From: a virus
Lineage: Duplodnaviria; Heunggongvirae; Uroviricota; Caudoviricetes
Reading direction: 5' to 3' (one strand)
Virus record (IMG/VR): IMGVR_UViG_2913167280_000005
Coordinates: 1-34,109 of that record
DNA length: 34,109 nucleotides
Part shown: positions 1-34,109 of the stretch, piece after piece
How the letters are laid out: each line of letters starts with the position of its first letter
Position numbering within the stretch: the first letter of the stretch is position 1
Translations under genes and position numbers: made by a program
Notes under the pieces: model-generated
The model's input: only the letters and a program-made list of their open reading frames with translations
Database searches by the model: none
Told to the model about the DNA's origin: nothing

Positions 1-285
1 ATGGGCACACCACGATTTACCCCAGAGTTTAAGGAGGAAGCTGTCCGTCAGGTTACTGAACGGGGCTATTCCGTTGCCGATGTTTCTGAACGCCTCGGCG
101 TATCGGCTCACAGCCTTTATAAGTGGGTCCGGTCAGTCAGACCGGATAACAGCGAGCATCAGGCGCAGGATTTACTGGATGCGCGGACGGAGATTCTCAG
201 GCTTAAAGCGCAGCTTAAACGTACTGAGGAAGAACGGGATATTCTGAAAAAGGCAGCGCGGTACTTTGCAAGGGAGCCCGACTGA
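1..285 (+). CDS. IS3-family transposase OrfA (HTH DNA-binding part)
   Basis: 94-aa ORF starting at window position 1; motif FTPEFKEEAVRQV and a leucine-zipper-like C-terminus as in IS3-family OrfA (family knowledge). The true start may be at or upstream of position 1. Confidence 0.85.
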   Translation: MGTPRFTPEFKEEAVRQVTERGYSVADVSERLGVSAHSLYKWVRSVRPDNSEHQAQDLLDARTEILRLKAQLKRTEEERDILKKAARYFAREPD

Positions 286-332
286 AGTACCGCTTCATCA
301 ACGATCACCGTGAAATCTGGTCGATCGTAACA

Positions 333-1136
333 ATGTGTCGGGTTCTGAAGGTCGCCCGTGCGGGATTTTACGTCTGGCTTCATCGCCCTGTTTCTGCCGG
401 AGAAAAGGATAATCAGCGGTTGCTGGAGCTCATCCGCGATGCTTATGCACTGAGCGGCGGAGTCTACGGTTATCGCAGGGTTCACGGCGATCTTCGTGAA
501 ATCGGTGAAGTATGCAGCAGAAACCGAGTTGCCAGAATCATGAAGCGGAACAGGATACAGGCCGTACATGGCTATAAGGTCCCGCGTGGCGTCAGGGGAA
601 GGCCGTCACTGATAGCTCCTAATCGCGTACAGCGGGAATTTACGGTGGTAAAACCCAACCAGGTGTGGGTAACTGATATTACCTACATCCGCACCTGGCA
701 GGGTTGGCTGTATCTGGCGGTGGTTATCGATCTTTTTGCCCGTAATGTGGTGGGCTGGTCGATGAAACCAACGCTGTCGCGCGAGCTGGCACTGGATGCG
801 CTGCTGATGGCAGTCTGGCGGCGTAAGCCTGCAGAAAACGTCATAGTGCACAGCGATCAGGGCAGTCAGTATGGCAGTGATGACTGGCAGCGGTTCTGCA
901 GGGCCAACAATCTGGCGCCGAGCATGAGCCGTCGTGGCAACTGCTGGGATAATGCGGTGGCAGAATCGTTCTTCAGTTCACTGAAAAAAGAGCGCATCAG
1001 AAAGCGGATATATAAAACCCGGGACATGGCCCGGGCGGATATCTTCGATTACATTGAAGTGTTCTACAACCGGACCCGACGCCACAGTCATCTGGGTGGC
1101 GTCAGCCCGGAGGCCTTCGAAAAGGCCTCACCGTGA
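333..1136 (+). CDS. IS3-family transposase OrfB (DDE catalytic domain), likely made as an OrfAB fusion by -1 frameshift near 247-252
   Basis: 267-aa ORF with rve-type integrase-core motifs (VWVTDITYI, LYLAVVIDLFARNVVGW, GNCWDNAVAESFF); the frame is open upstream to the slippery site. Confidence 0.85.
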   Translation: MCRVLKVARAGFYVWLHRPVSAGEKDNQRLLELIRDAYALSGGVYGYRRVHGDLREIGEVCSRNRVARIMKRNRIQAVHGYKVPRGVRGRPSLIAPNRVQREFTVVKPNQVWVTDITYIRTWQGWLYLAVVIDLFARNVVGWSMKPTLSRELALDALLMAVWRRKPAENVIVHSDQGSQYGSDDWQRFCRANNLAPSMSRRGNCWDNAVAESFFSSLKKERIRKRIYKTRDMARADIFDYIEVFYNRTRRHSHLGGVSPEAFEKASP

Positions 1137-1330
1137 GGACAGAAACTGTCTACCGGAATGTGGTCACTCCATACCTTGATCATCAAAAGCTGGTATTTTA
1201 TTAGCTCGTTCAGCAGAAGACGGTAACTGATTAATTTGCTCAGGAACCCGTAATGTACGACCTAAGTTAGTGCTGGCAGTAGAGTCAACATAGTTCTTTG
1301 TGGCTGCATCCTGCGGCTGAGATGGGTCTT

Positions 1331-1765
1331 TTAAATTACGGATGTAATTATTAGTGCATCATAATAATTTGAGATAAAGGAAGGCTTACGAAGGGCTAGC
1401 CGAAGGAAACCGAAGCATTGCTGTATCAGCATTGTCAACTTATCGAAAGCATCCTCGTGAACCTCGGCGAAAAACTTCCCCTGATTACGGAGATCAATCT
1501 CCTGGGTAACCGGCAGGTCGCGAGAGATCGAAATCTGCCAGGCAGTAGTGAGTGGCGTAGCCAGAACTACATTGCCGCCGGAATATGACCCGGCACCTTG
1601 CACTGTGTAATCAGTGTCAAGAATCAGCGTGGTTAGGTTCTCGTCAAGATCCACAACCTGTACAACCAGGTCGGCTTTCTGGAAGATTCGGAAGGTGTAT
1701 GGGAATGAAGTCGTGACTCCGTTCCCGTTATATTCATTGTGGTCGACTTCGGTAGAGACCGTCAT
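1331..1765 (-). pseudogene. tail fibre/tailspike gene, N-terminal particle-binding fragment only (truncated)
   Basis: Starts MTVSTEVDHNEYNGNGVTTSFPYTFRIF, recalled as the conserved N-terminus of enterobacterial phage tail fibre/tailspike proteins; ATG at 1765 with GGAGA 7 nt upstream (track ORF begins at an upstream GTG at 1804). Only 144 codons, with no distal receptor-binding or catalytic domain, and it ends about 200 bp from the IS. Confidence 0.55.
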
Positions 1766-1865
1766 GTCTTTTCTCCAGATGTTCAGCGCCCGGCGCGCAT
1801 ACACATCTCCATTCTATTACCCATAAATCCTTATATGAATCGAATGAATAACAATCAGTTGTTTT

Positions 1866-1882
1866 ATTACCCTTTGGGTAAT
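1866..1882. promoter_or_regulatory. operator-like dyad ATTACCCTTTGGGTAAT (site G)
   Basis: Perfect 17-bp dyad read directly; lies in the intergenic region between the tail fibre start and the plus-strand 86-aa ORF. Confidence 0.35.
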
Positions 1883-1958
1883 TTGCACAACGTGCTGGAT
1901 AGGCTGCGAAACTTCTGATATATGTATATATATACAGTGCTCGCATGGAGAACACGAG

Positions 1959-2219
1959 ATGCAACGGCAGTATCATCACCCTCTGGAAGATGGATTCGCA
2001 GAACGCATACACACGCCGGGAGGCGTAAGATCCCTGATTGAAGAATCGCACCTGATGGACTTGCTGAGAGAGTTGCAAAAAGACGGGTACGACGTTAGCG
2101 GGGCAACGGCGGAACTTACCGCGCTTGTTAACTACGTCACAAGCTCACAAATTTCTATGAAAGATTTGCAGACACATCTGGACTACTGCGCCATGCAGCT
2201 ACAGCAGCAACTTAGATAG
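1959..2219 (+). CDS. hypothetical 86-aa protein encoded antisense to the late operon (moron-like)
   Basis: ORF with GGAGA 7 nt upstream of its ATG, preceded by an AT-rich tract (TATATGTATATATATACA) and followed by a GC hairpin at 2231-2246. No recognisable domain. Confidence 0.35.
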   Translation: MQRQYHHPLEDGFAERIHTPGGVRSLIEESHLMDLLRELQKDGYDVSGATAELTALVNYVTSSQISMKDLQTHLDYCAMQLQQQLR

Positions 2220-2230
2220 TAAGAATGGAA

Positions 2231-2250
2231 GGCCGCAGAAGCGGCCTTTG
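2231..2250. terminator. GC-rich hairpin (GGCCGC-AGAA-GCGGCC) with short T tract; possible bidirectional terminator
   Basis: Stem-loop read directly; followed by TTTG on the plus strand and by TTCCATTCTT on the minus strand. The U tracts are weak. Confidence 0.35.
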
Positions 2251-2261
2251 TGACATGTCAC
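2250..2261. repeat. 12-bp palindrome GTGACATGTCAC, copy 1 of 3
   Basis: Exact palindrome overlapping the stop codon of the 64-aa membrane-protein gene; the same motif recurs at 20545 and 22897. Confidence 0.45.
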
Positions 2262-2452
2262 AGAAGAGGAAGTTTGAACACGATCGCCGCCAGCACCACA
2301 AACGTTAGGAAGTAGACAGCTTTTGACGATGTTTCTCCTAGCAAGCCCTTATCAATAGCAAAGATTATCGCCCACAAATATGCGGTTCCGCAGGCAACAA
2401 CCACAGCAAACCAGAAGATAATCAGACCTAGCTTCAGTAAAATATCCATCAT
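2258..2452 (-). CDS. small membrane protein (64 aa, 2-3 predicted TM helices); virion/ejection-associated or holin-like
   Basis: Strongly hydrophobic sequence (LGLIIFWFAVVVACGTAYLWAIIFAI, AVYFLTFVVLAAIVF); start overlaps the stop of the upstream gene. Confidence 0.5.
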   Translation of the reverse strand: MMDILLKLGLIIFWFAVVVACGTAYLWAIIFAIDKGLLGETSSKAVYFLTFVVLAAIVFKLPLL

Positions 2453-5205
2453 TGCCCTACCGCCTTACCTAAATCCGGCGCACGTCTTGGCGCTGTATCA
2501 CCAGGCTCCCACCAACTGGTGGTGTTGAACTCCCGCTGGGCCCGGTCTCTCACCCTATCGTTGTAGCCAGGGTTTGCCATCTCCTGAAGCTGTTGCAGGA
2601 TCAGATGATTGGTCACCGCTTTAGCATACCAGAGGTTGGCGAACGGGGTGATCATGCGCGCCGTCTTCAGCGCATCGGCGCCGAATGACGTCTCTTCACC
2701 TTGTAGCGCCTTCTGTGGGTTGGTGATGAGGAGTTTAGTCAACTGTTCAGCGAAGCTCAGTACAGGGCCGCCCAGAGTGGCCGCAATACTGGAGCCGTAC
2801 TGCGTGTGGTCCTGGAACAGGAAATCGCCGTAGATGCCGAATGAACCACCTTTAAGCAGCGGCTGAATCCACGTCGTAGGCTTCGTCATATCAAGCGGGT
2901 CATTACCAGTAAGCAACGAGTTCATCTGGTTGGCAAACATGCCTGCCAGCGTTGTTCCAGCAATGTATGACGCAAGGAACTTGATACCGGGCACGCGGTC
3001 AAGATCTATTGTACGGTTAACCAACTGACGGAACCCGGCAAACGACGTGGTTTTGAATAGCATGAAGCTCTTCACCAGTTGTCCGGCATCATCACGGGCA
3101 TATGTATCCAGCCCGGTCGCCGTCGTGATGGCACTGGTCATTTCTCCGTGTGTGACACCCAGCAGTTTTTGAGCCGCTTCAGCACGGGCATTACGAACCA
3201 TGCGAGCAACAGTCTGTTCTGCCTCTGCATCGAACGCCTGTTTCATCCTGGTTCGACGTTCCTGTGGGATATCACCAAGAGCCGCCAAAGCGGTTTCACT
3301 CCCGGCCCTAACCTGCGCAATTCGATCAGCCATGATTGCGTGTATCGCTTCATCAGGTACGGCGTAAATCGCGTCCGGTGTCATTCCCATGTGGCCTGCT
3401 GTGGTCATTGGCCTGAGTTCTGCTGCCGCCATGATAGCCCAGTCCTCATTGCTCCAGCCTTTGCTGGCAAGAATGGTCTTGTCTGACCCCTTCACCTCAT
3501 CCAGCGTTTTAAAAGTGCGTGTCAGTTCGCCGATGTTCTTGTACATCAGCAGACCGAACGAAGCTTTGTTGGCGCGGTCCATTGCGATAAGACCGGACCA
3601 CTTCAGCGTCTTCTCAGCAAACCAGCCGGTGATGCCACGTGACAGGTCAAAGCCGCCCATCTTCGATACCACTGCGGCATGAGAATCCACCAGCAGGCCA
3701 AGCTCAGCATTAGCTCGCTTTGCGTCACCGCTGAACAGGTTTTTGATGGTGTTAGCAGAGAGACGCATACCGCCTCGCGAGAAGCCAAGAGCCTGAGCGT
3801 TGGCACGCATGATGGCCTGGTCACTGGTCGCCGTCAGAACGCTGGTACCGAGCATGGCGCTGGTCATCAGGTTACGCAGACCGCCGACGGCTGACGTGAA
3901 CACGCTTGATTCCTGCACGCCATTCAAACCGGCCATTGAGTTAAACATGCGCTCAACCATCGTTTTCTCGCTGTTCATCTTACCGACGTCTTTACCACCG
4001 GTGACTGCACGCTGATAAATCCTGTCGTTAATCAGCTTGAAGTTATTCGCCGCGTCTGGGCCAAAGGCCTTTACAGTGCCCAGGTCTCGAGACGATGACT
4101 GAAGGTGTGACATCATCACGCCGACAACCGGCTGTTCGGTGTAGCGTTCCATGTACGCGAAGTGCGACTGTGCATCCTTGAACGCCATCACCCTGCTCTG
4201 CGAACCACGATTTTTAATGCCACCTGTTCCCATGAATGCGCCGGGGTCCAACTTGTTCGCACCGTCTGTCGCCTTGGTTTCGTAAATGGCCTCCAGCGCC
4301 TGGCGGTACTCGATGTCATTCATCGGTGAGCCGTCGAGATTCACATACTGCGAGCGGTCTTGCGTGTTGTACACGTCGTCGACCCAGGCCTGTTTAGCAA
4401 ACTCAATCGGCGGCTGCCGTCCTGATAATCGAGCCTTGGCCTGCTCCGCTGCAGAAAGGCTGGCAAGCCATTCATCGCGGCCTGAATTACGGATAAGGTC
4501 AGCATCGTCGACATACGGCAGATTCCAGTTATCACGCTGCCCGATATCAAACCCGGCGTCGTTCATCTCCTGACGAGCCCGGCTGGTCACATCACCCCAG
4601 ACCTGAGCTATTTTCTTCGCCTGTGGGTTGCCCGTGTCTTCACCGTAAATCTCTTTGAGGATCTGCAACTGCCCGGACTTCGCCACGCGCTGATCGAACA
4701 GGCTGCGGAAGCGTTGCTCGCCGAGTGCCTTACTCTGCTCGAAAAACTTCTGCACTTCTGGCCCGGCCTTCAGTAGTTCGGCGCTTAGTTGGCGAGACCA
4801 GTCCTGATATGCGCCGGTGGCGAGTTCTTCCGCCGAGGTAACAGGAATATCAGTTCTGTCTGTTGTACGACGGCCGGAGAAAATAAGTTGCTGGAGGTTG
4901 GCTGGGGTTTGCTGCTCTGGCGGGATGGCGGCATCCAGCGTATCGGTGACTTTCGATATGGCAATCGCATTTTGCGCAAGGCGCTGGCGCTTCTTATACA
5001 CGTCATGCACCACGCGCTGGCGAACCAACTCGGCGGCATCCATATATGTCTGAGCGTCGGGGATACCAGTTTTGCCTTCTCGTGCATTGTTGCGGCTGAC
5101 CTGACGGACGGCTTCCTTGATGCGGTCCTCAATATTTTTCAACTCATCGGCCTTTGGCTTGCGCCCAAGCGTCTGCGCAATGGCTTCTACACATGCCTGT
5201 TTCAT
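2449..5205 (-). CDS. large internal virion/ejection protein (about 918 aa)
   Basis: Long ORF in the structural operon; ATG at 5205 overlaps the upstream stop (TAATG) with GAGGAA upstream (track start is a GTG at 5226). Function is from size and position in a T7-like gene order. Confidence 0.6.
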   Translation of the reverse strand: MKQACVEAIAQTLGRKPKADELKNIEDRIKEAVRQVSRNNAREGKTGIPDAQTYMDAAELVRQRVVHDVYKKRQRLAQNAIAISKVTDTLDAAIPPEQQTPANLQQLIFSGRRTTDRTDIPVTSAEELATGAYQDWSRQLSAELLKAGPEVQKFFEQSKALGEQRFRSLFDQRVAKSGQLQILKEIYGEDTGNPQAKKIAQVWGDVTSRARQEMNDAGFDIGQRDNWNLPYVDDADLIRNSGRDEWLASLSAAEQAKARLSGRQPPIEFAKQAWVDDVYNTQDRSQYVNLDGSPMNDIEYRQALEAIYETKATDGANKLDPGAFMGTGGIKNRGSQSRVMAFKDAQSHFAYMERYTEQPVVGVMMSHLQSSSRDLGTVKAFGPDAANNFKLINDRIYQRAVTGGKDVGKMNSEKTMVERMFNSMAGLNGVQESSVFTSAVGGLRNLMTSAMLGTSVLTATSDQAIMRANAQALGFSRGGMRLSANTIKNLFSGDAKRANAELGLLVDSHAAVVSKMGGFDLSRGITGWFAEKTLKWSGLIAMDRANKASFGLLMYKNIGELTRTFKTLDEVKGSDKTILASKGWSNEDWAIMAAAELRPMTTAGHMGMTPDAIYAVPDEAIHAIMADRIAQVRAGSETALAALGDIPQERRTRMKQAFDAEAEQTVARMVRNARAEAAQKLLGVTHGEMTSAITTATGLDTYARDDAGQLVKSFMLFKTTSFAGFRQLVNRTIDLDRVPGIKFLASYIAGTTLAGMFANQMNSLLTGNDPLDMTKPTTWIQPLLKGGSFGIYGDFLFQDHTQYGSSIAATLGGPVLSFAEQLTKLLITNPQKALQGEETSFGADALKTARMITPFANLWYAKAVTNHLILQQLQEMANPGYNDRVRDRAQREFNTTSWWEPGDTAPRRAPDLGKAVGQ

Positions 5206-7142
5206 TATGGATTCCTCAGGAAGCACGCCGCCGCAACGGAGTAAACTTTCGATTTTGCTTTTGCAGTCTGGATCTGCTCGTCAAAGTCAGCCAGAACATC
5301 GGATAACTTCATCTGCTGCCCGGTGTCAGGATGCGTTACGGTCAGATCAGGATTAGCTGTCGCCATGTCGCGCGCTGCCATCAATTCATAGTTGTTGTCA
5401 GAAATGGCCTGTCCACTGTCCGGATCAACGCTTACCTGTCCGGCATCTTCATCAACACGAGAAAATGCGCTTTCGCTGCGTGGAGCCTGCGCCTCCATGA
5501 CGGCATCACGCGGCGTTTCATAGTGAACGCCATTCTCCTGGAAAACCTGCTCCATTGCATGGTACTGATCGTTGGCTGACTCCAGCATGCCAGGACGCGC
5601 CGGGCCATCCAGCCCACGCGCCTGCATAACGATGTTAACCGGCTGGCCTTCTGACAACTGACGGGCTGCCTCATCCATGGCGGCCACATGGCTGTTAATA
5701 CTCTCGTTTGTACCATGCAGTACTGGTGCAGATTCGATGTCGTAATACAACCCCTCGTTCAGCGTGTGTGCCGCGTCAATGTCGCTGGGTTTGATTGGTG
5801 TTTCCGGAACCAGGCCGCGCATACTCTCAGGAATGATCCCCTGTTCCATACGTGATAAGTCGGCTTTTGCCTCGTAGAACTGGCCGCCTGGCTCATGCGG
5901 AGCCAGGGTGTCTCTGGCGTTTTGCAGACGGTCTCGCGCAACAGTCAGCTGATTGCTGATATCGATTAATTTCTCACGATTGGCTTCGTAGTAGCGCTTG
6001 TTGGCACCCGCTGAGCCGGTCGGCTGAGCATCACGAATTGCCTTTTCCTCGGCCTCCAGTCGCGCCACAGTTCGCTCACCATTGGCAATATCTGATTGCC
6101 ACACTTTCCTGTCACCGCGTGACATCAGTTTCCCGGCGCTGTCCTGTAGTTCTGCCATCCTGGAATCGAATGTTGCTGGTGGCTGCACTGCATCTGTAGG
6201 CGTTCCGATCTCAACAGTTGCTTGCTGCGTAGCATCGACAGGAGCAGCATCAGGTGCAACAATTCCATCAGGTGCGCTCTGCACCTCAGCCGCCGGGATA
6301 GGCGCTTCCACATCGACAGGGTTTGCTGTATCAGTGGCAACCGTGTCGGCACCATCAGCACCGCGCGCAGAAAGATGGTGAGCGCCACCGAACGCGCCGC
6401 CCAGTACCGCATCAATCATCACAGCCTGTCCATCCCATACGCGGTACTGCTTCGCCATATCGGAATAGCCTTTTTCTTCCAGCGTTTCTCCGACGGAAAA
6501 ACGGTTTATACCGCCGAATCCGACGTTGATCCCCACGCCTGAAGCGATACGCGTCAGCAGTGTTTTCCCAAGCGCGGCAGGAAGCGCCATACCCGCAGCG
6601 TTGAAGGTACTTTGCTGCGCTGCGAGATTACGCGCCGTGGACTCATCCACTCCCTTAGCTCTGAAATCCTGATAAGACTGCTCATAAGTAGAGCCGAATG
6701 CCGTTGACGCACCAATAACCGGGCCGCCAGCGATCGTTGCACCAATTGCAGGAACGAACTGGCCCAGACCATTTAACACTTCGGCGGCAGTTCCCTGGCT
6801 TGCCGGGTCTGGTTTGACGTATGCACGCGCACTCTTCAGCGAGTCACTCAGGCTGTCGTAGCTTTCATTGAGCTGCTTGTCAGCATCAGGGAACATCACG
6901 CGGAACATATTCACCGTCGGGGCTACAGCATCAGCCAGAGCAGGATCGCTGATCAGCCGCTTACTGAATCCCACAGCCGACTGCGCCAGCCCCGTAGCGC
7001 CCTCCGCAATGCCGCGCGGCAATGCAGACGCAGATCCCTGAAAGAATGTCGGGTCGTAGTCTTCTGGCCTGGCTGGGTTGGCCTGTGTCTTGTCATCAGT
7101 CCATGCCTGGCCTTCTGGTGCCAGCGAAAATACATCTGCCAT
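5205..7142 (-). CDS. internal virion/ejection protein (645 aa, Ala/Gly-rich segments)
   Basis: ATG at 7142 overlapping the upstream stop; composition and position typical of podovirus core proteins. Confidence 0.6.
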   Translation of the reverse strand: MADVFSLAPEGQAWTDDKTQANPARPEDYDPTFFQGSASALPRGIAEGATGLAQSAVGFSKRLISDPALADAVAPTVNMFRVMFPDADKQLNESYDSLSDSLKSARAYVKPDPASQGTAAEVLNGLGQFVPAIGATIAGGPVIGASTAFGSTYEQSYQDFRAKGVDESTARNLAAQQSTFNAAGMALPAALGKTLLTRIASGVGINVGFGGINRFSVGETLEEKGYSDMAKQYRVWDGQAVMIDAVLGGAFGGAHHLSARGADGADTVATDTANPVDVEAPIPAAEVQSAPDGIVAPDAAPVDATQQATVEIGTPTDAVQPPATFDSRMAELQDSAGKLMSRGDRKVWQSDIANGERTVARLEAEEKAIRDAQPTGSAGANKRYYEANREKLIDISNQLTVARDRLQNARDTLAPHEPGGQFYEAKADLSRMEQGIIPESMRGLVPETPIKPSDIDAAHTLNEGLYYDIESAPVLHGTNESINSHVAAMDEAARQLSEGQPVNIVMQARGLDGPARPGMLESANDQYHAMEQVFQENGVHYETPRDAVMEAQAPRSESAFSRVDEDAGQVSVDPDSGQAISDNNYELMAARDMATANPDLTVTHPDTGQQMKLSDVLADFDEQIQTAKAKSKVYSVAAACFLRNP

Positions 7143-8122
7143 TATTCGACCCTCACCACGATAGCCTGCCCTGTTTTCGGATCGGTTGCCCAGCGCCCAC
7201 TGCCGCTAACCATCCTGTACTGTCCGTTACCGATATTCACCGGCGTGAAGTTGCTGGCGGCGTTTTCGTTCAGCCCGGCATCTTTAAGCGCCTGCTGCGC
7301 TGATACGGTATAGCGGTCCTTGAAGGTGCTTTTGTCCATGCCAAACGGCATTACCACATCGCCACCATTGAATCCCTTATAAATACCACCAGTTGCCATC
7401 TGCGCAGCTTTGGAAACCACATCTGAATTCGCCGCGTCTGTGCGTGCCAGGCCGCTGTCACCTGACTGATATGCAATACCAGCATACGCAGCCTTAAACA
7501 GGCTATAGCTCATCTGGCGAGCCTGAGCGTTATAGGAAAACGAGTTGCCGACCTCATCATCGAAAGCGCGCTTGAGCTTGTCATCGCTCGGCAGTTGGAC
7601 GGGCTGAATGCCGGAGTCCTTCATCGCCTTCGTCGGATTCAGCAACTGATCCCCGGCCAGAATAGTTTTTGAAACGTCGTACTTGTTCATAGTCGGCTTG
7701 TAGCCAATGAACTGATCGTACGAAATAACCGGGTTCTTGTTGTCGTACTGGTTGTCAGGCGTACCAAGCAGCAGCGCGGAATAGGCCGTCGCCGCATTGT
7801 TCGGAGCAATAGCCCCGGCTACCTGCCGCATTGCCGCCGGTGGCAGTGATTGCCCCATGCTCTGCAACAGGTTAATGGTCTGATTAACGTTCTGCGTGCC
7901 GCGAACCTGCTGCGCCAGTGTAGCCGCCTCTTCGCTTGAAAGGATTGGCGCAGTGATACCGAGTTGCTTAAGCCCTTCCTGCGCAGAGAAACGGCTGGAA
8001 ACTTCTTTCGTGATGTCCTGCGGGTTGTTGGTGCTGAGCGGGTGATACGCGCCAATATCGACTGCCGCGTTGAACGGGTTATTCTGGCGATCGCTGATAA
8101 CCTTTGTAGCAGCCGTTTTAAC
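7142..8122 (-). pseudogene. open reading frame continuing the 8123-9682 gene past an in-frame TAG; no independent start signal
   Basis: Same reading frame as the 519-codon ORF. The 85 codons between the TAG (8123-8125) and the first start codon (TTG 7867, ATG 7858) contain no stop and no ATG/GTG/TTG, and there is no Shine-Dalgarno before 7858. The translation looks protein-like (VKTAATKVISDRQNNPFNAAVDIGAYHPLSTNNPQDITKEVSS...). Confidence 0.45.
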
Positions 8123-9682
8123 CTAGTCGAATAACTGAGCGCGCGACGCATACCCCTCGCCAGTTTCGCCAGTGTCAGGTCGCAGTTGATTCACATAGGC
8201 AGTGATGCTGCTAGTCGGCATATTGCGGAATGAGCCAATGTACTGACCGGCAACCTGAGTATTCTTGAATTCGGTATAACGGAGATTTCCTTCACGTACA
8301 CCATAAGCCGCCATGAATGCCGCTTCATCAGGTGGGTTGGGGAACTCAACGCCGCGCATGTATGCGGCGGTGGCATCGCGTACCTGACCATCAATAGTGG
8401 TTTTGTACTGCGCTTGCTGCTGCTTACGCATCTGGTCAGCCTGGCGCATAAACGTTGCCTGAGCTTCTGGTGAGGCAGCGTCAAACGCCGCATTCCCGGT
8501 GTAACGCTTCCCGACCGTCGGCAACTCTGACAGGCCGAGCGCAGCGCTAACTCCGCTGCCGATCTGCTCTTTGGTGTACGGCTGATCCCCGTTCTCATGC
8601 TTGATGATTGCCGAGCACAGCGCACTCAGTGTGTCAGGGTTTGATGCGTCAATCTGCTGATCGGGATGAACACCAAGTTGAGCACAGACGGCTTTGACAT
8701 AAGCAGACGTATCGTTGTTGTCACCAGGCGGTGCCCAGCGGTTAATGATGTCGTTTACCGTATCAATGCCCTGACGCTGGTATGAAAGTAGATTGCGACC
8801 CAGCGCACGAATGCCATGCTCTGGCGTTTCGAATTTGGCAAAGCGGCCGTCATCACCATTCTGGCCTACCCACGGATTAGACTTGCTGTATTCGAGATTA
8901 CCGGGGTTGTTATTTCGGATGCCGCGCGCACCTTCCGCGCCGGAAACATCTGGAGTGCTGGCAACGGCCCGGCGTGAACCAACAACCGTGTCACTAAGCT
9001 CCCCATTCTTCTCGATGAATTCCATGGAGTTATTAGCTGACCATTGCGACAGCGCGTTATCGGCCACCTTCTCTTTGAACTCATTTTTTTTGGCGGTGAT
9101 TTGCTCAGCACTCCAGCCATGCGCCGCACAGTAATCATCAATCTGCTGGAATGTCTGCGAGTTAGCATTAACGTACGCGGCATTATTGCCGTACATCGAT
9201 GCGGCAGTTTTCCCGTTATTCAGCAAAGTGGCCTGGAACTGGCCTTCTTCGTAGGCATTGAGTTGCCCGACTTCATGCCGCCCGGCCTGTGCAGTGAACT
9301 GTATGCGCTGATTCTGAGCTTGCTGGAGGAATCCAGCCCGTGCAGACTCCGGCAGCGTTAGTGCCAGTTCCTGCGCTTTCATGTCGAATTGCTGGGTGTA
9401 CTCCTGGCCTTTGCCAAGAGCATTTTTTCCCTGAAGATTAAGCAGACCCGTATCCGGGTTTGTCATCAGATCACTGGCTGTCTGGCTCAGTTGCAGCGAT
9501 GCATCCTGAGACATGGCAACGTCGGCGCGCAGCTTGGCCTGACCGAGAATGTTCACATACTGATCGGCAACATTCGCCAGGCCACCGCCGAACACATCCG
9601 GGGATGCCTGCACATTGAAACCGCCAGTTGATACACCGCGGCTCTCAACCTGACGACCAGTTGTAGTTGGAACTACTGGCAT
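8123..9682 (-). CDS. internal virion protein, N-terminal part (519 aa), terminated by an in-frame TAG
   Basis: ATG at 9682 with strong AAGGAGGA upstream. Contains a conserved-looking block GIRNNNPGNLEYSK...RWAPPGDNN that I cannot assign to a family. Confidence 0.6.
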   Translation of the reverse strand: MPVVPTTTGRQVESRGVSTGGFNVQASPDVFGGGLANVADQYVNILGQAKLRADVAMSQDASLQLSQTASDLMTNPDTGLLNLQGKNALGKGQEYTQQFDMKAQELALTLPESARAGFLQQAQNQRIQFTAQAGRHEVGQLNAYEEGQFQATLLNNGKTAASMYGNNAAYVNANSQTFQQIDDYCAAHGWSAEQITAKKNEFKEKVADNALSQWSANNSMEFIEKNGELSDTVVGSRRAVASTPDVSGAEGARGIRNNNPGNLEYSKSNPWVGQNGDDGRFAKFETPEHGIRALGRNLLSYQRQGIDTVNDIINRWAPPGDNNDTSAYVKAVCAQLGVHPDQQIDASNPDTLSALCSAIIKHENGDQPYTKEQIGSGVSAALGLSELPTVGKRYTGNAAFDAASPEAQATFMRQADQMRKQQQAQYKTTIDGQVRDATAAYMRGVEFPNPPDEAAFMAAYGVREGNLRYTEFKNTQVAGQYIGSFRNMPTSSITAYVNQLRPDTGETGEGYASRAQLFD

Positions 9683-9691
9683 AAATCCTCC

Positions 9692-10234
9692 TTATCGACC
9701 GGTTGGTGTGCCGATGGATGAGCTGATCGGGGCGGCCTGGCTCTGCGTGAACGGACTCCAGGAACCACCGCCCATCTGATACGCGCCGTAGGCCTTAGCC
9801 GGAGCGGTCAACAGTGTCTGCGTTACTGCTGATTTACCCTGATAAGCTGCCATGTTTCCCTGGGCCTGTGAGTTCATGGAACTCACCTGATAGCCGTAGG
9901 CCTCGCGCTGTGCGTTATTCACAGTGGTCAACGCATCGAGGGTGCCGAATTGCGCGGTGTCACCGAACATATCCAGTGCTGATCCTGAAGAAAGGTCTGC
10001 ACCGGTTGCACCCATGGTGGCCGCCTGGGTACCCTGGCGCTGGCGCATTTCGCGGCGGCGCTGTTCGGCTTCTGCGTTGCCACGGTTGATTGAGTCCTGC
10101 GCCTGATTCTCTGCAATGTCAGAGTTCTGATCTGCAACTGCTTGCTGGTATTTAGAGGACTGATGCTGACTGTAGGCACTCATAGCCGTTGACGCTACGG
10201 TCACCGCCACCAGTGCAATCGCTGGGCTACACAT
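9692..10234 (-). CDS. virion protein with N-terminal hydrophobic segment (180 aa, Gly/Ala/Gln-rich)
   Basis: ATG at 10234; N-terminus MCSPAIALVAVTVASTAMSA is signal- or TM-like; position matches T7 gp13/gp14-type small core proteins. Confidence 0.5.
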   Translation of the reverse strand: MCSPAIALVAVTVASTAMSAYSQHQSSKYQQAVADQNSDIAENQAQDSINRGNAEAEQRRREMRQRQGTQAATMGATGADLSSGSALDMFGDTAQFGTLDALTTVNNAQREAYGYQVSSMNSQAQGNMAAYQGKSAVTQTLLTAPAKAYGAYQMGGGSWSPFTQSQAAPISSSIGTPTGR

Positions 10235-10698
10235 TATTTTCTCTCCATGTGGAAACGGTGGAAGCTCATGCCGAGGGCACCATACGGTGCCGGGTCTTCG
10301 AGTTTGAAGCCAAGCCAGTGCAGCCAGGACTTCGCCACGTGGTTGCGCTCGTCAACGTAGTTTTCGAGATGTGGGTAGATTGAGAGCATTGCCTGCAATG
10401 CGTGACGGCTACCGCGCAGGAACGTCTTCTGATATTTCTCAACCAGTGGAGTGCTGACAAGCCACGGCACGCCATTGCCGCCGATCATCGATGCAGGCGA
10501 CACACCAAACATCGTGACAAGCTCACCATTAGCGAAACCTGACCAGGCCATTGTTGAAGTACGCAGGCCAACGCGAATAGCCTGCTCAGTGGTCATCAGT
10601 GAAACGGCATAGAGTTCATCGATATCGGCCTGACGAACATTAGGCAGTATCATCTGCAAGTGCTCTTCCGTTGCCTGGAGTAACTGGACGTCAATCAT
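10234..10698 (-). CDS. hypothetical structural protein (154 aa)
   Basis: ORF translationally coupled on both sides within the structural operon. Confidence 0.5.
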   Translation of the reverse strand: MIDVQLLQATEEHLQMILPNVRQADIDELYAVSLMTTEQAIRVGLRTSTMAWSGFANGELVTMFGVSPASMIGGNGVPWLVSTPLVEKYQKTFLRGSRHALQAMLSIYPHLENYVDERNHVAKSWLHWLGFKLEDPAPYGALGMSFHRFHMERK

Positions 10699-13172
10699 CA
10701 GAATCCTCCCACGGTAATGCGAGGGATAACCGCCAGCACAGACAGCGGTAGCGGGTCAGTTTGCTGCACTTTAATGCGCCCGTTCTTATCCCAGTCGCTG
10801 TCCAGTTTCACTTCTACTTTGCCAGTGGCGTCGTCAACTGGATCGTCGTAAAACTCAAACTCGCGCTGTGGGTACTCGTACCACTTTCCGCCAGGTGTTG
10901 ATGCAAAGATGCCGCGGCTGGCATTCACCACCAGCGTAACGGTAGGGATTATCTGTTTTTTATCGAGCAGCGTTTCCTGCCCGTTAATATTGATGTCCAG
11001 CGTTTCAAACTGAGCATTAATCGGCAGGCCGATATGCACCACGCCGCCGGGAGATTCCAGCGTTACCTTGCCGGCAGTGACAATTTTCTGAGGCTCGACG
11101 CTGGCATCAGACAGAATGTTTACTGTTTGGCCTTCAAGGTGATTAAGCCCGGCAAACGTCATACGCGCCATGCGCCAGTTGGTGGTTGCGGTGTTTCGCA
11201 GTACCGGAGGAATGTTGCGGTTAGCGCGAACGGTGACGACAGTTCCGCTGGTATAAGCAACGATGTCACAACGCAGCTCCATATCAACCGGCTCGCCTGA
11301 AACCGGATCTGTTCCGATGTATGGCATCTGTATTTGAGAACCGACATCACCGGCATTGAAGTAGCTGGCGCTCATAGTCAGCGTGTAATCAGTTTGATAG
11401 ATCCAGTCTCCGCTACCGCCGCTGATAGTTGCCGTTGTTGTTCCAGTGTTGCGGCCATCATAGCTCAGTCCACAGTCTACAAAGAAGGCATCCAGATCGT
11501 TGGTGAACTGACGGCTCGAAAGGCGTTCGATGTAACGGACTGTCTGACCGTTAATGACACGCTTCACGCTGAAATACACGGCATCTTCGTCGCCTTCGCT
11601 GATGCAACAAGTGCTTTCATAGAATCCGGCGCTGGACTGCGGAGCCCAGGCGAAGACCTGCTGATCACGAAGATAGGTCAGCACCAGTAGTTTGCCATCG
11701 TCACGAATGCAGAAAGCGCTGGAGTACGGCACAATACAAAATGACCAATCGACCAGGCTGTGCTTCTGAAACAGATGGTTTGCCAGAATGGTAAGGTCTG
11801 AACCCTGATACCCGTCAACGTCGAACGAATAGGCCAGATCCCGCACCACGCTGCCTTTTTCCTGAATGAACAACGCGATGTTTGCCACGGCAATTGGCGG
11901 CACATTGCTACATCCGTTTGAGCCCTGAGAGCTGAAAGAGAATGCGCTTGGTGTCAGCACCTTATTCTGGTCACCGGACACCACATATTCACCACCGGAT
12001 GTCAGCACCACCAGTGATCCCACATCAATCAGGTGACGGATCTCATTCACCTGCCGCCCGGCGTAGGTGTAGATAATCCGGTCATCGTCCTGCGTCGGGT
12101 TGTTCTTGCCGAAGTCTTTGTAATCGCCTGTACGGCTGGCCCAGATAGTTTGCGGGAACGCGGTAGACGCGGCGAAGTAAAGACGCTGCTGGTAATACAC
12201 CACGGTGCCGGGATAGCCGTTTACGCTATTCCAGGCATATGGTGCCCACTTGTAGCTGGCCTTATCAGTGCCCACCACGTTCTCAGGAACGCGTGATACC
12301 ACGGTTGCGGTCGCGCTTTTGTTATTTCCTGCTACGGCAGTAATGCGGACAATGCCAAATCCAGAGTGCAGGTATTCCCACTGGATTCCAGTATCATCGT
12401 CACCAGTTCCGCCCCAGCCATCCCACGACATCCCCTCAGTGTGAGACGGTCGCAGAGTGCCAGTTTTCCCGGCAGTGTTTGCCCGGTAGTAATTGCTGTC
12501 AGCGCGGCGGATATCATCAATAACTGTTGTCTTGCTGGTCTCCCATACAGGAACGGAGTCAACAGCAGGCTGCTCAAGATAAAAAAGCGTGCCCACTAGT
12601 TCACTGCCGAAAATTGCTGAGTTTGATACGAGGGCAACAGTGCCGGTTGTGCCGCTGGAATAGACGGTGATCGACTCATCAACGTTGATATCTTCGAATG
12701 GGCCGTTGCTAGTCACCACATCGACTATCTGCCAACTATCATGGGCAAATCTGCGAAGCTCTTTCGGCGGGTACGACGGATGCACCAGAGTCAGCACATC
12801 GGCGCTTTGTGTGAATTTGATACGGAACAGATCTGCTTCGGTGTACGGCATCGCCAATTCATAAATGACGTTGCTGCTGTTGAGCACGTATGCGCCGTCT
12901 TTGATAACGCGCATGTAGTTGTGGCCGAACTCCAGCGCATAGGTCTGGATGGTCGAGAACTGGAACGGGATCAGACGGCATTTTCTTGTTGGATATTTTG
13001 CAGCGCCGATGAACTGTGTGCCAGGACGGTTCTCAACGCCGCCATATTGACGAACGATGAAGTTGTCGCATTTACGCAGCGCAACCTGGTATTTAGCCAT
13101 GTCGATACGCCCGTACAGCGACGGGCCAATTTCACCACCAGCAAAGCTCGGTTGTATCCAGCTCACAGCCAT
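10698..13172 (-). CDS. tail tube/nozzle protein (824 aa; T7 gp12-like by size and position)
   Basis: Large ORF immediately downstream of the adaptor-like gene; start overlaps the upstream stop. Confidence 0.55.
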   Translation of the reverse strand: MAVSWIQPSFAGGEIGPSLYGRIDMAKYQVALRKCDNFIVRQYGGVENRPGTQFIGAAKYPTRKCRLIPFQFSTIQTYALEFGHNYMRVIKDGAYVLNSSNVIYELAMPYTEADLFRIKFTQSADVLTLVHPSYPPKELRRFAHDSWQIVDVVTSNGPFEDINVDESITVYSSGTTGTVALVSNSAIFGSELVGTLFYLEQPAVDSVPVWETSKTTVIDDIRRADSNYYRANTAGKTGTLRPSHTEGMSWDGWGGTGDDDTGIQWEYLHSGFGIVRITAVAGNNKSATATVVSRVPENVVGTDKASYKWAPYAWNSVNGYPGTVVYYQQRLYFAASTAFPQTIWASRTGDYKDFGKNNPTQDDDRIIYTYAGRQVNEIRHLIDVGSLVVLTSGGEYVVSGDQNKVLTPSAFSFSSQGSNGCSNVPPIAVANIALFIQEKGSVVRDLAYSFDVDGYQGSDLTILANHLFQKHSLVDWSFCIVPYSSAFCIRDDGKLLVLTYLRDQQVFAWAPQSSAGFYESTCCISEGDEDAVYFSVKRVINGQTVRYIERLSSRQFTNDLDAFFVDCGLSYDGRNTGTTTATISGGSGDWIYQTDYTLTMSASYFNAGDVGSQIQMPYIGTDPVSGEPVDMELRCDIVAYTSGTVVTVRANRNIPPVLRNTATTNWRMARMTFAGLNHLEGQTVNILSDASVEPQKIVTAGKVTLESPGGVVHIGLPINAQFETLDININGQETLLDKKQIIPTVTLVVNASRGIFASTPGGKWYEYPQREFEFYDDPVDDATGKVEVKLDSDWDKNGRIKVQQTDPLPLSVLAVIPRITVGGF

Positions 13173-13777
13173 TATGACATCCTCGCCCTGGTAAACTCGT
13201 CAACTGGCATCTGCGGTTCCTGGCTTTCATTCATGCTGTGTGACCCAGCGCTGAGGATCGTCATCTGATACATCTTTAGCGCGTTGTTGCCGAGATCTGC
13301 GCTTCCGGTCAGCACCATGTTGATTGCTGCCGCCAGACGCCAGGCTAGCGCCTCCTGAAAAATGGCATCAAACATATTCACGTCAGTGATACGTGAAACA
13401 TATTTCAGCCACGCCTGCGGCTGATCGGTATAAATCAGCTTTCCGGTGCCGTCGTCATTTGCCCCGGTAACGAACTCAATACGCATAGCTGCCGGTGGGT
13501 TTCGAATGCCAGGCACAGGGATTTCAATGATGCGCATGCAGTCCGTAGGGTACTGGTATGCATAGGCCCAGTCAGAAGGCGGGTTGTTCGTATCGGCAAG
13601 GGCCACTCGTTTGGTGGCAAAGTTCCATTCAGCGTCTGACAGAACAGCATCACGGCATGATTCGTAATGCAGCGAGCACTGATCGGCTTCTTTGCTGGCT
13701 TCGACCAGGCTGTTGATGCTGCGGTTATTCCCGATATTGCTCAGCGCTCGGTTGCAGATTTCGATAACAGAGGCCAT
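13172..13777 (-). CDS. tail adaptor/gatekeeper-like protein (201 aa; T7 gp11-like by size and position)
   Basis: ATG at 13777; the size and acidic C-terminus resemble gp11-type adaptors (recalled, not aligned). Confidence 0.5.
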   Translation of the reverse strand: MASVIEICNRALSNIGNNRSINSLVEASKEADQCSLHYESCRDAVLSDAEWNFATKRVALADTNNPPSDWAYAYQYPTDCMRIIEIPVPGIRNPPAAMRIEFVTGANDDGTGKLIYTDQPQAWLKYVSRITDVNMFDAIFQEALAWRLAAAINMVLTGSADLGNNALKMYQMTILSAGSHSMNESQEPQMPVDEFTRARMS

Positions 13778-13780
13778 GAC

Positions 13781-14101
13781 TTACCCCTCAGAACCATACA
13801 GAGTGTCAGCTGCTGATTTAGGCGCTTCACCTGATGCTGGTGCAATTGCCATATCAGTGATCTGAAGGCTGGCGCTATGCTGCATACCTTCTTCACTCTC
13901 ACGTGTAGAAGTTGAACGAATGATGGCTTTAGCGGTGATCATAACTTCCGTTCCCGCTGATTGCGGTGTGGCTTTCAGCTTGGTCAGAGTGTCGTTATTC
14001 AGTTCAATGCACAGGCCCCATGGATAATCATCGCGAGTCTGTGTTTTCCCGTCTTCATCCTGATAGCTGTCAGTGCCGGTTTTGAGGTTTACCAGTTCCA
14101 T
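13781..14101 (-). CDS. hypothetical virion protein (about 106 aa)
   Basis: ATG at 14101 with GGAGAG 5 nt upstream; the track ORF extends to an upstream TTG at 14116. Confidence 0.5.
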   Translation of the reverse strand: MELVNLKTGTDSYQDEDGKTQTRDDYPWGLCIELNNDTLTKLKATPQSAGTEVMITAKAIIRSTSTRESEEGMQHSASLQITDMAIAPASGEAPKSAADTLYGSEG

Positions 14102-14117
14102 AACGCTCTCCTGCAAT

Positions 14118-14141
14118 AAAGGGGCCGAAGCCCCTTGTTTG
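14118..14141 (-). terminator. intrinsic terminator (GGGGC-CGAA-GCCCC plus T-rich tract) inside the late operon
   Basis: Hairpin read directly; TTTATT follows on the minus strand, just downstream of the stop at 14153. Confidence 0.5.
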
Positions 14142-14152
14142 ATTAGCGAGGC

Positions 14153-14530
14153 TTAAACGCCCAGTGCTGCGTGCTTCTCGGCGATCTTCTCGCGGAGAGT
14201 TTTGGCGCTGGTGTTGTGATGAGGTTTATCGTTGAAGAGCACTTCGTACTCTTCGCGGAGTTTATCCAAATCATCGTCGCCTTCACCTGCTCCAGTGCCG
14301 CTACCCGGCTCGCCGTCATCGTCGGATTTGTTATCCGATTCATGCGAAACGTATTCCTGTCCGCGCTTTTTCAATGCCGCCGTCTTTGCCTTAACTGCTG
14401 CCTCGTTAAGAGGCTCCAGCGCGCTACCCGGCTCGCCGTCATATTCAACTTCTGAACCTTCAGGCCAGAGGTTGTTATGAATATGGGATAAGCGCAGGAC
14501 GCGGTATTTTGCTTTTTCCATCGCCATCAC
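14153..14530 (-). CDS. acidic hypothetical virion protein (125 aa)
   Basis: ORF in the capsid module; Asp/Glu-rich. Confidence 0.5.
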   Translation of the reverse strand: MMAMEKAKYRVLRLSHIHNNLWPEGSEVEYDGEPGSALEPLNEAAVKAKTAALKKRGQEYVSHESDNKSDDDGEPGSGTGAGEGDDDLDKLREEYEVLFNDKPHHNTSAKTLREKIAEKHAALGV

Positions 14531-14531
14531 C

Positions 14532-14972
14532 TTAGCCAGTTACTTTGGAACGTACTGGGTAGTACGGCGTGTTGTTATCCACATCCAGGTTAATGCCGGA
14601 AGTGAATGCGCCAGCGGTCAACGGGCCAGTGCCAACCGAATAGTTCACGCGCAGGTAACGCTGAACACCAGCCGGAACTTTCGTCGAGAACAGACGCTTG
14701 CCTGCGGTAAGAGTCGCCAACGCCAGTGCGCCGCTGTCGCAAATGGTGGTCCAGGTGGAGTTATCCGGGCTGGTCTGCAACTGCACGTTCAGGGTTGCCG
14801 CGCCAGCTGCGGTTGCAGTGGTGTCAACGGTGGCCCAAAACTCCAGTGGGTAGCCAACGCCGATGTCACGGCGGGTGCCGTCAATCGGGCCGAGGTCAAT
14901 CACATCCGTAGAAGCTGCGGAAGCAGTTACCGCCTGCTTCTCGGAGAACATCAACAGTTTGTCGAGGATCAT
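14532..14972 (-). CDS. hypothetical capsid-associated protein (146 aa; possible decoration protein)
   Basis: ORF directly downstream of the major capsid gene; Thr/Ala/Gly-rich. Confidence 0.5.
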   Translation of the reverse strand: MILDKLLMFSEKQAVTASAASTDVIDLGPIDGTRRDIGVGYPLEFWATVDTTATAAGAATLNVQLQTSPDNSTWTTICDSGALALATLTAGKRLFSTKVPAGVQRYLRVNYSVGTGPLTAGAFTSGINLDVDNNTPYYPVRSKVTG

Positions 14973-15023
14973 TTTCTTTCTCCATTCATGGGCCAGTTAA
15001 GGCCCACTGATTAATAACAGGCG

Positions 15024-16010
15024 TTAAACAACGCGCGCTTCGGTTTCCAGAATCGCATCAGTTTCACGGATAGGGATGCCACGGAATGCAGTCCACCAGT
15101 CCCCCTCAGTCTCTTTGACGCTAAGCGCCAGAGAAGCCTTGTCCAGAGATTGCAGGTCCAATGCCTGGCCTACGGTACGGTTCATGTAGAAAGCCGCGCG
15201 CCCCATTTTCAGGTTAGGCACGCGGTGCAGTGCTTTAACCATCTGGGTAACGATATTTGCCGCACTCGCAGGTACAGACAAATCGCTCACATCGATATTT
15301 GCGATGCGCACAACGTAGCGCCAGTCACGAAGAGTCAGGCCGTTATCCCACTTGTAGTGGGTGCGGTAACCTTCGTATGGGTTGTTGTTGGCGTCACGCA
15401 ACGTCTGTTGGCCTTTATCTACCATCTGGAGACCGGCTTTCTGACCTTTAGGGAAGGTGCCATGTACGGTATTTTCACCCCACACAACCAGCCAGATAGA
15501 GGTGTTATCGGTGCCGGTACCGCCTGCGTCGATAATGTTCTGGCCATTCCCGGCAGATTTGCTGGAATAACGAGAAGACAGACCCATGAACTGCTGAGGG
15601 TTAATGCTCGTATCGCCGTAGAAAAGCGTGGTTTCCATCTGCTGGTTCATCGCTTCCAGGAACGCACGGTCTTCCGACAGACGAAATTCTGAGGTATTAC
15701 CGTTCAGATCAGCCAATGACTTATCTACTTCTGCATAGGCTTCCAACATACCGATGGAGTCGGTAACCTGAACGGTGGTTGATTTGCTCGGCTGAACACC
15801 ATAGTTAAGCAAGCGCCAGGTTGCTGATGGCAGACCTGAACGAACAGTGGTTCGGTGGCCGGTTGGAAGGTTGCCTTCAACAATCAGCATGTCTTCCAGG
15901 ATCGGGTTAGTTTGAGACAGAAGCTCGATGATTTTATCGATCTTCCCATTTGGGTCTACGCGCTTACCCCAGTCTGCCAGCGTCAGCGCAGTTAAGCCTT
16001 TAACAGCCAT
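15024..16010 (-). CDS. major capsid protein (328 aa, HK97-fold type by size and context)
   Basis: ATG at 16010 with GAGGAAA upstream; sits between the scaffold-like gene and the tail genes. Confidence 0.8.
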   Translation of the reverse strand: MAVKGLTALTLADWGKRVDPNGKIDKIIELLSQTNPILEDMLIVEGNLPTGHRTTVRSGLPSATWRLLNYGVQPSKSTTVQVTDSIGMLEAYAEVDKSLADLNGNTSEFRLSEDRAFLEAMNQQMETTLFYGDTSINPQQFMGLSSRYSSKSAGNGQNIIDAGGTGTDNTSIWLVVWGENTVHGTFPKGQKAGLQMVDKGQQTLRDANNNPYEGYRTHYKWDNGLTLRDWRYVVRIANIDVSDLSVPASAANIVTQMVKALHRVPNLKMGRAAFYMNRTVGQALDLQSLDKASLALSVKETEGDWWTAFRGIPIRETDAILETEARVV

Positions 16011-16024
16011 GGTTGTTTCCTCTC

Positions 16025-16738
16025 TTATTTGCCATACAGCACTTCGGCAGCGCTACGCTGGCCGGTTTCTTTTCCGGTGACCATGTTGTCTTCAGTCATG
16101 GTCGCGCCGATTTTTACAAAAGCTCGAACGAGATCAGGGTGATTTCCCAGACCGGTAGAGCTGAGATAGTCCTTCAGACCTGGAGGTCCGAACGTGTCCA
16201 GAGCACGCTGGGCAAGGCTCAGATTTGAGGTCAGTTTGTCGCCGCCGATCTCTTTGTCGGCTTTGACTTCTGCGGCCCAGTCTTCGGTCTGCTTCTGCCA
16301 GGCTTCGGTCTGGCGCTGCTGCACACCGGCCAGAATTTTCGGGTATGCGTCTACCAGTTTCTGCGCCTGCTCGTTTGACAGGTTCAACTCACGGGCCACA
16401 GGCTCGAAGTCGGCCAGCGCCGCGGTATCAAGCTCCACGCCCTCTGCGGTCTTGAAATCGTATTTATCTGGCGCGCCTTCTGGCTTATCGTCCTTCTTGC
16501 CGTCCTTTCCTTCTTCGCCAGCATTTTTGTCGCCGTCTTTGTTTTCACCTTCTTGCTTCTGCTCGCCTGGCTGACCTCCACCTTCTGCTCCGGGCTGCGG
16601 CTCACCACCAGCGGGAACTGCTTCTCCGGCTGGTGCTGAACTTGCAGCTGCAGGTTCAGATGATGCCGGGGCAGCACCACCATCAGCGGGTTGCTCATTG
16701 CAGAGGCGACAATGCAGCAGACGTTCAAATAAATTCAT
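16025..16738 (-). CDS. scaffolding protein (237 aa, acidic, Ala/Gly/Glu-rich)
   Basis: Low-complexity acidic protein immediately upstream of the capsid gene. Confidence 0.6.
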   Translation of the reverse strand: MNLFERLLHCRLCNEQPADGGAAPASSEPAAASSAPAGEAVPAGGEPQPGAEGGGQPGEQKQEGENKDGDKNAGEEGKDGKKDDKPEGAPDKYDFKTAEGVELDTAALADFEPVARELNLSNEQAQKLVDAYPKILAGVQQRQTEAWQKQTEDWAAEVKADKEIGGDKLTSNLSLAQRALDTFGPPGLKDYLSSTGLGNHPDLVRAFVKIGATMTEDNMVTGKETGQRSAAEVLYGK

Positions 16739-16749
16739 TGGTTATCTCC

Positions 16750-17073
16750 TTAAACCGGGATCGTTTTGGCTTTCAACTGGGCCAGAACAGCGGCAAGAGT
16801 GGTACGTAGTGCGGTTGCATCTGTCAGCAGCGCGTTGTATTTGGCTACCAGGTCATTGTGGTCAGTAACAAGACCAGCAACGTCTGATGCTGAAGAGTTG
16901 GTGTCTGCGGTAGCCGTCATTGCAGCCGGTGCCGCGATAGTCGCTCCAAGCTTTACACCGCCGTAATCGGTTGTGGTCGGAGCGCCAATTACTGCTGGAG
17001 AAGGATCCGGAACCTCAACTACCTGATTTGAGCCATCGAGACGCACGACGCGCTGAGTTTGTACCTGTGTCAT
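16750..17073 (-). CDS. hypothetical head protein (107 aa)
   Basis: ORF between the portal and scaffold genes. Confidence 0.5.
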   Translation of the reverse strand: MTQVQTQRVVRLDGSNQVVEVPDPSPAVIGAPTTTDYGGVKLGATIAAPAAMTATADTNSSASDVAGLVTDHNDLVAKYNALLTDATALRTTLAAVLAQLKAKTIPV

Positions 17074-17381
17074 AAATTGTCCTCACCGGCCTCTGCGGCC
17101 ATCTTCAGATACTGATCCGGGCAGTGCGCCATTACGCGCTGAAATAGCATCAGCGCCAGATTGCGCTGCCCTTCGTTGAATGCAGTCACATACGGGTCAT
17201 TGGTGAAGCAAGGGCCAAAAACACTTCCCTTTTCCAGCAGAGACCACAACACCCGACGGCCCTGTTCAGATCCCATGACGCGTTGAATGTCTTCAATGTC
17301 GCGCTTACGAAGAATCTCATTGGCCACTTCACGGGCTTTTCTTTCTTCGGCGTTCTCTTCATCAAGCAGATCGCTCACCAT
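17070..17381 (-). CDS. hypothetical head protein (about 103 aa)
   Basis: ATG at 17381 overlaps the portal stop (ATGA). Confidence 0.5.
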   Translation of the reverse strand: MVSDLLDEENAEERKAREVANEILRKRDIEDIQRVMGSEQGRRVLWSLLEKGSVFGPCFTNDPYVTAFNEGQRNLALMLFQRVMAHCPDQYLKMAAEAGEDNL

Positions 17382-19066
17382 CACTGACGAGCCCCCGCGC
17401 CAGTGGCGTTAGCCGCTGCGTTTGAAATGGCAGTCAACGCGCTAGGGTCCGACGTCTGCGTTTCGCTGAGAGTCTTGGCCCCCTGAGCCGCTGCCATCCC
17501 CATCTGCATCTGTTGCTGCATCTGAGCCTGTTCGGCGCGAGCTTTACGCAACTGCTCAACCTCTTCCTGCGAGGTGATAACGCTCGGCGATACGCCGGAC
17601 ATTTCCGCGAATGCGTCGATCGCTTCGTCGGCATTGAGCTTGTCGAGTGCTTCCGGTTTGACGGTCGCCAGCTGACCAATGAATGCAACGGTCTGAGAAA
17701 GGCTGGAAATTCCGATTGATTTCTGTGCCTGCGCCATCACCGAGATGTACTCGACTTTCAGCGGCATGCCCTGCATGACCTCAGGCGGTGGCGGCAGCAT
17801 GTTCTTGCGTGCCATGATGGAGAATGCGCGGTCGATAAGCGGGTTAAGGCACTCGTCATTGAGGCGCTCGAGCACCGGGCCAAGCATCAGGAGCTTCTCT
17901 TCCTTCATCTCGATCACCGCTTCAACAGGCATTGAGCGGGTATTGATGTTCTGCAACATCATGAAGAGGTCGACGAAGTAGGCGTTTTTGATGACCTGGC
18001 GTGTGTCCTGAATGTCAGCCAGCAGGTCGGCGGTGTTCGGGTTTACGAGGTAAGCAGGTTTGAATCCGTCCTGATTACCCACCTGGTCGATGTAGGTGAT
18101 GTCGCCAGGCAGCAGGGAGACGCGCTGATTCTTCAGTGACGACGGACCGATCATTGGTGGATTGGTGGCCTTGTCGATCAGCTGGCTCTTGCGTTTCTGC
18201 TCAAGCTGAAGCGCCTTCACCGGGCCCAGTGCAATCATGCCTGGGCAAGATGAGCCGTAAACGTCCTCGCCGTTAACTTCCCAGCGCGGAGCCATGATCG
18301 GGAATTCGTCGTAGCCGGACTCGCGCAGCAGCTTTTCGTTGTCGCCGCCAACCTCAAAGTAAACCGACTTGTACGGCTTGTTCTTGCTGTCCAGCTTGCC
18401 AGTGTCGCGGTCGGTGTTCGGGTATACGGAATGAATCACCTCGATCCACTTCTCGTATGTTCCGTTTTCCCACATGCTTTTAACGGAAGTGCTGACCTTA
18501 TCAAGGCCGAATTCCATCACCATCTGGCGAACGGTCATCGAGAACTTACGGAAGCAGGTATCGACGCTGCCGCGAGCAGAGTTCGACAGGTAGTAGCTGC
18601 CAATCGGGAACATCTGCGTACGGATGATATCGGTGTCGTCTTCCAGTACAGCCATTGCACCAGAGCTGTACGTTCCGAGTGAGGAATACAGCAGCGGCAA
18701 AGACTGATACAGGTTCGAGCGGTTGAACATTTCGTTCATGTATCGCTGAACGGTTTCGCACCACTGCTTAACCGGGCCGTAATCCATCATGTCGGGATCA
18801 GGTGTTGCCAGCTTGAACCACGGACGGGCCGGACTGGTGATGCCTGACATCATGCCACTGGAAAGCACGCGCTCTGCCAGGGTCGCGGTAGGGTCAATGA
18901 TTCTGGTATTGCGGCGATCACGGTTTACGTCAGTGACCAGGAAACGGGAACCACGCGGAATGATGTAATCACTCAGCTCTCGCCAGTGAGATTCGAACGA
19001 AGTACGCTCATTCTCCATTTGCGCAAGCTGCTTAATCAGTTGCTCTTTTACGGTTTCCGTCGCCAT
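17381..19066 (-). CDS. portal protein (561 aa)
   Basis: Size and position between the terminase genes and the scaffold/capsid genes; ATG at 19066. Confidence 0.8.
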   Translation of the reverse strand: MATETVKEQLIKQLAQMENERTSFESHWRELSDYIIPRGSRFLVTDVNRDRRNTRIIDPTATLAERVLSSGMMSGITSPARPWFKLATPDPDMMDYGPVKQWCETVQRYMNEMFNRSNLYQSLPLLYSSLGTYSSGAMAVLEDDTDIIRTQMFPIGSYYLSNSARGSVDTCFRKFSMTVRQMVMEFGLDKVSTSVKSMWENGTYEKWIEVIHSVYPNTDRDTGKLDSKNKPYKSVYFEVGGDNEKLLRESGYDEFPIMAPRWEVNGEDVYGSSCPGMIALGPVKALQLEQKRKSQLIDKATNPPMIGPSSLKNQRVSLLPGDITYIDQVGNQDGFKPAYLVNPNTADLLADIQDTRQVIKNAYFVDLFMMLQNINTRSMPVEAVIEMKEEKLLMLGPVLERLNDECLNPLIDRAFSIMARKNMLPPPPEVMQGMPLKVEYISVMAQAQKSIGISSLSQTVAFIGQLATVKPEALDKLNADEAIDAFAEMSGVSPSVITSQEEVEQLRKARAEQAQMQQQMQMGMAAAQGAKTLSETQTSDPSALTAISNAAANATGAGARQ

Positions 19067-19080
19067 TTCGCAGGACTCCG

Positions 19081-19287
19081 TTACTGTCCGAGCAGCGTTT
19101 TACCGCTGGTATTTGCGGTCGAGGTATCGCCTTGCGCACCGGTCAGCATCGTGGACTTCTGCCCGGCAGCAGCACGGCGTCGACGTTCTTCATCGTCACG
19201 CGCTGACACAACGGCCTGATCCTGTTCCTGTGGTGCGGCCTGAACTTCTGGTGCCGCTGGTACTGAAGGTGAGCCACCCATGCACAT
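19081..19287 (-). CDS. small hypothetical protein (68 aa) upstream of the portal gene
   Basis: ORF with GGAG about 9 nt upstream; Ala/Gln/Arg-rich. Confidence 0.45.
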   Translation of the reverse strand: MCMGGSPSVPAAPEVQAAPQEQDQAVVSARDDEERRRRAAAGQKSTMLTGAQGDTSTANTSGKTLLGQ

Positions 19288-19355
19288 AAACGTAACTCCG
19301 CACGCAATTAAATTATTACCAATTTAACCACATAAGGATTATTTTACGTAGTGCA

Positions 19356-19393
19356 TTGACATTTTATCGAGCAATTATTACCTTAAAGGTAAT
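19356..19393 (+). promoter_or_regulatory. candidate sigma70-type promoter (TTGACA, 17-bp spacer, TACCTT) overlapped by operator dyad ATTACCTTAAAGGTAAT (site A)
   Basis: TTGACA at 19356-19361; dyad at 19377-19393 overlapping the -10 position. Confidence 0.35.
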
Positions 19394-19399
19394 TAATCA

Positions 19400-20156
19400 T
19401 TGCATGATTGATTTGGTGAAGGATGTTGCTATGTGACATTCAACTCACCAGATGAGCCGAATAATTCAGGTTATCGGCTCACAACATGAGAGTGCATTCC
19501 TGACTATCCCCATACGGTAAGCCGTTAAATCCAAATGGTGGAGTGTGCTCTCAGTTGTGAATAACAACCGTTGTATGGCACATGCAGCGATAGCGGTCCG
19601 GCGGGTTCCTTGTAGGGTTCCCTTTCCTAGCCGGGTAGCCGGAATGTGCAAGCCTGGCTCGCTAACGGCCTTAGGGCGATTCACCATCGTGGCGATACGG
19701 TGTGACACCTCGGAAGAGACGAGGATGCAATGATGAGAGCATTGGTCATGGAGCGGTGGAGAATGAATCTGAGCTTCTTGGCGGTTGCAGCGGATTCTTA
19801 CATGAAAACCTGTGCTTTCTTCATTGTGGCAATGCGGCTGTGCGCACGTGACGAGGCATTTCATTCCACGCTTGAAATGAAAAGTTATCTAATAGTTTAA
19901 CGTCGTCAGCCGTAGCCGGGCTGACAGGTGGAGGCACCACCGCCACAAATCAAATCACGCCTCAGGACCGTTATACCCGTAGTACCTGTAACGATAGCTT
20001 TAACTTGGCGGTGTCAGAAACAACCATCCCGAAGTCGCTGGCACCGCCCTTTTTACACCAGAACGTCATTGCGATGGCTTTCCGTTGTAAACCCGTAATG
20101 CCAAGGAAGGCAGACTCCCATGCTTCCAGCTCGCCCACTTCGGTGGGCATTTTTTT
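19400..20156 (+). ncRNA. long untranslated leader / candidate structured RNA ending in an intrinsic terminator
   Basis: About 750 nt with no convincing ORF on either strand; stable hairpins at 19452-19480 and 19904-19924; a long GGCGGTG...CACCGCC hairpin plus CTTTTT at 20008-20055; canonical terminator at 20133-20156. Confidence 0.3.
20133..20156 (+). terminator. intrinsic terminator (GCCCAC-TTCG-GTGGGC plus 7 T) abutting the ribosome-binding site of the downstream ORF
   Basis: Perfect 6-bp GC stem with a 4-nt loop and U tract; AAGGTGA follows immediately, with the ATG at 20169. Confidence 0.7.
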
Positions 20157-20168
20157 AAGGTGAAAATT

Positions 20169-20540
20169 ATGAAAGAGATTGAAGAACTTAACCCGCCACG
20201 CGGCGAGATGACAGAATACCTAAAACAAGCTATCGGCGAAGGATATCAGCCTGAGCATGAAGATGCGGTATCTGACCTGTCAGTGATTGATGGTCTGAAT
20301 GATGGAGATCTGAATCGTGAGTTCGGTAAGTGCTGGCAGTGGTACAATATGGGCGGCGGACTCCATGAAACATTAGAGAATGGACTATCAAAATCAGATG
20401 CCGATTACCGCAGTGAACACTTATACAACATGAAATTACAATGCCTGCATGCGGCGATTATTCAGAATGGGCTATTCGATAAAACCAATGCCACCAATAT
20501 TGCGGAAGCAATCAACGCTGGATTCGATGCCATTAAGTAA
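20169..20540 (+). CDS. acidic hypothetical protein (123 aa), plus-strand accessory gene between terminase and portal
   Basis: ATG at 20169 with AAGGTGA 5 nt upstream (track start is a GTG at 20160); about 23 Asp/Glu against 11 Lys/Arg; no recognisable domain. Confidence 0.6.
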   Translation: MKEIEELNPPRGEMTEYLKQAIGEGYQPEHEDAVSDLSVIDGLNDGDLNREFGKCWQWYNMGGGLHETLENGLSKSDADYRSEHLYNMKLQCLHAAIIQNGLFDKTNATNIAEAINAGFDAIK

Positions 20541-20544
20541 CACC

Positions 20545-20556
20545 GTGACACGTCAC
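20545..20556. repeat. 12-bp palindrome GTGACACGTCAC, copy 2 of 3
   Basis: Begins 5 nt after the TAA stop of the 123-aa ORF. Confidence 0.45.
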
Positions 20557-20715
20557 AATCATCCTGCTCATCTGTATTGGTTTATGAACTCAACATTGTT
20601 ATTCTGAATAGCGCGGTAAATTCTCGGGCTAACGAGACGGGGAAAGAAGGTGGCTGTTGTCAACCTGCCACATGCTGGGTATCAGCACCAGCTACCGCGC
20701 ACTGATGATGTCATG

Positions 20716-20741
20716 AGCCAGCCGATGCGCTGGCTTTTTTT
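20716..20741 (+). terminator. intrinsic terminator (AGCCAGC-6 nt-GCTGGCT plus 6 T) closing the plus-strand cassette
   Basis: Stem-loop and U tract read directly; ends 6 nt before the convergent terminase large-subunit stop codon. Confidence 0.7.
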
Positions 20742-20746
20742 GTGCA

Positions 20747-22213
20747 TCATGCAAAGGGGTCATAATCTGTTATGGCTTTCCCTTGCTGCTGACCCGGCAG
20801 ATTCATCTTCTTCGCTACCGGAAACGCGAAGGTCAGCAGTAGCGCGTCACCGTCACCAGGCGAACGCCCGAGACGATCTTTAATGTCTTCTTTCGGCTCC
20901 ATCACAATCTTGCCATCCACCCTGACTTTGTACTCTGCCGCCGACAGGTCATCGGCAGTCTGCTGATTGTCAAGCATACCGCCGAGCTTCAGCCATGACT
21001 TGCAACTGTTGAACATCTCGCCGCGCTTGTTAAGCATTTGCGGATCTGTTGATGCGCCACCGAACGGAACAAGTTGCCATGAACGCCCCCAGCCATCACT
21101 GACAGATTTCAGCCCGGTTCCGTAGCCGAAGTCGATGAACACTGCGTCGGCCTTGTACTCGTCCTCGAAGTCGGCGATGCGCTTCGCCATAATCAGGTCG
21201 TCGGTTGTCTTCGAGCCAGACCAGAGCTTTTTGCTATGCAGCCCCTGGCGCAGGTATATCACCGCGTCATCAGCACCGGAGTATGCCGGATCAACGCCGA
21301 TAATCACCGGCGCATGAGCCACCTGCGCAGCGGTAACGACGCGCTTCATCGCAGCATCAGTGAGCCCGGTCGGGATAAACTGCAGCTCTGATGCATCAGG
21401 GAAGATCCCACGCACGCGAACCTTCACGAAGTCAGAATCCTCGCCGTAATCGTCAACCCACTTCTGCAACTGCTCTTTGTTCGTGCCCTCTACGGTGCGG
21501 GAATCAATCTGCGCCGTCTTCCACCGATGCTTGTATTTGCGGAAGCACTCGCGGAAACGTCCGGTGTTTCGCGTCGGGTTACCGAACGCCACCCAAATAA
21601 TCTCGGTGTCCTCGTCCGTCAGAGCGCCCTCGGCAACCTCCCACACCAGATCGGCAATGTTGGATGCTTCATCGAATACCACAATGATCCGCTTGCGCTC
21701 GTTGTGCAGCCCGGCGAATGCCTCGGTATTGTGCTCAGACCATGGGATAGCGTCAGCACGCCAGCGCTTATCATGCCCGGCATCGTTGCTGTACATCGCT
21801 GTGGCGGTGCAGGTGAACCACTCTTTTGTGATAGCCAGGTTCGACCATTTGATGATTTCCGGCCATGTCTTGGTGCGAAGCTGGTTATCGGTGTTGGCGG
21901 TCACCACCACCTTGCAGTCCTCGCAGGTGGACATGCCCCAGTTAATCAGCATCGAGATGAATGCCGATTTCCCGATGCCGTGTCCGGATGCGCGGGCAAT
22001 CATCAGCGGCTGGTAACGTGTTGCGGGATTCTGGAGGTGATCTCGTATCTCGCGGAATGCGTCTGCCTGCCACTTACGCGGCCCAGTAGCGTGTGACAGC
22101 TCGGTGCCATCCTCACCCCAAGGGAATGCATACAGTGCATAGCCAAGCGGGTCATGTGTAAACCCGGCAATGTCCTCGATGAGTTGCTCTTCTGGCGACG
22201 GTGATTCGGTCAT
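20747..22213 (-). CDS. terminase large subunit (488 aa)
   Basis: Walker A-like GHGIGKS; ATG at 22213 overlaps the small-subunit stop (ATGA); size typical. Confidence 0.9.
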   Translation of the reverse strand: MTESPSPEEQLIEDIAGFTHDPLGYALYAFPWGEDGTELSHATGPRKWQADAFREIRDHLQNPATRYQPLMIARASGHGIGKSAFISMLINWGMSTCEDCKVVVTANTDNQLRTKTWPEIIKWSNLAITKEWFTCTATAMYSNDAGHDKRWRADAIPWSEHNTEAFAGLHNERKRIIVVFDEASNIADLVWEVAEGALTDEDTEIIWVAFGNPTRNTGRFRECFRKYKHRWKTAQIDSRTVEGTNKEQLQKWVDDYGEDSDFVKVRVRGIFPDASELQFIPTGLTDAAMKRVVTAAQVAHAPVIIGVDPAYSGADDAVIYLRQGLHSKKLWSGSKTTDDLIMAKRIADFEDEYKADAVFIDFGYGTGLKSVSDGWGRSWQLVPFGGASTDPQMLNKRGEMFNSCKSWLKLGGMLDNQQTADDLSAAEYKVRVDGKIVMEPKEDIKDRLGRSPGDGDALLLTFAFPVAKKMNLPGQQQGKAITDYDPFA

Positions 22214-22800
22214 TTCTCACCAGCCTCTCTGATGCGGCGGCGCGCGGATGCCATGCGGTCTGCAATGGTGACGGTGCCGGAAACCTCGAGGCGTTCTTTG
22301 AACGCCATAACATCGACGTGCTTGCCGATGAGCTCCAGATTCTTCACCTTGTCGGGCCATTTTATCTTTTTGAGGATGCCGACCAGTTCTTTCTCATCGC
22401 CGCGCCCCTCAAACATGTCTGCCAACTCGAATCCGGTAAGATACTGGCGCCAGACCCTCGGCCACTCCGAAACCGGTTTAATACTCATGTCATCGTTCAG
22501 AATGTCGATCACATCCATCTGGTCGATTTCCACCAGGCGAAGCAGAACATAATCAGCGCTGACGCGGGTGCGCTTGTTGCGCTCCTCCATGAGTTCAGCA
22601 ATCCGTTTCTGGATTCGCTCATCGCGCATCATGACGCTGGCTTTGACCGCCGCCGTATTAGGAGAAAATCCTGCGTCTATCGCCGCCTGAGACTGATTTT
22701 CAGGGCTCTTGATGTATGACTGGCAGTAAGCCTCCTGCATCGCTGTAAGCGGCTTAAATTGCGTTGATTTGCGTTTGTGTGGTTTTGGTTCCGCTGGCAT
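22210..22800 (-). CDS. terminase small subunit (about 196 aa)
   Basis: Directly upstream of and coupled to the large subunit; ATG at 22800 with GGTGG upstream (track start is a TTG at 22812). Confidence 0.75.
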   Translation of the reverse strand: MPAEPKPHKRKSTQFKPLTAMQEAYCQSYIKSPENQSQAAIDAGFSPNTAAVKASVMMRDERIQKRIAELMEERNKRTRVSADYVLLRLVEIDQMDVIDILNDDMSIKPVSEWPRVWRQYLTGFELADMFEGRGDEKELVGILKKIKWPDKVKNLELIGKHVDVMAFKERLEVSGTVTIADRMASARRRIREAGEK

Positions 22801-22802
22801 TG

Positions 22803-22837
22803 TTACCACCAAAGTAATTAATTACCGTTGTGGTAAT
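22803..22837. promoter_or_regulatory. two adjacent operator-like dyads (GTTACCACCAAAGTAAT and ATTACCGTTGTGGTAAT; sites B0 and B) just upstream of the terminase small-subunit start
   Basis: Read directly; centres 19 bp apart; B0 is a 4/5 half-site match. Confidence 0.4.
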
Positions 22838-22845
22838 ACTATCAT

Positions 22846-22873
22846 GCAAAACAAAGCCGCCATAGTCGGCGGC
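22846..22873 (-). terminator. intrinsic terminator (GCCGCC-6 nt-GGCGGC plus TTTGTTTTG) immediately upstream of the late operon
   Basis: Hairpin and U tract on the minus strand, between the small early genes and the terminase start. Confidence 0.6.
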
Positions 22874-22896
22874 CGTTGCTGTTATTTATATTCATC

Positions 22897-22908
22897 GTGA
22901 CATGTCAC
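22897..22908. repeat. 12-bp palindrome GTGACATGTCAC, copy 3 of 3
   Basis: Directly abuts the stop codon (22910-22912) of the 56-aa gene, upstream of the late-operon terminator. Confidence 0.45.
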
Positions 22909-22909
22909 A

Positions 22910-23080
22910 TCACCCGTACCACTTCTCCATGCTATCGAAAATATCAGCTGCTTCTTCGCATCCAGTTTCTCGCAGCCACTGGATGATTAGCTCATCTGCG
23001 TCGACGTGAGTAAACCCGGCGTGCCTCTCTGTCTCCTCCGAAAGATGACGTAGCTTGTTTGTGAATTCCTCTTTGGTCAC
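22910..23080 (-). CDS. small acidic hypothetical protein (56 aa), not in the ORF track
   Basis: GTG start at 23080 with strong GGAGGTG 5 nt upstream; overlaps the stop of the 112-aa gene; translated by hand as MTKEEFTNKLRHLSEETERHAGFTHVDADELIIQWLRETGCEEAADIFDSMEKWYG. Confidence 0.45.
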   Translation of the reverse strand: MTKEEFTNKLRHLSEETERHAGFTHVDADELIIQWLRETGCEEAADIFDSMEKWYG

Positions 23081-23081
23081 T

Positions 23082-23420
23082 TCACACCTCCAGTTTTACG
23101 TTATGCCAACCCATTGTAACCCAGCACGACGAATCACCATCGAACGGACACAACTCAACCGGCAGCATATCGCCGCATTTCCCGCAGCGGTTCGCGCCGA
23201 TTGATTTGATACGACCACGAACGCGAGCATCATCCTGGCGGATCAGCATCGCGATGTATTCGCTCATCTCGTACGGCGCGCGCCCAGGGCGACGGGCGGC
23301 GCAATTTCGCGCCAGCATATCCACTTCCTGTTCGTCGAGATACAGTTCCAGTTTGCGTTCACCGGCGGCGGTTTGCCGGGCGCGCTGCGCTGCTTTGCGC
23401 TCTGCTGCTGATTTAGTCAT
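23082..23420 (-). CDS. basic protein with C-terminal zinc ribbon (112 aa); candidate late-gene regulator or antiterminator by position
   Basis: C-terminal CGKCG...C...C motif and Arg-rich N-terminus; last sizeable gene before the terminator and late operon. The functional call is positional inference only. Confidence 0.55.
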   Translation of the reverse strand: MTKSAAERKAAQRARQTAAGERKLELYLDEQEVDMLARNCAARRPGRAPYEMSEYIAMLIRQDDARVRGRIKSIGANRCGKCGDMLPVELCPFDGDSSCWVTMGWHNVKLEV

Positions 23421-23820
23421 TGCTCTTCCCCTGCTGCGGTGCTGATGGCAGTGCGCAAGCTTCTACAGCAGATTCATGAATCTGCTTGATGGTGTCCCAC
23501 CCAATAGTAATTTCACCATCCCAGCCGCCTTCCTCGTTGCAGTCCTCACAACCTACACCGCCGCACGACTGGCAGAGGATACGATGTGTAACCTGGAACT
23601 CTCCGGATAAGGCACCCTTAGCGCCATTTTCAGCGGTGAGCTTTTTAGGCATAACACAGTAACCTTCCAACTGCGCGTGTGCATCAATAACCGCCAAAAT
23701 GAATTTAGACATGACGGCCAGCTCTTCATAATTAGCGCCGGTAAATCCACCCAGCCCATCAGTCCAGTCTTCAAGAAGCTCGCGGCGCGGTAGTTGCTGT
23801 TTCAATTCGTCAATAGTCAT
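23413..23820 (-). CDS. hypothetical protein with CxxC-GxG-CxxC zinc-finger motif (135 aa)
   Basis: CQSCGGVGCEDC motif; coupled ORF. Confidence 0.55.
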   Translation of the reverse strand: MTIDELKQQLPRRELLEDWTDGLGGFTGANYEELAVMSKFILAVIDAHAQLEGYCVMPKKLTAENGAKGALSGEFQVTHRILCQSCGGVGCEDCNEEGGWDGEITIGWDTIKQIHESAVEACALPSAPQQGKSND

Positions 23821-24299
23821 TCTGTAGGCTCCTTTCCTGCGTAGCCTACTTGTTCGGAATTACCGGACAACTGCGGGGCGGAAACATTGGCAAACGCAGC
23901 ACGCAGACCAGTTTTGATGTCCTCAAACTCATCTTCCATCGCTTCTGCGCTCACCTCTCCATCTGTTAGAGCACGGATGAATGCCAGCGCCATCTCGTCG
24001 TTTATCTCGATGGGTGCCGCTTTTCGGTATTCCTGAAGCTCTGCTCGGTCGTTGCTGATGAATGCAGGTGGAAGGCCCAGCGGTGGTTTCCATTGCTCGC
24101 CACCACACCAGGTGAAACCATGGCGCTCGAGCGTTTCGACAGCAGCGTTATACTTAGGCTCCTGCTCCATTCCGGCCAGCGCCAACTGTAGTGATTCCAG
24201 TGTCATCTGATGTTCCATATCAACGCCAAAGGTTTCTTCATCACGGCGCTTCATGTGTGCGATTTTCTGCTGTAACCATTCTTTGGTGATAGTGGTCAT
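23817..24299 (-). CDS. hypothetical protein (160 aa)
   Basis: Coupled ORF in the early-right operon. Confidence 0.55.
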   Translation of the reverse strand: MTTITKEWLQQKIAHMKRRDEETFGVDMEHQMTLESLQLALAGMEQEPKYNAAVETLERHGFTWCGGEQWKPPLGLPPAFISNDRAELQEYRKAAPIEINDEMALAFIRALTDGEVSAEAMEDEFEDIKTGLRAAFANVSAPQLSGNSEQVGYAGKEPTE

Positions 24300-24302
24300 G
24301 GC

Positions 24303-24491
24303 CTAACCCCTAACTTCAATATTGACATTAATGTTAATTACGCCGACATCGACGCTCATGTCGGTTGAGTCAGCAGTAATCATGTATTCAGCAGTAACCA
24401 TTGCCAGACGCTTTAGGGATTCCTCCATGTCGTTGCCTGTTAATTCATTCACAAGCGCAACCACTGGCTGCATATGCTCTCCCATTTTCAT
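24303..24491 (-). CDS. small hypothetical protein (about 62 aa)
   Basis: ATG at 24491 overlaps the HNH gene stop (ATGA). Confidence 0.45.
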   Translation of the reverse strand: MKMGEHMQPVVALVNELTGNDMEESLKRLAMVTAEYMITADSTDMSVDVGVININVNIEVRG

Positions 24492-25015
24492 CACTCACCT
24501 CCCTGATATTGCTCAAACCAGAAAACCACAGGCTTTTCGATAACCTCCACAATGCCGAACCGCTCAGCGGTACGGAAGTTCACACTGTATGCTCTGGCTC
24601 GCTCGGCCTGCTTAGAGATTTCTTTCCGCATCATTTCCACACTGAATGCAGCCTTGAACAGATTGCACGGCGCGCAGGATGGAAACAGATTATCGATGGC
24701 GTGCAGCTCCGGATGCATTACCTTACCAGTGCTGCGCGCGACGACGGACGAGCCGCTACCGGCCGGAGCCCGAACGAACTCAAAATCCCGACGAACCGGT
24801 TCAACGTGATCGGCGTGCCAGCCTTTTTCTGGCAACTTACAACCGCAATAAGCGCAGCGACCACCAAATTTCATACGCAATTCAGCGCGCTGCGCTTTGG
24901 TGATTTTGTTCTTCGGTTTTGAATAACGATCATCAGGCAGACCCACCCTCGGAAGAATGGTGGTTTGCTCCGGCAGTTCTATCATCATCCCTTTACGATT
25001 CGCGACCTGAGACAT
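24491..25015 (-). CDS. HNH endonuclease
   Basis: CAYCG...WHADHVEP...N...CAPCN motif block; ATG at 25015 (track start is a GTG at 25018). Confidence 0.8.
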   Translation of the reverse strand: MSQVANRKGMMIELPEQTTILPRVGLPDDRYSKPKNKITKAQRAELRMKFGGRCAYCGCKLPEKGWHADHVEPVRRDFEFVRAPAGSGSSVVARSTGKVMHPELHAIDNLFPSCAPCNLFKAAFSVEMMRKEISKQAERARAYSVNFRTAERFGIVEVIEKPVVFWFEQYQGGE

Positions 25016-25359
25016 CACTCACCTCCCTGAATCTGTAGGGTGATGCCAGCAGCGGAACAGGCATCCTGAATATCAGGAAGGTTCACTACCAGCGGGCAAT
25101 CAATATCGCCGTCAGGGTAAAACGGCTCTGGAAGTACGATTACTTGCTGCTCTGCGGAATCGGCGCGCTGCTCAATAAGAGACTTCAGCCCCGCATTCTC
25201 CGCCGCCAGCGCATCGCGTTCAGCACATGCAGTCCGGGTTGCAACCAGCGAACAATCAAACCGAGTAGCCAGTTCATTCAGCAGTTGAGCCGCCTTCTCG
25301 TTCTCGTACTTCGCCACAACCCGAGCAGTTTCAATCAGTTGTTCATTGTTCCATTCCAT
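25015..25359 (-). CDS. hypothetical protein (about 114 aa)
   Basis: ATG at 25359 with GGGGGTAAAG upstream (track start is a TTG at 25371). Confidence 0.5.
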   Translation of the reverse strand: MEWNNEQLIETARVVAKYENEKAAQLLNELATRFDCSLVATRTACAERDALAAENAGLKSLIEQRADSAEQQVIVLPEPFYPDGDIDCPLVVNLPDIQDACSAAGITLQIQGGE

Positions 25360-25420
25360 CTTTACCCCCAATTACCCGTATAAGTTATTGATTACGCTGA
25401 TAACAAAAAGGATCGTCGTT

Positions 25421-25765
25421 TCAGAACTCTTCGACCTTCCAGCCTCCACCCGCTTTCTTTGGCTTCGGCGTTACTGCGATGATGCGGAACGGATACTGAT
25501 CGGCTGCCACTTTGGTTTTCACCCTGGCATCATCAGTCCACATGCCCTTCGCCTCGTGCAGTTCCATCTCACCGCTGGCGAGCATCACTGCAAAGTCAGG
25601 CGTGTAGAACGTGTTATCCGCCAGCCGCAGCTTGATGCCTTCAAACCGGTACCAGGCAACTTCCCCTGCACGCTTACGCAGTTCCAACATCTGGCAGTAG
25701 GCCGCCTCGGTCTGGTTCATCTGCCCGGTCTTCAGTCGGCCAAGCGCCTGTAGTCTCTTCTGCAT
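25421..25765 (-). CDS. small PD-(D/E)xK-type nuclease-like protein (about 114 aa)
   Basis: YTPDF...ELHEAKG resembles a D...ExK catalytic motif; ATG at 25765 with AAGAGG upstream (track start is a GTG at 25795). Confidence 0.5.
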   Translation of the reverse strand: MQKRLQALGRLKTGQMNQTEAAYCQMLELRKRAGEVAWYRFEGIKLRLADNTFYTPDFAVMLASGEMELHEAKGMWTDDARVKTKVAADQYPFRIIAVTPKPKKAGGGWKVEEF

Positions 25766-25831
25766 CGCCTTACCTCTTGGGTAATTAAAATCCACTTACG
25801 GATTAATATCAATAGTTATGCGCATTTATTT

Positions 25832-25846
25832 TTACCTGACAGGTAA
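25832..25846. promoter_or_regulatory. operator-like dyad TTACCTGACAGGTAA (site C)
   Basis: Perfect 15-bp palindrome in the intergenic region upstream of the nuclease-like gene. Confidence 0.4.
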
Positions 25847-25898
25847 CAATTCAGGCGTAAAAAAATGCGCTGCTGCGCTGCCTGTTAACGACTATTGC

Positions 25899-26573
25899 CT
25901 ATGCGCCGTCGCTTCGAACCATGATGATGTGCCGCGCCAGCTTCTGCTGCCACTGGTATTGATTAAGCGACACCTCTTCGCATTTCCAGAAGTCGATGAA
26001 TGACGCCAACTCTGTTTTCCTGACACCTCGCTCAACCGGCGTACCCCATTCTTTCGACTGCTCTGCAAAGTCTGGATCTGGCCTCCAGTCTGAATGCATC
26101 AAAAAGTTATCCACAGAGTTTTTCGCGCGCGCGTTATGAGTGGGGTTTATATGGGGTTTATATTCTTCCTCTTCCTCTTCCTCTGGTAACGTTTTTTGTA
26201 ACGCTGGTTGCGTTACCTTTTGCGTTTCACGCTTTCTAAGTTCTGCCACCCTTCTGTTTGTAAGTGCTCGTTTTTTCGATGATTCTCCGTTATGCCGCTC
26301 AAAGTTAGGCAGGATGAGCTTTCCTTCCTGATAGGCAAGCCAGCCTACAGAGATCAGTGCGTCGGCGAATCCTGTAATAAAAGCGATCCTGTCGAACACT
26401 CCCTTTGTAACGCTGCCAGCGTTACCGTCTATCGTTTGTTGATCGGCCCATGCCCATATGCGAACCAACTTTCCAAGAACAGCATCCGGGTCAATATTCA
26501 ACAGTTCTGCTATCTGGAAAATCTCGGGCTTGTCAGGGGTGATTACTTCAACCTTAATCCAACTACTTGCCAT
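25899..26573 (-). CDS. replication protein (DnaT-like / replisome-organiser-type N-terminal domain, 224 aa)
   Basis: N-terminal region recalled as typical of prophage DnaT-like replication proteins; acidic EEEEEEE linker; position in the replication module. Confidence 0.55.
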   Translation of the reverse strand: MASSWIKVEVITPDKPEIFQIAELLNIDPDAVLGKLVRIWAWADQQTIDGNAGSVTKGVFDRIAFITGFADALISVGWLAYQEGKLILPNFERHNGESSKKRALTNRRVAELRKRETQKVTQPALQKTLPEEEEEEEYKPHINPTHNARAKNSVDNFLMHSDWRPDPDFAEQSKEWGTPVERGVRKTELASFIDFWKCEEVSLNQYQWQQKLARHIIMVRSDGA

Positions 26574-27624
26574 AGTTCACCCCCATATAAGCCCGGATGA
26601 ATTCAGCCTCAGCCTGTGCGTTTATGGCGTTACCGTAACCCTTAAGGCGGCCTGTTCGGTTGCGGCCTGCCAGTGCTCGTAATGAGGACTTTCCGTGTCC
26701 CAGGCTTTTGGCAAACCTTGCAACCAACGGGAATGTGCCGGATTCAACTGGACGCCATTGCCCATCTCGACAAAAGAGCCAGTCCGCATCTCGCCAAAAA
26801 CCGTTAACCTCAAGGGGCCCGCTGTGTATGCCTGTCTCGGCAACTGATCCAGTCGCTCCTTTCCATCCCGCTGCGCTGTCATGCCAGATGTGTCCTTCCA
26901 GTCGCGAGTCGTTGGCGTTACCCATCCGGCTAGTAGTGCTGTGCCCGGTAGTTTCAGGCAGACTTTCGGTGACCCGTCCTGATTTCTCCCGCTGTAGCAA
27001 TGAGTCGAACCGGTTGAATCGTTCGCCATTGGTGTTTGCCATCCCGTTAACCGCGCCGCTCCGGAGACATGTTGCAGGCCGCGCTTCGTTTCCGGCTGCG
27101 GGTTTGTGTTCGCCACTGGCGTGGGCCACCCAGTAGGCCCGCTCTCTGATGTGCGGCGCACCGACGCCCGCTGCCGCAAACGGCACAAGCCCGAAGGCGT
27201 ATCCCAATCCTTCCAGGTCAGCTTGTACAAGGTCGAACCATGGGTTTGCGTTACCAGCTGCAACCTGTTCGCCAAAGACATGCTGAGGTCCGCACTCGCT
27301 GATGAGGTGGAAGAAGGCTGGCCATAAGTGCCGCTCGTCATCAAACCCATCTCCTTTACCTGCCGCGCTGAAAGGCTGGCACGGGGGGGAGCCTGTCCAT
27401 ACTGGTTTATCGTCAGGCCATCCGGCGAGGCGGAGGGAGTGAGACCAGACACCGATCCCGGCAAAAAAGTGGTGCTGAGTGAATTCTCGCAGGTCGTCAG
27501 GTGTGACATCTTCAATGCTCCTTTCGTCAACTTCACCGGGCGCTATGTGTCCGCCGGCGATTAGGTTACGCAGCCACTGAGCTGCAAACGGGTCAATTTC
27601 GTTGTAGTACGCGGCTGGGATCAT
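26563..27624 (-). CDS. DNA cytosine-5 methyltransferase (Dcm-type)
   Basis: C5-MTase motifs FAGIGV (motif I) and PPCQPFSAAGK (motif IV, catalytic PCQ); ATG at 27624 overlaps the upstream stop (track ORF extends to 27696). Confidence 0.85.
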   Translation of the reverse strand: MIPAAYYNEIDPFAAQWLRNLIAGGHIAPGEVDERSIEDVTPDDLREFTQHHFFAGIGVWSHSLRLAGWPDDKPVWTGSPPCQPFSAAGKGDGFDDERHLWPAFFHLISECGPQHVFGEQVAAGNANPWFDLVQADLEGLGYAFGLVPFAAAGVGAPHIRERAYWVAHASGEHKPAAGNEARPATCLRSGAVNGMANTNGERFNRFDSLLQREKSGRVTESLPETTGHSTTSRMGNANDSRLEGHIWHDSAAGWKGATGSVAETGIHSGPLEVNGFWRDADWLFCRDGQWRPVESGTFPLVARFAKSLGHGKSSLRALAGRNRTGRLKGYGNAINAQAEAEFIRAYMGVNYGK

Positions 27625-27815
27625 GCTGCTTCTCCCGCTGCTTTCATCAGAGCTTTGATTTCTGCCTGCCGACGGCGGTTTGTTTCCATCGTGCATTCGA
27701 CGCAGTGTCCGTTATATGTCCAGCGTTCGCTTTGATGTCCGTGTTTGCAGACCTTGCCAGTGTAGTAGCGCTTCAACCCGCTTTTAGCGGCATCATTGCG
27801 CGTAATAATCTCCAT
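27621..27815 (-). CDS. small zinc-ribbon protein (64 aa) directly downstream of the Cro-like gene
   Basis: CKHGH...HCVEC motif; AGAGG upstream of the ATG. Confidence 0.55.
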   Translation of the reverse strand: MEIITRNDAAKSGLKRYYTGKVCKHGHQSERWTYNGHCVECTMETNRRRQAEIKALMKAAGEAA

Positions 27816-27893
27816 CTTCGTAACCTCTTTGGATTGCGGTTACGGTGATTTTCAATCAGGAGCAAAAAAAGATCAACCGTATACGGATATTTA

Positions 27894-27908
27894 TTACCTG
27901 AGAGGTGT
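27894..27908. promoter_or_regulatory. operator-like half-degenerate dyad TTACCTGAGAGGTGT (site D) in a module near-identical to the one at 29032-29069
   Basis: TCAACC..ATACGGATATTTATTACCT matches TCAACC...ATACGGATAATTATTACCT at 29032-29059 with one indel, but has no TTGACA -35. Confidence 0.3.
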
Positions 27909-27962
27909 TAATAGAAGTGATTAGGCCGCCTGACGGCGGCACTGAGGTGGTTCAGAGGGTGT

Positions 27963-28193
27963 TCAGGAGTAGAAGAATACGGCGAGCTCTGGTTTTGTTC
28001 TTACCCAGCCACGGGATTTGCATGCTTTAAAAAGCCCATTCATCAATGCCTTACCAGGCATTTTACGCTTCCCGGTCAAGTGCGTCTGGATGTAGTGAGC
28101 GGTGGTTTCTGCCTCATCTGCAAACGCTTTCCTTTCGTCAGGCGTGAGCTGGAGCCAGTGTTTTTTGAAATCGAATGGGATGTTGTCACTCAT
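27963..28193 (-). CDS. Cro-like early regulator (76 aa), assigned by position only
   Basis: Transcribed divergently from the repressor gene with operator dyads between them; no clear HTH recognised. Confidence 0.45.
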   Translation of the reverse strand: MSDNIPFDFKKHWLQLTPDERKAFADEAETTAHYIQTHLTGKRKMPGKALMNGLFKACKSRGWVRTKPELAVFFYS

Positions 28194-28260
28194 TTCTATT
28201 GCCTGATATTAATTTCAGATAACCAATATTCACCCATAAGGTAACAAAAAGCAAGGTTCG

Positions 28261-28292
28261 TTACCTGTACGGTGCATTTACCTGTGGGGTAA
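28261..28292. promoter_or_regulatory. rightward operator region: two dyads (TTACCTGTACGGTGC and TTACCTGTGGGGTAA) between the Cro-like and repressor genes
   Basis: Read directly; centres 17 bp apart in the 153-bp divergent intergenic region. Confidence 0.5.
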
Positions 28293-28346
28293 TATCGATT
28301 TTAATTGGCTCATAAATGATTCACTTACGAGACTAATCACCAGAGC

Positions 28347-28934
28347 ATGAAAAGTATCCACGATATTCGCCGCAAGAACCTCATCGATTTAATCGAACGC
28401 GATTTTAACGGTGTGCAAACGCGCCTGGCGGAGCGCCTGGATACTCAGCCTAATCTGGTAAACCGCTGGGCTCGTGGCACTAAAATCATCGGCGACCAGT
28501 CTGCACGTAAAATTGATATGGCAGCCAACAAGCCGACAAACTGGCTCGACACAGATCATGAACTTGTTTCTGTATCGGAATTCCAGCCGGTTGGCCCGAG
28601 TGATATCGGATTGCTGGCAGCTGAGAACCTGGCGCGCTGGATGCGTGAAAGTCGCGACCTGTCTACCCAGGGTAAGCTATCACGGGCATCAGGTGTGGCG
28701 CAGTCAACGCTGAACAGAATGCTCAACAATGAAGCCAGCATCACCCTTGCCACCCTGGAAGCCATCGCTGCCCCGTTCGGTCGCCGCGGTTATGAGTTGC
28801 TCATCCATCCGAAAGACCCCGCAGGAATCAGATACGACAGAACGAAGTACGCATCGTTACCTGAAAGCGAGAAAAGTAAGATTGAAAGTTTCATTGATTT
28901 TGTGATTACTCAGCACGCAAACAACCAGCTATAA
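28347..28934 (+). CDS. prophage repressor with two HTH (XRE-type) motifs, no S24 peptidase domain
   Basis: GVQTRLAERLDTQPNLVNRWARG and LSRASGVAQSTLNRMLNNE look like HTH segments; divergent from the Cro-like gene and followed by a strong terminator. Confidence 0.7.
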   Translation: MKSIHDIRRKNLIDLIERDFNGVQTRLAERLDTQPNLVNRWARGTKIIGDQSARKIDMAANKPTNWLDTDHELVSVSEFQPVGPSDIGLLAAENLARWMRESRDLSTQGKLSRASGVAQSTLNRMLNNEASITLATLEAIAAPFGRRGYELLIHPKDPAGIRYDRTKYASLPESEKSKIESFIDFVITQHANNQL

Positions 28935-28944
28935 CATACTGAAT

Positions 28945-28968
28945 TCTCAGACATAAGCCGCCATTGAG
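28945..28968 (+). terminator. intrinsic terminator (AAGCCGC-6 nt-GCGGCTT plus T tract) after the repressor gene
   Basis: Hairpin and TTTTTT read directly, 11 nt after the stop codon. Confidence 0.75.
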
Positions 28969-28991
28969 CGGCTTTTTTATCGCCCAAATCA

Positions 28992-29069
28992 TTACCCAAT
29001 GGGTAATTTTTTATCATCATATCTATTGACATCAACCCACATACGGATAATTATTACCTCAACGGTAAC
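28992..29069 (+). promoter_or_regulatory. leftward-operon promoter/operator: dyad ATTACCCAATGGGTAAT, -35 TTGACA (29026-29031), dyad ATTACCTCAACGGTAAC (29053-29069)
   Basis: Two dyads flank a consensus -35 hexamer; the second covers the -10/+1 region; the first ORF of the plus-strand operon follows at 29088. Confidence 0.5.
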
Positions 29070-29087
29070 AAGCCGAGGTAAAGAATC

Positions 29088-29237
29088 ATGCAGTGGAAGA
29101 TCATCAATGGTTGGTACTGCGTTACGGCGTGCGGGCTCATGAGCTGGAAGTTCCCGACGCTTGGTGAAGCAATCGAGTGGGCATTCGTCAGCAAGCTGGC
29201 GGTGAAAACAGAAATGGATATGGGGGTAACAAAGTGA
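29088..29237 (+). CDS. small hypothetical protein (49 aa), first ORF of the early-left operon; not in the ORF track
   Basis: ATG with GAGGTAAAG upstream; its stop overlaps a GTG start of the next gene (GTGA). Confidence 0.35.
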   Translation: MQWKIINGWYCVTACGLMSWKFPTLGEAIEWAFVSKLAVKTEMDMGVTK

Positions 29238-30193
29238 CTGATTTAGCAATTATCGAAATCGCACCAGATCTGGCACCAACTCTTTATGTTGAAAACGGAC
29301 TGGAATCCTTTCTTGAGCAAATCCGTGAAGCCGTAAAAGAAGTTCCTGACCTGAGCACAGCGAAAGGCCGGGCGCGCGTTGCTTCACTGGCTGCCCAGGT
29401 TTCACGCAGTAAAACTGCTGTCGAAAAGCCAGGTCGTGATTACCTGAAGCGCCTCAAGGAACAGCCGAAAGTGGTTGAGGCCGAGCTTCGCCGCTTCGTG
29501 ACTGAATGCGACAACCTTCGTGATGAAGTCCGTCGCCCTCTCACAGAATGGGAAGAAGAGCAGGAACGCATCAAAGCTGAGGAAGAGGCGAAGAAGAAGG
29601 CCGAAGAGTTGGCGGCAAAAGTCGAAGCCGACCACGAAATGGCACTGCTGATGAACGCCAATCACGACCGCGAAGTCGCTGAGAAAAAAGCAGAAGCAGA
29701 TCGCCAGCGCATTGCTCACGAAGAAGAGCTTAAGCGCCAGGCAACTGAGCAGGCAAAACGCGACGCAGAACGGAAGGCAGCGGCAGAACTGGCCGCAGCG
29801 CAAAAGCGAGAAGCTGATGCTATTGCTGCGAAGGCGCAGGCCGAGTTACTGGCGAAACAGGCAGCAGAACGTGCAGAGCAGGATCGCCTTAACGCAATCG
29901 CAAAAGCTGAAGCCGATGCGAAAGCGGCAGCGGAGAAAGCTGAAAAGGATAAGCAGGATGCGATCGAAGCAGAACGCATGAAGGCTAAACAGGCAGAAGA
30001 AGCACGCCTTGCAGAGCAGAAGCGAATCGCTGATGAAGAAGCGCGCCGCGCAGCTGACATTGAGCACCGTCGTGCAATCAATAGACAGGTAATTGCAGAT
30101 CTGGTTTCTGCCGGATTGCCAGAAGAGTTTGCCACCGAAGCTCTGAAAGCTATCGCCAGCGGAAAAGTCAGCAACACCATGATCAAGTACTGA
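29234..30193 (+). CDS. long coiled-coil protein (Ala/Glu/Lys/Arg-rich, about 319 aa)
   Basis: Highly charged heptad-like repeats (AEKAAAE, KAEADAKAAAEKAEKDKQ); start uncertain (GTG 29234 coupled to the small ORF, or the track GTG at 29177). Confidence 0.55.
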   Translation: MTDLAIIEIAPDLAPTLYVENGLESFLEQIREAVKEVPDLSTAKGRARVASLAAQVSRSKTAVEKPGRDYLKRLKEQPKVVEAELRRFVTECDNLRDEVRRPLTEWEEEQERIKAEEEAKKKAEELAAKVEADHEMALLMNANHDREVAEKKAEADRQRIAHEEELKRQATEQAKRDAERKAAAELAAAQKREADAIAAKAQAELLAKQAAERAEQDRLNAIAKAEADAKAAAEKAEKDKQDAIEAERMKAKQAEEARLAEQKRIADEEARRAADIEHRRAINRQVIADLVSAGLPEEFATEALKAIASGKVSNTMIKY

Positions 30194-30200
30194 GGTGACT

Positions 30201-30500
30201 ATGCACATTCAGCAATTCAACAACCTGAAAAAAATCGTCGCGTTGTTCGAGTCAGATTTTAAGTTGTCATCGCAGGTGTACGACCGCCACGTCGAACTGA
30301 TCGACGCGGTGAGCGGTATTGAAATGGACCCAGCATTCGAGCGCGCCCTGATTCGTACCGGTGTTCGTCCTGAAATTCTGGAAGCAGCGAAGGAGAGCGT
30401 CGAGTACGAAGATCTATTCGCCAGTTTCATCAGCGAACTGACCAGCGTCGTGGCGAAACTGGACGTGGCTGACCAGGTAGACAGTGCGAGGGCAGCATGA
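30201..30500 (+). CDS. hypothetical protein (about 99 aa)
   Basis: ATG at 30201 with GAGG upstream (track start is a GTG at 30195); stop overlaps the next start. Confidence 0.5.
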   Translation: MHIQQFNNLKKIVALFESDFKLSSQVYDRHVELIDAVSGIEMDPAFERALIRTGVRPEILEAAKESVEYEDLFASFISELTSVVAKLDVADQVDSARAA

Positions 30501-30730
30501 GTAATCAAGATATTTTGACTGTCCATCCAACTACTGAAGCGAACTGGACTAACGAGAACGTCAGAACCGAAGGATTGCTCATTCGCGACTACTTCGCAGC
30601 AAAGGCTATGCAAGGGATGCTGTCTAACCCTGGCATGTGGGACCTCATCAATGAAAAGAACGCACAGGTAGTGGCAATAGATGCATACCTGGTGGCCGAT
30701 GCAATGCTGAAAGCTCGGGAGGGTCAATGA
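30497..30730 (+). CDS. hypothetical protein (77 aa)
   Basis: ATGA overlaps on both sides within the recombination module. Confidence 0.5.
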   Translation: MSNQDILTVHPTTEANWTNENVRTEGLLIRDYFAAKAMQGMLSNPGMWDLINEKNAQVVAIDAYLVADAMLKAREGQ

Positions 30731-31548
30731 CACCTGGCATCTACTTCGACATCAGCAATGCTGACTACCACGCCGGGGACGGCGTGAGTAAGTCTCAGCT
30801 CGATATGGTCGCCAAAAACCCTTCGCTGCTCCAGTGGGTGAAAGCAGCGCCAGAGGACGAAGAGAAAAAATCCGCGCTGGACATGGGAACAGCGCTGCAC
30901 TGCCTGCTGCTTGAGCCTGGCGAGTTCGATAAACGTTTCATCGTAGCGCCAGAGTTCAACCGCCGTACCAATGACGGAAAGGCCGCTGAGAAATCATTCC
31001 TCGAAAGCGTCGCGGATCTAGGCATGACGGTGATGACTGCTGACGAAGGCCGCCGCCTGAAGTTGATGCGTGAAAGTGCCCTGGCTCACCCAGCGGCACG
31101 CTGGATGCTTGAAGCTCCAGGCCACTGCGAAGCGTCGATGTACTGGAACGGCGAGGCCACTGGCGAATTGTGTCGCATCCGCCCAGACAAGTGGCTGAAC
31201 GATCACAACGTGATCGTCGACGTGAAAAAGGTAGCCGACATGGAACGGTTCGCCAGACACATTGAAGAGTTCCGCTACCACGTTCAGGACGCGTTTTATA
31301 GAGAAGGTGCGCTGCGCACCACCGGGGAACCACACGGATTCTTCTTCCTGGCTGTCAGCGAAACAATCGACTGCGGTCGCTACCCGGTGCGCGTGTTCCA
31401 ACTCGACGAAGAAGACGTTAACACCGGGCACTCATTGTTCCGCCGGGATCTGAATACCTATCACGAATGCCGAGTTAATAACGACTGGGGCGGCGTGGAG
31501 ATAATTAAACGCCCTGCGTGGGCACGCAAACAGGATATGTACATATGA
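30727..31548 (+). CDS. PD-(D/E)xK exonuclease (RecE C-terminal-domain-like)
   Basis: N-terminal YFDISNADYHAGDGVSKSQL and a later IVDVKKV (D-x-K) block, recalled as typical of RecE-like phage exonucleases; immediately upstream of the annealase. Confidence 0.7.
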   Translation: MTPGIYFDISNADYHAGDGVSKSQLDMVAKNPSLLQWVKAAPEDEEKKSALDMGTALHCLLLEPGEFDKRFIVAPEFNRRTNDGKAAEKSFLESVADLGMTVMTADEGRRLKLMRESALAHPAARWMLEAPGHCEASMYWNGEATGELCRIRPDKWLNDHNVIVDVKKVADMERFARHIEEFRYHVQDAFYREGALRTTGEPHGFFFLAVSETIDCGRYPVRVFQLDEEDVNTGHSLFRRDLNTYHECRVNNDWGGVEIIKRPAWARKQDMYI

Positions 31549-32396
31549 GCAACGACATCGCAATCACCTCACAGCCTGGCGCTACTGTCGGAACCGCTGC
31601 CGCAATTTTCAGCCAGGAAGGTATGAATCAACTGGTGCGTTTCGCCGACTTGATGGCGCAAAGCAAAGCCACTGTTCCGGCGCACCTTGCCGGGAAGCCT
31701 GCCGATTGTTTGGCCGTTACCATGCAGGCTGCACAGTGGGGCATGAACCCGTTCGCCGTGGCGCAGAAAACGCATGTGGTAAATGGACAACTTGGTTACG
31801 AGGCTCAACTTGTTAACGCTGTTGTCCAGCAATCTGGCGCAATCAAAGGGAGATTTCACTACGAATACAAAGGCGAAGGAGCAGCACTTGAGTGTCGCGT
31901 AGGAGCAATAATTCGTGGTGAACAGGATATAACCTGGAATGAATGGCTGTGCATATCCAGCATAACAACAAAAAATTCTCCTCTATGGAAAACAAACCCA
32001 AAACAACAGATCGGATACCTTCAAGTAAAAAACTGGGCCAGAGCTCATACCCCTGGGGCAATTCTTGGTGTTTACACGCCTGATGAACTACAGGAAACAG
32101 CTCCACGCGCTGAGCGTGACATCACTCCACCAGCAGGCACTGCCGCAGGGATTAACAACCTGATTAACTCCAAACCTGAGCAGCAGGAAGAGCGCAGCAA
32201 GAATACCGACGAACGGGAACCCGATGAAATCCTGTCAGCGTTCACCGATGCAGCCATGACCTACAACACCGTTAAGGATCTGGACAAGGCCTACACGTAC
32301 GTTGCCAAAAAACTGGCAAACGACGATGAGCGCCTGGCGAAGGCCACCGACGTTTACACCATCCGTCGCGATGAGTTGAACGAAATCCCGGTTTAA
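31545..32396 (+). CDS. single-strand annealing protein (RecT/Bet family)
   Basis: QWGMNPF block resembles the lambda Bet QYGLNPW region; ATG at 31545 overlaps the exonuclease stop (track start is an upstream GTG at 31518). Confidence 0.7.
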   Translation: MSNDIAITSQPGATVGTAAAIFSQEGMNQLVRFADLMAQSKATVPAHLAGKPADCLAVTMQAAQWGMNPFAVAQKTHVVNGQLGYEAQLVNAVVQQSGAIKGRFHYEYKGEGAALECRVGAIIRGEQDITWNEWLCISSITTKNSPLWKTNPKQQIGYLQVKNWARAHTPGAILGVYTPDELQETAPRAERDITPPAGTAAGINNLINSKPEQQEERSKNTDEREPDEILSAFTDAAMTYNTVKDLDKAYTYVAKKLANDDERLAKATDVYTIRRDELNEIPV

Positions 32397-32449
32397 CGAT
32401 CACCACCGCGGCGCGAGAAGCGCCGCACATGCAACCAAGTGAGGAATTT

Positions 32450-32698
32450 ATGAAAGGTGCATTCGACAAAAAGAAATTGCTGGCGGTGGTGCCATTGTCA
32501 TGGAGCACAATCGATCGGCTTGAGCAGGCAGGTGAATTTCCTAAGCGCTGGTATATCACCGATAAGCGCTGCGCGTGGACTCAGGAAGAGGTAGAGAAGT
32601 GGCTGGATGAGCGCAAGGCAAATAGCCCTGATGAATTTCAAGGAAAGAAGCCCCCGGTTGAACTTCGAAAATATCGCCCGGTGAGTAGCGCCGCATGA
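32450..32698 (+). CDS. AlpA-like excisionase/transcriptional regulator (about 82 aa)
   Basis: LLAVVPLSWSTIDRLEQAGEFPKRWYITDKRCAWTQEEVEKWL fits the AlpA pattern; GAGG 5 nt upstream of the ATG at 32450 (track start at 32429). Confidence 0.65.
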   Translation: MKGAFDKKKLLAVVPLSWSTIDRLEQAGEFPKRWYITDKRCAWTQEEVEKWLDERKANSPDEFQGKKPPVELRKYRPVSSAA

Positions 32699-32811
32699 CT
32701 GCGCTCACGCGGCACTTCGATAAATGGTCAGGCTGGTATTGGTGCCTGGCCGCAATCAGCGCCTGGCTGTTCCTGCTGGCGCTAATCGCAAGAGAGGGCT
32801 GGATACGATGA
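32695..32811 (+). CDS. 38-aa single-TM hydrophobic peptide, overlapping both neighbouring genes; not in the ORF track
   Basis: Translated by hand as MTALTRHFDKWSGWYWCLAAISAWLFLLALIAREGWIR; start overlaps the AlpA-like stop (ATGA) and stop overlaps the next ATG. Confidence 0.35.
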   Translation: MTALTRHFDKWSGWYWCLAAISAWLFLLALIAREGWIR

Positions 32812-33113
32812 AAAGCATTTCAAGAGCGGAGCGTTATCGCAATGATTATGTGCCGCTTCGCCGCTGTGAGAAGGTTGTGGCGGTCACTGCTGAAGCAATG
32901 GAGATAGAGAGCCGCGCAGTAGAACGTGAAAAACGTGGGCAGTATCGCATTGCCGCCCGTCTTTGGCTGGAATGTATGGACGCGGCACAGGGTGAAGTTG
33001 AGCGCGCCCGTATCGCAGTACGTCGAACTCAATGCATTGCGCGGGGAAATGGCCTGCGCCGAGGCGAGTATTCTGGAATTAGTGCAGGTTGTAATGGGGT
33101 GGTTTATGACTAA
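32808..33113 (+). CDS. PerC-like small transcriptional regulator (about 101 aa)
   Basis: AEAMEIESRAVEREKRGQYRIAARLW resembles the conserved PerC-family core (recalled); ATG at 32808 with GAGAGGG upstream (track ORF starts at 32724). Confidence 0.45.
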   Translation: MKSISRAERYRNDYVPLRRCEKVVAVTAEAMEIESRAVEREKRGQYRIAARLWLECMDAAQGEVERARIAVRRTQCIARGNGLRRGEYSGISAGCNGVVYD

Positions 33114-33750
33114 GTACACGCTAATCTACGCAGATCCGCCTTGGGTTTACCGTGACAAAGCTGCCGACGGAAGCCGCGGGGCCGGGTTCAAATACCCGGT
33201 AATGAACGTCATGGATATATGCCGCCTGCCAGTATGGGATCTGGCCGCCGACGATTGCCTTCTGGCGATGTGGTGGGTGCCGACTCAACCGGTCGAAGCG
33301 CTGAAGGTTGTCGAGGCATGGGGATTCAGGCTGATGACCATGAAGGGCTTCACCTGGCACAAAACGAATAAGCACAAAGGCAACAGCGCGATAGGAATGG
33401 GCCACATGACCCGGGCGAACAGCGAAGACTGTCTGTTTGCCGTTCGAGGAAAACTACCGGCGCGCATGGATGCCTCGATATGCCAGCACATCACGGCACC
33501 GCGGATGGAGAACTCGCGCAAGCCGGATCTCATTCGCGAAAAACTGGTGCAGTTGCTTGGCGATGTACCAAGGATCGAGCTTTTCGCCCGCCAGTCGTCG
33601 CATGGCTTCGACGTATGGGGCAATCAGTGCGAAGGCCCGGCGGTGAAGTTGCAACCAGGATATGCGCTTGATATCGCTGGATTGACGCAGGCATTAAAAA
33701 ACACTCCGCTATCACCATCAGATAAGCAGGGCCAGGAGCGTGCAGCATGA
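33106..33750 (+). CDS. MT-A70-family DNA N6-adenine methyltransferase
   Basis: IYADPPW catalytic motif near the N-terminus; ATG at 33106 (an alternative ATG at 33094 is in frame; track start at 32926). Confidence 0.85.
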   Translation: MTKYTLIYADPPWVYRDKAADGSRGAGFKYPVMNVMDICRLPVWDLAADDCLLAMWWVPTQPVEALKVVEAWGFRLMTMKGFTWHKTNKHKGNSAIGMGHMTRANSEDCLFAVRGKLPARMDASICQHITAPRMENSRKPDLIREKLVQLLGDVPRIELFARQSSHGFDVWGNQCEGPAVKLQPGYALDIAGLTQALKNTPLSPSDKQGQERAA

Positions 33751-34109
33751 GTGGATCACTGGAAAAACTTGCTATTCAGCAATATGAATTAACGACTGAA
33801 ATTAAACGTTTGAAAAAACTTTCTGGAGAAATTATTGAAAAATGCCACCCAGAGGATATTGAATCAAACGATCCTGCTAAAGGTTATTTCAACCATATCC
33901 AGTGGGTAATTCAGCTTCATAAAGAGCAGGAGCCAGACTACCCATTTGGACCGGAAAGCTTTGGCGACATATTTAATGCTGAAGTTACCTGCCCTCATTG
34001 TCGTGAATGGTACAGAATACAGAGGAAAGAAATACTTCCTCTTAAACGCAAGCTTGGTTCAGTTAAAGGAGCAATCACCAAAGCCGGAAAACGACTTGCC
34101 ACAGCCTAA
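33747..34109 (+). CDS. hypothetical protein (120 aa) with Cys/His motifs, AT-rich gene
   Basis: ATGA overlap with the methyltransferase stop; CH..(n)..CPHC motifs; visibly lower GC than neighbouring genes; stop is at the window end. Confidence 0.5.
   Translation: MSGSLEKLAIQQYELTTEIKRLKKLSGEIIEKCHPEDIESNDPAKGYFNHIQWVIQLHKEQEPDYPFGPESFGDIFNAEVTCPHCREWYRIQRKEILPLKRKLGSVKGAITKAGKRLATA

Follow-up and report, generated by a model that had tools for sequence, protein, structure and literature searches.

An unannotated structured RNA in the early leader of an epsilon15-like prophage

Only one RNA-only processive anti-terminator, the put RNA of phage HK022, is well characterised in phages, where the putL and putR RNAs act in cis to make RNA polymerase terminator-resistant, an effect exerted over at least 10 kb and without tethering (PMC9378689). 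In phage lambda, the corresponding place at the 5' end of the PL transcript is occupied by nutL and N, the loop of the nutL boxB hairpin being GAAGA, yet how the many lambda-like phages without an N gene read through their early terminators has no general answer. Two further described systems are of relevance here, namely phage morons, which are accessory cassettes with their own promoter and terminator inside the late region, and stable RNAs of unknown function in phage tRNA clusters, for example T4 RNA C and D.

In the current study, a 34,109-nucleotide stretch of viral DNA (IMG/VR record IMGVR_UViG_2913167280_000005, positions 1 to 34,109; hereafter the window) was analysed, in which an epsilon15-like prophage carries a plus-strand unit between the portal and terminase genes. 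The original prediction described this unit as a terminator-gated accessory cassette with a structured leader lacking a credible ORF, and all of the parts it described are indeed present. The unit comprises the following features, all on the plus strand:

19356..19392 (+), early promoter (-35 TTGACA at 19356-19361; -10 TACCTT at 19379-19384; 17-nt spacer) overlapped by the repressor operator dyad TTACCTTAAAGGTAA (19378-19392)
19479..19561 (+), long hairpin H1 (CACAAC-AUGAGAGUGCAUUCC ... GGAGUGUGCUCUCA-GUUGUG), the epsilon15 counterpart of which is annotated as an RNase III site
19566..19730 (+), module A, a roughly 165-nt pseudoknotted structured RNA comprising hairpin P1, P2, the invariant GGUAGCCGGAAUGUGCAAG, variable P3, hairpin P4 whose loop CACC pairs with downstream GGUG, and hairpin P5 with loop GAAGAGA
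19731..19826 (+), hairpin H2 (GCAAUGAUGAGAGCA ... UGCUUUCUUCAUUG) enclosing an insert, predicted only
19806..19955 (+), module B, a conserved leader segment ending in GGUGGAGGCACCACCGCCACAA
19955..20054 (+), module C with terminator t1, with stem GGCGGUGUCAG (20007-20017) / CUGGCACCGCC (20038-20048), a large loop and U5 at 20050-20054
20129..20156 (+), intrinsic terminator t2 (GCUCGCCCACUUCGGUGGGC + U7; stem at 20129-20148, T7 at 20150-20156), abutting the ribosome-binding site of the ORF
20157..20540 (+), ribosome-binding site AAGGTGA and an acidic 123-aa ORF (ATG at 20169, stop at 20538-20540), PHROG 4846, function unknown
20715..20741 (+), terminator t3 (stem at 20715-20736 plus a T run), closing the unit 6 nt before the convergent terL stop (20747)

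Minor corrections to the original prediction concern the positions of ACCACCGCC, which lies at 19936-19944 and not at 19941-19949, and of GGCGGTG, which lies at 20007-20013, while the reported palindrome (20545-20556) is GTGAC-AC-GTCAC, a 5-bp inverted repeat with a 2-nt spacer, of which we estimate that about 30 are expected by chance in 34 kb.

The promoter was missed by a generic promoter scan because its -10 is weak; however, the same TTGACA-N17-TACCYT plus TTACC-N5-GGTAA design recurs, with a variable spacer sequence, in 32 of 46 related uetakevirus loci. The record of epsilon15 annotates a repressor-binding site at the homologous place. The dyad occurs eight times perfectly in the window, against 0.43 expected for matches with up to one mismatch, and these sites include the PR/PRM region, PL and a position upstream of terS. 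The operator belongs to the site set of the phage repressor, which implies silencing in the lysogen and argues against an immunity factor expressed by the prophage.

The leader of 770 nt contains no plus-strand ORF longer than 62 aa in 19400-20160, and folds far better than shuffled sequences (z = -4.8). That the leader might be a decayed coding gene had been put forward at the outset as the finding that would overturn the prediction, and this reading was not borne out, the leader being a chain of conserved RNA modules. No leader ORF, including a 132-aa minus-strand ORF, has a Pfam match; two leader ORFs give only weak matches to small PHROGs of unknown function, which are probably built from mis-called ORFs over the same DNA; variation shows no three-base periodicity (31, 28 and 24 variable columns per frame); and compensatory changes maintain helices. 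Short ORFs overlapping the RNA are annotated as hypothetical proteins in some GenBank records (mEp390_036, Tyrion gp54 and Eeyore CDS0023-25). An invariant core combined with variable peripheral stems is also typical of ribozymes, although no known ribozyme family matches, and we consider it very unlikely that the leader is a decayed gene or that module A is a self-cleaving or processing element without a regulatory role.

The search against RNA family models that had been named as a check on the leader returned no Rfam 15 match, there being no hit in the whole window at gathering score and only chance-level hits in 19250-20800 at E <= 10, the best scoring 18.7 bits against a threshold of 64. 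ARAGORN found no tRNA or tmRNA in the window. A covariance model built for module A (R1) scores 152.5 bits at this locus (E = 2e-43). In 74 distinct homologues, 95% of cells pair, against 25-46% in slid controls, and 14 of 25 pairs show compensatory change, while G-U pairs fix the strand as plus. P3 was not resolved, and several contacts (the P1 loop GCAC with GUGC, and the P2 loop UCCUUG with CAAG or GGAAU) involve invariant bases, for which covariation offers no test. A BLAST match to module A occurs in 726 of 5426 complete E. coli genomes, or about one in eight, including Stx2a prophages, and no feature was annotated under any of the 40 matches listed. A 19-nt invariant stretch and several other invariant single-stranded positions persist across phages of Escherichia, Salmonella, Klebsiella, Enterobacter, Citrobacter and Kosakonia, which suggests a conserved host target. 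A literature search covering put-like RNAs, N-less Stx phages, prophage sRNAs (AgvB, Pas) and structured-RNA surveys, which did not extend to subscription-only papers, found no description of this RNA. The presence of this RNA family in the leader was not recognised in the original prediction.

Concerning the modules that flank module A, the support is more varied. H1 is present in the MFE fold and has a consensus of 14 pairs in 9 homologues, with only 2 compensatory pairs, and similar CACAAC...GUUGUG hairpins are seen by eye in the lambdoid PL leaders. The pairing of H2 was read from the sequence; its 5' half, GCAAC-GAUGAGAGCAUU, is conserved directly after module A in most homologues, and a complete equivalent occurs in phiNP. 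Module B gives blastn matches to the PL-side leaders of phages Eeyore, LLS, Flotzy and ZX1, and a similar segment follows module A in the P1-like phage D6. A t1-like module occurs in 100 of 123 loci, a median of 207 nt after module A, its upper stem differing between variants while pairing is kept, as read from the folds and not formally counted; t1 is also present in phiNP without module A. The t2 segment is 82-87% conserved in epsilon15, SPN1S and PAT1, and is annotated as a rho-independent terminator in epsilon15.

Of 127 loci, 70 carry module A directly after a cI-type or HTH repressor gene on the same strand, starting about 150 nt after its stop, in the PL leader, and 48 carry it in the uetakevirus slot described here. 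In mEp390 a terminator and a TTGACA promoter lie between the repressor gene and the RNA, and a promoter is also visible in BUCT708. In uetakeviruses the RNA follows, a median of 91 nt downstream, a promoter built like the phage's own PL. The first downstream genes are ordinary PL-operon genes. Using our terminator finder, a hairpin plus U-tract was found downstream in 114 of 119 distinct loci, while the specific t1 module lies at a variable distance of 136-823 nt, sometimes with a tRNA gene in between.

The original prediction proposed that ACCACCGCC may pair with GGCGGTG so as to form a transcription-attenuation leader. These segments can pair, terminators do lie between promoter and ORF, and the invariant junction nucleotides of module A resemble those of ligand-binding aptamers. 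However, the competing pairing is not conserved, as the upstream partner is found only in the window and one other locus (2 of about 42 distinct t1 variants), the long and variable spacing between module A and t1, with inserted modules and tRNA genes, does not fit a local switch, and no riboswitch family matches. We therefore regard an attenuator or riboswitch as improbable.

The cargo is the variable part of the unit. Across 37 distinct versions of this slot the promoter and leader stay while the cargo differs, comprising at least ten unrelated ORF families, with or without tRNA-Arg, and three versions have no ORF. In this prophage the ORF product has a pI of 4.54, with 22 acidic against 10 basic residues. 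The profile search and structure prediction that had been called for yielded a match to PHROG 4846 (E = 1.3e-18 over residues 74-123), no Pfam match, and an AlphaFold model that is all-helical (pLDDT 77.6, pTM 0.47) with no Foldseek match in the PDB with E below 0.9. As for conservation of the ORF, the absence of which would have counted against the prediction, 117 homologues were found, all hypothetical proteins of Enterobacterales. The proposed DNA-mimic or anti-defence role, which was not tested, is neither supported nor excluded by these data. Tandem Repeats Finder found no arrays in 19300-20800 at a minimum score of 30, and the tandem direct repeats of about 36 nt that characterise ToxI-like type III toxin-antitoxin loci are accordingly not in evidence. 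Overall, the interpretation given in the original prediction is partly supported: the unit is self-contained, with an operator-controlled promoter, an ORF-free structured leader, terminators in front of and behind a small acidic ORF and an accessory, moron-like nature, whereas the attenuation model fails.

Based on these findings, we tentatively propose that this is an immediate-early, repressor-controlled transcription unit in the variable terL-gp3 slot, in which module A is a put-like RNA that folds as it is made, stays associated with the RNA polymerase that made it and renders that polymerase resistant to t1 and t2, so that only transcripts started at the operator-controlled promoter would reach the cargo, with t3 ending the unit before terL. 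The promoter and operator, the RNA structure and its covariation, the genomic contexts, the conserved terminators and the variable cargo are shown by this analysis, while anti-termination itself and RNA polymerase as the target are inferred, there being no experimental evidence of any kind. In favour of this proposal are (i) the position of the RNA; (ii) the lack of a detectable N gene; (iii) the presence of terminators before the first gene at variable distance, which fits a distance-independent, polymerase-borne mechanism; (iv) the strong conservation of the RNA; (v) the constancy of the leader in front of variable cargo; and (vi) a single deletion in epsilon15 that removes both the 3' two-thirds of module A and the 5' arm of t1. 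Against it, in addition to the differences from HK022 put outlined below, phiNP and Eeyore have t1 or other modules in their PL leaders but no module A, which therefore cannot be the only way past t1. In this prophage, read-through would send antisense transcription into terL unless t3 resists, and three terminators in series look designed to stop transcription. Three slot versions have no ORF behind the RNA, and in D6 the RNA sits 12 nt after a tRNA gene, with no obvious terminator seen before the next gene.

The main rival, which we consider somewhat less likely still, is that module A, possibly with its neighbouring modules, is itself the product, being a stable early non-coding RNA that is cut out at the long flanking hairpins, ended by t1/t2 and active in trans on a conserved host component or defence system, with the ORF expressed only by terminator leak. 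The close succession of terminators after the RNA in nearly all loci, the three terminators that protect terL here, the cassettes without an ORF, the RNase III annotation of H1 in epsilon15, the invariant core, which suggests a conserved binding partner, and the sharing of the transcript with tRNA genes (tRNA-Arg about 70 nt downstream in many uetakeviruses and tRNA-Met 12 nt upstream in D6) would be in agreement with this view. Conversely, in lambdoid phages the whole PL operon lies behind the RNA and its terminator and must still be expressed, the variable distance to t1, with other modules in between, leaves no fixed 3' end, and no target or binding partner is identifiable from sequence.

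A nut-like site, in which P5 would act like boxB and recruit a phage or host protein that, with Nus factors, modifies RNA polymerase, appears unlikely. The position is that of nutL, the 5-bp P5 stem covaries while its purine-rich loop is conserved, and the BUCT708 and mEp390 leaders carry further small hairpins of the form CCGG-GAAAGA-CCGG; as no boxA-like element conserved across members was seen in the alignments, these observations leave the presence of a boxB/boxA pair undecided. In contrast, blastp with lambda N and the P22 gp24 arginine-rich motif gave no hit with E below 1, and no recurrent arginine-rich ORF was found within 3 kb downstream.

Should the put-like proposal be correct, module A may represent a second, structurally unrelated class of RNA-only processive anti-terminator that replaces N/nut in a large share of enterobacterial temperate phages, including Stx2a phages, mEp390-like phages and P1-like phage-plasmids, and that epsilon15-like phages have co-opted as a portable leader driving variable accessory genes through terminators; this broader reading is not excluded, but is regarded as doubtful. 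The covariance model, the fixed genomic position and the partner terminator defined here make the question directly testable with simple transcription assays. Even if anti-termination is wrong, this is a widespread, highly conserved, immediate-early phage RNA that databases miss and that annotators currently cover with spurious small ORFs.

Compared with HK022 put, module A shares the promoter-proximal position in the early leftward transcript just after the repressor-controlled PL, the absence of an N gene and the terminators downstream, and mEp390, a Hendrixvirinae relative of HK022, has module A in the putL slot. It differs in that it is about 165 nt with five helices and a pseudoknot, while put is about 70 nt with two stem-loops. 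No BLAST similarity was found between the leader and the HK022 early region beyond a chance 14-nt identity inside the nun coding sequence, and model R1 finds nothing in HK022 with filters off. Protein-independent suppression of termination, dependent on the beta-prime zinc-binding domain, was not assayed for module A. Exactly one model hit per locus was obtained in 100 sources, with no copy downstream of PR, although three of the loci (L004, L009 and L010) include cro and 1-2 kb beyond it. Lambda nutL/boxB occupies the same genomic slot, and P5 has a short GC stem and a purine-rich loop starting GAAGA, but module A is much larger, with an invariant multi-helix core. As in phage morons, the unit has its own promoter and terminator, is opposite in orientation to the late operon and carries cargo that varies between close relatives at a fixed slot; its promoter, however, carries the operator of the repressor and should be off in the lysogen, and the constant part is the long conserved structured leader, not the cargo. 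As regards stable RNAs such as T4 RNA C and D, to which no sequence relation was tested, module A is co-located and co-oriented with tRNA genes in D6 and in many uetakeviruses, while most copies lie in PL leaders without tRNA genes.

The region under study lies in an epsilon15-like (Uetakevirus) prophage, the nearest relatives of the region being Enterobacter phage Tyrion, Salmonella phages PAT1, SPN1S and epsilon15, and E. coli phage phiV10. The head genes, like the first four genes listed here, all lie on the minus strand, and the repressor gene is followed by a terminator, a PL-type promoter and a leftward-type operon encoding RecT, a PDDEXK-like domain protein (DUF3799) and a methylase.

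17381-19066, minus strand, portal
19081-19287, minus strand, small gp3-like gene
20747-22213, minus strand, terL
22210-22812, minus strand, terS
28347-28934, plus strand, HTH repressor gene

The original prediction described an accessory cassette between the portal and terminase genes, with a promoter and operator dyad, an ORF-free leader rich in hairpins, and terminators around a small acidic ORF, and this observation was upheld, as every element it listed was found to be present (module A, also given here, was defined in this analysis):

19356-19361, TTGACA, followed after 17 nt by TACCTT
19379-19384, TACCTT
19378-19392, the dyad TTACCTTAAAGGTAA, overlapping TACCTT
19566-19730, plus strand, module A, the best-conserved segment of the leader
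20007-20054, terminator t1
20129-20156, terminator t2, running into AAGGTGA and the ATG of the ORF
20169-20540, ORF of 123 aa with a pI of 4.54
20715-20741, terminator t3

Terminators t2 and t3 are textbook examples. Small corrections to the original positions concern ACCACCGCC, which lies at 19936-44, and GGCGGTG, which lies at 20007-13, while the feature at 20545-56, described as a palindrome, is an imperfect 5+5 inverted repeat of a kind expected by chance.

A consensus promoter scan missed the cassette promoter, although comparison supports it, since 32 of 46 uetakevirus loci keep TTGACA-N17-TACCYT and TTACC-N5-GGTAA while the spacer sequence varies, and the epsilon15 record annotates a repressor-binding site at the homologous place. 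The TTACC-N5-GGTAA dyad occurs eight times perfectly in the window, against 0.43 expected even when one mismatch is allowed. Apart from the cassette promoter, the sites, many of them at promoter-like places, are 1867-1881, 22822-22836 (directly upstream of terS), 25770-25784, 25832-25846, 28278-28292 (the PR/PRM region), and 28992-29006 and 29054-29068 (PL). The cassette promoter is therefore one of the repressor’s targets and resembles PL; it should be silent in the lysogen and fire on induction or infection. The site upstream of terS lies behind a terminator (GGCCGCCGACUAUGGCGGCUUUGUUUU), which suggests that the late operon has its own repressor-controlled promoter.

Decay of a coding gene had been named in advance as an outcome that would overturn the original prediction, and the leader is not a dead gene. 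No leader ORF has a Pfam match, and although two ORFs hit tiny PHROGs of unknown function, these are probably built from mis-called ORFs on the same DNA. GenBank records annotate small hypothetical proteins over the conserved RNA modules, namely mEp390_036 (2566-2808 of the mEp390 locus), Tyrion gp54 (3394-3555 of the Tyrion locus) and Eeyore CDS0023-25 (1716-2077 of the Eeyore locus), and PHROGs 6855 and 4647 may be built from such calls. Variation among homologues has no three-base periodicity, the 766-nt leader folds much better than shuffled sequences (z = -4.8), and blastn shows that it is modular, with each segment conserved in different sets of phages. Module B (a conserved leader segment), module C (which carries t1) and the CACAAC...GUUGUG hairpins occur in the long non-coding PL leaders of lambdoid phages that lack module A (Eeyore locus, 2001-2145; phiNP locus, 1275-2268), and the modules therefore assort independently. 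Sequences resembling tRNA T-arms (GGTTCAATTCC, GGTCCGTTCGATTCGGAC) sit inside the long leader hairpins of Stx2a_1447 (about 2625-2720 of its locus) and phiNP (about 1780-1850), where ARAGORN calls no tRNA.

An exact search of IMG/VR for the invariant 19-mer of module A, GGTAGCCGGAATGTGCAAG, returned at least 119 loci, and these gave 94 distinct cores, the alignment of which shows an invariant core with variable peripheral stems. We proposed five helices, comprising P1, a hairpin with loop GGCAC; the base of P2; P4, a hairpin with loop UCACC; a pseudoknot between that loop (CACC) and GGUG downstream; and P5, a hairpin with loop GAAGAGA. On 33 sequences, 93.8% of cells pair, against 24-47% when partners are slid, while on 74 distinct sequences aligned by the covariance model 95.2% pair, against 25-46%, with 14 of 25 pairs carrying compensatory changes in 179 cells and no shuffle reaching any observed measure. 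The pseudoknot is supported by CACC/GGUG changing to AACC/GGUU in 11 sequences, and frequent G-U pairs fix the functional strand as the plus strand of the window. The covariance model of module A (R1) scores the window copy at 152.5 bits and finds exactly one copy in each of 100 sources. The comparison with RNA family models that had been set as a check was made against Rfam 15, and gave no match.

A BLAST match to module A occurs in 726 of 5426 complete E. coli genomes, in 432 of which it covers at least 80% of the query, and of 787 places 221 are on plasmids. Among one genome per species of bacteria and archaea, the exact 19-mer occurs in 24 contigs, all from Enterobacterales with the exception of two short metagenome-assembled contigs (L137 and L150; 1.7 and 3.1 kb) labelled Bacillota and Lachnospiraceae, which are probably mis-binned phage fragments. 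No description of this RNA was found in Rfam, in the searchable literature (subscription papers were not covered, so that prior description is not fully excluded) or in the RefSeq annotation of the E. coli matches, where no feature was annotated under any of the 40 matches listed.

Of 127 loci, 61 have a cI-type repressor gene (HTH plus S24 peptidase) on the same strand, ending about 150 nt before the RNA, and nine have an HTH-only repressor in that position. This placement is seen in the annotated phages mEp390, Stx2a_1447 and BUCT708, which have 600-800 nt of non-coding DNA before the first PL-operon gene. A further 48 loci are in the uetakevirus portal-terL slot, while the other nine are either truncated or are P1-like phages such as D6. 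In D6 (643-2598 of its locus), ARAGORN places four tRNA genes on the same strand as module A, with tRNA-Met(CAU) ending 12 nt before it, whereas the feature table shows the three annotated tRNAs on the opposite strand and tRNA-Met is not annotated at all.

A simple terminator finder detected a hairpin plus U-tract downstream on the same strand in 114 of 119 distinct loci, although no matched control region was scanned. It usually lies before the first gene, and apparent exceptions were over-extended ORF calls or the weak-U-tract mEp390 type. A specific module, here t1, is present in 100 of 123 loci, a median of 207 nt (136-823) after module A, and reads GGCGGU-variable stem-large loop-ACCGCC-C-U(4-5)-ACA. 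Its upper stem differs between variants while pairing is kept (GGCAG/CUGAC, ACCAG/CUGGU, CGGCAG/GUCGA, GAUGG/CUAUC), as read from the folds and not formally counted. The loop is unusually large (11-20 nt; 20018-20037 in the window) and, in the window and other loci, often contains UCCCUU or UCCUU, resembling the UUCCUUG motif in the P2 loop of module A; a shared partner or a loop contact is possible, though untested. The original prediction had read the leader as a transcription attenuator in which ACCACCGCC could pair with GGCGGTG, yet this anti-terminator partner is found upstream of t1 only in the window and one other locus, and the attenuation model is therefore not supported. The interpretation first offered was thus borne out only in part.

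Across 37 distinct versions of the uetakevirus slot, the promoter and module A are constant, while the cargo comprises at least ten unrelated ORF families, a tRNA-Arg about 70 nt after the RNA in 18 versions, and no ORF in three. The profile search and structure prediction envisaged for the 123-aa protein placed it in PHROG 4846 (unknown function), with 117 hypothetical homologues in Enterobacterales, and gave a moderately confident, all-helical model that matches nothing solved. The protein looks like two independently shuffled modules, residues 1-65 being conserved in one set of homologues and residues 74-123 in another set of 139-215-aa proteins, with a low-confidence linker at 67-74; both parts are combined with other domains elsewhere. 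Epsilon15 itself carries a deletion (3299-3373 of its locus) that fuses P2 of module A to the 3' arm of t1, leaving only a 39-bit remnant of the RNA, while t2 and the ORF are intact.

The features observed to be constant are a repressor-controlled early promoter, a promoter-proximal, highly conserved and complex RNA, intrinsic terminators at variable distance, genes behind them, and the absence of N. From these we infer, tentatively, a put-like, polymerase-borne anti-terminator, which is the explanation we favour. Against it, the PL leaders of phiNP and Eeyore have t1 or other modules but lack module A, and in this prophage read-through would run antisense into terL. The main rival, somewhat less favoured and itself doubtful, is a stable early RNA acting in trans, which is favoured by the tRNA neighbours, the ORF-less cassettes and the three terminators in series; the nut-like, attenuator, ribozyme and dead-gene readings rank lower. 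There is no experimental evidence of any kind to decide among these readings.

With regard to known systems, there is no similarity between module A and put, and module A is present as a single copy only, both of which speak against the put-like explanation. No lambda N or P22 gp24 homologue and no recurrent arginine-rich ORF was found within 3 kb downstream of the RNA. In mEp390 the order is cI stop, terminator, TTGACA promoter and then the RNA, which is the slot of nutL/N in lambda and of putL in HK022.

What the first reader, a model, noticed from the sequence alone, without database searches (positions are those of the whole stretch)
22803..23420. Late-operon control region: terminator directly upstream of terminase, preceded by small Zn-ribbon and acidic genes
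Reading the minus strand: a 112-aa basic Zn-ribbon protein, an overlapping 56-aa acidic ORF with strong GGAGGTG (absent from the ORF track), the GTGACATGTCAC palindrome, an intrinsic terminator (22846-22873), then two operator-like dyads (22803-22837) and the terminase start. A terminator immediately before the late genes implies antitermination or a dedicated late promoter between terminator and terminase. The Zn-ribbon protein is the obvious candidate regulator, but nothing in the sequence proves it.
Basis: inference. Interest (0 to 1): 0.5.

Follow-up and report, generated by a model that had tools for sequence, protein, structure and literature searches.

The report
Repressor-controlled late promoter behind a terminator
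This is the junction between the early genes and the DNA-packaging genes of an epsilon15-like prophage: a real terminator followed by a probable promoter covered by two binding sites for the prophage's own repressor, a layout already annotated in phage epsilon15. The small zinc-ribbon protein is not a Q-like antiterminator; it is a ribbon-helix-helix DNA binder that travels with a 12-base palindrome resembling the bacterial matS site.

Summary
The window is an epsilon15/SPC32H-type prophage; the 112-aa protein is identical to one from Escherichia sp. E2593.

The early-right operon ends with the 112-aa gene, a real 56-aa gene, the palindrome GTGACATGTCAC and a strong intrinsic terminator. Right after the U-tract lies TGATAGTAT. 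Its TG-n-TA-nn-AT pattern is invariant in 33 distinct relatives, which fits an extended -10 promoter.

The two dyads are copies of ATTACC-N5-GGTAAT, the immunity operator. The window has 4 perfect copies, including some in the repressor/cro intergenic region and at PL. GenBank annotates the same motif as a repressor site upstream of epsilon15 terS. So the late unit appears to have its own promoter, held off directly by the repressor.

The 112-aa protein models as a ribbon-helix-helix domain plus a Cys4 module and shows no Q or Ogr resemblance. Its relatives coexist with Q-type regulators in other phages. Its likely target is the palindrome, not the dyads. GTGAC-NN-GTCAC occurs 3-4 times in each of six genomes that encode the protein and never in lambda or P22. 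It usually sits between a stop codon and a terminator, and it has the arms of matS with a spacer one base shorter.

The control region is ordinary. The protein/palindrome pair is undescribed.

The parts
23082..23420 (-). 112-aa gene (p112), the homolog of epsilon15 gp49 and N15 gp46: a basic N-terminal helix, a ribbon-helix-helix domain, a long helix and a Cys4 module. It is the last conserved gene of the early-right operon.
22910..23080 (-). 56-aa acidic gene (p56), inserted between p112 and the palindrome. GTG start, with GGAGGTG at 23085-23091.
   Evidence: Absent from 80 p112 loci. 26 small-protein representatives at E<1e-3, with conserved H, D, G and WY. The order p112, p56, palindrome recurs in L296.
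22897..22908 (.). 12-bp palindrome GTGACATGTCAC: matS arms with a 2-bp spacer. It is the probable binding site of p112.
   Evidence: It overlaps or follows the stop codon of p112 homologs in epsilon15-like, lambdoid, N15-like, ZF40 and Vibrio VPHZ6 phages. There are 3 copies in the window.
22846..22874 (-). Intrinsic terminator ending the early-right operon: GGCCGCCGACTATGGCGGCT followed by TTGTTTTG.
   Evidence: Annotated as rho-independent at the same place in epsilon15. Conserved in 23 of 32 distinct relatives.
22836..22844 (-). Putative extended -10 promoter element TGATAGTAT (TG-n-TAGTAT) for terS-terL. The inferred start is near 22828-22829. There is no recognisable -35.
   Evidence: TG, TA and AT are invariant in 33 of 33 distinct sequences, while the n positions and the upstream flank vary. 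The same -10/operator overlap occurs at PL and at the resolvase promoter.
22821..22837 (.). Operator O1, ATTACCACAACGGTAAT: a perfect repressor (Rep) operator that overlaps the -10 element and the inferred start site.
   Evidence: The homologous site in epsilon15 is annotated protein_bind 'repressor' at 12-27.
22802..22818 (.). Operator O2, ATTACTTTGGTGGTAAC: 2 mismatches, and it contains the terS Shine-Dalgarno GGTGG (22806-22810).
   Evidence: The O1-O2 gap is 1-3 bp in relatives.
22210..22800 (-). Small terminase gene (ATG at 22800), first gene of the late unit. The large terminase gene follows at 20747-22213.
   Evidence: PF03592 at E 9e-28 and phrog_51.
20545..20556 (.). Second palindrome copy, GTGACACGTCAC: 4 nt after the stop of the convergent plus-strand moron (20160-20540), downstream of terL.
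   Evidence: In about 70 relatives the order on the moron strand is stop, 4 nt, palindrome, 4 nt, terminator hairpin, TTTGTTTT.
2250..2261 (.). Third palindrome copy. It overlaps the TGA stop of the 64-aa gp18-like gene (2258-2452, minus strand), 3 nt before the hairpin GGCCGCTTCTGCGGCC. The ant gene converges on it.
   Evidence: The same arrangement is seen in epsilon15 at 19517-19528.
28347..28934 (+). Immunity repressor (Rep), the protein expected to bind O1 and O2.
   Evidence: E 9.7e-45 to the SPC32H repressor, PDB 5d50_A. Operators lie in its intergenic regions at 28229, 28277, 28991 and 29053.
1959..2219 (+). Antirepressor (Ant) homolog. It is preceded by a LexA-box-like sequence and by a perfect Rep operator at 1866-1882.
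   Evidence: E 8e-41 to PDB 5d50_E, 'Anti-repressor protein'. Sequence context.

Best explanation
The stretch is the boundary between the early-right operon and the first late (packaging) transcription unit of an epsilon15/SPC32H-type prophage.

Transcription from PR runs through the replication and accessory genes and ends with p112 and p56. It is stopped by a strong intrinsic terminator at 22846-22874.

terS-terL is then transcribed from its own sigma-70 promoter of the extended -10 type (TGATAGTAT, 22836-22844), which starts directly after the terminator's U-tract. Two 17-bp operators cover that promoter's -10/+1 region and its short leader, including the ribosome-binding site. These are O1 (22821-22837) and O2 (22802-22818), both for the immunity repressor Rep.

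In the lysogen Rep, which is described as binding DNA as a tetramer, sits on O1 and O2 and silences the packaging genes directly. The terminator keeps out read-through from upstream genes and morons. When the LexA-controlled antirepressor Ant removes Rep, PR, PL and the Rep-controlled late promoters open together. The portal unit (operator at 19377) and the region upstream of the tailspike/ant (operator at 1866) carry similar operators.

p112 is not needed in this scheme. It is a ribbon-helix-helix plus Cys4 DNA-binding protein whose probable target is the palindrome GTGAC-NN-GTCAC, found at the 3' ends of transcription units next to their terminators.

**Shown:** the sequence features, their conservation, their copy number, the homology of Rep and Ant, and the RHH-like model.

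**Inferred:** promoter activity, Rep binding at O1/O2, p112 binding to the palindrome, and what that binding does.
For: **Operators**
- 4 perfect, 7 with at most 1 mismatch, and 11 with at most 2 mismatches, against 0, 0.03 and 0.56 in shuffles.
- They lie in the Rep/cro intergenic region, around the predicted PL, before the resolvase gene, before the portal unit and before terS.
- The same motif is annotated 'protein_bind repressor' at seven places in epsilon15, including 12-27 before terS.
- Rep is a homolog of the SPC32H repressor. That repressor is described as binding palindromic sites as a tetramer (PMC9638917).
- Ant is a homolog of the SPC32H antirepressor.

**Promoter**
- The alignment was anchored only on O1 and the terS start. 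In it TG, TA and A(T) are invariant in 33 of 33 distinct sequences from 106 loci. The three n positions each take 3 different bases.
- The flank upstream of TG falls into two unrelated classes: a terminator tail, or the 3' end of a umuD-like moron.
- The last two bases of the -10 hexamer are the first two of the operator here (TAGT|AT). The same holds at PL (AATT|AT, with TTGACA 17 bp upstream) and at the resolvase promoter (TTTA|AT, with TTGATA 17 bp upstream).

**Terminator:**

**p112 is not a late-gene switch**
- Relatives lie in nin regions upstream of NinB and of a Phage_antitermQ protein.
- N15 has its own annotated late activator.

**p112 and the palindrome**
- The palindrome follows the stop codon of homologs down to 39-40% identity in N15-like and Vibrio phages.
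- There are 3-4 exact copies in each of six p112-encoding genomes and none in lambda or P22.
Against: - There is no transcript-mapping data for any relative in the searchable literature. The promoter therefore rests on conservation alone.
- There is no -35. The invariant TG/TA could instead belong to an extended protein-binding site.
- Rep binding to this motif is inferred from position and from an in-silico GenBank annotation. The SPC32H papers could not be read.
- All relatives use the same half-site although their Rep proteins are only 43-74% identical. No specificity-covariation test was therefore possible.
- A purely Rep-controlled late promoter gives no delay between early and late genes. 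Some further control may exist.
- At the portal-unit operator I could not find the same -10/operator overlap.
- For p112 there is no significant sequence link to any RHH family. Some homologs lack the adjacent palindrome: the Yersinia P2-like phage, Vibrio K303, the Aeromonas phage, and L009/L083.
Confidence: 0.6

Rival explanations
1. Site-specific antitermination by p112; this is the first reader's idea, updated. p112, the last conserved early gene, would bind the palindrome just upstream of each terminator that separates the late units. There it would let RNA polymerase coming from PR read through, switching late genes on with a delay. The Rep operators would only back this up in the lysogen.
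For: - The palindrome lies between a stop codon and a terminator at all three unit ends in the window and in epsilon15.
- A terminator-like hairpin starts within 40 nt in 155 of 323 distinct palindrome contexts, against 21 of 600 random positions.
- p112 is encoded immediately upstream of the first such terminator.
- No Q or N homolog was noticed in the window.
- A purely Rep-controlled promoter would give no temporal delay.
Against: - RHH proteins are classical operator binders. None is known to modify elongating polymerase, and the model shows no Q-like fold.
- The site is symmetric. At sites 2 and 3 it serves convergent genes, so it has no polarity.
- In N15-like phages the site at the gp46 stop is followed by the next gene's ribosome-binding site, not by a terminator, and a second site lies inside repA.
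- In lambdoid relatives Q, and presumably N, already provide antitermination.
- Nine or ten distinct relatives have no terminator before terS at all.
Confidence: 0.15
2. The palindrome is not a p112 site. It would instead be bound by a host protein, with MatP the obvious candidate given identical half-sites. Alternatively it would be a conserved boundary sequence at which phage modules and morons are exchanged by recombination. Its linkage to p112 would then be positional only.
For: - The arms GTGAC/GTCAC are those of matS, GTGACRNYGTCAC (PMC6907758).
- Mosaic junctions fall exactly after the palindrome. Downstream of it come at least five unrelated sequences, and after terL the palindrome and terminator are constant while the convergent moron varies.
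- Two of the three copies in the window lie far from p112.
- Copies occur in many IMG/VR contigs whose p112 status is unknown.
Against: - The spacer is strictly 2 bp: 399 such sites against 1 with a 3-bp spacer in 3.05 Mb of fetched loci. True matS has a 3-bp spacer. Bobay et al. found none in 500 prophages (PMC3603311).
- The site follows p112 homologs in phages of quite different types and hosts.
- Lambda and P22, which infect the same hosts and lack p112, have no copy.
- A boundary-sequence role and a protein-binding role do not exclude each other.
Confidence: 0.2
3. The two dyads act on something other than transcription initiation. They would be small-terminase recognition sites (a pac-like site next to terS), or RNA hairpins in the terS leader that hide the ribosome-binding site.
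For: - They lie directly before terS, and O2 contains the Shine-Dalgarno sequence.
- The leader folds into two hairpins at -12.4 kcal/mol, z = -2.3.
- Repeated sites next to the small-terminase gene are known for lambda cosB and SPP1 pacL (own knowledge).
Against: - The identical motif occurs at PR/PL and before non-packaging genes.
- The arms are invariant and show no compensatory change. The one common variant (GGTAAT to GGTAAC in the phiV10-like group) would break an A-U pair rather than preserve it.
- The O1-O2 gap varies by 1-3 bp.
- If transcription starts near 22828, half of O1 is not in the RNA.
Confidence: 0.05

Closest known systems
Salmonella phages epsilon15 and SPC32H (Uetakevirus): Rep/Ant immunity system and the annotated repressor sites
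   Same: - Same gene order: gp49 homolog, terminator, terS.
- Same 17-bp motif, ATTACC-N5-GGTAAT, annotated as a repressor site before terS, before the portal unit, before the tailspike, at PL and before the resolvase gene.
- Rep and Ant are homologs of the crystallised SPC32H proteins.
   Different: - The window carries an extra 56-aa gene between the gp49 homolog and the palindrome.
- It has about 160 nt inserted between the second palindrome and its terminator.
- An IS element lies next to a truncated tailspike gene.
- The epsilon15 record does not annotate the palindrome or any promoter.
Lambda Q / PR' / tR' late switch
   Same: A small regulator gene is the last gene of the early-right operon. 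A DNA site lies right after it, and a terminator stands before the late genes.
   Different: - No sequence or fold similarity to Q proteins.
- No promoter with an embedded binding site and pause element between p112 and the terminator.
- The conserved promoter-like element lies after the terminator, not before it.
- Relatives of p112 coexist with Q-type proteins.
MatP/matS of Enterobacterales and Vibrionales
   Same: - Identical 5-bp arms, GTGAC...GTCAC.
- A few sites per replicon.
- p112 homologs are found in phages of enterobacteria, Vibrio and Aeromonas. These are hosts that have MatP (own knowledge).
   Different: - The spacer is 2 bp, not 3 bp RNY.
- p112 has no four-helix-bundle domain and no C-terminal coiled coil, and it has a Cys4 module instead.
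- Sequence similarity is not significant (hhalign E 0.48).
- The sites sit at operon ends next to terminators.
Repressor sites spread through a phage genome: mycobacteriophage L5 gp71 stoperators and phiC31 conserved inverted repeats (own knowledge)
   Same: One immunity repressor has many sites outside the immunity region, placed at the starts of transcription units, including structural-gene units.
   Different: Here the sites are symmetric 17-bp dyads that overlap promoter -10 elements. They look like initiation blocks, not orientation-dependent elongation blocks.
P2 Ogr, 186 B and P4 Delta zinc-finger late activators (own knowledge)
   Same: A small Cys4 protein encoded at the end of an early operon in a temperate phage, with a dyad target.
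   Different: - The Cys spacing is CxxC-x8-C-x7-C, not C-x2-C-x22-C-x4-C.
- The target is not TGT-N12-ACA at -55.
- Two of the three sites are not upstream of any promoter.
- The DNA-binding part is RHH-like.

Membership tests
Intrinsic (rho-independent) terminator | G+C-rich hairpin immediately followed by a U-tract on the transcribed strand | tested here: met
   8-pair stem with 6 G-C pairs, a 4-nt loop, then TTGTTTTG. The fold is -19.7 kcal/mol for the 67-nt stretch.
Intrinsic (rho-independent) terminator | Position at the end of a transcription unit, and conservation among relatives | tested here: met
   It follows the last early gene. It is conserved in 23 of 32 distinct relatives. Functionally equivalent but unrelated hairpins follow p112 in lambdoid relatives. 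Epsilon15 annotates it.
Intrinsic (rho-independent) terminator | Termination activity in vivo | not testable with these tools
   Needs Term-seq or a reporter assay.
Sigma-70 extended -10 promoter | TG one base upstream of a TAnnnT hexamer | tested here: met
   TGATAGTAT at 22836-22844. TG, T1, A2, A5 and T6 are invariant in 33 of 33 distinct relatives, while the other positions vary.
Sigma-70 extended -10 promoter | Mapped transcription start about 7 nt downstream | not testable with these tools
   No transcript data were found for any Uetakevirus.
Epsilon15/SPC32H Rep operator | 17-bp dyad ATTACC-N5-GGTAAT | tested here: met
   O1 is a perfect match and O2 has 2 mismatches.
Epsilon15/SPC32H Rep operator | The same motif clustered between the repressor and cro genes and at PL of the same phage, which encodes a Rep homolog | tested here: met
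   Sites at 28229, about 28254, 28277, 28991 and 29053. Rep matches 5d50_A at E 9.7e-45.
Epsilon15/SPC32H Rep operator | Binding by Rep | not testable with these tools
   It rests on position and on the GenBank annotation. The primary papers are not held.
Q-type antiterminator (lambda, 82 and 21 types) | Sequence or fold similarity to a Q family | tested here: not met
Q-type antiterminator (lambda, 82 and 21 types) | Binding element embedded in a promoter located between the regulator gene and the terminator | tested here: not met
   No conserved promoter lies between the palindrome and the terminator. GTGACA could serve as a -35, but no -10 is conserved across the classes (reading of the sequences).
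Ogr/B/Delta zinc-finger late activators | C-x2-C-x22-C-x4-C finger and TGT-N12-ACA sites at -55 of late promoters | tested here: not met
   The Cys pattern is CxxC-x8-C-x7-C. The palindrome is a 5-2-5 dyad, and two of its three copies are not upstream of promoters.
Ribbon-helix-helix (Arc/MetJ/CopG) superfamily | Strand-helix-helix fold | tested here: met
Ribbon-helix-helix (Arc/MetJ/CopG) superfamily | Significant sequence-profile match to an RHH family | tested here: not met
   No Pfam hit for p112. There is only a sub-threshold PF10723 hit for one Vibrio homolog (E 0.034, 14.5 bits against a 21-bit cut-off). hhalign to Arc, CopG and MatP is not significant.
MatP/matS | 13-bp site GTGACRNYGTCAC | tested here: not met
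   The arms are identical but the spacer is 2 bp in all 19 copies across six genomes. There are no 3-bp-spacer copies.
MatP/matS | MatP architecture: N-terminal four-helix bundle, RHH, C-terminal coiled coil | tested here: not met
   p112 has one N-terminal helix, the RHH, a long helix and a Cys4 module.

The most novel reading that the evidence does not exclude
The p112 family and the palindrome GTGAC-NN-GTCAC would form an undescribed phage-borne site-specific DNA-binding system related in logic, and perhaps in ancestry, to MatP/matS. It would be an RHH protein that recognises matS arms with a spacer one base shorter, and so is kept separate from the host's MatP. It would have 3-4 sites per phage genome, placed at the 3' ends of transcription units beside their terminators.

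It would be shared by unrelated temperate phages of MatP-bearing hosts: epsilon15-like podoviruses, lambdoid phages, N15-like telomere phages, ZF40, a Vibrio phage and a satellite-like element.

Its job could be to insulate or modulate termination between units. It could instead bridge or position the phage genome, or interfere with host Ter organisation.
Probability: 0.35. Interest if true: 0.75.

Novelty: new member of a known kind. Interest (0 to 1): 0.45.

Why it matters
For the finding as given, the result is tidy and modest. This prophage apparently keeps its packaging genes off by direct repressor binding at a dedicated promoter, not through a Q-like antiterminator. That layout is already annotated in epsilon15. 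It means the whole lytic programme of these phages hangs on one repressor/antirepressor pair.

- It is a multi-copy element: 3-4 copies per genome against about 0.05 expected.
- It is linked across very different phages to an uncharacterised RHH/Cys4 protein family that carries no Pfam domain and is named only 'hypothetical' or, by transfer, 'transcriptional regulator'.
- It has the half-sites of matS, a motif reported to be avoided by prophages.

If the protein binds the site, this gives a function to a widespread phage gene family. It would also offer a directly testable case of a phage copying, or evolving in parallel with, a host chromosome-organisation system.

Tried and rejected
1. **Rfam.** There were no matches at gathering thresholds in the window, and only chance-level hits in 22600-23500. 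No known leader or antiterminator RNA is present.
2. **Library searches for p112 and its neighbours.** Pfam, NCBIfam and PADLOC returned nothing for p112, p56, or the 135-aa and 160-aa neighbours.
3. **First AF2 model of p112.** A shallow alignment (Neff about 2) gave pLDDT 56 and was discarded. Adding the N15-like and Vibrio groups raised it to 80.8.
5. **hhalign of the p112 profile against Arc, CopG and MatP.** None was significant, so no homology claim is made.
6. **p112 as P22 NinX.** A neighbouring annotation in phage ZX5 suggested this. The two proteins are unrelated despite equal length.
7. **A promoter using GTGACA of the palindrome as a -35.** A plausible -10 exists in some classes (TAAATT, TAACAT) but not in the window, so it was rejected as a general feature (reading).
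8. **The palindrome as an RNA hairpin.** A 5-bp stem with a 2-nt loop is impossible, and a 4-bp stem with a CNNG loop is very weak (one search shows only this 4-pair stem). This is not excluded but is judged unlikely.
9. **A specificity-covariation test between Rep and the terS dyads.** This was impossible because all relatives keep the same half-site.
10. **Literature.** The epsilon15 genome paper and both SPC32H papers are not held. No paper contains GTGACATGTCAC.
11. **A 17-codon ORF running through the terminator** (ATG at 22895 to TGA at 22842). It has no Shine-Dalgarno sequence and is not conserved in relatives, so I treat it as spurious.
Full report
**What the window is.** The minus strand between about 28200 and 2450 carries an early-right operon followed by packaging and virion genes. 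DNA and protein matches place it with Salmonella phage epsilon15, phiV10, SPN1S and SPC32H, genus Uetakevirus. The 112-aa protein is identical to a hypothetical protein of Escherichia sp. E2593. No complete E. coli genome carries a close copy of the region.

The 195-aa protein at 28347-28934 is a homolog of the crystallised SPC32H repressor Rep (5d50_A, E 9.7e-45). The 86-aa protein at 1959-2219 is a homolog of its antirepressor Ant (5d50_E, E 8e-41).

**Checking the observation.**
- The 112-aa ORF (p112) is at 23082-23420.
- The 56-aa ORF (p56) is at 22910-23080. Its GTG start lies six bases after GGAGGTG.
- The palindrome GTGACATGTCAC is at 22897-22908.
- The terminator stem is at 22874-22855, with TTGTTTTG running to about 22846.
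- The two dyads are at 22821-22837 and 22802-22818.
- The terS start is the ATG at 22800. The TTG at 22812 in the ORF list is not conserved as a start.

p56 is absent from 80 loci that encode p112 homologs, but it is a genuine gene. A library-wide phmmer search found 26 cluster representatives of 55-65 aa aligned end to end, with invariant H, D, G and WY. One other element, L296, has the same order: p112, p56, palindrome.

**The dyads are immunity operators.** Both dyads match ATTACC-N5-GGTAAT. The window holds 4 perfect copies, 7 with at most one mismatch and 11 with at most two. Shuffles give 0, 0.03 and 0.56.

The copies are placed as follows:
- three between the Rep and cro genes;
- two around the predicted PL (TTGACA-17-AATTAT);
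- two before the resolvase gene;
- one before the portal unit (19377);
- one upstream of the tailspike and ant genes (1866);
- the two before terS.

The epsilon15 GenBank record marks the same 17-mer as 'protein_bind, repressor' at seven places, including 12-27 directly before terS. A secondary source describes SPC32H Rep as binding palindromic sites as a tetramer, with one tetramer sufficing for repression (PMC9638917). That would fit a pair of adjacent dyads.

I could not read the primary SPC32H or epsilon15 papers. Rep binding at this motif is therefore an inference from position and annotation.

**A promoter between terminator and terS.** I aligned 33 distinct terS-upstream sequences from 106 loci, anchoring them only on O1 and the terS start. 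The nine bases before and into O1 read TG-n-T-A-n-n-A-T. TG, TA and A(T) are invariant, and the three n positions each take three different bases.

Upstream of the TG the sequences split into two unrelated classes: the terminator's U-tract, or the 3' end of a umuD-like moron. This is the information profile of an extended -10 promoter.

The last two bases of the hexamer are the first two of the operator (TAGT|AT). The same holds at PL (AATT|AT) and at the resolvase promoter (TTGATA-17-TTTA|AT).

There is no -35, and no transcript data exist in the searchable literature. Promoter activity is therefore inferred. The terminator itself is conserved in 23 of 32 distinct relatives and is annotated in epsilon15.

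**What p112 is.** It belongs to phrog_536, labelled 'transcriptional regulator'. That label is a transferred name, and every source name in the large protein search is 'hypothetical'. It has no Pfam or NCBIfam domain.

Homologs do not always sit next to late genes.
- In lambdoid phages they lie in the nin region, upstream of NinB (PF05772, E 7e-49) and of a Phage_antitermQ protein.
- In N15 the homolog is gp46, while gp40 is the annotated late activator.

So p112 is a DNA-binding protein, but there is no case for it as the late-gene switch.

**The palindrome is the surprise.**

*Linkage to the gene.* In nearly all p112 loci the stop codon TGA is followed directly by CATGTCAC, so the palindrome overlaps the stop. 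The sequence beyond it falls into at least five unrelated classes. The linkage holds across distant homologs:
- N15, phiKO2, YDC107_1 and Klebsiella phage 020009 all end GTGA|CTGGTCAC.
- ZF40 has TAA-TT-GTGACATGTCAC.
- Vibrio phage VPHZ6, at 40% identity, has TAA-C-GTGACAGGTCAC.

The arms never change, while the central two bases do. In distinct contexts these are AT 247, AG 6, AC 6, TG 6, CC 4, GT 4, CT 2, CA 2 and GG 1.

*More than one copy per genome.* GTGACNNGTCAC occurs exactly three times in the window (22897, 20545, 2250), against 0.047 expected. It occurs 3, 3, 3, 3 and 4 times in epsilon15, N15, Klebsiella 020009, HEMP4 and Kp4865-1. It does not occur in lambda or P22, which lack p112.

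*Position of the copies.*
- The second copy lies after terL. In about 70 relatives the order on the strand of the convergent, highly variable moron is: stop, 4 nt, palindrome, 4 nt, terminator hairpin, TTTGTTTT.
- The third copy overlaps the stop of the gp18-like gene and lies 3 nt before a hairpin shared with the convergent ant gene.
- Overall, a terminator-like hairpin starts within 40 nt in 155 of 323 distinct contexts, against 21 of 600 random positions. These counts are not corrected for shared ancestry.

The phage site has a 2-bp spacer without exception: 399 such sites against one with a 3-bp spacer in 3.05 Mb of fetched loci. Bobay et al. found no true matS in 500 Escherichia and Salmonella prophages and argued that the motif is avoided (PMC3603311). 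No paper in the library contains the 12-mer.

hhalign places p112 residues 25-61 on the RHH of MatP (93-124, 28% identity), but at E 0.48. I claim a resemblance, not homology.

**How the region most likely works.** PR transcripts end at the terminator. terS-terL has its own extended -10 promoter, which Rep occludes in the lysogen by binding O1 and O2. Induction through LexA and Ant frees PR, PL and the Rep-controlled late promoters together. I give this 0.6.

The rivals are as follows.
- p112-dependent antitermination at palindrome-flanked terminators: 0.15. It is attractive because the sites flank each unit and because a purely Rep-controlled promoter gives no delay. It is weakened by the symmetry of the site, by the N15 contexts and by the fold.
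- The palindrome as a host-factor site or a recombination boundary and not a p112 site: 0.2.
- The dyads as terminase sites or RNA hairpins: 0.05.

These rivals bear on different parts of the region, so their probabilities need not sum with the main one.

**Verdict.** The control region is a new member of a known, already annotated kind. The p112/palindrome pairing and its matS likeness are not described anywhere I could search, and they are the part worth an experiment.

Noticed in passing
window 1-1330: An IS3-family-looking element lies at the left end of the window, with a transposase OrfA-like ORF at 1-285 and an OrfB-like ORF at 333-1136. It sits next to a 157-aa ORF (1331-1804, minus strand) that looks like only the N-terminal part of a tailspike. 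The prophage may therefore be defective. The family assignment is from reading the translations, not from a search.
   Followed up: no
window 1866-1960: The ant gene (1959-2219, plus strand) is preceded by TATGTATATATATACAGTG, a LexA-box-like sequence with one mismatch in the CTG half. About 45 nt further upstream is a perfect Rep operator (1866-1882). Ant may thus be under both LexA and Rep control.
   Followed up: partly
L076, L086, L102 and about 40 other phiV10-like loci; also L015, L018, L052: An 8-codon mini-ORF, M-x-D-E-F/Y-D-G-F-stop, lies between the palindrome and the terminator. Its stop codon is 4-5 nt before the hairpin. Gly and Phe codons vary synonymously (GGG/GGA/GGT, TTT/TTC), which suggests it is translated. 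A ribosome stopping there would cover the 5' arm of the terminator, so this could be a translation-coupled attenuator. It is absent from the window.
   Followed up: partly
L009-L011, L014, L016, L017, L020, L068, L074; L007, L019, L098, L135, L154: In these relatives a moron with its own promoter and a perfect LexA box is inserted right after the palindrome. It is either a 109-aa protein starting MAFPSPANDYVE, which resembles UmuD by eye, or an 85-aa protein of unknown function. Neither has a Pfam hit. With the UmuD-like moron, the terminator before terS is missing.
   Followed up: partly
window 20100-20750: A plus-strand moron (20160-20540, 126 aa, no Pfam hit) is convergent with terL. Its promoter-side terminator is at 20129-20148 and its own terminator is at 20715-20736. 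In relatives this slot holds many different genes, while the flanking palindrome and terminator stay constant. It behaves like a cassette site.
   Followed up: partly
L289 (N15) 33237-33248; L299 9621-9632: One of the three palindrome copies of N15-like phages lies inside the repA coding sequence. It is conserved between N15 and Klebsiella phage 020009. This does not fit the 'end of operon' rule seen elsewhere.
   Followed up: no
window 19280-19400 and L085-L164 around 11000-12500: Downstream of the portal-unit operator is a highly conserved block: TGTCAA...CTACG.TAAATAAATCATATGTGGTTAAATTGGTAATAATTTAATTGCGTACGGAG. TGTCAA is TTGACA on the other strand, so a divergent promoter toward the moron is possible. 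The -10/operator overlap seen at terS, PL and the resolvase promoter is not obvious here.
   Followed up: partly
window 23413-23820: The 135-aa protein upstream of p112 carries CQSCGGVGCEDCNEEG, two CxxC motifs in a row that resemble a DnaJ-type zinc finger. Its stop overlaps the p112 start (ATGACTAA), which suggests translational coupling.
   Followed up: no
L296 (IMG/VR 3300048920_000350): A satellite-like or small integrative element carries the p112 homolog, the p56 homolog, the palindrome, an AlpA-like gene and an integrase on the opposite strand. The module therefore also occurs outside full-size phages.
   Followed up: partly
L176, L183, L207, L217 and others among L169-L248: The 14-mer TGTGACATGTCACA also occurs in low-GC (38%) viral contigs and in several recurrent contexts with no p112 homolog in the stretch held. 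One example is ...GAGGTGTGACATGTCACAACAGTCAACC. About 200 chance matches are expected across IMG/VR, so it is open which of these are real sites.
   Followed up: partly

What the first reader, a model, noticed from the sequence alone, without database searches (positions are those of the whole stretch)
26563..33750. Two orphan DNA methyltransferases of different chemistry, with no cognate restriction gene seen
A Dcm-type C5-cytosine methyltransferase (26563-27624) sits in the replication module and an MT-A70 N6-adenine methyltransferase (33106-33750) in the early-left operon. Neither has an adjacent restriction endonuclease; the HNH and PD-(D/E)xK genes are several genes away in different contexts. 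This is consistent with anti-restriction self-protection or epigenetic modification of the host.
Basis: partly seen in the sequence, partly recalled or inferred. Interest (0 to 1): 0.4.

Follow-up and report, generated by a model that had tools for sequence, protein, structure and literature searches.

The report
Methylase gene hiding a second gene
The two phage DNA methylase genes are real and have no restriction partner, which is ordinary. The cytosine methylase gene also holds a second conserved gene in another reading frame, which appears to supply the enzyme's missing DNA-recognition part.

Summary
Both methyltransferase genes exist at the stated coordinates in an epsilon15-like prophage. 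They are a C5-cytosine MTase (26563-27624, minus strand) and an MT-A70 adenine MTase (33106-33750, plus strand). No restriction nuclease lies nearby, so that part of the finding is correct but ordinary.

- B is under purifying selection. In the middle of the gene, substitutions fall on B's third codon positions.
- B has its own AAGGAG + ATG start, conserved across phyla.
- B occurs in 80 of 80 viral contigs chosen by frame A alone, in 219 phage records, and in thousands of protein clusters. None has a Pfam or NCBIfam family.
- Frame A carries the catalytic motifs plus a GNAI (motif X) signature. About 160 residues between them are predicted disordered.
- B carries W-x-T-P repeats and a motif IX-like block. 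It is homologous (hhalign E 9e-7) to the second subunit of split actinophage C5 MTases.

Best reading: a two-polypeptide (alpha/beta) C5 methyltransferase with beta overprinted inside alpha. The only described precedent I found is M.EcoHK31I. Expression of B and the need for both subunits are inferred, not shown.

The parts
26563..27624 (-). Frame A (alpha): the annotated C5-cytosine MTase, 353 aa. It holds the motif I-VIII catalytic domain (aa 1-171), an unconstrained linker, a conserved C-terminal block and a GNAI motif X helix.
   Evidence: Pfam PF00145 E 4.5e-14 over aa 100-205. hhalign against M.HhaI aligns A 42-176 with HhaI 6-179 at E 9e-12. AF2 gives pLDDT 81-96 for 1-171, about 30-46 for 172-331, and 76-93 for 332-353. 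Foldseek's top hits are M.HhaI and other C5 MTases, aligned over only about 165-195 columns.
26622..27509 (-). Frame B (beta): an embedded +1 frame gene of 295 aa counted from the ATG. The stop-free stretch reaches 27536.
   Evidence: ORF listing. The ORF is conserved in epsilon15, 65FD, Klebsiella, Xanthomonas, Vibrio and Rhodobacter phages. The search found 5747 clusters at 90% identity and 9651 representatives at 50% identity. It matches phrog_1008 at E 3e-29 but has no Pfam, NCBIfam or PADLOC family.
27507..27523 (-). Translation start of B: Shine-Dalgarno AAGGAG (27523-27518), an 8-nt spacer, then ATG (27509-27507). It is built from frame A codons E-R(AGG)-S-I-E-D-V.
   Evidence: Sequence read. 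70 of 75 loci have a B-frame ATG with a Shine-Dalgarno motif, and 55 have it at this exact position. The Arg codon is AGG in 40 of 75 loci, against 8.4% of all Arg codons in A genes.
27339..27356 (-). Possible second, internal start of B: AAGGAG (27356-27351) followed by in-frame ATG 27350, TTG 27344 and ATG 27341. It lies where amino-acid constraint on B begins.
   Evidence: Sequence read. TTG or ATG with AAGGA at +121/+124 from motif I is present in about half of the loci. Constraint onset is shown. Whether this start is used is not known.
27115..27375 (-). Dual-coded segment 1. Frame A encodes motifs IV (after PCQ) to VIII. Frame B encodes its conserved N-terminal block (ASLSARQ...GSTLYKLTWK...RASVRRTS).
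   Evidence: In 71 loci, diversity at A's third positions drops from 0.46-0.61 upstream to 0.17-0.40 here. Few substitutions fall in any position in pairwise comparisons.
26809..27114 (-). Segment where only frame B is constrained. Frame A is merely kept open as a linker. It contains the three W-x-T-P units GWPTP 27117-27131, GWQTP 27030-27044 and GWVTP 26913-26927.
   Evidence: Against 65FD, 13-19 substitutions per 40 codons fall on A1 (= B3), versus 3 or fewer on each other position. The insertion in epsilon15 adds a GWPTP unit in B and low-complexity sequence in A. AF2 predicts disorder for this stretch of A.
26700..26796 (-). Dual-coded segment 2. Frame A encodes WRDADWLFCRDGQWRPVESGTFPL. 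Frame B encodes LRLTVFGEM...QLNPAHSRWLQGLPKAW, with the motif IX-like block at 26700-26750.
   Evidence: All three codon positions have low diversity (0.09-0.33) in 69-71 loci. B's block aligns with motif IX of actinophage beta subunits and, weakly, with M.HhaI 273-292.
26623..26634 (-). GNAI, the motif X signature, in frame A. B's stop codon (26624-26622) overlaps it. Downstream, only frame A is coding.
   Evidence: G331, N332 and A333 are invariant in 72 sequences. The helix has pLDDT 76-93. A3 diversity returns to 0.46-0.61 after it. The alignment to actinophage motif X is not significant (E 0.12).
27376..27384 (-). PCQ, motif IV with the catalytic cysteine, in frame A.
   Evidence: Invariant P81, C82 and Q83. 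It aligns with the PCQ of M.HhaI.
33106..33750 (+). MT-A70 family N6-adenine MTase of 214 aa, with DPPW at 33133-33144.
   Evidence: PF05063 E 2.6e-25. phrog_359 E 5e-114. PADLOC MTase_II E 8e-75. Homologues are annotated as adenine methylase in Uetakevirus phages.
27621..27815 (-). 64-aa zinc-ribbon protein. Its stop overlaps the start of A (ATGA). It is too small to be a nuclease.
   Evidence: ORF listing. phrog_1081 E 3e-36, with only weak matches to the zinc-finger parts of endonuclease VII and HNH families. No PADLOC hit.

Best explanation
The window is an epsilon15-like prophage with two solitary DNA methyltransferases. The adenine enzyme is an ordinary MT-A70 protein.

The cytosine enzyme is most likely made of two polypeptides read from the same DNA on the same strand.
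- Alpha (frame A) supplies the AdoMet-binding and catalytic domain (motifs I-VIII). After a long unstructured linker, it also supplies the motif X helix.
- Beta (frame B, +1) starts at its own ribosome-binding site just upstream of motif I. It supplies the target-recognition region (W-x-T-P repeats) and motif IX.
- The two would assemble into an active C5 methyltransferase, as in M.EcoHK31I.

Shown here:
- Both frames are open and conserved.
- Frame-specific purifying selection switches along the gene, with two stretches under double constraint.
- The Shine-Dalgarno + ATG start of B is conserved.
- Alpha lacks a folded recognition domain.
- Beta is homologous to the second subunit of split phage C5 MTases.

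Inferred: beta is translated, alpha and beta bind each other, both are needed for methylation, and the enzyme serves anti-restriction or epigenetic roles.
For: 1. Frame-specific selection. Against 65FD (88% identity), substitutions fall on A's third positions in aa 1-100. In aa 160-280 they fall on A1 = B3 (13-19 versus 3 or fewer). In aa 80-160 there are few in any position.
2. The same pattern holds in 71 loci from many phyla. B's constraint starts at motif IV, and all three positions are constrained over the C-terminal block.
3. The +1 ORF is longer than in any of 1000 synonymous-codon permutations of the window gene (306 versus mean 124, max 304). The median over 77 loci is 317 versus 150, while the +2 frame median is 56.
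4. The arrangement is universal. 80 of 80 viral contigs picked by frame A motifs alone have a +1 ORF of 200 codons or more, and 77 of 80 carry the motif IX-like block. All 75 genome loci carrying B have the enclosing A frame with PCQ and GNA. It is present in 219 phage records, including N15 and epsilon15.
5. Own start. AAGGAG + 8 nt + ATG is conserved in 55 of 75 loci at the same position, and 70 of 75 have an ATG with a Shine-Dalgarno motif. The rare AGG codon is enriched more than 6-fold where it forms that motif.
6. Alpha is incomplete. Pfam, TIGR00675 and PADLOC models match only its first half. AF2 predicts residues 172-331 as disordered. Foldseek aligns only the large domain.
7. Beta's identity. 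hhalign of the B profile against actinophage second subunits (Hammer gp90, BabyBack gp82, Scottish gp69) gives probability 91% and E 8.9e-7 over B 124-287. The aligned region includes LPTP-x-A-x-D repeats and motif IX.
8. Precedents. M.EcoHK31I has beta in another frame inside alpha and needs both chains. M.AquI is also a two-chain enzyme (PMC2836561; PMC3404938).
Against: - There are no expression data of any kind for B.
- AF2 of B alone is poor (pLDDT 62, pTM 0.28). Its model and profile match nothing in the PDB.
- The alignment of B to motif IX of M.HhaI is correct in position but not significant (E 0.35).
- The motif X assignment in A rests on the GNAI signature and a confident helix, not on a significant alignment.
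- The first 50 or so residues of B are not constrained at the amino-acid level, so the true N-terminus is uncertain.
- A has a conserved C-terminal block (NGFWRDADWLFCRDGKWRPVEPGTFPL) of unknown role. It might let alpha work alone.
- In M.EcoHK31I the recognition domain is said to be in alpha, so the analogy is partial.
- I could not compare sequences with M.EcoHK31I.
Confidence: 0.65

Rival explanations
1. B is a real protein that acts separately from the methyltransferase. It could be a DNA-binding regulator, an inhibitor or timer of alpha, or an anti-restriction factor. Alpha would be active on its own, with relaxed specificity.
For: B has its own start. AF2 finds a few folded elements in B alone. 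A keeps a conserved C-terminal block that might act as a minimal recognition element. Phage orphan MTases with degenerate specificity are known (PMC12707154).
Against: B is homologous to the recognition and motif IX subunit of split C5 MTases. B is never found without A, and A is never found without B. Alpha lacks any folded small domain.
Confidence: 0.15
2. One polypeptide is made by programmed frameshifting. The ribosome shifts +1 from A into B after motif VIII, and perhaps -1 back into A before motif X, recreating a canonical single-chain enzyme.
For: The order of elements is A (I-VIII), then B (recognition region and IX), then A (X). This is the canonical motif order. The frames differ by exactly +1 and then -1.
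Against: - B is constrained from motif IV onward, which is upstream of A's motifs VI and VIII. Both frames must therefore be read over the same 90 codons.
- The conserved Shine-Dalgarno + ATG lies far upstream.
- No canonical -1 slippery heptamer sits between motif IX and motif X in any of 72 loci.
- In most family members, B's motif IX block directly overlaps A's motif X, leaving no room for a switch.
- Not scanned: +1 shift-prone sites and transcriptional slippage.
Confidence: 0.07
3. One reading: two ordinary single-chain orphan MTases. The +1 ORF would be an untranslated by-product of composition or codon usage.
For: Permuting synonymous codons already gives +1 ORFs of about 124-150 codons, so A's amino-acid make-up favours open +1 frames. 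Most annotation records list only frame A.
Against: - Substitutions fall on B's third positions in the middle of the gene.
- The B protein sequence is conserved from enterobacteria to Xanthomonas, Desulfovibrio, Planctomycetota and a candidate-phylum genome.
- Indels add whole W-x-T-P units in B.
- The rare-codon Shine-Dalgarno motif is conserved.
- The observed ORF exceeds all 1000 permutations for the window gene.
Confidence: 0.03

Closest known systems
M.EcoHK31I (E. coli HK31, YGGCCR), an alpha/beta C5 methyltransferase
   Same: Beta is encoded entirely within the alpha gene in another reading frame. [quoted passage not shown] The N-terminal roughly 42 residues of beta are dispensable, as B's unconstrained N-terminus here might be. 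Internal starts are used (PMC2836561; PMC3404938).
   Different: In M.EcoHK31I the recognition domain is assigned to alpha and beta is only 176 aa. Here the recognition-domain-like repeats are in beta, which is 295 aa and overlaps nearly all of alpha, including motifs IV-VIII. M.EcoHK31I belongs to a restriction-modification system, whereas this one is solitary and phage-borne.
Split C5 MTases of actinophages (Hammer gp91/gp90, BabyBack gp83/gp82, Scottish gp68/gp69) and M.AquI
   Same: They have two polypeptides. The first carries motifs I-VIII. The second carries LPTP-x-A-x-D repeats and motif IX, and is homologous to B (E 8.9e-7).
   Different: Their genes are adjacent, with an 8-68 nt overlap or a gap, rather than nested. 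Their second subunit also carries motif X (GNGV). Here motif X stays on alpha.
epsilon15 gp41, N15 gp58, BcepC6B g33 and K1H ORF29/ORF28 ('Mte8-like protein')
   Same: They belong to the same family and have the same two-frame layout. In K1H and fTaEco03 both ORFs are annotated.
   Different: These are annotation labels only. I found no paper that explains the second ORF.
Multispecific C5 MTases of Bacillus phages (SPR, phi3T)
   Same: Tandem recognition modules sit behind one catalytic domain and protect against several restriction systems (PMC12707154). Here the number of W-x-T-P units varies from 1 to 6.
   Different: Those enzymes are single chains. Whether each W-x-T-P unit is a separate recognition module is unknown.
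Phage orphan MTases in general (Dam-like, MT-A70)
   Same: The MT-A70 gene is a plain member: DPPW motif, no nuclease partner, early operon.
   Different: Nothing unusual was seen.

Membership tests
C5-cytosine DNA methyltransferase (PF00145), frame A | Motif IV PCQ with the catalytic Cys, motif VI glutamate, motif VIII R-x-R and motif I F-x-G-x-G | tested here: met
   PCQ 81-83, E119, R160/R162 and FAGIG 53-58 are invariant in 72 sequences. They align with M.HhaI motifs I-VIII at E 9e-12. Pfam scores 53 bits against a cut-off of 22.
C5-cytosine DNA methyltransferase (PF00145), frame A | Target-recognition domain and motif IX on the same polypeptide, between motifs VIII and X | tested here: not met
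   Pfam, TIGR00675 and PADLOC profiles stop at about aa 170-205. AF2 predicts residues 172-331 as disordered. That stretch is not under selection in frame A.
C5-cytosine DNA methyltransferase (PF00145), frame A | Motif X (G-N-x-V/I helix packing on the catalytic domain) | tested here: inconclusive
   GNAI is invariant and the helix is confident. The hhalign match to actinophage motif X has only E 0.12.
Two-polypeptide C5 MTase with beta nested in another frame of alpha (M.EcoHK31I type) | The beta ORF lies wholly inside the alpha gene, on the same strand, in a different frame | tested here: met
   B at 26622-27509 lies inside A at 26563-27624, in the +1 frame.
Two-polypeptide C5 MTase with beta nested in another frame of alpha (M.EcoHK31I type) | Beta carries motif IX; alpha carries motifs I-VIII and X | tested here: met
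   B's QLNPAHSRWLQGLPKAW aligns with motif IX of actinophage beta subunits, within a match of E 8.9e-7. Evidence for alpha is given above. Motif X is assigned by signature only.
Two-polypeptide C5 MTase with beta nested in another frame of alpha (M.EcoHK31I type) | The recognition domain resides in alpha | tested here: not met
   The recognition-domain-like W-x-T-P repeats are in B. Alpha has only an unconstrained linker there.
Two-polypeptide C5 MTase with beta nested in another frame of alpha (M.EcoHK31I type) | Both chains are required for methylation, and they associate physically | not testable with these tools
   This needs genetics and biochemistry.
Two-polypeptide C5 MTase with beta nested in another frame of alpha (M.EcoHK31I type) | Sequence homology to M.EcoHK31I alpha and beta | not tested
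Split C5 MTase with adjacent genes (M.AquI and actinophage type) | The second subunit carries the recognition region, motif IX and motif X, and is encoded downstream of the first | tested here: not met
   B is homologous to that subunit. However, it lacks motif X and is nested in A, not downstream of it.
MT-A70 N6-adenine methyltransferase | PF05063 domain above its threshold and the DPPW catalytic motif | tested here: met
   89.8 bits against a cut-off of 23.9, covering the full profile 1-172. DPPW is at aa 10-13.
Orphan (solitary) methyltransferase | No cognate restriction endonuclease gene next to the MTase | tested here: met
   No neighbour shows a nuclease family in Pfam or PADLOC apart from the recombination exonuclease and a weak HNH match. 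The relative 65FD has a small ORF and then the integrase after the adenine MTase. Caveat: the window ends 360 nt after the MT-A70 gene.

The most novel reading that the evidence does not exclude
This would be a very large, so far undescribed superfamily of obligate alpha/beta C5 methyltransferases. The whole recognition subunit, about 890 nt, is overprinted in the +1 frame of the catalytic subunit's gene, and roughly 120 codons are under double purifying selection. That would make it one of the longest and most widely conserved same-strand overlapping gene pairs in phages and bacteria. The layout would also act as an evolvability device. W-x-T-P recognition modules can be gained or lost in beta because alpha reads the same DNA only as a disordered linker. 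The result would be enzymes of variable or multiple specificity for escaping restriction.
Probability: 0.3. Interest if true: 0.8.

Novelty: new variant of a known kind. Interest (0 to 1): 0.62.

Why it matters
As stated, the finding adds nothing new: temperate phages often carry solitary methylases. The embedded gene matters for three reasons.

1. It would turn a single-enzyme curiosity, M.EcoHK31I, into a common design. The design is present in epsilon15, N15 and hundreds of other phages and prophages across many bacterial phyla.

2. It gives a clean, testable case of long same-strand dual coding with two ancient functional constraints on the same nucleotides. Such cases are rare and disputed in prokaryotes.

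3. It has practical consequences. Pfam and NCBIfam have no model for beta. Most records annotate only alpha. PGAP even splits intact alpha genes into "pseudogene" pieces. Anyone who clones or mutates "the methylase", assigns methylome motifs to it, or recodes it would unknowingly alter a second protein.

Tried and rejected
- Pfam (also at E up to 5 on 64 members), NCBIfam and PADLOC gave nothing for B.
- A PDB profile search with the B alignment found no match at E up to 10.
- AF2 of B alone gave a low-confidence model, and its Foldseek search gave only noise.
- hhalign of B against M.HhaI alone put the best alignment at motif IX, but it was not significant.
I therefore could not model a chimeric or paired alpha+beta chain.
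- Protein comparison on the A alignment failed. I replaced it with a local hhalign run.
- I looked for single-chain relatives with the B region in frame with the catalytic domain. Every phage hit to B that I inspected was dual-frame: Vibrio, Rhodobacter, and a truncated remnant in the 'Dunaliella viridis virus SI2' record. The long database hits that looked like fusions carry no PF00145 domain; a few begin with an A-frame stretch that runs on into frame B, which I take for frameshifted or deleted copies.
- A frameshift site search found no -1 slippery heptamer.
- Literature searches on EcoHK31I, Mte8, overlapping methyltransferase genes, epsilon15 methylase and two-polypeptide C5 MTases found no description of this family.
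- The original M.EcoHK31I and epsilon15 genome papers are not held.
- I considered the HNH, DUF1064 and DUF3799 genes as hidden restriction partners. I rejected this because of their recombination and replication context and the absence of a PADLOC nuclease hit.

Full report
**What the window is.** DNA and protein matches place it among epsilon15-like (Uetakevirus) phages. The structural genes agree: major capsid GP7, portal and small terminase. A frame A protein 100% identical to the window's is annotated in Escherichia sp. E2593. The region 24-34 kb holds two divergent early operons around a repressor gene at 28347-28934.

**Check of the observation.** The C5 gene is on the minus strand.
It equals the start of epsilon15 gp41 and of NCBI's 353-aa protein. 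It has a GGAG upstream and overlaps the stop of the preceding 64-aa gene as ATGA.
- Pfam PF00145 is above threshold but covers only aa 100-205.
- The MT-A70 gene (33106-33750) matches PF05063 over the whole profile and has DPPW.
- No neighbouring ORF looks like a restriction enzyme. The DUF3799 PD-(D/E)xK protein lies next to RecT. The HNH match is below threshold. DUF1064 is a resolvase-like protein. PADLOC reports only methyltransferase models.
- In 65FD the adenine methylase is followed by a small ORF and then the integrase.

On its own it is ordinary: epsilon15-type phages are already annotated with a cytosine and an adenine methylase, and solitary phage methylases are well reviewed (PMC12707154).

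**The unexpected part.** The ORF list shows a 304-codon ORF on the same strand, in the +1 frame, wholly inside the C5 gene (26622..27536). I call the annotated frame A and this one B. B is also open in epsilon15 (338 codons), 65FD, two Klebsiella phages and Xanthomonas phage phiXaf18, which shares only 59% DNA identity. It is also open in Vibrio and Rhodobacter phages.

**Is B more than chance?** Four tests say yes.
1. *Codon-position bookkeeping.* Between the window and 65FD, substitutions in A codons 1-100 fall on A's third position (12-14 per 40 codons, versus 0-3 elsewhere). In codons 160-280 they fall on A's first position, which is B's third (13-19 versus 3 or fewer). In codons 80-160 and about 280-320 there are few substitutions of any kind.
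2. *Many loci.* Across 71 loci from many phyla, A's third-position diversity is 0.46-0.61 up to motif IV. It then falls to 0.17-0.40. Over A's WRDADWLFCRDGQWRPVESGTFPL block all three positions are constrained. After GNAI, A3 diversity returns to about 0.6.
3. *Codon permutation.* Permuting synonymous codons of A while keeping its protein gives a longest +1 ORF of 124 codons on average and 304 at most, against 306 observed (0 of 1000). Over 77 loci the median observed length is 317 against 150, while the +2 frame reaches only 56.
4. *Indels.* Insertions and deletions in the middle add or remove GWPTP units in B, while A reads low-complexity sequence.

**How widespread is it?**
- B has 5747 homologous 90%-identity clusters and 9651 50%-identity representatives. 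None has a Pfam domain, and almost all are unnamed.
- In a species-representative genome set, 507 stretches encode a relative. They range from Enterobacteriaceae, Burkholderiales, Pseudomonas and Brucella to Desulfovibrio, Lentisphaerae, Planctomycetota and a candidate-phylum genome.
- In all 75 loci where B was recognised, the enclosing frame has PCQ and GNA.
- To remove the selection bias, I fetched 80 viral contigs by frame A motifs only. All 80 have a +1 ORF of at least 200 codons, and 77 carry the motif IX-like block. The three exceptions have match lengths that are not multiples of three, so they look frameshifted; I did not inspect them further.
- B lies under the annotated cytosine methylase in 219 phage records, including N15 gp58.
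- A few annotators list both ORFs: K1H ORF29/ORF28, and fTaEco03 'Mte8-like protein'. PHROGs has a family for B, phrog_1008.
- I found no paper that interprets B.

**How is B made?**
- Just upstream of motif I the window reads GAA AGG AGC ATT GAA GAT G in frame A. That is AAGGAG, an 8-nt spacer and ATG in frame B (27523-27507).
- 70 of 75 loci have a B-frame ATG with a Shine-Dalgarno motif, and 55 have it at this exact position. The Arg codon that forms the motif is the rare AGG in 53% of loci, against 8.4% of Arg codons elsewhere in these genes.
- This points to independent initiation.
- B's first 50 or so residues are not constrained as protein. A second AAGGAG with ATG, TTG and ATG lies exactly where constraint begins (27356-27339). 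A shorter isoform is therefore possible.
- Frameshifting is unlikely. B is constrained upstream of A's motifs VI and VIII, so both frames must be read there. No -1 slippery heptamer exists between motif IX and motif X in any of 72 loci.

**What the two products are.**
- Frame A aligns with M.HhaI motifs I to VIII at E 9e-12.
- AF2 gives a confident catalytic domain (1-171), about 160 residues of pLDDT 30-46, and a confident terminal helix carrying GNAI.
- Foldseek finds C5 methyltransferases, but only over about 165-195 columns. Alpha thus has no folded small domain.
- Frame B has a conserved N-terminal block, one to six W-x-T-P-x-A-x-D units, and a terminal block QLNPAHSRWLMGLPxxWD.
- Searching phages with M.HhaI revealed that many mycobacteriophages have split C5 methylases. 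The first gene has motifs I-VIII. The second gene, in another frame or after a gap, has LPTP-x-A-R-D-W-K-G repeats, motif IX (RFSEWMMGWxxGW) and motif X (GNGV).
- The B profile matches these second subunits with probability 91% and E 8.9e-7 over B 124-287, motif IX included (single-sequence version E 3e-5).
- Against M.HhaI alone, the only alignment also falls on motif IX (residues 273-292) but is not significant.

**Mechanism proposed.** This is a two-chain C5 methyltransferase.
- Alpha binds AdoMet and carries out catalysis.
- Beta provides DNA recognition and motif IX.
- Motif X stays on alpha, tethered by a linker whose sequence is free to vary because it is dictated by beta's coding needs.

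The described precedents are M.EcoHK31I and M.AquI. In M.EcoHK31I, beta lies in another frame inside alpha, alpha has motifs I-VIII and X, beta has motif IX, both are needed, and beta's N-terminus is dispensable (PMC2836561; PMC3404938).

Three things differ here. Beta holds the entire recognition region. The overlap runs through the catalytic motifs. The enzyme is solitary and phage-borne.

The steps not shown are translation of B, assembly of the two chains, and the requirement for both. The role of A's conserved NGFWRDADW...FPL block is unexplained. It may be the interface with beta.

**Verdict.**
- The interesting object is the nested alpha/beta gene pair.
- I rate it a new variant of a known kind.
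- My confidence that B is a real coding gene is about 0.9.
- My confidence in the alpha/beta enzyme model is about 0.65.

Noticed in passing
L094 793-1962 (E. coli ECCTRSRTH03 chromosome); the same 'x2' annotation appears in several other RefSeq E. coli genomes: PGAP annotates the homologous C5 gene as two 'incomplete' pseudogene fragments. Yet frame A (400 aa) and frame B (334 aa) are both intact. The unconstrained middle of A seems to break similarity-based annotation.
   Followed up: yes
window 27450-27624 (A residues 1-58): In frame A, a YYNEIDP-AA-WL...D-x-RSI-x-DV stretch resembles C5 motifs II-III, but it lies before FFAGIG (motif I) rather than after it. hhalign aligns FFAGIG to M.HhaI motif I with a 27-residue gap, and weakly aligns A 5-73 to HhaI 36-97. 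This may be a local permutation of the N-terminal motifs.
   Followed up: partly
L093 1444-2443; L095 1144-2377; L096 745-2227 (mycobacteriophages Hammer, BabyBack, Scottish): Split C5 methyltransferases are encoded as two genes, with a 68-nt overlap, an 8-nt overlap or a 73-nt gap. The M.HhaI search listed two 'DNA methylase' features under the match in many Mycobacterium phage records.
   Followed up: partly
L090 1410-1826 (record named Dunaliella viridis virus SI2, a Caudoviricetes genome): This is a deletion remnant of the same gene pair. Frame A is 138 aa, with the N-terminus joined directly to the C-terminal block and GNAI. Frame B is 104 aa with one WPTP unit and motif IX. Both frames are still open.
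   Followed up: no
protein P0244 (499 aa, B homologue): A B-family member carries an insertion of about 170 aa rich in Cys pairs (CKRC...CKAC) and an HNH/endonuclease VII-like tail (DNVRVVLYSLNVMAN). No Pfam hit was found.
   Followed up: no
window 333-1136 (+): A transposase with an integrase-core (rve) domain plus HTH_21, of the kind carried by insertion sequences, sits at the left end of the window next to the tail genes. It is probably an insertion sequence in or beside the prophage.
   Followed up: no
L003 2123-3741; L004 1916-3660; L094 793-2615: In Klebsiella phages and E. coli prophages, the same C5 alpha/beta gene lies directly downstream of an MT-A70 gene in one operon. In the window the two methylases sit in opposite early operons.
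   Followed up: partly
window 32724-33113 (+): A PerC-family transcriptional activator homologue (PF06069, E 4e-6) lies immediately upstream of the MT-A70 gene and overlaps it by 8 nt.
   Followed up: no

What the first reader, a model, noticed from the sequence alone, without database searches (positions are those of the whole stretch)
27872..27908. Near-duplicate of the leftward promoter/operator module placed to transcribe antisense through the Cro-like gene
TCAACC-GT-ATACGGATATTTATTACCT (27872-27899) matches the leftward promoter module TCAACC-CAC-ATACGGATAATTATTACCT (29032-29059) with one indel, but replaces the upstream TTGACA -35 with AAAAAGA and has a degenerate distal half-site. In plus orientation it would direct transcription through the Cro-like gene toward the repressor gene, a geometry reminiscent of an activator-dependent establishment promoter. 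Alternatively it is just a degenerate extra operator.
Basis: inference. Interest (0 to 1): 0.4.

Follow-up and report, generated by a model that had tools for sequence, protein, structure and literature searches.

The report
Repressor-controlled promoter cassette downstream of cro
The repeat is real and conserved across epsilon15-like phages, but it most likely marks an ordinary repressor-controlled promoter that fires in the same direction as cro, toward the replication genes, not an antisense promoter for making repressor.

Summary
27873-27899 is a near-copy of the PL core at 29032-29059, and the shared 19-mer occurs twice against 0 expected. The window is an epsilon15-like (Uetakevirus) prophage with an SPC32H-type Rep/Ant switch. 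Its Rep operator is TTACC-N5-GGTAA, with 8 exact copies against 0 expected.

The repeat is the right-hand part of a whole cassette, 27834-27908. That cassette is collinear with PL and with another operator-promoter-operator cassette at 25770-25846.

In 85 distinct relatives, the plus strand never has a -35. Its -10-equivalent has the critical A in only 46 of 85, and not in this window.

The minus strand carries -35 TTGATC (27876-27871), a 16-17 nt spacer and -10 nAAAAT (27853-27848) in 81 of 85. The 11 nt between the T-run and the -10 vary freely. A TnACC half-operator sits at the same offset from the -35 as in PL. The cassette lies just after the cro hairpin, which is a canonical terminator in 75 of 82 relatives, and about 26 nt before the Zn-ribbon, methylase and replication genes.

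My best reading (about 0.5) is a Rep-controlled secondary rightward promoter. The PRE-like antisense reading is unsupported but not excluded. Nothing here was tested experimentally. It is a new, unannotated member of a known kind, of modest interest.

The parts
27925..27940 (-). GC hairpin (GCCGCC-GUCA-GGCGGC) just after the cro-like stop codon. Most relatives have a T-run after it, making a canonical intrinsic terminator; this window lacks the T-run.
   Evidence: The fold gives -15.7 kcal/mol, z = -3.8. Hairpin plus T-run is present in 75 of 82 distinct relatives. The T-run is missing in this window, epsilon15, SPN1S and a few others. The phiV10 record annotates a terminator here.
27894..27908 (.). 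Upstream Rep operator of the cassette, TTACCTGAGAGGTGT. One half-site is perfect and the other is degenerate. Its centre is about -60 from the proposed minus-strand start.
   Evidence: It is 2 mismatches from TTACC-N5-GGTAA. The GGTAA half is invariant across 64-85 relatives; the other half is GTACC, AGTCC, GCACC or ACACC. The site at 28261 between the cro-like and Rep genes has the same make-up, TTACC-N5-GGTGC.
27877..27893 (.). Conserved 17-nt linker between the operator and the -35. It holds most of the near-dyad AACC-GTATAC-GGAT (27875-27888).
   Evidence: The length is 17 nt in 83 of 85 relatives, with 0.21 differences per site. The composite AWCC-N6-GGWT-N5-TTACC also occurs at PL and at the 25.8k cassette (0.06 expected).
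27871..27876 (-). Proposed -35 hexamer TTGATC on the minus strand. It overlaps a GATC site.
   Evidence: It is TTGATC or TTGACC in all 85 distinct relatives, with 0.015 differences per site. It is the top-scoring sigma-70 candidate at the same position in 30 of 33 sequences.
27864..27870 (.). A7 run (T7 on the minus strand). It fills the first part of the proposed promoter spacer. On the plus strand it sits where PL has its -35.
   Evidence: T6 is invariant in the 64 relatives with a 17-nt spacer. It is absent in the most distant relatives, L033, L040 and L041. Its role is unexplained.
27848..27853 (-). Proposed -10 hexamer GAAAAT on the minus strand, 17 nt from the -35.
   Evidence: nAAAAT is present in 81 of 85 relatives at 16-17 nt, while the preceding 11 nt vary at 0.51 differences per site.
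27834..27848 (.). Degenerate downstream operator TCACCGTAACCGCAA (minus strand), 3 mismatches from consensus. It starts at the last base of the -10, 22 nt after the -35, as O1 does in PL.
   Evidence: A TnACC half-site sits at this exact offset in 64 of 85 relatives, and is TTACC in 28. The full 15-mer is within 2 mismatches in only 11 of 98.
27621..27815 (-). 64-aa Zn-ribbon gene, the first gene of the proposed transcription unit. A C-5 methylase gene and a DnaT-like replication gene follow it.
   Evidence: ORF map. phrog_1081; PF00145 and PF17948 for the downstream genes. The ATG lies about 26 nt after the predicted start, preceded by AGAGG.
28992..29068 (+). PL cassette, given for comparison: O2, 19 nt, -35 TTGACA (29026-29031), 22 nt holding -10 AATTAT (29049-29054), then O1.
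   Evidence: It is the only 10-of-12 sigma-70 match in the region. Both operators are exact. It is conserved across relatives.
25770..25846 (-). Second cassette of identical geometry on the minus strand: O, 19 nt, TTGATA, 22 nt, O, then the ATG of the DUF1064-like gene. It lies after a hairpin plus T7 at the end of the replication gene.
   Evidence: The same cassette is present in BUCT554 and epsilon15. The epsilon15 record annotates a repressor site there.

Best explanation
The element 27834-27908 is a third copy of this phage family's operator-promoter-operator cassette. It works as a secondary rightward early promoter, on the minus strand in the same direction as cro.

RNA polymerase would use -35 TTGATC (27876-27871) and -10 GAAAAT (27853-27848) and start near 27841. 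The transcript would have a roughly 26-nt leader and encode the Zn-ribbon protein, the C-5 methylase and the DnaT-like replication protein. These genes lie behind the hairpin or terminator that ends the cro transcript.

In the lysogen, the SPC32H-type Rep tetramer would bind the upstream site (27894-27908, centred near -60). It would bind more weakly to the half-site overlapping -10/+1 (27834-27848). It would then clamp the promoter as at PL, or bridge to the operators between the cro-like and Rep genes, about 330-390 bp away.

What is shown: the sequence elements, their geometry, and their conservation against a variable background. What is inferred: promoter activity, Rep binding and clamping. 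The direct-orientation likeness to the PL core is read as shared ancestry of quasi-symmetric cassettes.
For: 1. On the minus strand, TTGAYC is present in 85 of 85 distinct relatives. The spacer is 17 nt in 70 and 16 nt in 13. The -10 is nAAAAT in 81 of 85.

2. Conservation comes in islands. Differences per site are 0.000 for GGTAA, 0.015 for the -35 and 0.000 for the T-run, but 0.51 for the 11 nt before the -10.

3. A simple weight-matrix scan puts the best minus-strand candidate at the same position in 30 of 33 sequences, scoring 9.1. The 25.8k cassette scores 9.4, PL 11.3 and the likely cro promoter 5.3.

4. The geometry matches PL and the 25.8k cassette. An upstream operator lies 17-19 nt before the -35, and a TnACC half-site starts 22 nt after it.

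5. A canonical minus-strand terminator lies between cro and the element in 75 of 82 relatives. A hairpin plus T-run read by eye (annotated as a terminator in phiV10) also precedes the 25.8k cassette. The family therefore seems to build its rightward arm from terminator-then-Rep-controlled-promoter units.

6. Rep is a full-length homologue of SPC32H Rep (PDB 5D50_A, E = 1e-44). A review describes that protein as binding palindromic sites as a tetramer (PMC9638917).

7. epsilon15, SPN1S and phiV10 keep the module even where their PL spacer has diverged.
Against: - The hexamers match consensus at only 8 of 12 positions, so the tool's own promoter scan does not list the site.
- A score of 9.1 is reached by more than 5% of shuffled 130-nt sequences (95th percentile 10.1). 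The case therefore rests on conservation among related sequences that are not independent.
- PL read backwards also gives TTGAWG-18-AAAAAT in many lineages. Part of the promoter look may be inherited from the cassette's symmetry.
- The downstream operator is only a half-site in most relatives and has 3 mismatches here. How the promoter would be kept silent in a lysogen is unclear.
- In SPN1S the spacer is only 15 nt. In the most distant relatives the -10 is CATTCT.
- The invariant T6 run and the GG before the -35 are not explained by a promoter.
- In this window the cro hairpin lacks a T-run, so read-through alone might serve the downstream genes.
- No transcript data were available.
Confidence: 0.5

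Rival explanations
1. The element is an auxiliary Rep-binding site only, with no promoter. Rep binds the conserved half-perfect operator, perhaps with the neighbouring near-dyad. It cooperates by DNA looping with the operators between the cro-like and Rep genes about 330-390 bp away, or acts as a roadblock to read-through from the cro promoter. The downstream genes are expressed only by read-through of the cro hairpin.
For: GGTAA is invariant, and the other half-site is within 1-2 mismatches in most relatives. The bona fide site at 28261 has the same perfect-half plus GGTGC make-up. Rep is described as a tetramer with DNA-binding pairs formed across dimers (PMC9638917), which suits bridging two sites. 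This window and epsilon15 lack the T-run after cro.
Against: It does not explain the invariant TTGATC, or the nAAAAT island kept at 16-17 nt across a freely varying spacer. It does not explain the TnACC half-site at the same offset as in PL. It leaves the replication genes behind a canonical terminator in 75 of 82 relatives with no promoter and no recognised antiterminator.
Confidence: 0.22
2. A plus-strand, activator-dependent promoter reuses a PL-like spacer, -10 and operator without a -35. It transcribes antisense through cro toward the Rep gene, as lambda PRE does. An activator such as the Zn-ribbon protein binds the invariant AAAAAAGATCAACC at the -35 position.
For: The module is collinear with PL in plus orientation (z = 6.5). 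It shares the composite AWCC-N6-GGWT-N5-TTACC with the cores of two promoters whose direction is clear. The invariant 14-mer lies at about -37 to -24 of such a promoter, where an activator that replaces the -35 would bind. Several lineages have good plus-strand -10 hexamers, such as AATAAT, TATTAT or GATAAT. The cro hairpin would not terminate plus-strand transcription.
Against: - No -35 exists in 85 of 85 relatives.
- Position 2 of the -10-equivalent is A in only 46 of 85, and is T in this window (ATTTAT).
- 31 of 85 have no acceptable -10 in any nearby register.
- No repeated activator motif was seen by eye.
- The nAAAAT island is unexplained.
- The Zn-ribbon family has no link to transcription activation, and its relatives are annotated as nuclease parts in unrelated phages.
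- The module is conserved in epsilon15 and SPN1S even though its similarity to PL is lost there.
Confidence: 0.1
3. The element is a binding site for another protein, such as Cro, the Zn-ribbon protein or a host bending protein. That protein would recognise the invariant AAAAAAGATCAACC and/or the AACC-N6-GGAT near-dyad. It would modulate early transcription or replication independently of Rep.
For: The 14-mer is more invariant than a -35 alone requires. The near-dyad recurs next to an operator at PL and at the 25.8k cassette.
Against: AAAGATCAACC occurs nowhere else in the window (10 matches with up to 2 mismatches against 8 expected). The IHF core matches only 7 of 9 positions (my own reading). 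The left half of the near-dyad is not conserved in the 25.8k cassettes of relatives. GATC frequency in the window is ordinary.
Confidence: 0.1
4. The element is a decaying, functionless relic of a duplicated PL or 25.8k cassette.
For: Both operators are degenerate and the plus-strand -35 is gone.
Against: The core is nearly invariant across 85 distinct sequences whose Rep proteins are only 49-75% identical, while the flanking intergenic bases vary at about 0.5 differences per site.
Confidence: 0.03

Closest known systems
Rep operators of epsilon15/SPC32H-type phages (Uetakevirus); ATTACC-N5-GGTAAT sites annotated as 'protein_bind: repressor' in the epsilon15 GenBank record
   Same: The half-site sequence and 15-17 bp dyad are the same. 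The Rep/Ant proteins are the same type (5D50_A E = 1e-44, 5D50_E E = 8e-41). The site sits at the edge of an early transcription unit.
   Different: One half-site is degenerate. The epsilon15 record annotates sites at PL and upstream of the RuvC gene but none in the gp39-gp40 gap, which holds the homologous element. Binding has not been tested here.
PL and the 25.8k cassette of the same phage (operator, 19 nt, -35, 22 nt, operator)
   Same: The overall operator-to-operator span is similar: 75 nt against 77 nt. The -35-to-proximal-operator offset is the same, 22 nt. A hairpin, with a T-run before the 25.8k cassette and in most relatives here, lies upstream on the transcribed strand.
   Different: Both operators are imperfect. 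The upstream operator is 17 nt rather than 19 nt from the -35. The strongest sequence identity to those cassettes is in the orientation opposite to the conserved -35/-10 pair.
Lambda PRE, the CII-dependent establishment promoter (own knowledge of the lambda literature)
   Same: It lies downstream of cro. A plus-strand transcript would run antisense through cro toward the repressor gene. The -35 is poor.
   Different: No TTGC-N6-TTGC-type repeats were seen, the -10 is not conserved, and no CII homologue is identified. The only conserved hexamer pair is on the other strand.
Auxiliary operators that act by looping, such as lambda OL-OR and the downstream OD site of TP901-1 (own knowledge)
   Same: It is a weaker repressor site a few hundred bp from the main switch, beyond the cro-like gene. 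The repressor is tetrameric.
   Different: Looping was not tested. Here the site is embedded in a promoter-like cassette.
Prophage repressor acting directly on a separate replication-gene promoter, as described for N15 CB and repA (own knowledge, not checked here)
   Same: The logic is the same: replication genes have their own repressor-controlled promoter rather than depending on antitermination.
   Different: The proteins and operators are unrelated. No experimental support exists here.

Membership tests
SPC32H/epsilon15-type Rep operator | A 15-17 bp dyad, (A)TTACC-N5-GGTAA(T) | tested here: inconclusive
   27894-27908 has one perfect half (ATTACC) and GGTGT in place of GGTAA, 2 mismatches. 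The site at 28261, between the cro-like and Rep genes, has the same make-up. The perfect half is invariant in relatives.
SPC32H/epsilon15-type Rep operator | The cognate Rep protein is encoded by the same element | tested here: met
   The product of 28347-28934 is a full-length match to 5D50_A (E = 1e-44). Ant, at 1959-2219, matches 5D50_E (E = 8e-41).
SPC32H/epsilon15-type Rep operator | Rep binding demonstrated by gel shift or footprint | not testable with these tools
   The primary SPC32H papers are not held in the library.
Sigma-70 promoter, minus strand | -35 and -10 hexamers 16-18 nt apart, with A at position 2 and T at position 6 of the -10 | tested here: met
   TTGATC, 17 nt, GAAAAT: 4 of 6 plus 4 of 6, with A2 and T6 present. 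This is below the 9-of-12 threshold of the scan tool.
Sigma-70 promoter, minus strand | Hexamers and spacing conserved in relatives while the spacer sequence drifts | tested here: met
   TTGAYC in 85 of 85, nAAAAT in 81 of 85, spacer of 16-17 nt in 83 of 85. The distal spacer varies at 0.51 differences per site.
Sigma-70 promoter, minus strand | A mapped transcription start | not testable with these tools
   No transcript data are available.
   The -35 position reads AAAAAG or a similar non-matching hexamer in 85 of 85 relatives (73 of 85 are AAAAAG). I saw no TG at -15/-14 by eye.
   The window has ATTTAT. A at position 2 is present in 46 of 85 relatives, and 31 of 85 have no acceptable hexamer nearby.
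Lambda PRE-type activator-dependent establishment promoter | Located downstream of cro and directed antisense toward the repressor gene | tested here: met
   The geometry holds for a hypothetical plus-strand start at about 27901.
Lambda PRE-type activator-dependent establishment promoter | Repeated activator-binding motifs flanking the -35 position | tested here: not met
   No direct repeats were seen by eye around 27855-27880 (the repeat finder's list shows none there). The invariant 14-mer is not repetitive.
Lambda PRE-type activator-dependent establishment promoter | A CII-like activator encoded next to cro | tested here: inconclusive
   The adjacent 64-aa protein has no Pfam hit and belongs to phrog_1081, of unknown function. 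It gives a weak hit to an endonuclease VII family. Its activity was not tested.
Intrinsic terminator after cro | A GC-rich hairpin followed by a T-run | tested here: inconclusive
   The hairpin is present (-15.7 kcal/mol), but the tail is CTAATCACT in this window. Hairpin plus T-run is present in 75 of 82 relatives.

The most novel reading that the evidence does not exclude
The cassette is a two-faced switch element. The invariant AAAAAAGATCAACC is the binding site of a phage-encoded activator, possibly the adjacent Zn-ribbon protein. That activator turns on a plus-strand promoter lacking a -35 and running antisense to cro, which would boost Rep synthesis at establishment. This would be a PRE analogue in a phage family whose switch is otherwise run by a non-cleavable tetrameric Rep and an antirepressor. 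The opposite strand would carry the replication-operon promoter, so the two would compete head to head.
Probability: 0.08. Interest if true: 0.5.

Novelty: new member of a known kind. Interest (0 to 1): 0.28.

Why it matters
If correct, epsilon15-like phages drive their rightward early genes from a series of separately Rep-controlled promoters, each placed after a terminator. They would not rely on one promoter plus antitermination as lambda does.

The element also adds an unannotated regulatory site to the epsilon15, phiV10 and SPC32H maps. That is useful for people engineering these phages (phiV10 reporter phages, Salmonella phages) or modelling the Rep/Ant switch.

It is not a new principle. 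The operator motif, the Rep protein and the cassette design are already represented in the same genome and in the literature.

Tried and rejected
- **nut-like sites (one after PL, one after cro).** Rejected. The two copies are direct repeats on DNA, so they would be complementary on the two divergent transcripts. The PL copy also lies upstream of its start.
- **A second terminator formed by CCGTATACGG plus the T-run.** Rejected. The palindrome is not conserved (CCATATTCGG, CCATAAATGG, CCACAAACGG), and folding shows nothing beyond the cro hairpin (z about -1 to -1.8).
- **A known RNA family.** None was found at gathering thresholds in the whole window, and none was relevant at E <= 1 in 27500-29300.
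- **Concerted evolution or gene conversion between PL and the module.** Not supported. Identity is 0.756 within a genome and 0.731 between genomes.
- **DnaA box or IHF site.** Matches are only partial and not conserved (reading).
- **A small ORF starting at the TTG of GGTTGATC.** The stop position is not conserved (reading).
- **A special Dam site.** The GATC count in the window is ordinary.
- **Heteroimmune relatives as an independent test.** None were found. Every phage with the Zn-ribbon gene in this context has the same Rep/Cro type.
- **Closer relatives of the window.** Only identical copies were found.
- **Literature.** The epsilon15 genome paper and the two SPC32H Rep/Ant papers are not held. 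The ZX5 paper gives only predicted promoters.

Full report
**What the window is.** The window is an epsilon15-like (Uetakevirus) prophage. Its structural genes match epsilon15, SPN1S, Tyrion and BUCT554 at about 77-79% identity. The closest phage record for the immunity region is BUCT554, at 75%. The gene order is as follows:
- DnaT-like replication gene, 25899-26573 (-)
- C-5 methylase, 26563-27696 (-)
- 64-aa Zn-ribbon protein, 27621-27815 (-)
- cro-like gene, 27963-28193 (-)
- two-HTH repressor, 28347-28934 (+), followed by a terminator
- PL at 29026-29054 (+), then the recombination genes

The repressor is a full-length homologue of SPC32H Rep (PDB 5D50_A, E = 1e-44). An Ant homologue (5D50_E, E = 8e-41) lies at 1959-2219, behind a LexA-box-like sequence. 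The operator is TTACC-N5-GGTAA, with 8 exact copies in 34 kb against 0 expected. This is the motif annotated as the repressor site in the epsilon15 record.

**The observation.** It is confirmed. 27881-27906 and 29041-29066 are 85% identical. The 19-mer ATACGGATAWTTATTACCT occurs only at these two places, against 0 in shuffles. TCAACC starts at 27873, not 27872. AAAAAGA replaces TTGACA. The operator at 27894-27908 has a perfect TTACC half and GGTGT in place of GGTAA. The whole span 27834-27908 aligns with the PL operator-to-operator span 28992-29068 in plus orientation (z = 6.5).

**Comparative data.** I collected the homologous region from these sources:
- BUCT554, phiV10, epsilon15, SPN1S, Tyrion and two other phage records
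- three E. coli prophage records
- 111 viral-contig loci and 6 bacterial genome loci

Their Rep identity to the window ranges from 49% to 75%. These gave 85 distinct versions of the cro-to-Zn-ribbon gap.

Read on the minus strand, the direction of cro, the gap has a fixed syntax:
- a GC hairpin, followed by a T-run in 75 of 82
- a variable half-site, a variable pentamer, then an invariant GGTAA
- a 17-nt linker (83 of 85), moderately conserved
- an invariant GGTTGATC
- a T6 run
- 11 freely varying nucleotides (0.51 differences per site)
- nAAAAT (81 of 85) at 16-17 nt from TTGATC
- a TnACC half-site starting at the last base of that hexamer (64 of 85, TTACC in 28)
- about 25 nt further on, a Shine-Dalgarno sequence and the Zn-ribbon start codon

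**Comparison with the phage's clear promoters.** PL is O2, 19 nt, TTGACA, 22 nt containing AATTAT, then O1. A second cassette with identical spacing lies on the minus strand at 25770-25846, directly upstream of the DUF1064-like gene and after a hairpin plus T7. It is present in BUCT554 and epsilon15 too.

Read on the minus strand, the element under study has the same plan: operator, 17 nt, TTGATC, 22 nt containing GAAAAT, then a half-operator. In a simple weight-matrix scan it scores 9.1. The 25.8k cassette scores 9.4, PL 11.3 and the likely cro promoter (TTGCTT, 18 nt, AATATT) 5.3. It is the best minus-strand candidate at the same position in 30 of 33 sequences.

**The plus strand.** The -35 position never holds a -35-like hexamer: 73 of 85 read AAAAAG, and the other 12 do not match either. 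The hexamer homologous to the PL -10 has A at position 2 in 46 of 85, and is ATTTAT in this window. 31 of 85 have no acceptable -10 in any nearby register.

**Most likely mechanism.** The element is a Rep-controlled secondary rightward promoter. It restarts transcription after the cro hairpin and drives the Zn-ribbon, methylase and replication genes. Rep would act at the upstream site (centre about -60) and at the weak half-site over -10/+1. The two centres are 60 bp apart, against 62 bp at PL and at the 25.8k cassette.

A review describes SPC32H Rep as a tetramer whose DNA-binding pairs form across dimers (PMC9638917). That would allow one tetramer to hold two sites. This step is inference. 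Promoter activity is also inference, since nothing here measures RNA.

**Caveats.**
- The hexamers are only 8 of 12, and the site is missed by the scan tool.
- A score of 9.1 is not rare in single shuffled sequences: the median is 6.5 and the 95th percentile 10.1. The relatives are also not independent.
- These cassettes are quasi-symmetric. PL aligns equally well with the 25.8k cassette in either orientation. PL read backwards gives TTGAWG-18-AAAAAT in many lineages. Some of the minus-strand promoter look could therefore be inherited. However, the backward -35-like hexamer of PL is lost in several lineages, whereas TTGATC in the module is kept in all 85.
- The downstream operator is weak: 3 mismatches here, and within 2 mismatches in only 11 of 98.
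- The invariant T6 run and the GG before the -35 are unexplained.
- In this window, as in epsilon15 and SPN1S, the cro hairpin has no T-run. Read-through may therefore contribute.

**Why the direct-orientation similarity exists.** The composite AWCC-N6-GGWT-N5-TTACC is found at the module (+), at PL (+, the transcribed direction) and at the 25.8k cassette (-, the transcribed direction), against 0.06 expected. The module's operator also shares the central pentamer TGAGA with the proximal operator of the 25.8k-type cassette in many relatives. The module therefore looks like an old copy of a cassette core.

There is no sign of ongoing gene conversion with PL: identity is 0.756 within a genome and 0.731 between genomes. 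In epsilon15 and SPN1S the PL spacer has diverged to the shuffled null, while the module stays conserved. The module is thus maintained for its own sake, not because it resembles PL.

**Rivals.**
- **Operator only (0.22).** It fits the invariant GGTAA and a tetrameric Rep. It leaves the -35/-10 islands unexplained, and it leaves the replication genes behind a terminator in most relatives.
It fits the orientation of the homology and could use the invariant 14-mer as an activator site. It lacks a conserved -10 and any activator-type repeats. The Zn-ribbon family gives no hint of an activator.
- **A site for another protein (0.10).** No supporting pattern was found.
- **A dead relic (0.03).** It is contradicted by the conservation pattern.

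**Comparison with known systems and verdict.** The element belongs with the Rep operator and promoter sites of epsilon15/SPC32H-type phages. It is not annotated in the epsilon15 record, which marks repressor sites at PL and upstream of RuvC only. It is not annotated in phiV10 either, where only the terminator after the cro homologue is marked. It resembles lambda PRE in position only.

It is a new member of a known kind. It is useful for annotating and engineering these phages, and of modest general interest.

Noticed in passing
window 1867-2219: A complete SPC32H-type antirepressor module is present. Ant lies at 1959-2219 (+) and matches PDB 5D50_E (E = 8e-41). A LexA-box-like ATGTATATATATACAG lies at 1922-1937. 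A perfect Rep operator, TTACCCTTTGGGTAA, lies at 1867-1881, about 80 nt upstream. Ant may therefore be under dual LexA and Rep control.
   Followed up: partly
window 25770-25846 (-): A third early promoter cassette has exactly the PL geometry: O, 19 nt, TTGATA, 22 nt, O. It lies directly upstream of the DUF1064 / Holliday-junction-resolvase-like gene 25421-25795, after a hairpin plus T7 at the end of the replication gene. It is conserved in BUCT554 and epsilon15.
   Followed up: yes
window 22803-22836 (-): Two tandem Rep operators, one perfect and one with 1 mismatch, lie 4 nt apart. They end 2 nt before the ATG of gene 22210-22812, apparently the first late gene. A terminator-like hairpin lies immediately upstream of them. 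A -10-like TAGTAT overlaps the first T of the operator, but there is no -35. This may be an activator-dependent late promoter under Rep control.
   Followed up: partly
window 19067-20746: A 1.7-kb stretch lies between the portal gene (17381-19066, -) and the large terminase gene (20747-22213, -). It has poor coding signal apart from a 126-aa plus-strand ORF at 20160-20540. It holds a perfect Rep operator at 19378 next to a TTGACA. It also holds a third partial copy of the PL core (AACCACATAAGGATTATTTTAC, about 19322-19343). This looks like an inserted accessory gene (a 'moron') with its own Rep-controlled promoter. There are no Rfam hits.
   Followed up: partly
window 27925-27962 versus relatives: The hairpin after cro is followed by a T-run in 75 of 82 distinct relatives. 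The T-run is missing in this window, epsilon15, SPN1S, L031, L032, L039 and L125. Six of these seven, all but L125, carry ACACC as the distal operator half-site.
   Followed up: partly
window 27621-27627: The Zn-ribbon stop codon and the probable methylase start (MIPAAYY...) overlap as ATGA. This suggests translational coupling. The longer 377-aa ORF listed from 27696 is probably an over-extension.
   Followed up: no
window 28200-28225: A conserved inverted repeat, CTGATATTAATTTCAG, lies between the likely cro promoter -10 and the cro start codon. It is also present in BUCT554. Its function is unknown; it could be a 5'UTR structure or a protein-binding site.
   Followed up: no
L128 / L129: The same Rep protein and a 171-bp stretch spanning this cassette (window 27800-27970) occur, 100% identical, in NCBI assembly GCA_004745395.1 (contig PDII01000024.1) and in run SRR8835200. 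These are probably the source of the window or a clone of it.
   Followed up: yes

Follow-up and report, generated by a model that had tools for sequence, protein, structure and literature searches.

A conserved gp32-family gene for a predicted single-helix membrane peptide between the AlpA-like and PerC-like genes of a Uetakevirus-like prophage

The window, that is, the whole stretch of 34,109 nucleotides analysed here, is a Uetakevirus-like prophage adjacent to guaA, and its host resembles Escherichia sp. E2593. Its early-left operon contains an AlpA-family regulator or excisionase-like gene, which is the orthologue of epsilon15 gp33, and a gene for a PerC-family activator-like protein, which is 100% identical to a protein named from Escherichia sp. 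E2593. Between these two genes lies a small open reading frame (ORF) that starts with ATG and encodes the peptide MTALTRHFDKWSGWYWCLAAISAWLFLLALIAREGWIR (Table 1). Its position, start codon and 38-residue sequence proved to be exactly those given in the first-pass annotation, and the two 4-nt overlaps described there, of its start with the upstream stop and of its stop with the downstream ATG, were confirmed.

Table 1. Features of the peptide gene, its two neighbours and the head of the operon (positions in the window)
Feature	Position	Strand	Basis
Early-left operon head: promoter-like TTGACA-17-AATTAT (29026-29054) and two epsilon15-type operator palindromes (28991-29007, 29053-29069)	28991..29069	+	
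AlpA-family regulator/excisionase-like gene, 82 aa, upstream of the peptide gene	32450..32698	+	Pfam PF05930 (Phage_AlpA) E = 1.8e-5; phrog_66 E = 6e-14
ATGA, peptide start on AlpA-like stop	32695..32698	+	ATGA in 70/72 and GTGA in 2/72 distinct related regions
Small ORF, 38 aa + stop	32695..32811	+	Orthologue of epsilon15 gp32 / phiV10 gp35; PHROG 17484
Basic Trp-rich juxtamembrane motif L-x-R-H-x-x-K-W-S-G-W-Y, codons 4-15, predicted cytoplasmic	32704..32739	+	Conservation, charge
Predicted transmembrane helix WYWCLAAISAWLFLLALIA, codons 14-32	32734..32790	+	Kyte-Doolittle, AlphaFold2
Purine-rich Shine-Dalgarno-like element AGAGAGGG, codons R33-E34-G35, 9 nt upstream of PerC ATG	32791..32798	+	Sequence
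ATGA, PerC-like start on peptide stop	32808..32811	+	ATGA in 50/72 and GTGA in 22/72 distinct regions
PerC-family transcriptional activator-like gene, 101 aa, downstream of the peptide gene	32808..33113	+	Pfam PF06069 E = 2.7e-6; phrog_868 E = 2.5e-44

Overlaps of the NTGA type were present at both ends of the ORF in all 72 distinct regions of the 38-aa type, and likewise in the 39-aa variants. Such overlaps occur at 7 of the 10 junctions of the operon; thus, the earlier argument that this coupling geometry is typical of real genes stands as support for a real gene of the operon, but it does not extend to a specific functional link with AlpA or PerC. The operators at the head of the operon correspond in type to the repressor sites that the epsilon15 record annotates upstream of gp37. 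No promoter-like site was found directly upstream of the peptide gene on the sense strand, and the occurrence of a nearby minus-strand promoter-like site inside perC was within chance (4 sites found versus 4.6 expected). The start site had no RNA structure beyond that of shuffled sequences (z = +0.27), and the GC content of the gene resembles that of its neighbours. Upstream of the peptide gene there was no conserved Shine-Dalgarno sequence, and the commonest upstream 20-mer, CGCCCAGTAAGTAACGCCGC, which occurs in 33 of the 72 regions, does not contain the GGTGA of the window. Upstream of PerC, a purine-rich element was found at the same distance in all variants, and the bases of codons 33-35, besides coding for the peptide, may take part in the initiation of PerC.

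Judged by its sequence, the gene is a member of the gp32 family, already known and not new. The peptide matched phrog_17484 over its full length (residues 1-38 versus profile positions 1-38 of 38, E = 1.4e-20) and is 71-74% identical to epsilon15 gp32 (NP_848240.1 / UniProt Q858E3), phiV10 gp35 (YP_512290.1 / Q286Y2) and Tyrion gp33 (YP_009287765.1), which have the same length of 38 aa. It shares with these three proteins the slot between AlpA-like and PerC-like genes, the 4-nt overlaps and a predicted single helix, and departs from their sequences at 10-11 positions, F8, C17 and A32 among them. The features by which the family was recognised, namely a length of 38-39 aa, the W-S-G motif, the AW..L...I helix core and the slot between the two regulators in a Uetakevirus-type early-left operon downstream of recT, were all found for the window peptide. 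The gene order is common to phiV10, epsilon15, Tyrion, the window and the 39-aa variants. "Membrane protein" is the existing label of the orthologues in the epsilon15, phiV10, Tyrion and SPN1S records and of PHROG 17484, and the phiV10 gp35 record carries the note "one C terminal transmembrane helix predicted". PHROG 17484 is assigned to the category "moron, auxiliary metabolic gene and host takeover".

The family is narrow, consisting of five clusters with a constant slot among 1.84 billion representatives, in which neither distant homologues nor a larger protein containing the sequence as a domain were found. The matches longer than 45 aa in this collection were repetitive or unaligned proteins and were judged spurious. 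Apparent cluster members of 77 and 119 aa turned out to be frameshifted AlpA calls entering the peptide frame, and their reading as isoforms was rejected. The exact window peptide was absent from a collection of 15 billion proteins by exact look-up, and searches of Pfam (E ≤ 1), NCBIfam, PADLOC (E ≤ 10) and the PDB sequences returned no match. We found no experimental literature on the epsilon15 gp32-type gene, and the ZX5 phage paper is silent on it.

The description of the peptide as unannotated in the first-pass annotation is right for the genome of the window, but not for the family, because the reference phages annotate the orthologues. There was no gene call in the slot on a contig identical to the window, the slot is empty in the PGAP annotation of E. 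coli strain 2452, and in a search covering 536 genomes the rows sampled show only the two flanking regulators. The practical point concerns annotation: a conserved gene under selection is skipped in the records checked. Elsewhere, over-long PerC calls absorb the slot, by which the peptide is hidden and the start of PerC is mis-stated.

The reality of the gene rests on comparative evidence, because an ORF of 38 codons is not unusual by itself; 54 ORFs of at least 25 aa were counted in 3.6 kb. The 38/39-codon ORF was kept in all 130 homologous copies in intact contexts, which comprise 35 distinct peptides. In the peptide frame, dN/dS was 0.23-0.30 (pN/pS 0.30-0.40), compared with 0.97-1.5 in the other sense frames and with an AlpA baseline of 0.16 for the same measure. 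Variable columns numbered 18, 13 and 28 of 36 at codon positions 1, 2 and 3, respectively. Conservation of the reading frame in relatives had been proposed beforehand as a check on the ORF, and its outcome was clearly positive. Part of the conservation of the C-terminal tail may belong to the translation-initiation region of PerC rather than to the peptide. Disruption was seen in a single copy, a decayed remnant whose codon 21 has become fused to the integrase gene by a deletion. We hold it to be very probable that 32695-32811 is a genuine, selected gene for a small membrane protein.

The earlier claim of a hydrophobic peptide with a single transmembrane segment agrees with the predictions. 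The hydrophobic stretch W14-A32 spans 19 residues with a mean Kyte-Doolittle value of 1.97, rising to 2.59 in a 15-residue core, and in the AlphaFold2 prediction residues 3-37 form a single unbroken helix (mean pLDDT 81.6). The transmembrane segment is free of charged residues, and the hydrophobic helix is retained in every variant. The 35 distinct peptides show no variation at W11, S12, G13, L18, A23, W24, L27, I31 and W36, and hardly any at R6, H7, K/R10 and Y15. The N-terminal charge equals or exceeds the C-terminal charge in all 16 representative variants, with a weak bias in the window copy (+1 versus +1 before the termini and His are counted). The conserved transmembrane positions were not clustered on one helix face (variability moment p = 0.55), so that a defined helix-helix interface is not demonstrated, and a single conserved face as the interaction surface was set aside as unsupported.

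An Enterobacter prophage clade has a 32-aa form in the same slot, for example QQM14171.1 of BUCT554. This form was related to the 38-aa family by hhalign (probability 97%, E = 1.1e-10) and matched phrog_17484 (E = 5.2e-5). It shares the M-T-A-L-x-[KR]-H-x-x-[KR]-W-S motif and the hydrophobic helix with the gp32 family, and the core L..[RK]H..[KR]WS..Y is retained. However, it stops where the helix ends and has neither the REGWIR tail nor G13, W14 and W24. Unlike that of the 38-aa type, its stop codon lies 13 nt before the PerC start, directly on the purine-rich element, and the overlap is gone. Termination at the end of the helix indicates that the N-terminal motif and the transmembrane segment form the core of the family.

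The same peptide family occurs in phages and prophages of Escherichia, Salmonella, Klebsiella, Enterobacter, Citrobacter, Pseudocitrobacter and Superficieibacter, and this host range suggests a conserved host target. Of the complete E. coli genomes, about 10% carried the gp32 family, which was also present in at least 1000 contigs, Salmonella genomes among them. In CFT073, the relevant prophage is P2-like. The peptide gene is dispensable, as observed in a related locus (L097) that retains AlpA and PerC and in which the peptide gene is missing.

The best explanation as a whole combines a genuine gp32-family gene with a particular expression, topology and accessory host-directed role, and we assign it a probability of roughly 0.6. 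Because the operon is headed by repressor operators, the peptide is expected on induction or infection; it would be silent in the lysogen. Ribosomes ending on alpA would reinitiate at the overlapping ATG, and ribosomes completing the peptide would move on to perC by means of the Shine-Dalgarno-like element in codons 33-35. The peptide would then be inserted into the inner membrane in the N-in/C-out orientation, with the basic Trp-rich N-terminus in the cytoplasm and the short tail in the periplasm. There it may serve as a dispensable accessory factor that binds a conserved host inner-membrane protein, as bacterial small membrane proteins usually do.

The Kil-like, toxin-like or exclusion role suggested in the first-pass annotation gained no support from the analysis, nor did it meet with contrary evidence strong enough to dismiss it. 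As for the specific role, our tentative and low-probability preference is that the peptide interferes, in the manner of Kil, with division or envelope functions in lytic growth, ranked above both a CIII-like role and exclusion. A more far-reaching proposal, possible but rather doubtful, is that transmembrane peptides of 32-39 aa represent a new kind of host-takeover factor that binds a conserved enterobacterial inner-membrane machine (the divisome, FtsH/HflKC or an insertase) in the course of lytic development, or that PerC synthesis depends on translation of the peptide through its tail codons. If a conserved host membrane machine is in fact targeted, the family would be useful as a compact tool and would extend the Kil/CIII-type functions of early operons, which is a reasonable guess at most. 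Biologically, the peptide is one more small phage protein with a predicted membrane location.

A CIII-like modulator would bind FtsH (or HflKC) and shield unstable neighbours, that is, the Xis/AlpA-like and PerC-like regulators. This role would suit a gene placed between two small regulators in the early-left operon, and MgtS and MgtR are examples of small membrane proteins that modulate FtsH-dependent degradation (PMC12648545). However, adjacency through 4-nt overlaps is the rule across the operon, and L097 retains both AlpA and PerC although it lacks the peptide. The Pfam search at E ≤ 1, the Lambda_CIII family included, gave no similarity, and we consider a CIII-like role unlikely.

We also see little likelihood of a role in superinfection exclusion or immunity, in which the peptide would work from the inner membrane in lytic growth and block the entry of incoming phage DNA. 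It is true that the peptide is a small, early-made, predicted inner-membrane protein and that the category of its PHROG is compatible with such a role. But the gene is not a moron, having no promoter of its own, a GC content like that of its neighbours and a place in an operon under repressor operators, and because of these operators the peptide would not protect lysogens. Among membrane proteins, T4 Imm and Sp and HK97 gp15 prevent DNA from entering the cell. Known exclusion proteins exceed the peptide in size and have no sequence relationship to it, and no PADLOC, Pfam or NCBIfam match was obtained.

The peptide is short and hydrophobic, as are Hok, Ldr, TisB and Ibs (PMC12648545), which raises the idea of a membrane-damaging type I toxin or a holin-like peptide that depolarises the inner membrane. 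A type I toxin gene would be expected to stand alone, under its own promoter and together with an antisense RNA antitoxin, whereas the present gene is part of an operon and overlaps its neighbours by 4 nt. It has no promoter-like site of its own, no notable RNA structure at the start and no open antisense ORF, and its transmembrane segment carries no charge. Neither a Pfam toxin family (E ≤ 1) nor an NCBIfam entry was matched, and the lysis cassette of these phages lies elsewhere in the genome. This makes a toxin or holin-like peptide quite improbable.

It is very unlikely that the ORF is a translational relay from alpA to perC, in which translation matters and the peptide itself is functionless. 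The 4-nt overlaps at both ends, the Shine-Dalgarno-like element of PerC within the last codons of the ORF and the dispensability seen in L097 are in line with a relay. Such a relay would need neither the constant length of 38/39 codons nor a transmembrane helix, yet the residues are under purifying selection (dN/dS 0.23-0.30), with invariant positions and a helix in every variant. Moreover, the 32-aa variant keeps the peptide core despite the lost PerC overlap.

Highly improbable, too, is an inhibitor of the O-antigen polymerase or another O-antigen modifier, comparable to the alpha-polymerase inhibitor of epsilon15 or to D3 Iap. In its favour, the phages concerned are specific for the O-antigen, epsilon15 is serotype-converting, and small phage proteins that alter the O-antigen exist, such as Iap and Gnarl1-3 (PMC12373910). 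But the inhibitor annotated in epsilon15 is gp22 (66 aa, two transmembrane segments), beside a Wzy-like / O-antigen ligase-family gene, and gp32 lies about 5 kb from gp22 in the repressor-operator-headed operon, with no expression expected in the lysogen. Wzy proteins are highly variable, whereas the identity of the peptide stays at about 66-74% between hosts whose O-antigens are unrelated (Salmonella, E. coli O157, Klebsiella and Enterobacter).

The reading that 32695-32811 is not a separate gene, but the N-terminal extension of PerC from an in-frame ATG at 32724, is effectively refuted. A PerC-frame ORF of 129 aa (32724-33113) does exist in the window, the Klebsiella phage records extend PerC upstream and leave the small ORF uncalled, many automated PerC calls are 119-139 aa long, and in 40 of the 47 distinct variants no stop interrupts the frame over at least 25 codons upstream. 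However, dN/dS in this frame was 1.4-1.5, and 7 of the 47 variants, the abundant phiV10 type included, have a stop 0-5 codons from the PerC start. An upstream in-frame ATG is absent in 15 of the 47, and the usual one is an incidental by-product of the conserved K-W-S-G-W codons; the N-termini of PerC proteins align from the overlapping start codon instead. A membrane-insertion-sensing arrest leader of the MifM/SecM type was rejected, because the length of the ribosome tunnel sets a minimum number of residues after the transmembrane segment and the tail, with 6 residues after the helix and none in the 32-aa variant, is too short for that segment to leave the tunnel.

With regard to known systems, the proposed accessory membrane peptide resembles in format the small proteins MgtS, MgtR, AcrZ and KdpF, which are about 30-50 aa long, have a single transmembrane segment and very short tails, and bind a larger membrane protein (PMC12648545). 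These are chromosomal and stress-regulated, and no homology between them and the peptide was found. Epsilon15 gp22 and D3 Iap are, like it, small membrane peptides of O-antigen-specific phages, but gp22 differs in locus, in length and in having two transmembrane segments; the Gnarl proteins are comparable by analogy only. Lambda CIII is a small FtsH inhibitor from the early-left operon, and lambda Xis and CII are FtsH substrates. CIII and the peptide are both small early-left products with a possible link to unstable nearby regulators, but there is no sequence similarity between them, and CIII is a peripheral protein of 54 aa that acts through an amphipathic helix and not a transmembrane anchor. 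As for inhibitors of division, Caulobacter SidA is a hydrophobic inner-membrane protein of about 29 aa that inhibits the divisome, and lambda kil, whose product is small and non-essential, belongs to an early operon under repressor control and lies next to recombination genes, although Kil is not a transmembrane protein. While Pfam, NCBIfam and the 1.84 billion representatives did not place the peptide in the Kil family, its operon setting is similar to that of lambda kil.

A small ORF lies between the AlpA-like and PerC-like genes of the window. Its ATG has three bases in common with the final codon and TGA stop of the AlpA-like gene, and its own TGA shares bases with the PerC-like ATG, so that the overlaps with both neighbours proposed in the first-pass annotation were borne out by the window sequence. 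The hydrophobic stretch covers residues 14–32 (Kyte-Doolittle mean 1.97), and AlphaFold2, given the peptide sequence alone, predicted one helix over residues 3–37 with a mean pLDDT of 81.6. A length of 38 codons is by itself unremarkable; since 54 ORFs of at least 25 aa were listed in the surrounding 3.6 kb, the case for a peptide gene rests on comparison with relatives.

Features of the window in and around the early-left operon
Feature	Position	Strand	Description
Upstream gene	32450-32698	+	Pfam Phage_AlpA, E = 1.8e-5; phrog_66 'excisionase and transcriptional regulator'
Small ORF	32695-32811	+	ATG start, 38 codons, product MTALTRHFDKWSGWYWCLAAISAWLFLLALIAREGWIR; read from window sequence
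Purine-rich Shine-Dalgarno-like element	32791-32798	+	AGAGAGGG; peptide codons 33-35 (R33-E34-G35)
Downstream gene	32808-33113	+	Pfam PerC, E = 2.7e-6; phrog_868, E = 2.5e-44
Promoter-like site	29026-29054		TTGACA-17-AATTAT; head of early-left operon
Flanking palindromes	28991-29007 and 29053-29069		ATTACC-N5-GGTAA[T/C]
Scattered palindromes	1866-1882, 19377-19393, 22821-22837, 25769-25785, 28277-28293		ATTACC-N5-GGTAAT
GC-rich hairpin	32408-32426		GCGGCGC-GAGAA-GCGCCGC; recT-alpA interval; centroid -16.4 kcal/mol, no U tract
Last operon ORF	33747-34109		120 aa, C-x-x-C motif; next to integrase in contig L091

Phage records, species-representative genomes, and IMG/VR and metagenome contigs supplied the copies compared. 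Each of the 130 in an intact context, together encoding 35 distinct peptides, kept the frame (38 codons in 100, 39 codons in 30), the conservation among relatives on which the first-pass annotation had made the gene depend. The sole disrupted copy, at locus L133, is a decayed remnant: a deletion fuses its codon 21 with the integrase gene, and its alpA also carries a frameshift. Variable columns numbered 18, 13, and 28 of 36 at codon positions 1, 2, and 3, respectively. The [A/G]TGA overlap was present at start and stop in all 72 distinct regions of the 38-aa type, and both overlaps of the 39-aa variants read ATGA. Pooled Nei-Gojobori estimates of dN/dS for the claimed frame were 0.23 in a first set and 0.30 in an enlarged set, against 1.42 and 0.97 for sense frame +1 and 1.50 and 1.49 for sense frame +2; the AlpA baseline, from the enlarged set only, was 0.16. 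One antisense frame, which has its third positions in common with the claimed frame, gave a pN/pS of 0.40 (dN/dS 0.34), and no antisense ORF spans the peptide ORF in the window. The first-pass observation holds, and the ORF is a real gene.

Another reading makes the peptide stretch the N-terminal part of a longer PerC, and in 40 of the 47 distinct variants no stop interrupts the PerC frame over at least 25 upstream codons. We rejected it, because in 7 of the 47, including the abundant phiV10 type, stops lie 0–5 codons from the PerC start, 15 have no in-frame upstream ATG, and the upstream dN/dS in this frame is 1.4–1.5. Moreover, the usual upstream ATG is an incidental, out-of-frame reading of the conserved codons AAA-TGG-TCA-GGN-TGG (K-W-S-G-W), and the alignment of PerC N-termini begins at the codon overlapping the peptide stop. 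The comparison supports the [A/G]TG overlapping the peptide stop as the probable true PerC start, and many of the 119–139-aa PerC calls, found in Klebsiella phage records and many automated annotations, look like over-extensions. PerC start annotation is inconsistent (L001, phiV10, 2907-2940; L089 and L090, 2830-2910; L136, 1299-1455): RefSeq (phiV10) and PGAP (E. coli) place the start at an ATG further downstream, and the Klebsiella phage records run PerC upstream across the small ORF.

The window is an epsilon15/phiV10-type prophage of the genus Uetakevirus, with a nucleotide identity of ~70–79% to such phages. Positions 28808-34109 are 100% identical to Logan contig L091, in which the early-left operon is followed by the integrase gene and guaA, and the PerC-like protein has a 100% identical counterpart named from Escherichia sp. 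E2593. The insertion adjoins guaA (L091 6736-8306, past the window's right end) with the integrase convergent on the operon, a layout also seen in L093, L094, and L096.

The peptide had been described as unannotated, which holds for this genome, as L091, like L092, has no gene call in the slot, but not for the family. Epsilon15 gp32 (NP_848240.1), phiV10 gp35 (YP_512290.1), and Tyrion gp33, each of 38 aa, in the same slot and 71–74% identical to the window peptide, are annotated as 'membrane protein', and the phiV10 record notes 'one C terminal transmembrane helix predicted'. Its match to PHROG 17484 ('membrane protein') spans the whole length (E = 1.4e-20); at least 1000 contigs are on record with the epsilon15 gp32 sequence, which has a UniProt entry. 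The peptide is thus a new but unexceptional member of a phage family already catalogued. The phiV10-type region was found in 536 of 5426 complete E. coli genomes; the flanking regulators were the only genes listed among the matches sampled, and PGAP left a 157-bp gap at the slot in the one E. coli chromosome inspected. The gene is usually missed in bacterial genomes, and a by-product of this work is an annotation correction for both the overlooked small gene and the wrongly placed PerC starts. Four database entries of 77 and 119 aa (P0003, P0010, P0012, and P0013) are alpA frameshifts, probably sequencing errors or pseudogenes; in the 119-aa calls the shifted frame enters the peptide frame, giving an AlpA-fragment/peptide fusion.

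When 1.84 billion representatives were scanned exhaustively with HMMER, five real clusters (38–45 aa) emerged and no larger protein contained the peptide sequence. Hosts include Escherichia, Salmonella, Klebsiella, Enterobacter, Citrobacter, Pseudocitrobacter, and Superficieibacter. The gene is dispensable, since the more distant relative L097 (PerC 57% identical) lacks it; there an AT-rich insert (2515-3000) takes its place between alpA and perC and bears a second, diverged PerC-like ORF of 90–137 aa, depending on the start chosen.

Within the family, M1, W11, S12, G13, L18, A23, W24, L27, I31, and the C-terminal Trp are invariant, and R6, H7, K/R10, Y15, and G35 nearly so. A diverged 32-aa form in the same slot of Enterobacter prophages (e.g., BUCT554 QQM14171.1; a cluster of 74 members, one alone on at least 1000 contigs) is homologous to the 38-aa peptide (hhalign probability 97%, E = 1.1e-10; phrog_17484, E = 5.2e-5). 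It ends exactly at the helix end, so the six-residue tail is not essential, and the core that both forms share consists of the helix and, before it, an N-terminal motif of basic and aromatic character, L-x-[RK]-H-x-x-[KR]-W-S. N-terminal net charge equalled or exceeded that of the tail in 16 of 16 representative variants, which fits a predicted N-in/C-out topology, with the bias weak in the window's own copy. Conserved helix positions spread beyond one face (p = 0.55). In Candidatus Erwinia dacicola (L099 2927-3025), a 32-aa variant without the MTALKK N-terminus and ATGA overlap has as its sole usable start a GTG that precedes the alpA stop by 14 nt, which may reflect decay in a symbiont genome.

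Four-nucleotide NTGA overlaps occur at 7 of the 10 junctions of the early-left operon and are its normal pattern; the geometry taken as translational coupling supports a real gene but no special tie to AlpA or PerC. GGTGA precedes the peptide in the window and is absent from the commonest upstream sequence of relatives. No Shine-Dalgarno is conserved before the peptide among the related regions compared, so translation by termination-reinitiation is likely. The Shine-Dalgarno-like element within the peptide codons lies 9 nt ahead of the PerC ATG; every variant keeps a purine-rich element there, and the 32-aa form places its stop codon directly on it; because these codons also form this PerC element, part of the tail conservation may serve PerC initiation. 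The palindromes flanking the operon-head promoter-like site, and likewise those scattered elsewhere in the prophage, are of the same type as the annotated repressor operators in the epsilon15 record. No promoter-like site adjoins the peptide, and RNA structure at its start was nothing unusual. The peptide is predicted to be silent in the lysogen and produced on induction or infection. The hairpin lies where the epsilon15 record has 'stem-loop; transcriptional pausing', with a z-score of only -1.9. For the product of the last operon ORF, PHROG gave no match, and the best Pfam hit, a weak hint of a zinc ribbon, was not significant (E = 0.038); in relatives this slot holds DUF1382, Dam methylase, or the epsilon15 'transacetylase repressor'.

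No paper on this peptide was found in the literature, and it had no match in Pfam, NCBIfam, PADLOC, or PDB sequences. Among the roles suggested at first pass, a Kil-like block of division or envelope is a doubtful but serious candidate. Exclusion during lytic growth is improbable, as is, to the same degree, CIII-like modulation of FtsH. An Iap-like inhibition of O-antigen polymerase is argued against, since the small membrane inhibitor of epsilon15 is gp22, at a different locus, and the peptide is conserved in hosts with unrelated O-antigens. A membrane toxin is very unlikely, as the locus lacks the type I toxin layout and the helix has no charged residue; a pure translational relay is slightly less likely still. 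These weights are rough, and the rest goes to the remaining rivals, or to a role outside those considered.

We commit, by analogy, to an accessory N-in/C-out inner-membrane peptide that would bind a conserved host membrane protein. Lambdoid early-left operons, one base of the analogy, carry non-essential, host-directed genes. For the partner-binding role itself, the comparison is with bacterial small membrane proteins (PMC12648545).

What the first reader, a model, noticed from the sequence alone, without database searches (positions are those of the whole stretch)
32808..33113. PerC-like regulator carried in the early-left operon
The core AEAMEIESRAVEREKRGQYRIAARLW resembles the PerC family, whose prophage-borne homologues in pathogenic E. 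coli activate chromosomal virulence regulators. If genuine, this prophage could modulate host gene expression.
Basis: partly seen in the sequence, partly recalled or inferred. Interest (0 to 1): 0.45.

Follow-up and report, generated by a model that had tools for sequence, protein, structure and literature searches.

The report
PerC-family gene in epsilon15-like prophage
This is a real, well-conserved small phage gene of the PerC family, already labelled as such in public databases; it shares only the core of the E. coli virulence activators, so there is no evidence that it switches on host virulence genes.

Summary
The ORF at 32808-33113 (+, 101 aa) is real and under strong purifying selection. 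It passes the Pfam PerC model (28.0 bits; cutoff 22.6). Canonical EPEC PerC hits this gene's own subfamily profile in return (phrog_868, E 1.7e-7). A profile-profile comparison with PerC/Pch gives 87% probability. The identical protein is already named "PerC family transcriptional regulator" by NCBI (Escherichia sp. E2593). Its orthologue in phage phiV10 is annotated through the same Pfam family.

The window is a Uetakevirus-type (epsilon15/phiV10) prophage of the kind that integrates at guaA. The gene is the gp31-type member of its early-left operon, whose head carries repressor operators.

Only the ~45-55-aa N-terminal core is shared with PerC/PchABC. The C-terminal half that the proven LEE1 activators share is absent. 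The same core scores almost as well against the ANR anti-activator model, though below that model's cutoff. Published tests show PerC-family members that activate, ignore or repress LEE1, so family membership does not predict virulence activation.

Most likely it is a small helical, non-HTH modulator made on induction or infection. The exact mechanism is inferred, not shown. This is an ordinary, already annotated feature of low interest.

The parts
32808..33113 (+). PerC-family gene (101 aa plus stop), the gp31-type protein of Uetakevirus-like prophages (phrog_868)
   Evidence: ORF. Pfam PerC 28.0 bits, above the 22.6 cutoff. phrog_868 matches full length, E 2.5e-44. 100% identical to P0001, named 'PerC family transcriptional regulator'. 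14 synonymous and 0 nonsynonymous differences against L004.
32916..33047 (+). Conserved PerC/ANR-type helical core (aa 37-80), carrying the invariant residues A37 E41 R47 A49 A50 W53 R66 R73 C76
   Evidence: Pfam match aa 37-80 to profile positions 7-50. NCBIfam ANR match aa 35-76. Invariant columns in alignment A3 with PerC, Pch and SfII_42. Helices 28-42, 46-59 and 63-80 with pLDDT 81-89.
33048..33110 (+). Subfamily-specific C-terminal tail (GNGLRRGEYSGI...GVVYD). It is conserved in sequence but modelled with low confidence (pLDDT below 50 from residue 86), and it replaces the C-terminal segment of PerC/Pch.
   Evidence: Alignment A1/A2. Block pLDDT 50/38/38, and below 50 for residues 86-101. 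Tail pN/pS 0.06-0.47. PerC and Pch align end to end, but the window protein does not.
32695..32811 (+). 38-aa single-pass membrane protein gene whose stop overlaps the PerC-like ATG (ATGA), suggesting translational coupling
   Evidence: ORF. phrog_17484 'membrane protein', E 1.4e-20. Same position in epsilon15 gp32, phiV10 p35 and Tyrion gp33.
32450..32698 (+). AlpA-family HTH protein (excisionase/regulator type), two genes upstream
   Evidence: Pfam Phage_AlpA 24.8 bits, above the cutoff of 21. phrog_66 excisionase/regulator. Called as 82 aa in L001. epsilon15 gp33 is annotated as 'excisionase and transcriptional regulator'.
33106..33750 (+). MT-A70 family DNA adenine methyltransferase, overlapping the PerC-like gene's 3' end by 8 nt
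   Evidence: Pfam MT-A70, E 1.3e-25. phrog_359.
29026..29054 (+). Promoter-like site (TTGACA-17-AATTAT, 10 of 12 matches) at the head of the + strand operon running 29177 to beyond 34109
   Evidence: No + strand terminator-like site lies between it and the window end. Successive ORFs overlap by 4 nt.
28992..29068 (.). Two TTACC-N5-GGTAA palindromes (28992-29006 and 29054-29068) bracketing that promoter; inferred repressor operators
   Evidence: The pattern occurs 12 times in the window against 0.43 expected. Sites annotated 'repressor; lysogeny' in epsilon15 have the same sequence type and position. The pattern is also present in phiV10, Tyrion and Klebsiella loci.
28347..28934 (+). Prophage repressor (two-HTH, epsilon15 gp38 / SPC32H Rep type), followed by a terminator-like hairpin at 28955-28974
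   Evidence: PHROG 8/12107 transcriptional regulator/repressor. HTH_3 in L001. Synteny with epsilon15_p19 and phiV10 p40. Hairpin.

Best explanation
The ORF encodes a genuine member of the PerC family (Pfam PF06069), specifically the gp31-type subfamily (phrog_868). This subfamily is a conserved gene of epsilon15/phiV10-like (Uetakevirus) temperate podoviruses and of related prophages that integrate at guaA. SHOWN: it is a selected coding gene. It shares a ~45-55-residue helical core with EPEC PerC and EHEC Pch, including nine invariant residues. It has its own N-terminal helix and its own conserved C-terminal tail, and it lacks the C-terminal half common to the proven LEE1 activators. The model is all-helical, with no HTH or other classical DNA-binding fold. 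It lies in a tightly packed operon between an AlpA-type protein, a tiny membrane protein and an adenine methyltransferase. INFERRED: the operon is driven by a promoter flanked by prophage-repressor operators, so the protein is made on induction or infection rather than in the stable lysogen. INFERRED, about 35-40% likely: like its two characterised relatives (Pch, which loosens H-NS complexes at promoters, and ANR/Aar, which binds H-NS and AraC-type activators without binding DNA), it works as a small protein-interaction module that modulates nucleoid-protein or regulator complexes early in lytic development. It would then not be a dedicated activator of host virulence genes.
For: Gene reality: 14 synonymous and 0 nonsynonymous differences against L004; pN/pS 0.27-0.41. 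Family: Pfam PerC at 28.0 bits against a 22.6 cutoff; 34 of 34 subfamily members hit; BLASTP to canonical PerC gives 37% identity over 68 aa, E 4e-9 pairwise; PerC hits phrog_868 at E 1.7e-7; hhalign gives 87% probability, E 4e-6; nine invariant core residues. Existing annotation: P0001 is identical and named PerC family by NCBI; phiV10 p34 was annotated via PF06069. Subfamily and synteny: phrog_868 matches full length at E 2.5e-44; the same gene order occurs in epsilon15, phiV10, Tyrion, a Klebsiella phage and the E2348/69 guaA prophage. Fold: four helices with core pLDDT 81-89; only weak MIT/TPR-like and small phage ANR-like structural neighbours and no HTH. Operon control: promoter-like site at 29026-29054; TTACC-N5-GGTAA sites occur 12 times against 0.43 expected and match epsilon15's annotated repressor sites. 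Mechanistic analogy: Pch reduces H-NS occupancy at LEE1 and has no known DNA-binding motif (PMC4764244); Aar binds H-NS and AggR without binding DNA (PMC4983702, PMC5570504); the ANR signature A10-E14-A22-W26 has the same spacing as A37-E41-A49-W53 (PMC4983702).
Against: No experiment exists for any phrog_868 member; the literature searches found none. The match to the PerC model is modest and partial (28 bits, profile positions 7-50 of 90). The ANR model is hit below its cutoff (23 bits against 32). Repressor control of the operon rests on sequence analogy and on the epsilon15 depositor's annotation, not on data for this prophage; an unrecognised internal promoter could give expression in the lysogen. 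H-NS or regulator modulation is extrapolated from relatives that differ outside the core. The conserved tail and N-terminal helix have no known counterpart, so the real partner could be something else entirely.
Confidence: 0.55

Rival explanations
1. The protein is a functional equivalent of PerC/PchABC, and when expressed it activates ler/LEE1 or other chromosomal virulence regulators of the host.
For: It shares the family core, including all nine invariant residues, with PerC and Pch. PerC and PchABC are interchangeable LEE1 activators (PMC5293775, citing Porter 2005). EPEC E2348/69 carries an orthologue of this gene in its guaA prophage, so the subfamily does occur in LEE-positive strains.
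Against: It lacks the C-terminal ~25-40 residues that PerC and Pch share. It belongs to a different subfamily (phrog_868, against phrog_994 for PerC/Pch). PchD, PchE and PICI-borne PerC-like proteins do not activate LEE1, and EcCIMP1_025 represses it (PMC6265319, PMC11773190). Its context is a repressor-controlled early operon, not a moron position as for group-1 pch. A ZX5 lysogen carrying a 65%-identical orthologue showed no change in adherence or virulence (PMC9782041). Whether the host carries a LEE was not determined.
Confidence: 0.08
2. It is an ANR-like anti-activator. It would bind an AraC/XylS-family activator and/or H-NS and repress its regulon, as Aar does and as proposed for the LEE-repressing EcCIMP1_025.
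For: The NCBIfam ANR model hits aa 35-76, covering profile positions 7-48 of 54, at E 5e-5; 33 of 34 subfamily members hit at E of 0.01 or better. The ANR signature spacing A-x3-E-x7-A-x3-W is conserved (PMC4983702). The predicted core is a three-helix unit, and it superimposes at 0.8 A rmsd on a phage protein annotated as ANR. Another PerC-family protein behaves as a repressor, and its authors noted similarity to ANR (PMC11773190).
Against: The score of 23 bits is below the curated cutoff of 32. Canonical activators PerC and Pch also hit the ANR model at 18 and 14 bits, so the signal does not discriminate function. The ANR signature residues A29 and W43 have no conserved equivalent. At 101 aa with an extra helix and tail, the protein is larger than ANRs (under 10 kDa; Aar is 63 aa). 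None of the roughly 17 window ORFs scanned against profile libraries is an AraC-family gene.
Confidence: 0.17
3. It is an accessory factor for its operon neighbours. It could be a partner of the AlpA-type excisionase/regulator (directing excision or PICI-like activation), or a regulator or specificity factor for the adjacent adenine methyltransferase.
For: The order AlpA, 38-aa ORF, PerC-like gene is conserved with overlapping stops and starts. AlpA and PerC-family genes also co-occur in Gram-negative PICIs (PMC11773190). Some distant relatives appear to carry a winged-helix domain fused ahead of the PerC core, which suggests the core works with a DNA-binding partner: P0101 and P0104 (sub-threshold wHTH hits) and SfII_42 (weak MarR-type hits). 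An adenine methylase follows the PerC-type gene in unrelated arrangements and from non-homologous families: MT-A70 here, PF05869 Dam in L004, and dam in SfII.
Against: Adjacency in phage early operons is weak evidence of physical partnership. In E2348/69, Tyrion and Klebsiella relatives, other genes (DUF1317 and others) separate it from the methylase. The wHTH hits in the fusion proteins are below their Pfam cutoffs. No interaction prediction could be run.
Confidence: 0.15
4. It is not a functional gene, only a chance or decaying ORF in a defective prophage.
For: The prophage appears damaged at its late end: the tailspike is truncated next to a transposase.
Against: There are 14 synonymous and 0 nonsynonymous changes against L004, and pN/pS is well below 1. 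Full-length orthologues occur in 36 phage genomes, including viable phages epsilon15, phiV10 and ZX5. It has an SD-like sequence and start/stop overlaps with both neighbours that suggest translational coupling.
Confidence: 0.01

Closest known systems
epsilon15 gp31 / phiV10 p34 'transcriptional activator' (PHROG 868), Uetakevirus early-left operon
   Same: It matches the PHROG 868 profile over its full length (E 2.5e-44), with 65-71% identity to the phage proteins. The gene order is identical: repressor, gp37, gp36, RecE/RecT, AlpA, 38-aa membrane protein, this gene, methylase, integrase. The phage type is the same, and so is the guaA attachment site (ZX5, the E2348/69 prophage, and L001-L003).
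   Different: Essentially nothing; this is the same gene in another host lineage. The neighbours vary: here the methylase follows directly, whereas DUF1317 or gp30 intervene in others. None of these orthologues has been tested experimentally, as far as the searched literature shows.
PerC (EPEC pEAF plasmid) and PchA/B/C (EHEC lambdoid prophages), the LEE1/ler activators
   Same: It shares the Pfam family PF06069 and a core of about 55 residues: 37% identity to PerC over 68 aa, nine invariant residues, and similarity reaching the YS[GD]I motif. Like them it is small, helical, has no known DNA-binding motif and is carried on mobile elements.
   Different: It belongs to a different subfamily (phrog_994 for PerC/Pch). 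PerC and Pch match the whole 90-position profile at 143-149 bits, against 28 bits over positions 7-50 here. It lacks their shared C-terminal segment (IKQ.V....G....FR.YK). It has 30 extra N-terminal residues and its own tail. It lies in a repressor-controlled early operon, not in the perABC operon or a post-lysis moron slot. LEE1 activation has not been tested.
ANR family (Aar, Cnr, Rnr), the AraC negative regulators
   Same: It has the same three-helix core and the same A-x3-E-x7-A-x3-W signature spacing. The ANR model aligns over nearly its whole length (positions 7-48 of 54). ANRs act by protein-protein contacts with H-NS and AraC-type activators, which is a plausible mode of action here.
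   Different: It scores 23 bits, below the curated cutoff of 32. It is larger (101 aa, against under 10 kDa for ANRs). It lacks equivalents of ANR residues A29 and W43. No AraC partner gene was seen nearby. Canonical PerC and Pch hit the ANR model too, so the resemblance belongs to the family as a whole and is not specific to this protein.
Non-activating or repressing PerC-family members: PchD, PchE, the PerC-like proteins of PICIs EcCIEDL933 and EcCICFT073, and EcCIMP1_025
   Same: They are PerC-family by sequence and mobile-element borne, and some sit next to AlpA genes. They show that members outside group 1 do not activate LEE1, and one represses it.
   Different: Their sequences were not retrieved here, so the degree of relatedness to the window protein is unknown. 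They sit in PICIs or cryptic prophage-like elements rather than in a Uetakevirus early operon.

Membership tests
PerC family (Pfam PF06069) | Scores at or above the curated gathering threshold of the family HMM | tested here: met
   28.0 bits against a 22.6 cutoff, E 2.7e-6. All 34 aligned subfamily members hit the model at E of 0.01 or better.
PerC family (Pfam PF06069) | Reciprocal and profile-profile similarity to bona fide PerC/Pch | tested here: met
   Canonical PerC hits phrog_868 at E 1.7e-7, and Pch at 3e-4. hhalign of A2 against PerC/Pch gives 87% probability, E 4e-6, over 57 columns. BLASTP gives 37% identity over 68 aa.
PerC family (Pfam PF06069) | Conserved core residues shared across subfamilies (A..E..G.[YW]R.AA..W ... 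R ... R..C[IL]) | tested here: met
   A37 E41 R47 A49 A50 W53 R66 R73 C76 are invariant in alignment A3 with PerC, Pch, SfII_42, P0101 and P0104.
PerC/PchABC group 1 (proven LEE1 activators) | Full-length match, including the C-terminal half (profile positions 51-90) shared by PerC and PchABC | tested here: not met
   The window protein matches profile positions 7-50 only. PerC and Pch match 1-90 at 143-149 bits and align end to end with each other. The window tail is unrelated.
PerC/PchABC group 1 (proven LEE1 activators) | Activates the LEE1 (ler) promoter and relieves H-NS silencing | not testable with these tools
   This needs a reporter assay. The literature shows that the property is not general to the family (PMC6265319, PMC11773190, PMC4764244).
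PerC/PchABC group 1 (proven LEE1 activators) | Genomic context: perABC operon on pEAF, or a moron slot after the lysis genes of lambdoid prophages | tested here: not met
   PerC lies after perA and perB. Group-1 pch lies between the lysis genes and terminase. The window gene lies in the early-left operon between AlpA and a methylase.
Uetakevirus gp31-type (PHROG 868) | Full-length profile match and conserved synteny in the early-left operon | tested here: met
   E 2.5e-44, residues 1-101 against profile positions 1-99 of 99. Synteny with epsilon15, phiV10, Tyrion, a Klebsiella phage and the E2348/69 prophage.
ANR family (NCBIfam NF033650) | Scores at or above the curated cutoff of the family HMM | tested here: not met
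   23 bits against a cutoff of 32. The best E-value among the 34 subfamily members is 9e-7. PerC and Pch also score 18 and 14 bits.
ANR family (NCBIfam NF033650) | Seven-residue signature A10 E14 A22 W26 A29 W43 R47 on three helices (PMC4983702) | tested here: inconclusive
   A37-E41-A49-W53 reproduce the first four residues with identical spacing, and R73 may correspond to R47. Equivalents of A29 (C56 here) and W43 (I69 or A70 here) are absent.
ANR family (NCBIfam NF033650) | Under 10 kDa, with three helices spanning the whole protein | tested here: not met
   The protein is 101 aa. The model has four helices plus a tail from residue 81 that lacks secondary structure and has pLDDT below 50 from residue 86.
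ANR family (NCBIfam NF033650) | Binds and antagonises an AraC/XylS-family partner and/or H-NS | not testable with these tools
   This requires two-hybrid, pull-down or reporter assays.

The most novel reading that the evidence does not exclude
The gp31-type PerC-like proteins may be the ancestral phage form of a PerC/ANR superfamily. On this reading they are small three-helix interaction modules, made from the repressor-controlled early operon of temperate phages (and of PICIs, next to AlpA). They would remodel H-NS-type silencing complexes or partner with a DNA-binding protein during the lysis-lysogeny switch. The virulence activators PerC/PchABC and the ANR anti-activators would then be later exaptations of this phage module.
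Probability: 0.25. Interest if true: 0.45.

Novelty: already known. Interest (0 to 1): 0.15.

Why it matters
It matters little as a discovery. The identical protein already carries the PerC-family name in NCBI, and the orthologue in phiV10 was annotated through the same Pfam family. The useful result is a caution: the 'PerC' label on this widespread Uetakevirus and prophage gene should not be read as 'virulence activator'. It shares only the core with the proven activators, and characterised family members activate, ignore or repress LEE1. If someone did test it, the gene would be a convenient entry point to what the PerC/ANR core does in phage biology, a question that remains open.

Tried and rejected
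1. Single-sequence searches did not link the protein to canonical PerC. tblastn against plasmids at E up to 10 found only YfdN-type and other PerC-family genes at E 0.09-3, not pEAF perC. The exhaustive phmmer search of 1.8 billion representatives gave only 30 hits, mostly fragments of the same subfamily. Searching with canonical PerC returned only 3 near-identical proteins. Only profiles make the link.

2. No sequence relative has a solved structure in the PDB. Foldseek against PDB and BFVD gave no hit at E of 0.001 or better, only generic MIT/TPR-like three-helix matches. The afdb50 library was unavailable.

3. My first operator pattern, with a 6-nt spacer, was wrong and gave a chance-level result. 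The 5-nt spacer is correct.

4. Porter et al. 2005, the key paper on which PerC-like proteins activate LEE1, is not held in the library. Its results are cited second-hand.

5. Phage ZX5's 'regulatory protein' paper turned out to study the repressor, anti-repressor and integrase, not the PerC-like gene.

6. A spurious-ORF explanation was rejected on the selection evidence.

7. I did not retrieve PchD, PchE, EcCIMP1_025 or Aar sequences, so the protein's position relative to those subgroups is not resolved.

8. I did not determine whether the host genome carries a LEE.
Full report
**1. The observation**

The window holds an ATG at 32808 and a stop codon ending at 33113, giving a 101-aa ORF on the + strand:

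MKSISRAERYRNDYVPLRRCEKVVAVTAEAMEIESRAVEREKRGQYRIAARLWLECMDAAQGEVERARIAVRRTQCIARGNGLRRGEYSGISAGCNGVVYD

A GAGGG Shine-Dalgarno-like sequence lies 9 nt upstream of the ATG. The ATG overlaps the stop of a 38-aa ORF (ATGA). The last codons overlap the ATG (33106) of the next gene.

The ORF is clearly a selected gene.
- A second contig (L004) encodes the identical protein on diverged DNA. The gene differs at 15 nucleotides: 14 synonymous third-position changes, one inside the stop codon, and no nonsynonymous change. The neighbouring AlpA gene differs at 59 of 270 nucleotides, with many amino-acid replacements.
- Against five orthologues (E2348/69 prophage, phiV10, epsilon15, Tyrion, a Klebsiella phage), pN/pS is 0.27-0.41 overall and 0.18-0.30 in the core, with synonymous sites saturated.

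**2. What element this is**

PHROG scans identify the following genes on the − strand:
- major head protein
- portal/adaptor
- large terminase
- a 925-aa virion protein
- a C5 DNA methylase

A two-HTH repressor lies at 28347-28934 (+). A + strand operon starts at about 29177 and runs to the window end.

The window is 100% identical to contig L002 and 99.97% identical to a contig of Escherichia sp. E2593, GCA_004745395.1. On those contigs the operon ends at a divergently oriented integrase next to guaA, guaB and xseA.

The gene order is: repressor, small ORFs, PD-(D/E)XK exonuclease, RecT, AlpA, 38-aa membrane protein, PerC-like gene, adenine methylase, (integrase). This is the order found in epsilon15, phiV10 and Tyrion (genus Uetakevirus), in a Klebsiella phage, and in a prophage at guaA in EPEC E2348/69. 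[quoted passage not shown]

**3.

- Pfam PF06069 (PerC) is hit at 28.0 bits, E 2.7e-6, above the gathering cutoff of 22.6. Residues 37-80 match profile positions 7-50 of 90.
- All 34 members of an alignment of the subfamily hit the same model.
- I retrieved canonical PerC from the EPEC pEAF plasmid pMAR2 and a group-1 Pch from an O157:H7 lambdoid prophage.
- BLASTP of the window protein against PerC gives 37% identity over 68 residues (pairwise E 4e-9). PerC's Met1 aligns with Met31 of the window protein. Against Pch it gives 35% over 37 residues.
- Reciprocally, PerC hits the window's own subfamily profile (phrog_868) at E 1.7e-7, and Pch hits it at 3e-4.
- hhalign of the subfamily alignment against PerC/Pch gives 87% probability, E 4e-6, over 57 columns.
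- Nine residues are invariant across PerC, Pch, the SfII/YfdN type, two fusion proteins and the window subfamily: A37, E41, R47, A49, A50, W53, R66, R73 and C76.

The proposed refutation therefore fails, and family membership stands.

It is also not new. The identical protein (P0001) is named 'PerC family transcriptional regulator' by NCBI. The phiV10 orthologue is annotated 'identified by similarity: Pfam PF06069'.

**4. How far the resemblance goes**

PerC and Pch match the whole 90-position profile at 143 and 149 bits. They align with each other end to end at 47% identity, and their home PHROG is 994.

The window protein belongs to PHROG 868, which it matches over its full length at E 2.5e-44. 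It shares only the N-terminal core with PerC/Pch, up to a YS[GD]I motif. After that point PerC and Pch carry a common C-terminal segment (IKQ.V…G…FR.YK). The window protein has its own tail instead (GNGLRRGEYSGI…GVVYD), and it also has 30 extra N-terminal residues. Both additions are conserved within the subfamily.

The AlphaFold2 model (mean pLDDT 71, pTM 0.52) has helices at 6-17, 28-42, 46-59 and 63-80. The core has pLDDT 81-89, and residues 86-101 fall below 50.

No relative has a solved structure. Foldseek gives no significant PDB or viral match. The nearest shapes are MIT/TPR-like three-helix bundles and small phage proteins. One of these is annotated as an ANR-family regulator and superimposes at 0.8 Å over 50 columns. 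There is no HTH or other classical DNA-binding fold.

**5. The ANR connection**

The NCBIfam ANR model (AraC negative regulators) aligns with residues 35-76 over nearly its full length. The score is 23 bits, below the cutoff of 32. Of the 34 subfamily members, 33 hit it at E of 0.01 or better.

Canonical PerC (18 bits), Pch (14 bits) and SfII_42 (23 bits) hit it as well. The signal is therefore a property of the PerC core in general and not a special feature of this protein.

The published ANR signature A10-E14-A22-W26 (PMC4983702) has the same spacing as A37-E41-A49-W53. Equivalents of ANR residues A29 and W43 are absent. The authors of PMC11773190 made a similar remark for a PICI-borne PerC-family protein.

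**6. Regulation of the gene**

- The promoter scan finds TTGACA-17-AATTAT (10 of 12 matches) at 29026-29054. This lies just after the repressor gene and a terminator-like hairpin (28955-28974).
- No + strand terminator-like site lies between this promoter and the window end.
- Successive ORFs in the operon overlap by 4 nt.
- The promoter is bracketed by two TTACC-N5-GGTAA palindromes (28992, 29054). This pattern occurs 12 times in the window against 0.43 expected, and none of 100 shuffles reached 12.
- In epsilon15, the features annotated 'protein_bind: repressor; lysogeny' at the same position are exactly this palindrome. The pattern recurs in phiV10, Tyrion and Klebsiella loci.

I infer that the operon, and with it the PerC-like gene, is repressed in the stable lysogen and expressed on induction or infection. 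This is an inference from sequence and from a depositor's annotation, not a measurement.

By contrast, group-1 pch sits in a moron slot between the lysis genes and terminase, and perC sits in the perABC operon.

**7. What the literature says about function in the family**

- PerC and PchA/B/C are interchangeable activators of LEE1 (PMC5293775, citing Porter 2005).
- PchA acts by reducing H-NS/StpA occupancy at the LEE1 promoter and has no homology to known DNA-binding proteins (PMC4764244).
- PchD and PchE have little effect on LEE. PchE instead represses csgD and curli and enhances flagellar expression (PMC6265319, PMC7369912).
- PICI-borne PerC-like proteins of EDL933 and CFT073 had no effect on LEE1, and EcCIMP1_025 represses LEE1-lux in C. 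rodentium (PMC11773190).
- Aar, the ANR prototype, does not bind DNA. It binds AggR and H-NS (PMC4983702, PMC5570504).
- A ZX5 lysogen showed no change in growth, biofilm, HeLa adherence or virulence (PMC9782041).
- I found no experimental work on any phrog_868 member.

**8. Best explanation and rivals**

Shown: this is a selected gene of the PerC family, gp31-type subfamily, in the early-left operon of a Uetakevirus-type prophage. It shares only the core with the proven activators.

Inferred: it is expressed early after derepression. It acts as a small helical interaction module on nucleoid-protein or regulator complexes, as its two characterised relatives do. I put this mechanism at about 35-40%.

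Rivals:

| Rival | Confidence |
|---|---|
| True PerC/Pch-like activator of host virulence regulators | about 0.08 |
| ANR-like anti-activator | about 0.17 |
| Accessory factor for AlpA/excision or for the neighbouring methylase | about 0.15 |
| Non-functional ORF | about 0.01, rejected |

The accessory-factor rival gets weak support from distant relatives in which a probable winged-helix domain precedes the PerC core. P0101 scores 20.1 bits on HTH_24, below its cutoff of 21.9, and P0104 has one weak TrmB-type hit. SfII_42 has weak MarR-type hits. It is also weakly supported by the recurrence of adenine methylases from non-homologous families immediately downstream of PerC-type genes.

**9. 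Novelty and verdict**

The feature is real and the family call is right, but it is already annotated as such. The step from 'PerC family' to 'modulates host virulence' is unsupported, and the available evidence leans against it. Interest is low. The most novel reading not excluded is that this subfamily represents the ancestral phage role of a PerC/ANR superfamily in the lysis-lysogeny switch. That would be of moderate interest and needs experiments.

Noticed in passing
window 1867, 19378, 22803/22822, 25770/25832, 28230/28278, 28992/29054 (plus 1-mismatch sites at 11780 and 15236): The palindrome TTACC-N5-GGTAA occurs 12 times (8 exact) against 0.43 expected. Most sites come in pairs 20-60 bp apart in intergenic regions, not only in the immunity region but also ahead of other − strand gene blocks. 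The sequence is the same as the sites annotated as repressor-binding in epsilon15. This suggests the repressor, or another factor, controls several promoters across the prophage.
   Followed up: partly
window 333-1136 (+) and 1331-1804 (-): The tailspike ORF contains only the N-terminal ~138 aa (the head-binding part) of profiles that are 650-1080 aa long. It abuts a transposase gene (phrog_157). The prophage therefore looks truncated or disrupted by an IS at its late end and is probably defective.
   Followed up: partly
L004:4688-4993 versus window 32808-33113; L004 AlpA versus window 32429-32698: A related prophage encodes the 100% identical PerC-like protein with 14 synonymous nucleotide changes. 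Its adjacent AlpA gene differs at 59 of 270 nt with many replacements, and its downstream methylase belongs to a different family (PF05869 Dam instead of MT-A70). This indicates unusually tight constraint on this one small protein within a mosaic operon.
   Followed up: partly
window 33106-33750; L004:4974-5537; L009 (SfII) 2210-3349: A PerC-type gene is directly followed by a DNA adenine methyltransferase in unrelated arrangements and with non-homologous methylases: MT-A70 here, PF05869 Dam in L004, and dam after the 161-aa PerC-domain protein of SfII/SfV. This could be a functional link or simply a recurrent early-region module.
   Followed up: no
P0101 (143 aa), P0104 (149 aa), L009:2210-2692 (SfII_42, 161 aa): Some distant relatives carry an N-terminal probable winged-helix (MarR/HTH_24-like) domain ahead of the PerC core; the domain hits are below their thresholds. 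P0101 also shares the window protein's C[IL]..GN…Y.GIS tail. This suggests the PerC core is an effector or interaction module that needs a DNA-binding partner.
   Followed up: partly
L006:1836-2135 (E. coli O127:H6 E2348/69 chromosome, prophage at guaA): The prototype EPEC strain carries, besides plasmid perC, an orthologue of the window gene (about 70% identical) in a prophage with the same layout. It is a ready-made natural system for asking whether gp31-type proteins affect LEE.
   Followed up: no
window 33048-33110 (aa 81-101): The C-terminal tail is modelled with low confidence (pLDDT below 50 from residue 86) yet is highly conserved (GNGLRRGEYSGI…GVVYD; pN/pS as low as 0.06). Its final codons overlap the start and ribosome-binding region of the downstream gene, so part of the conservation may reflect that overlap.
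   Followed up: partly
window 26563-27696 (-) and 33106-33750 (+): The prophage carries two DNA methyltransferases: a C5-cytosine type in the early-right block and an MT-A70 adenine type in the early-left operon.
   Followed up: no
L010 (phiV10) 5001-5300: The RefSeq annotation of phiV10 p34 starts at an internal codon (locus 5034). The alignment with orthologues supports a GTG start at 5001 that overlaps the upstream membrane-protein gene, as in the window. The annotated start is probably too short.
   Followed up: no
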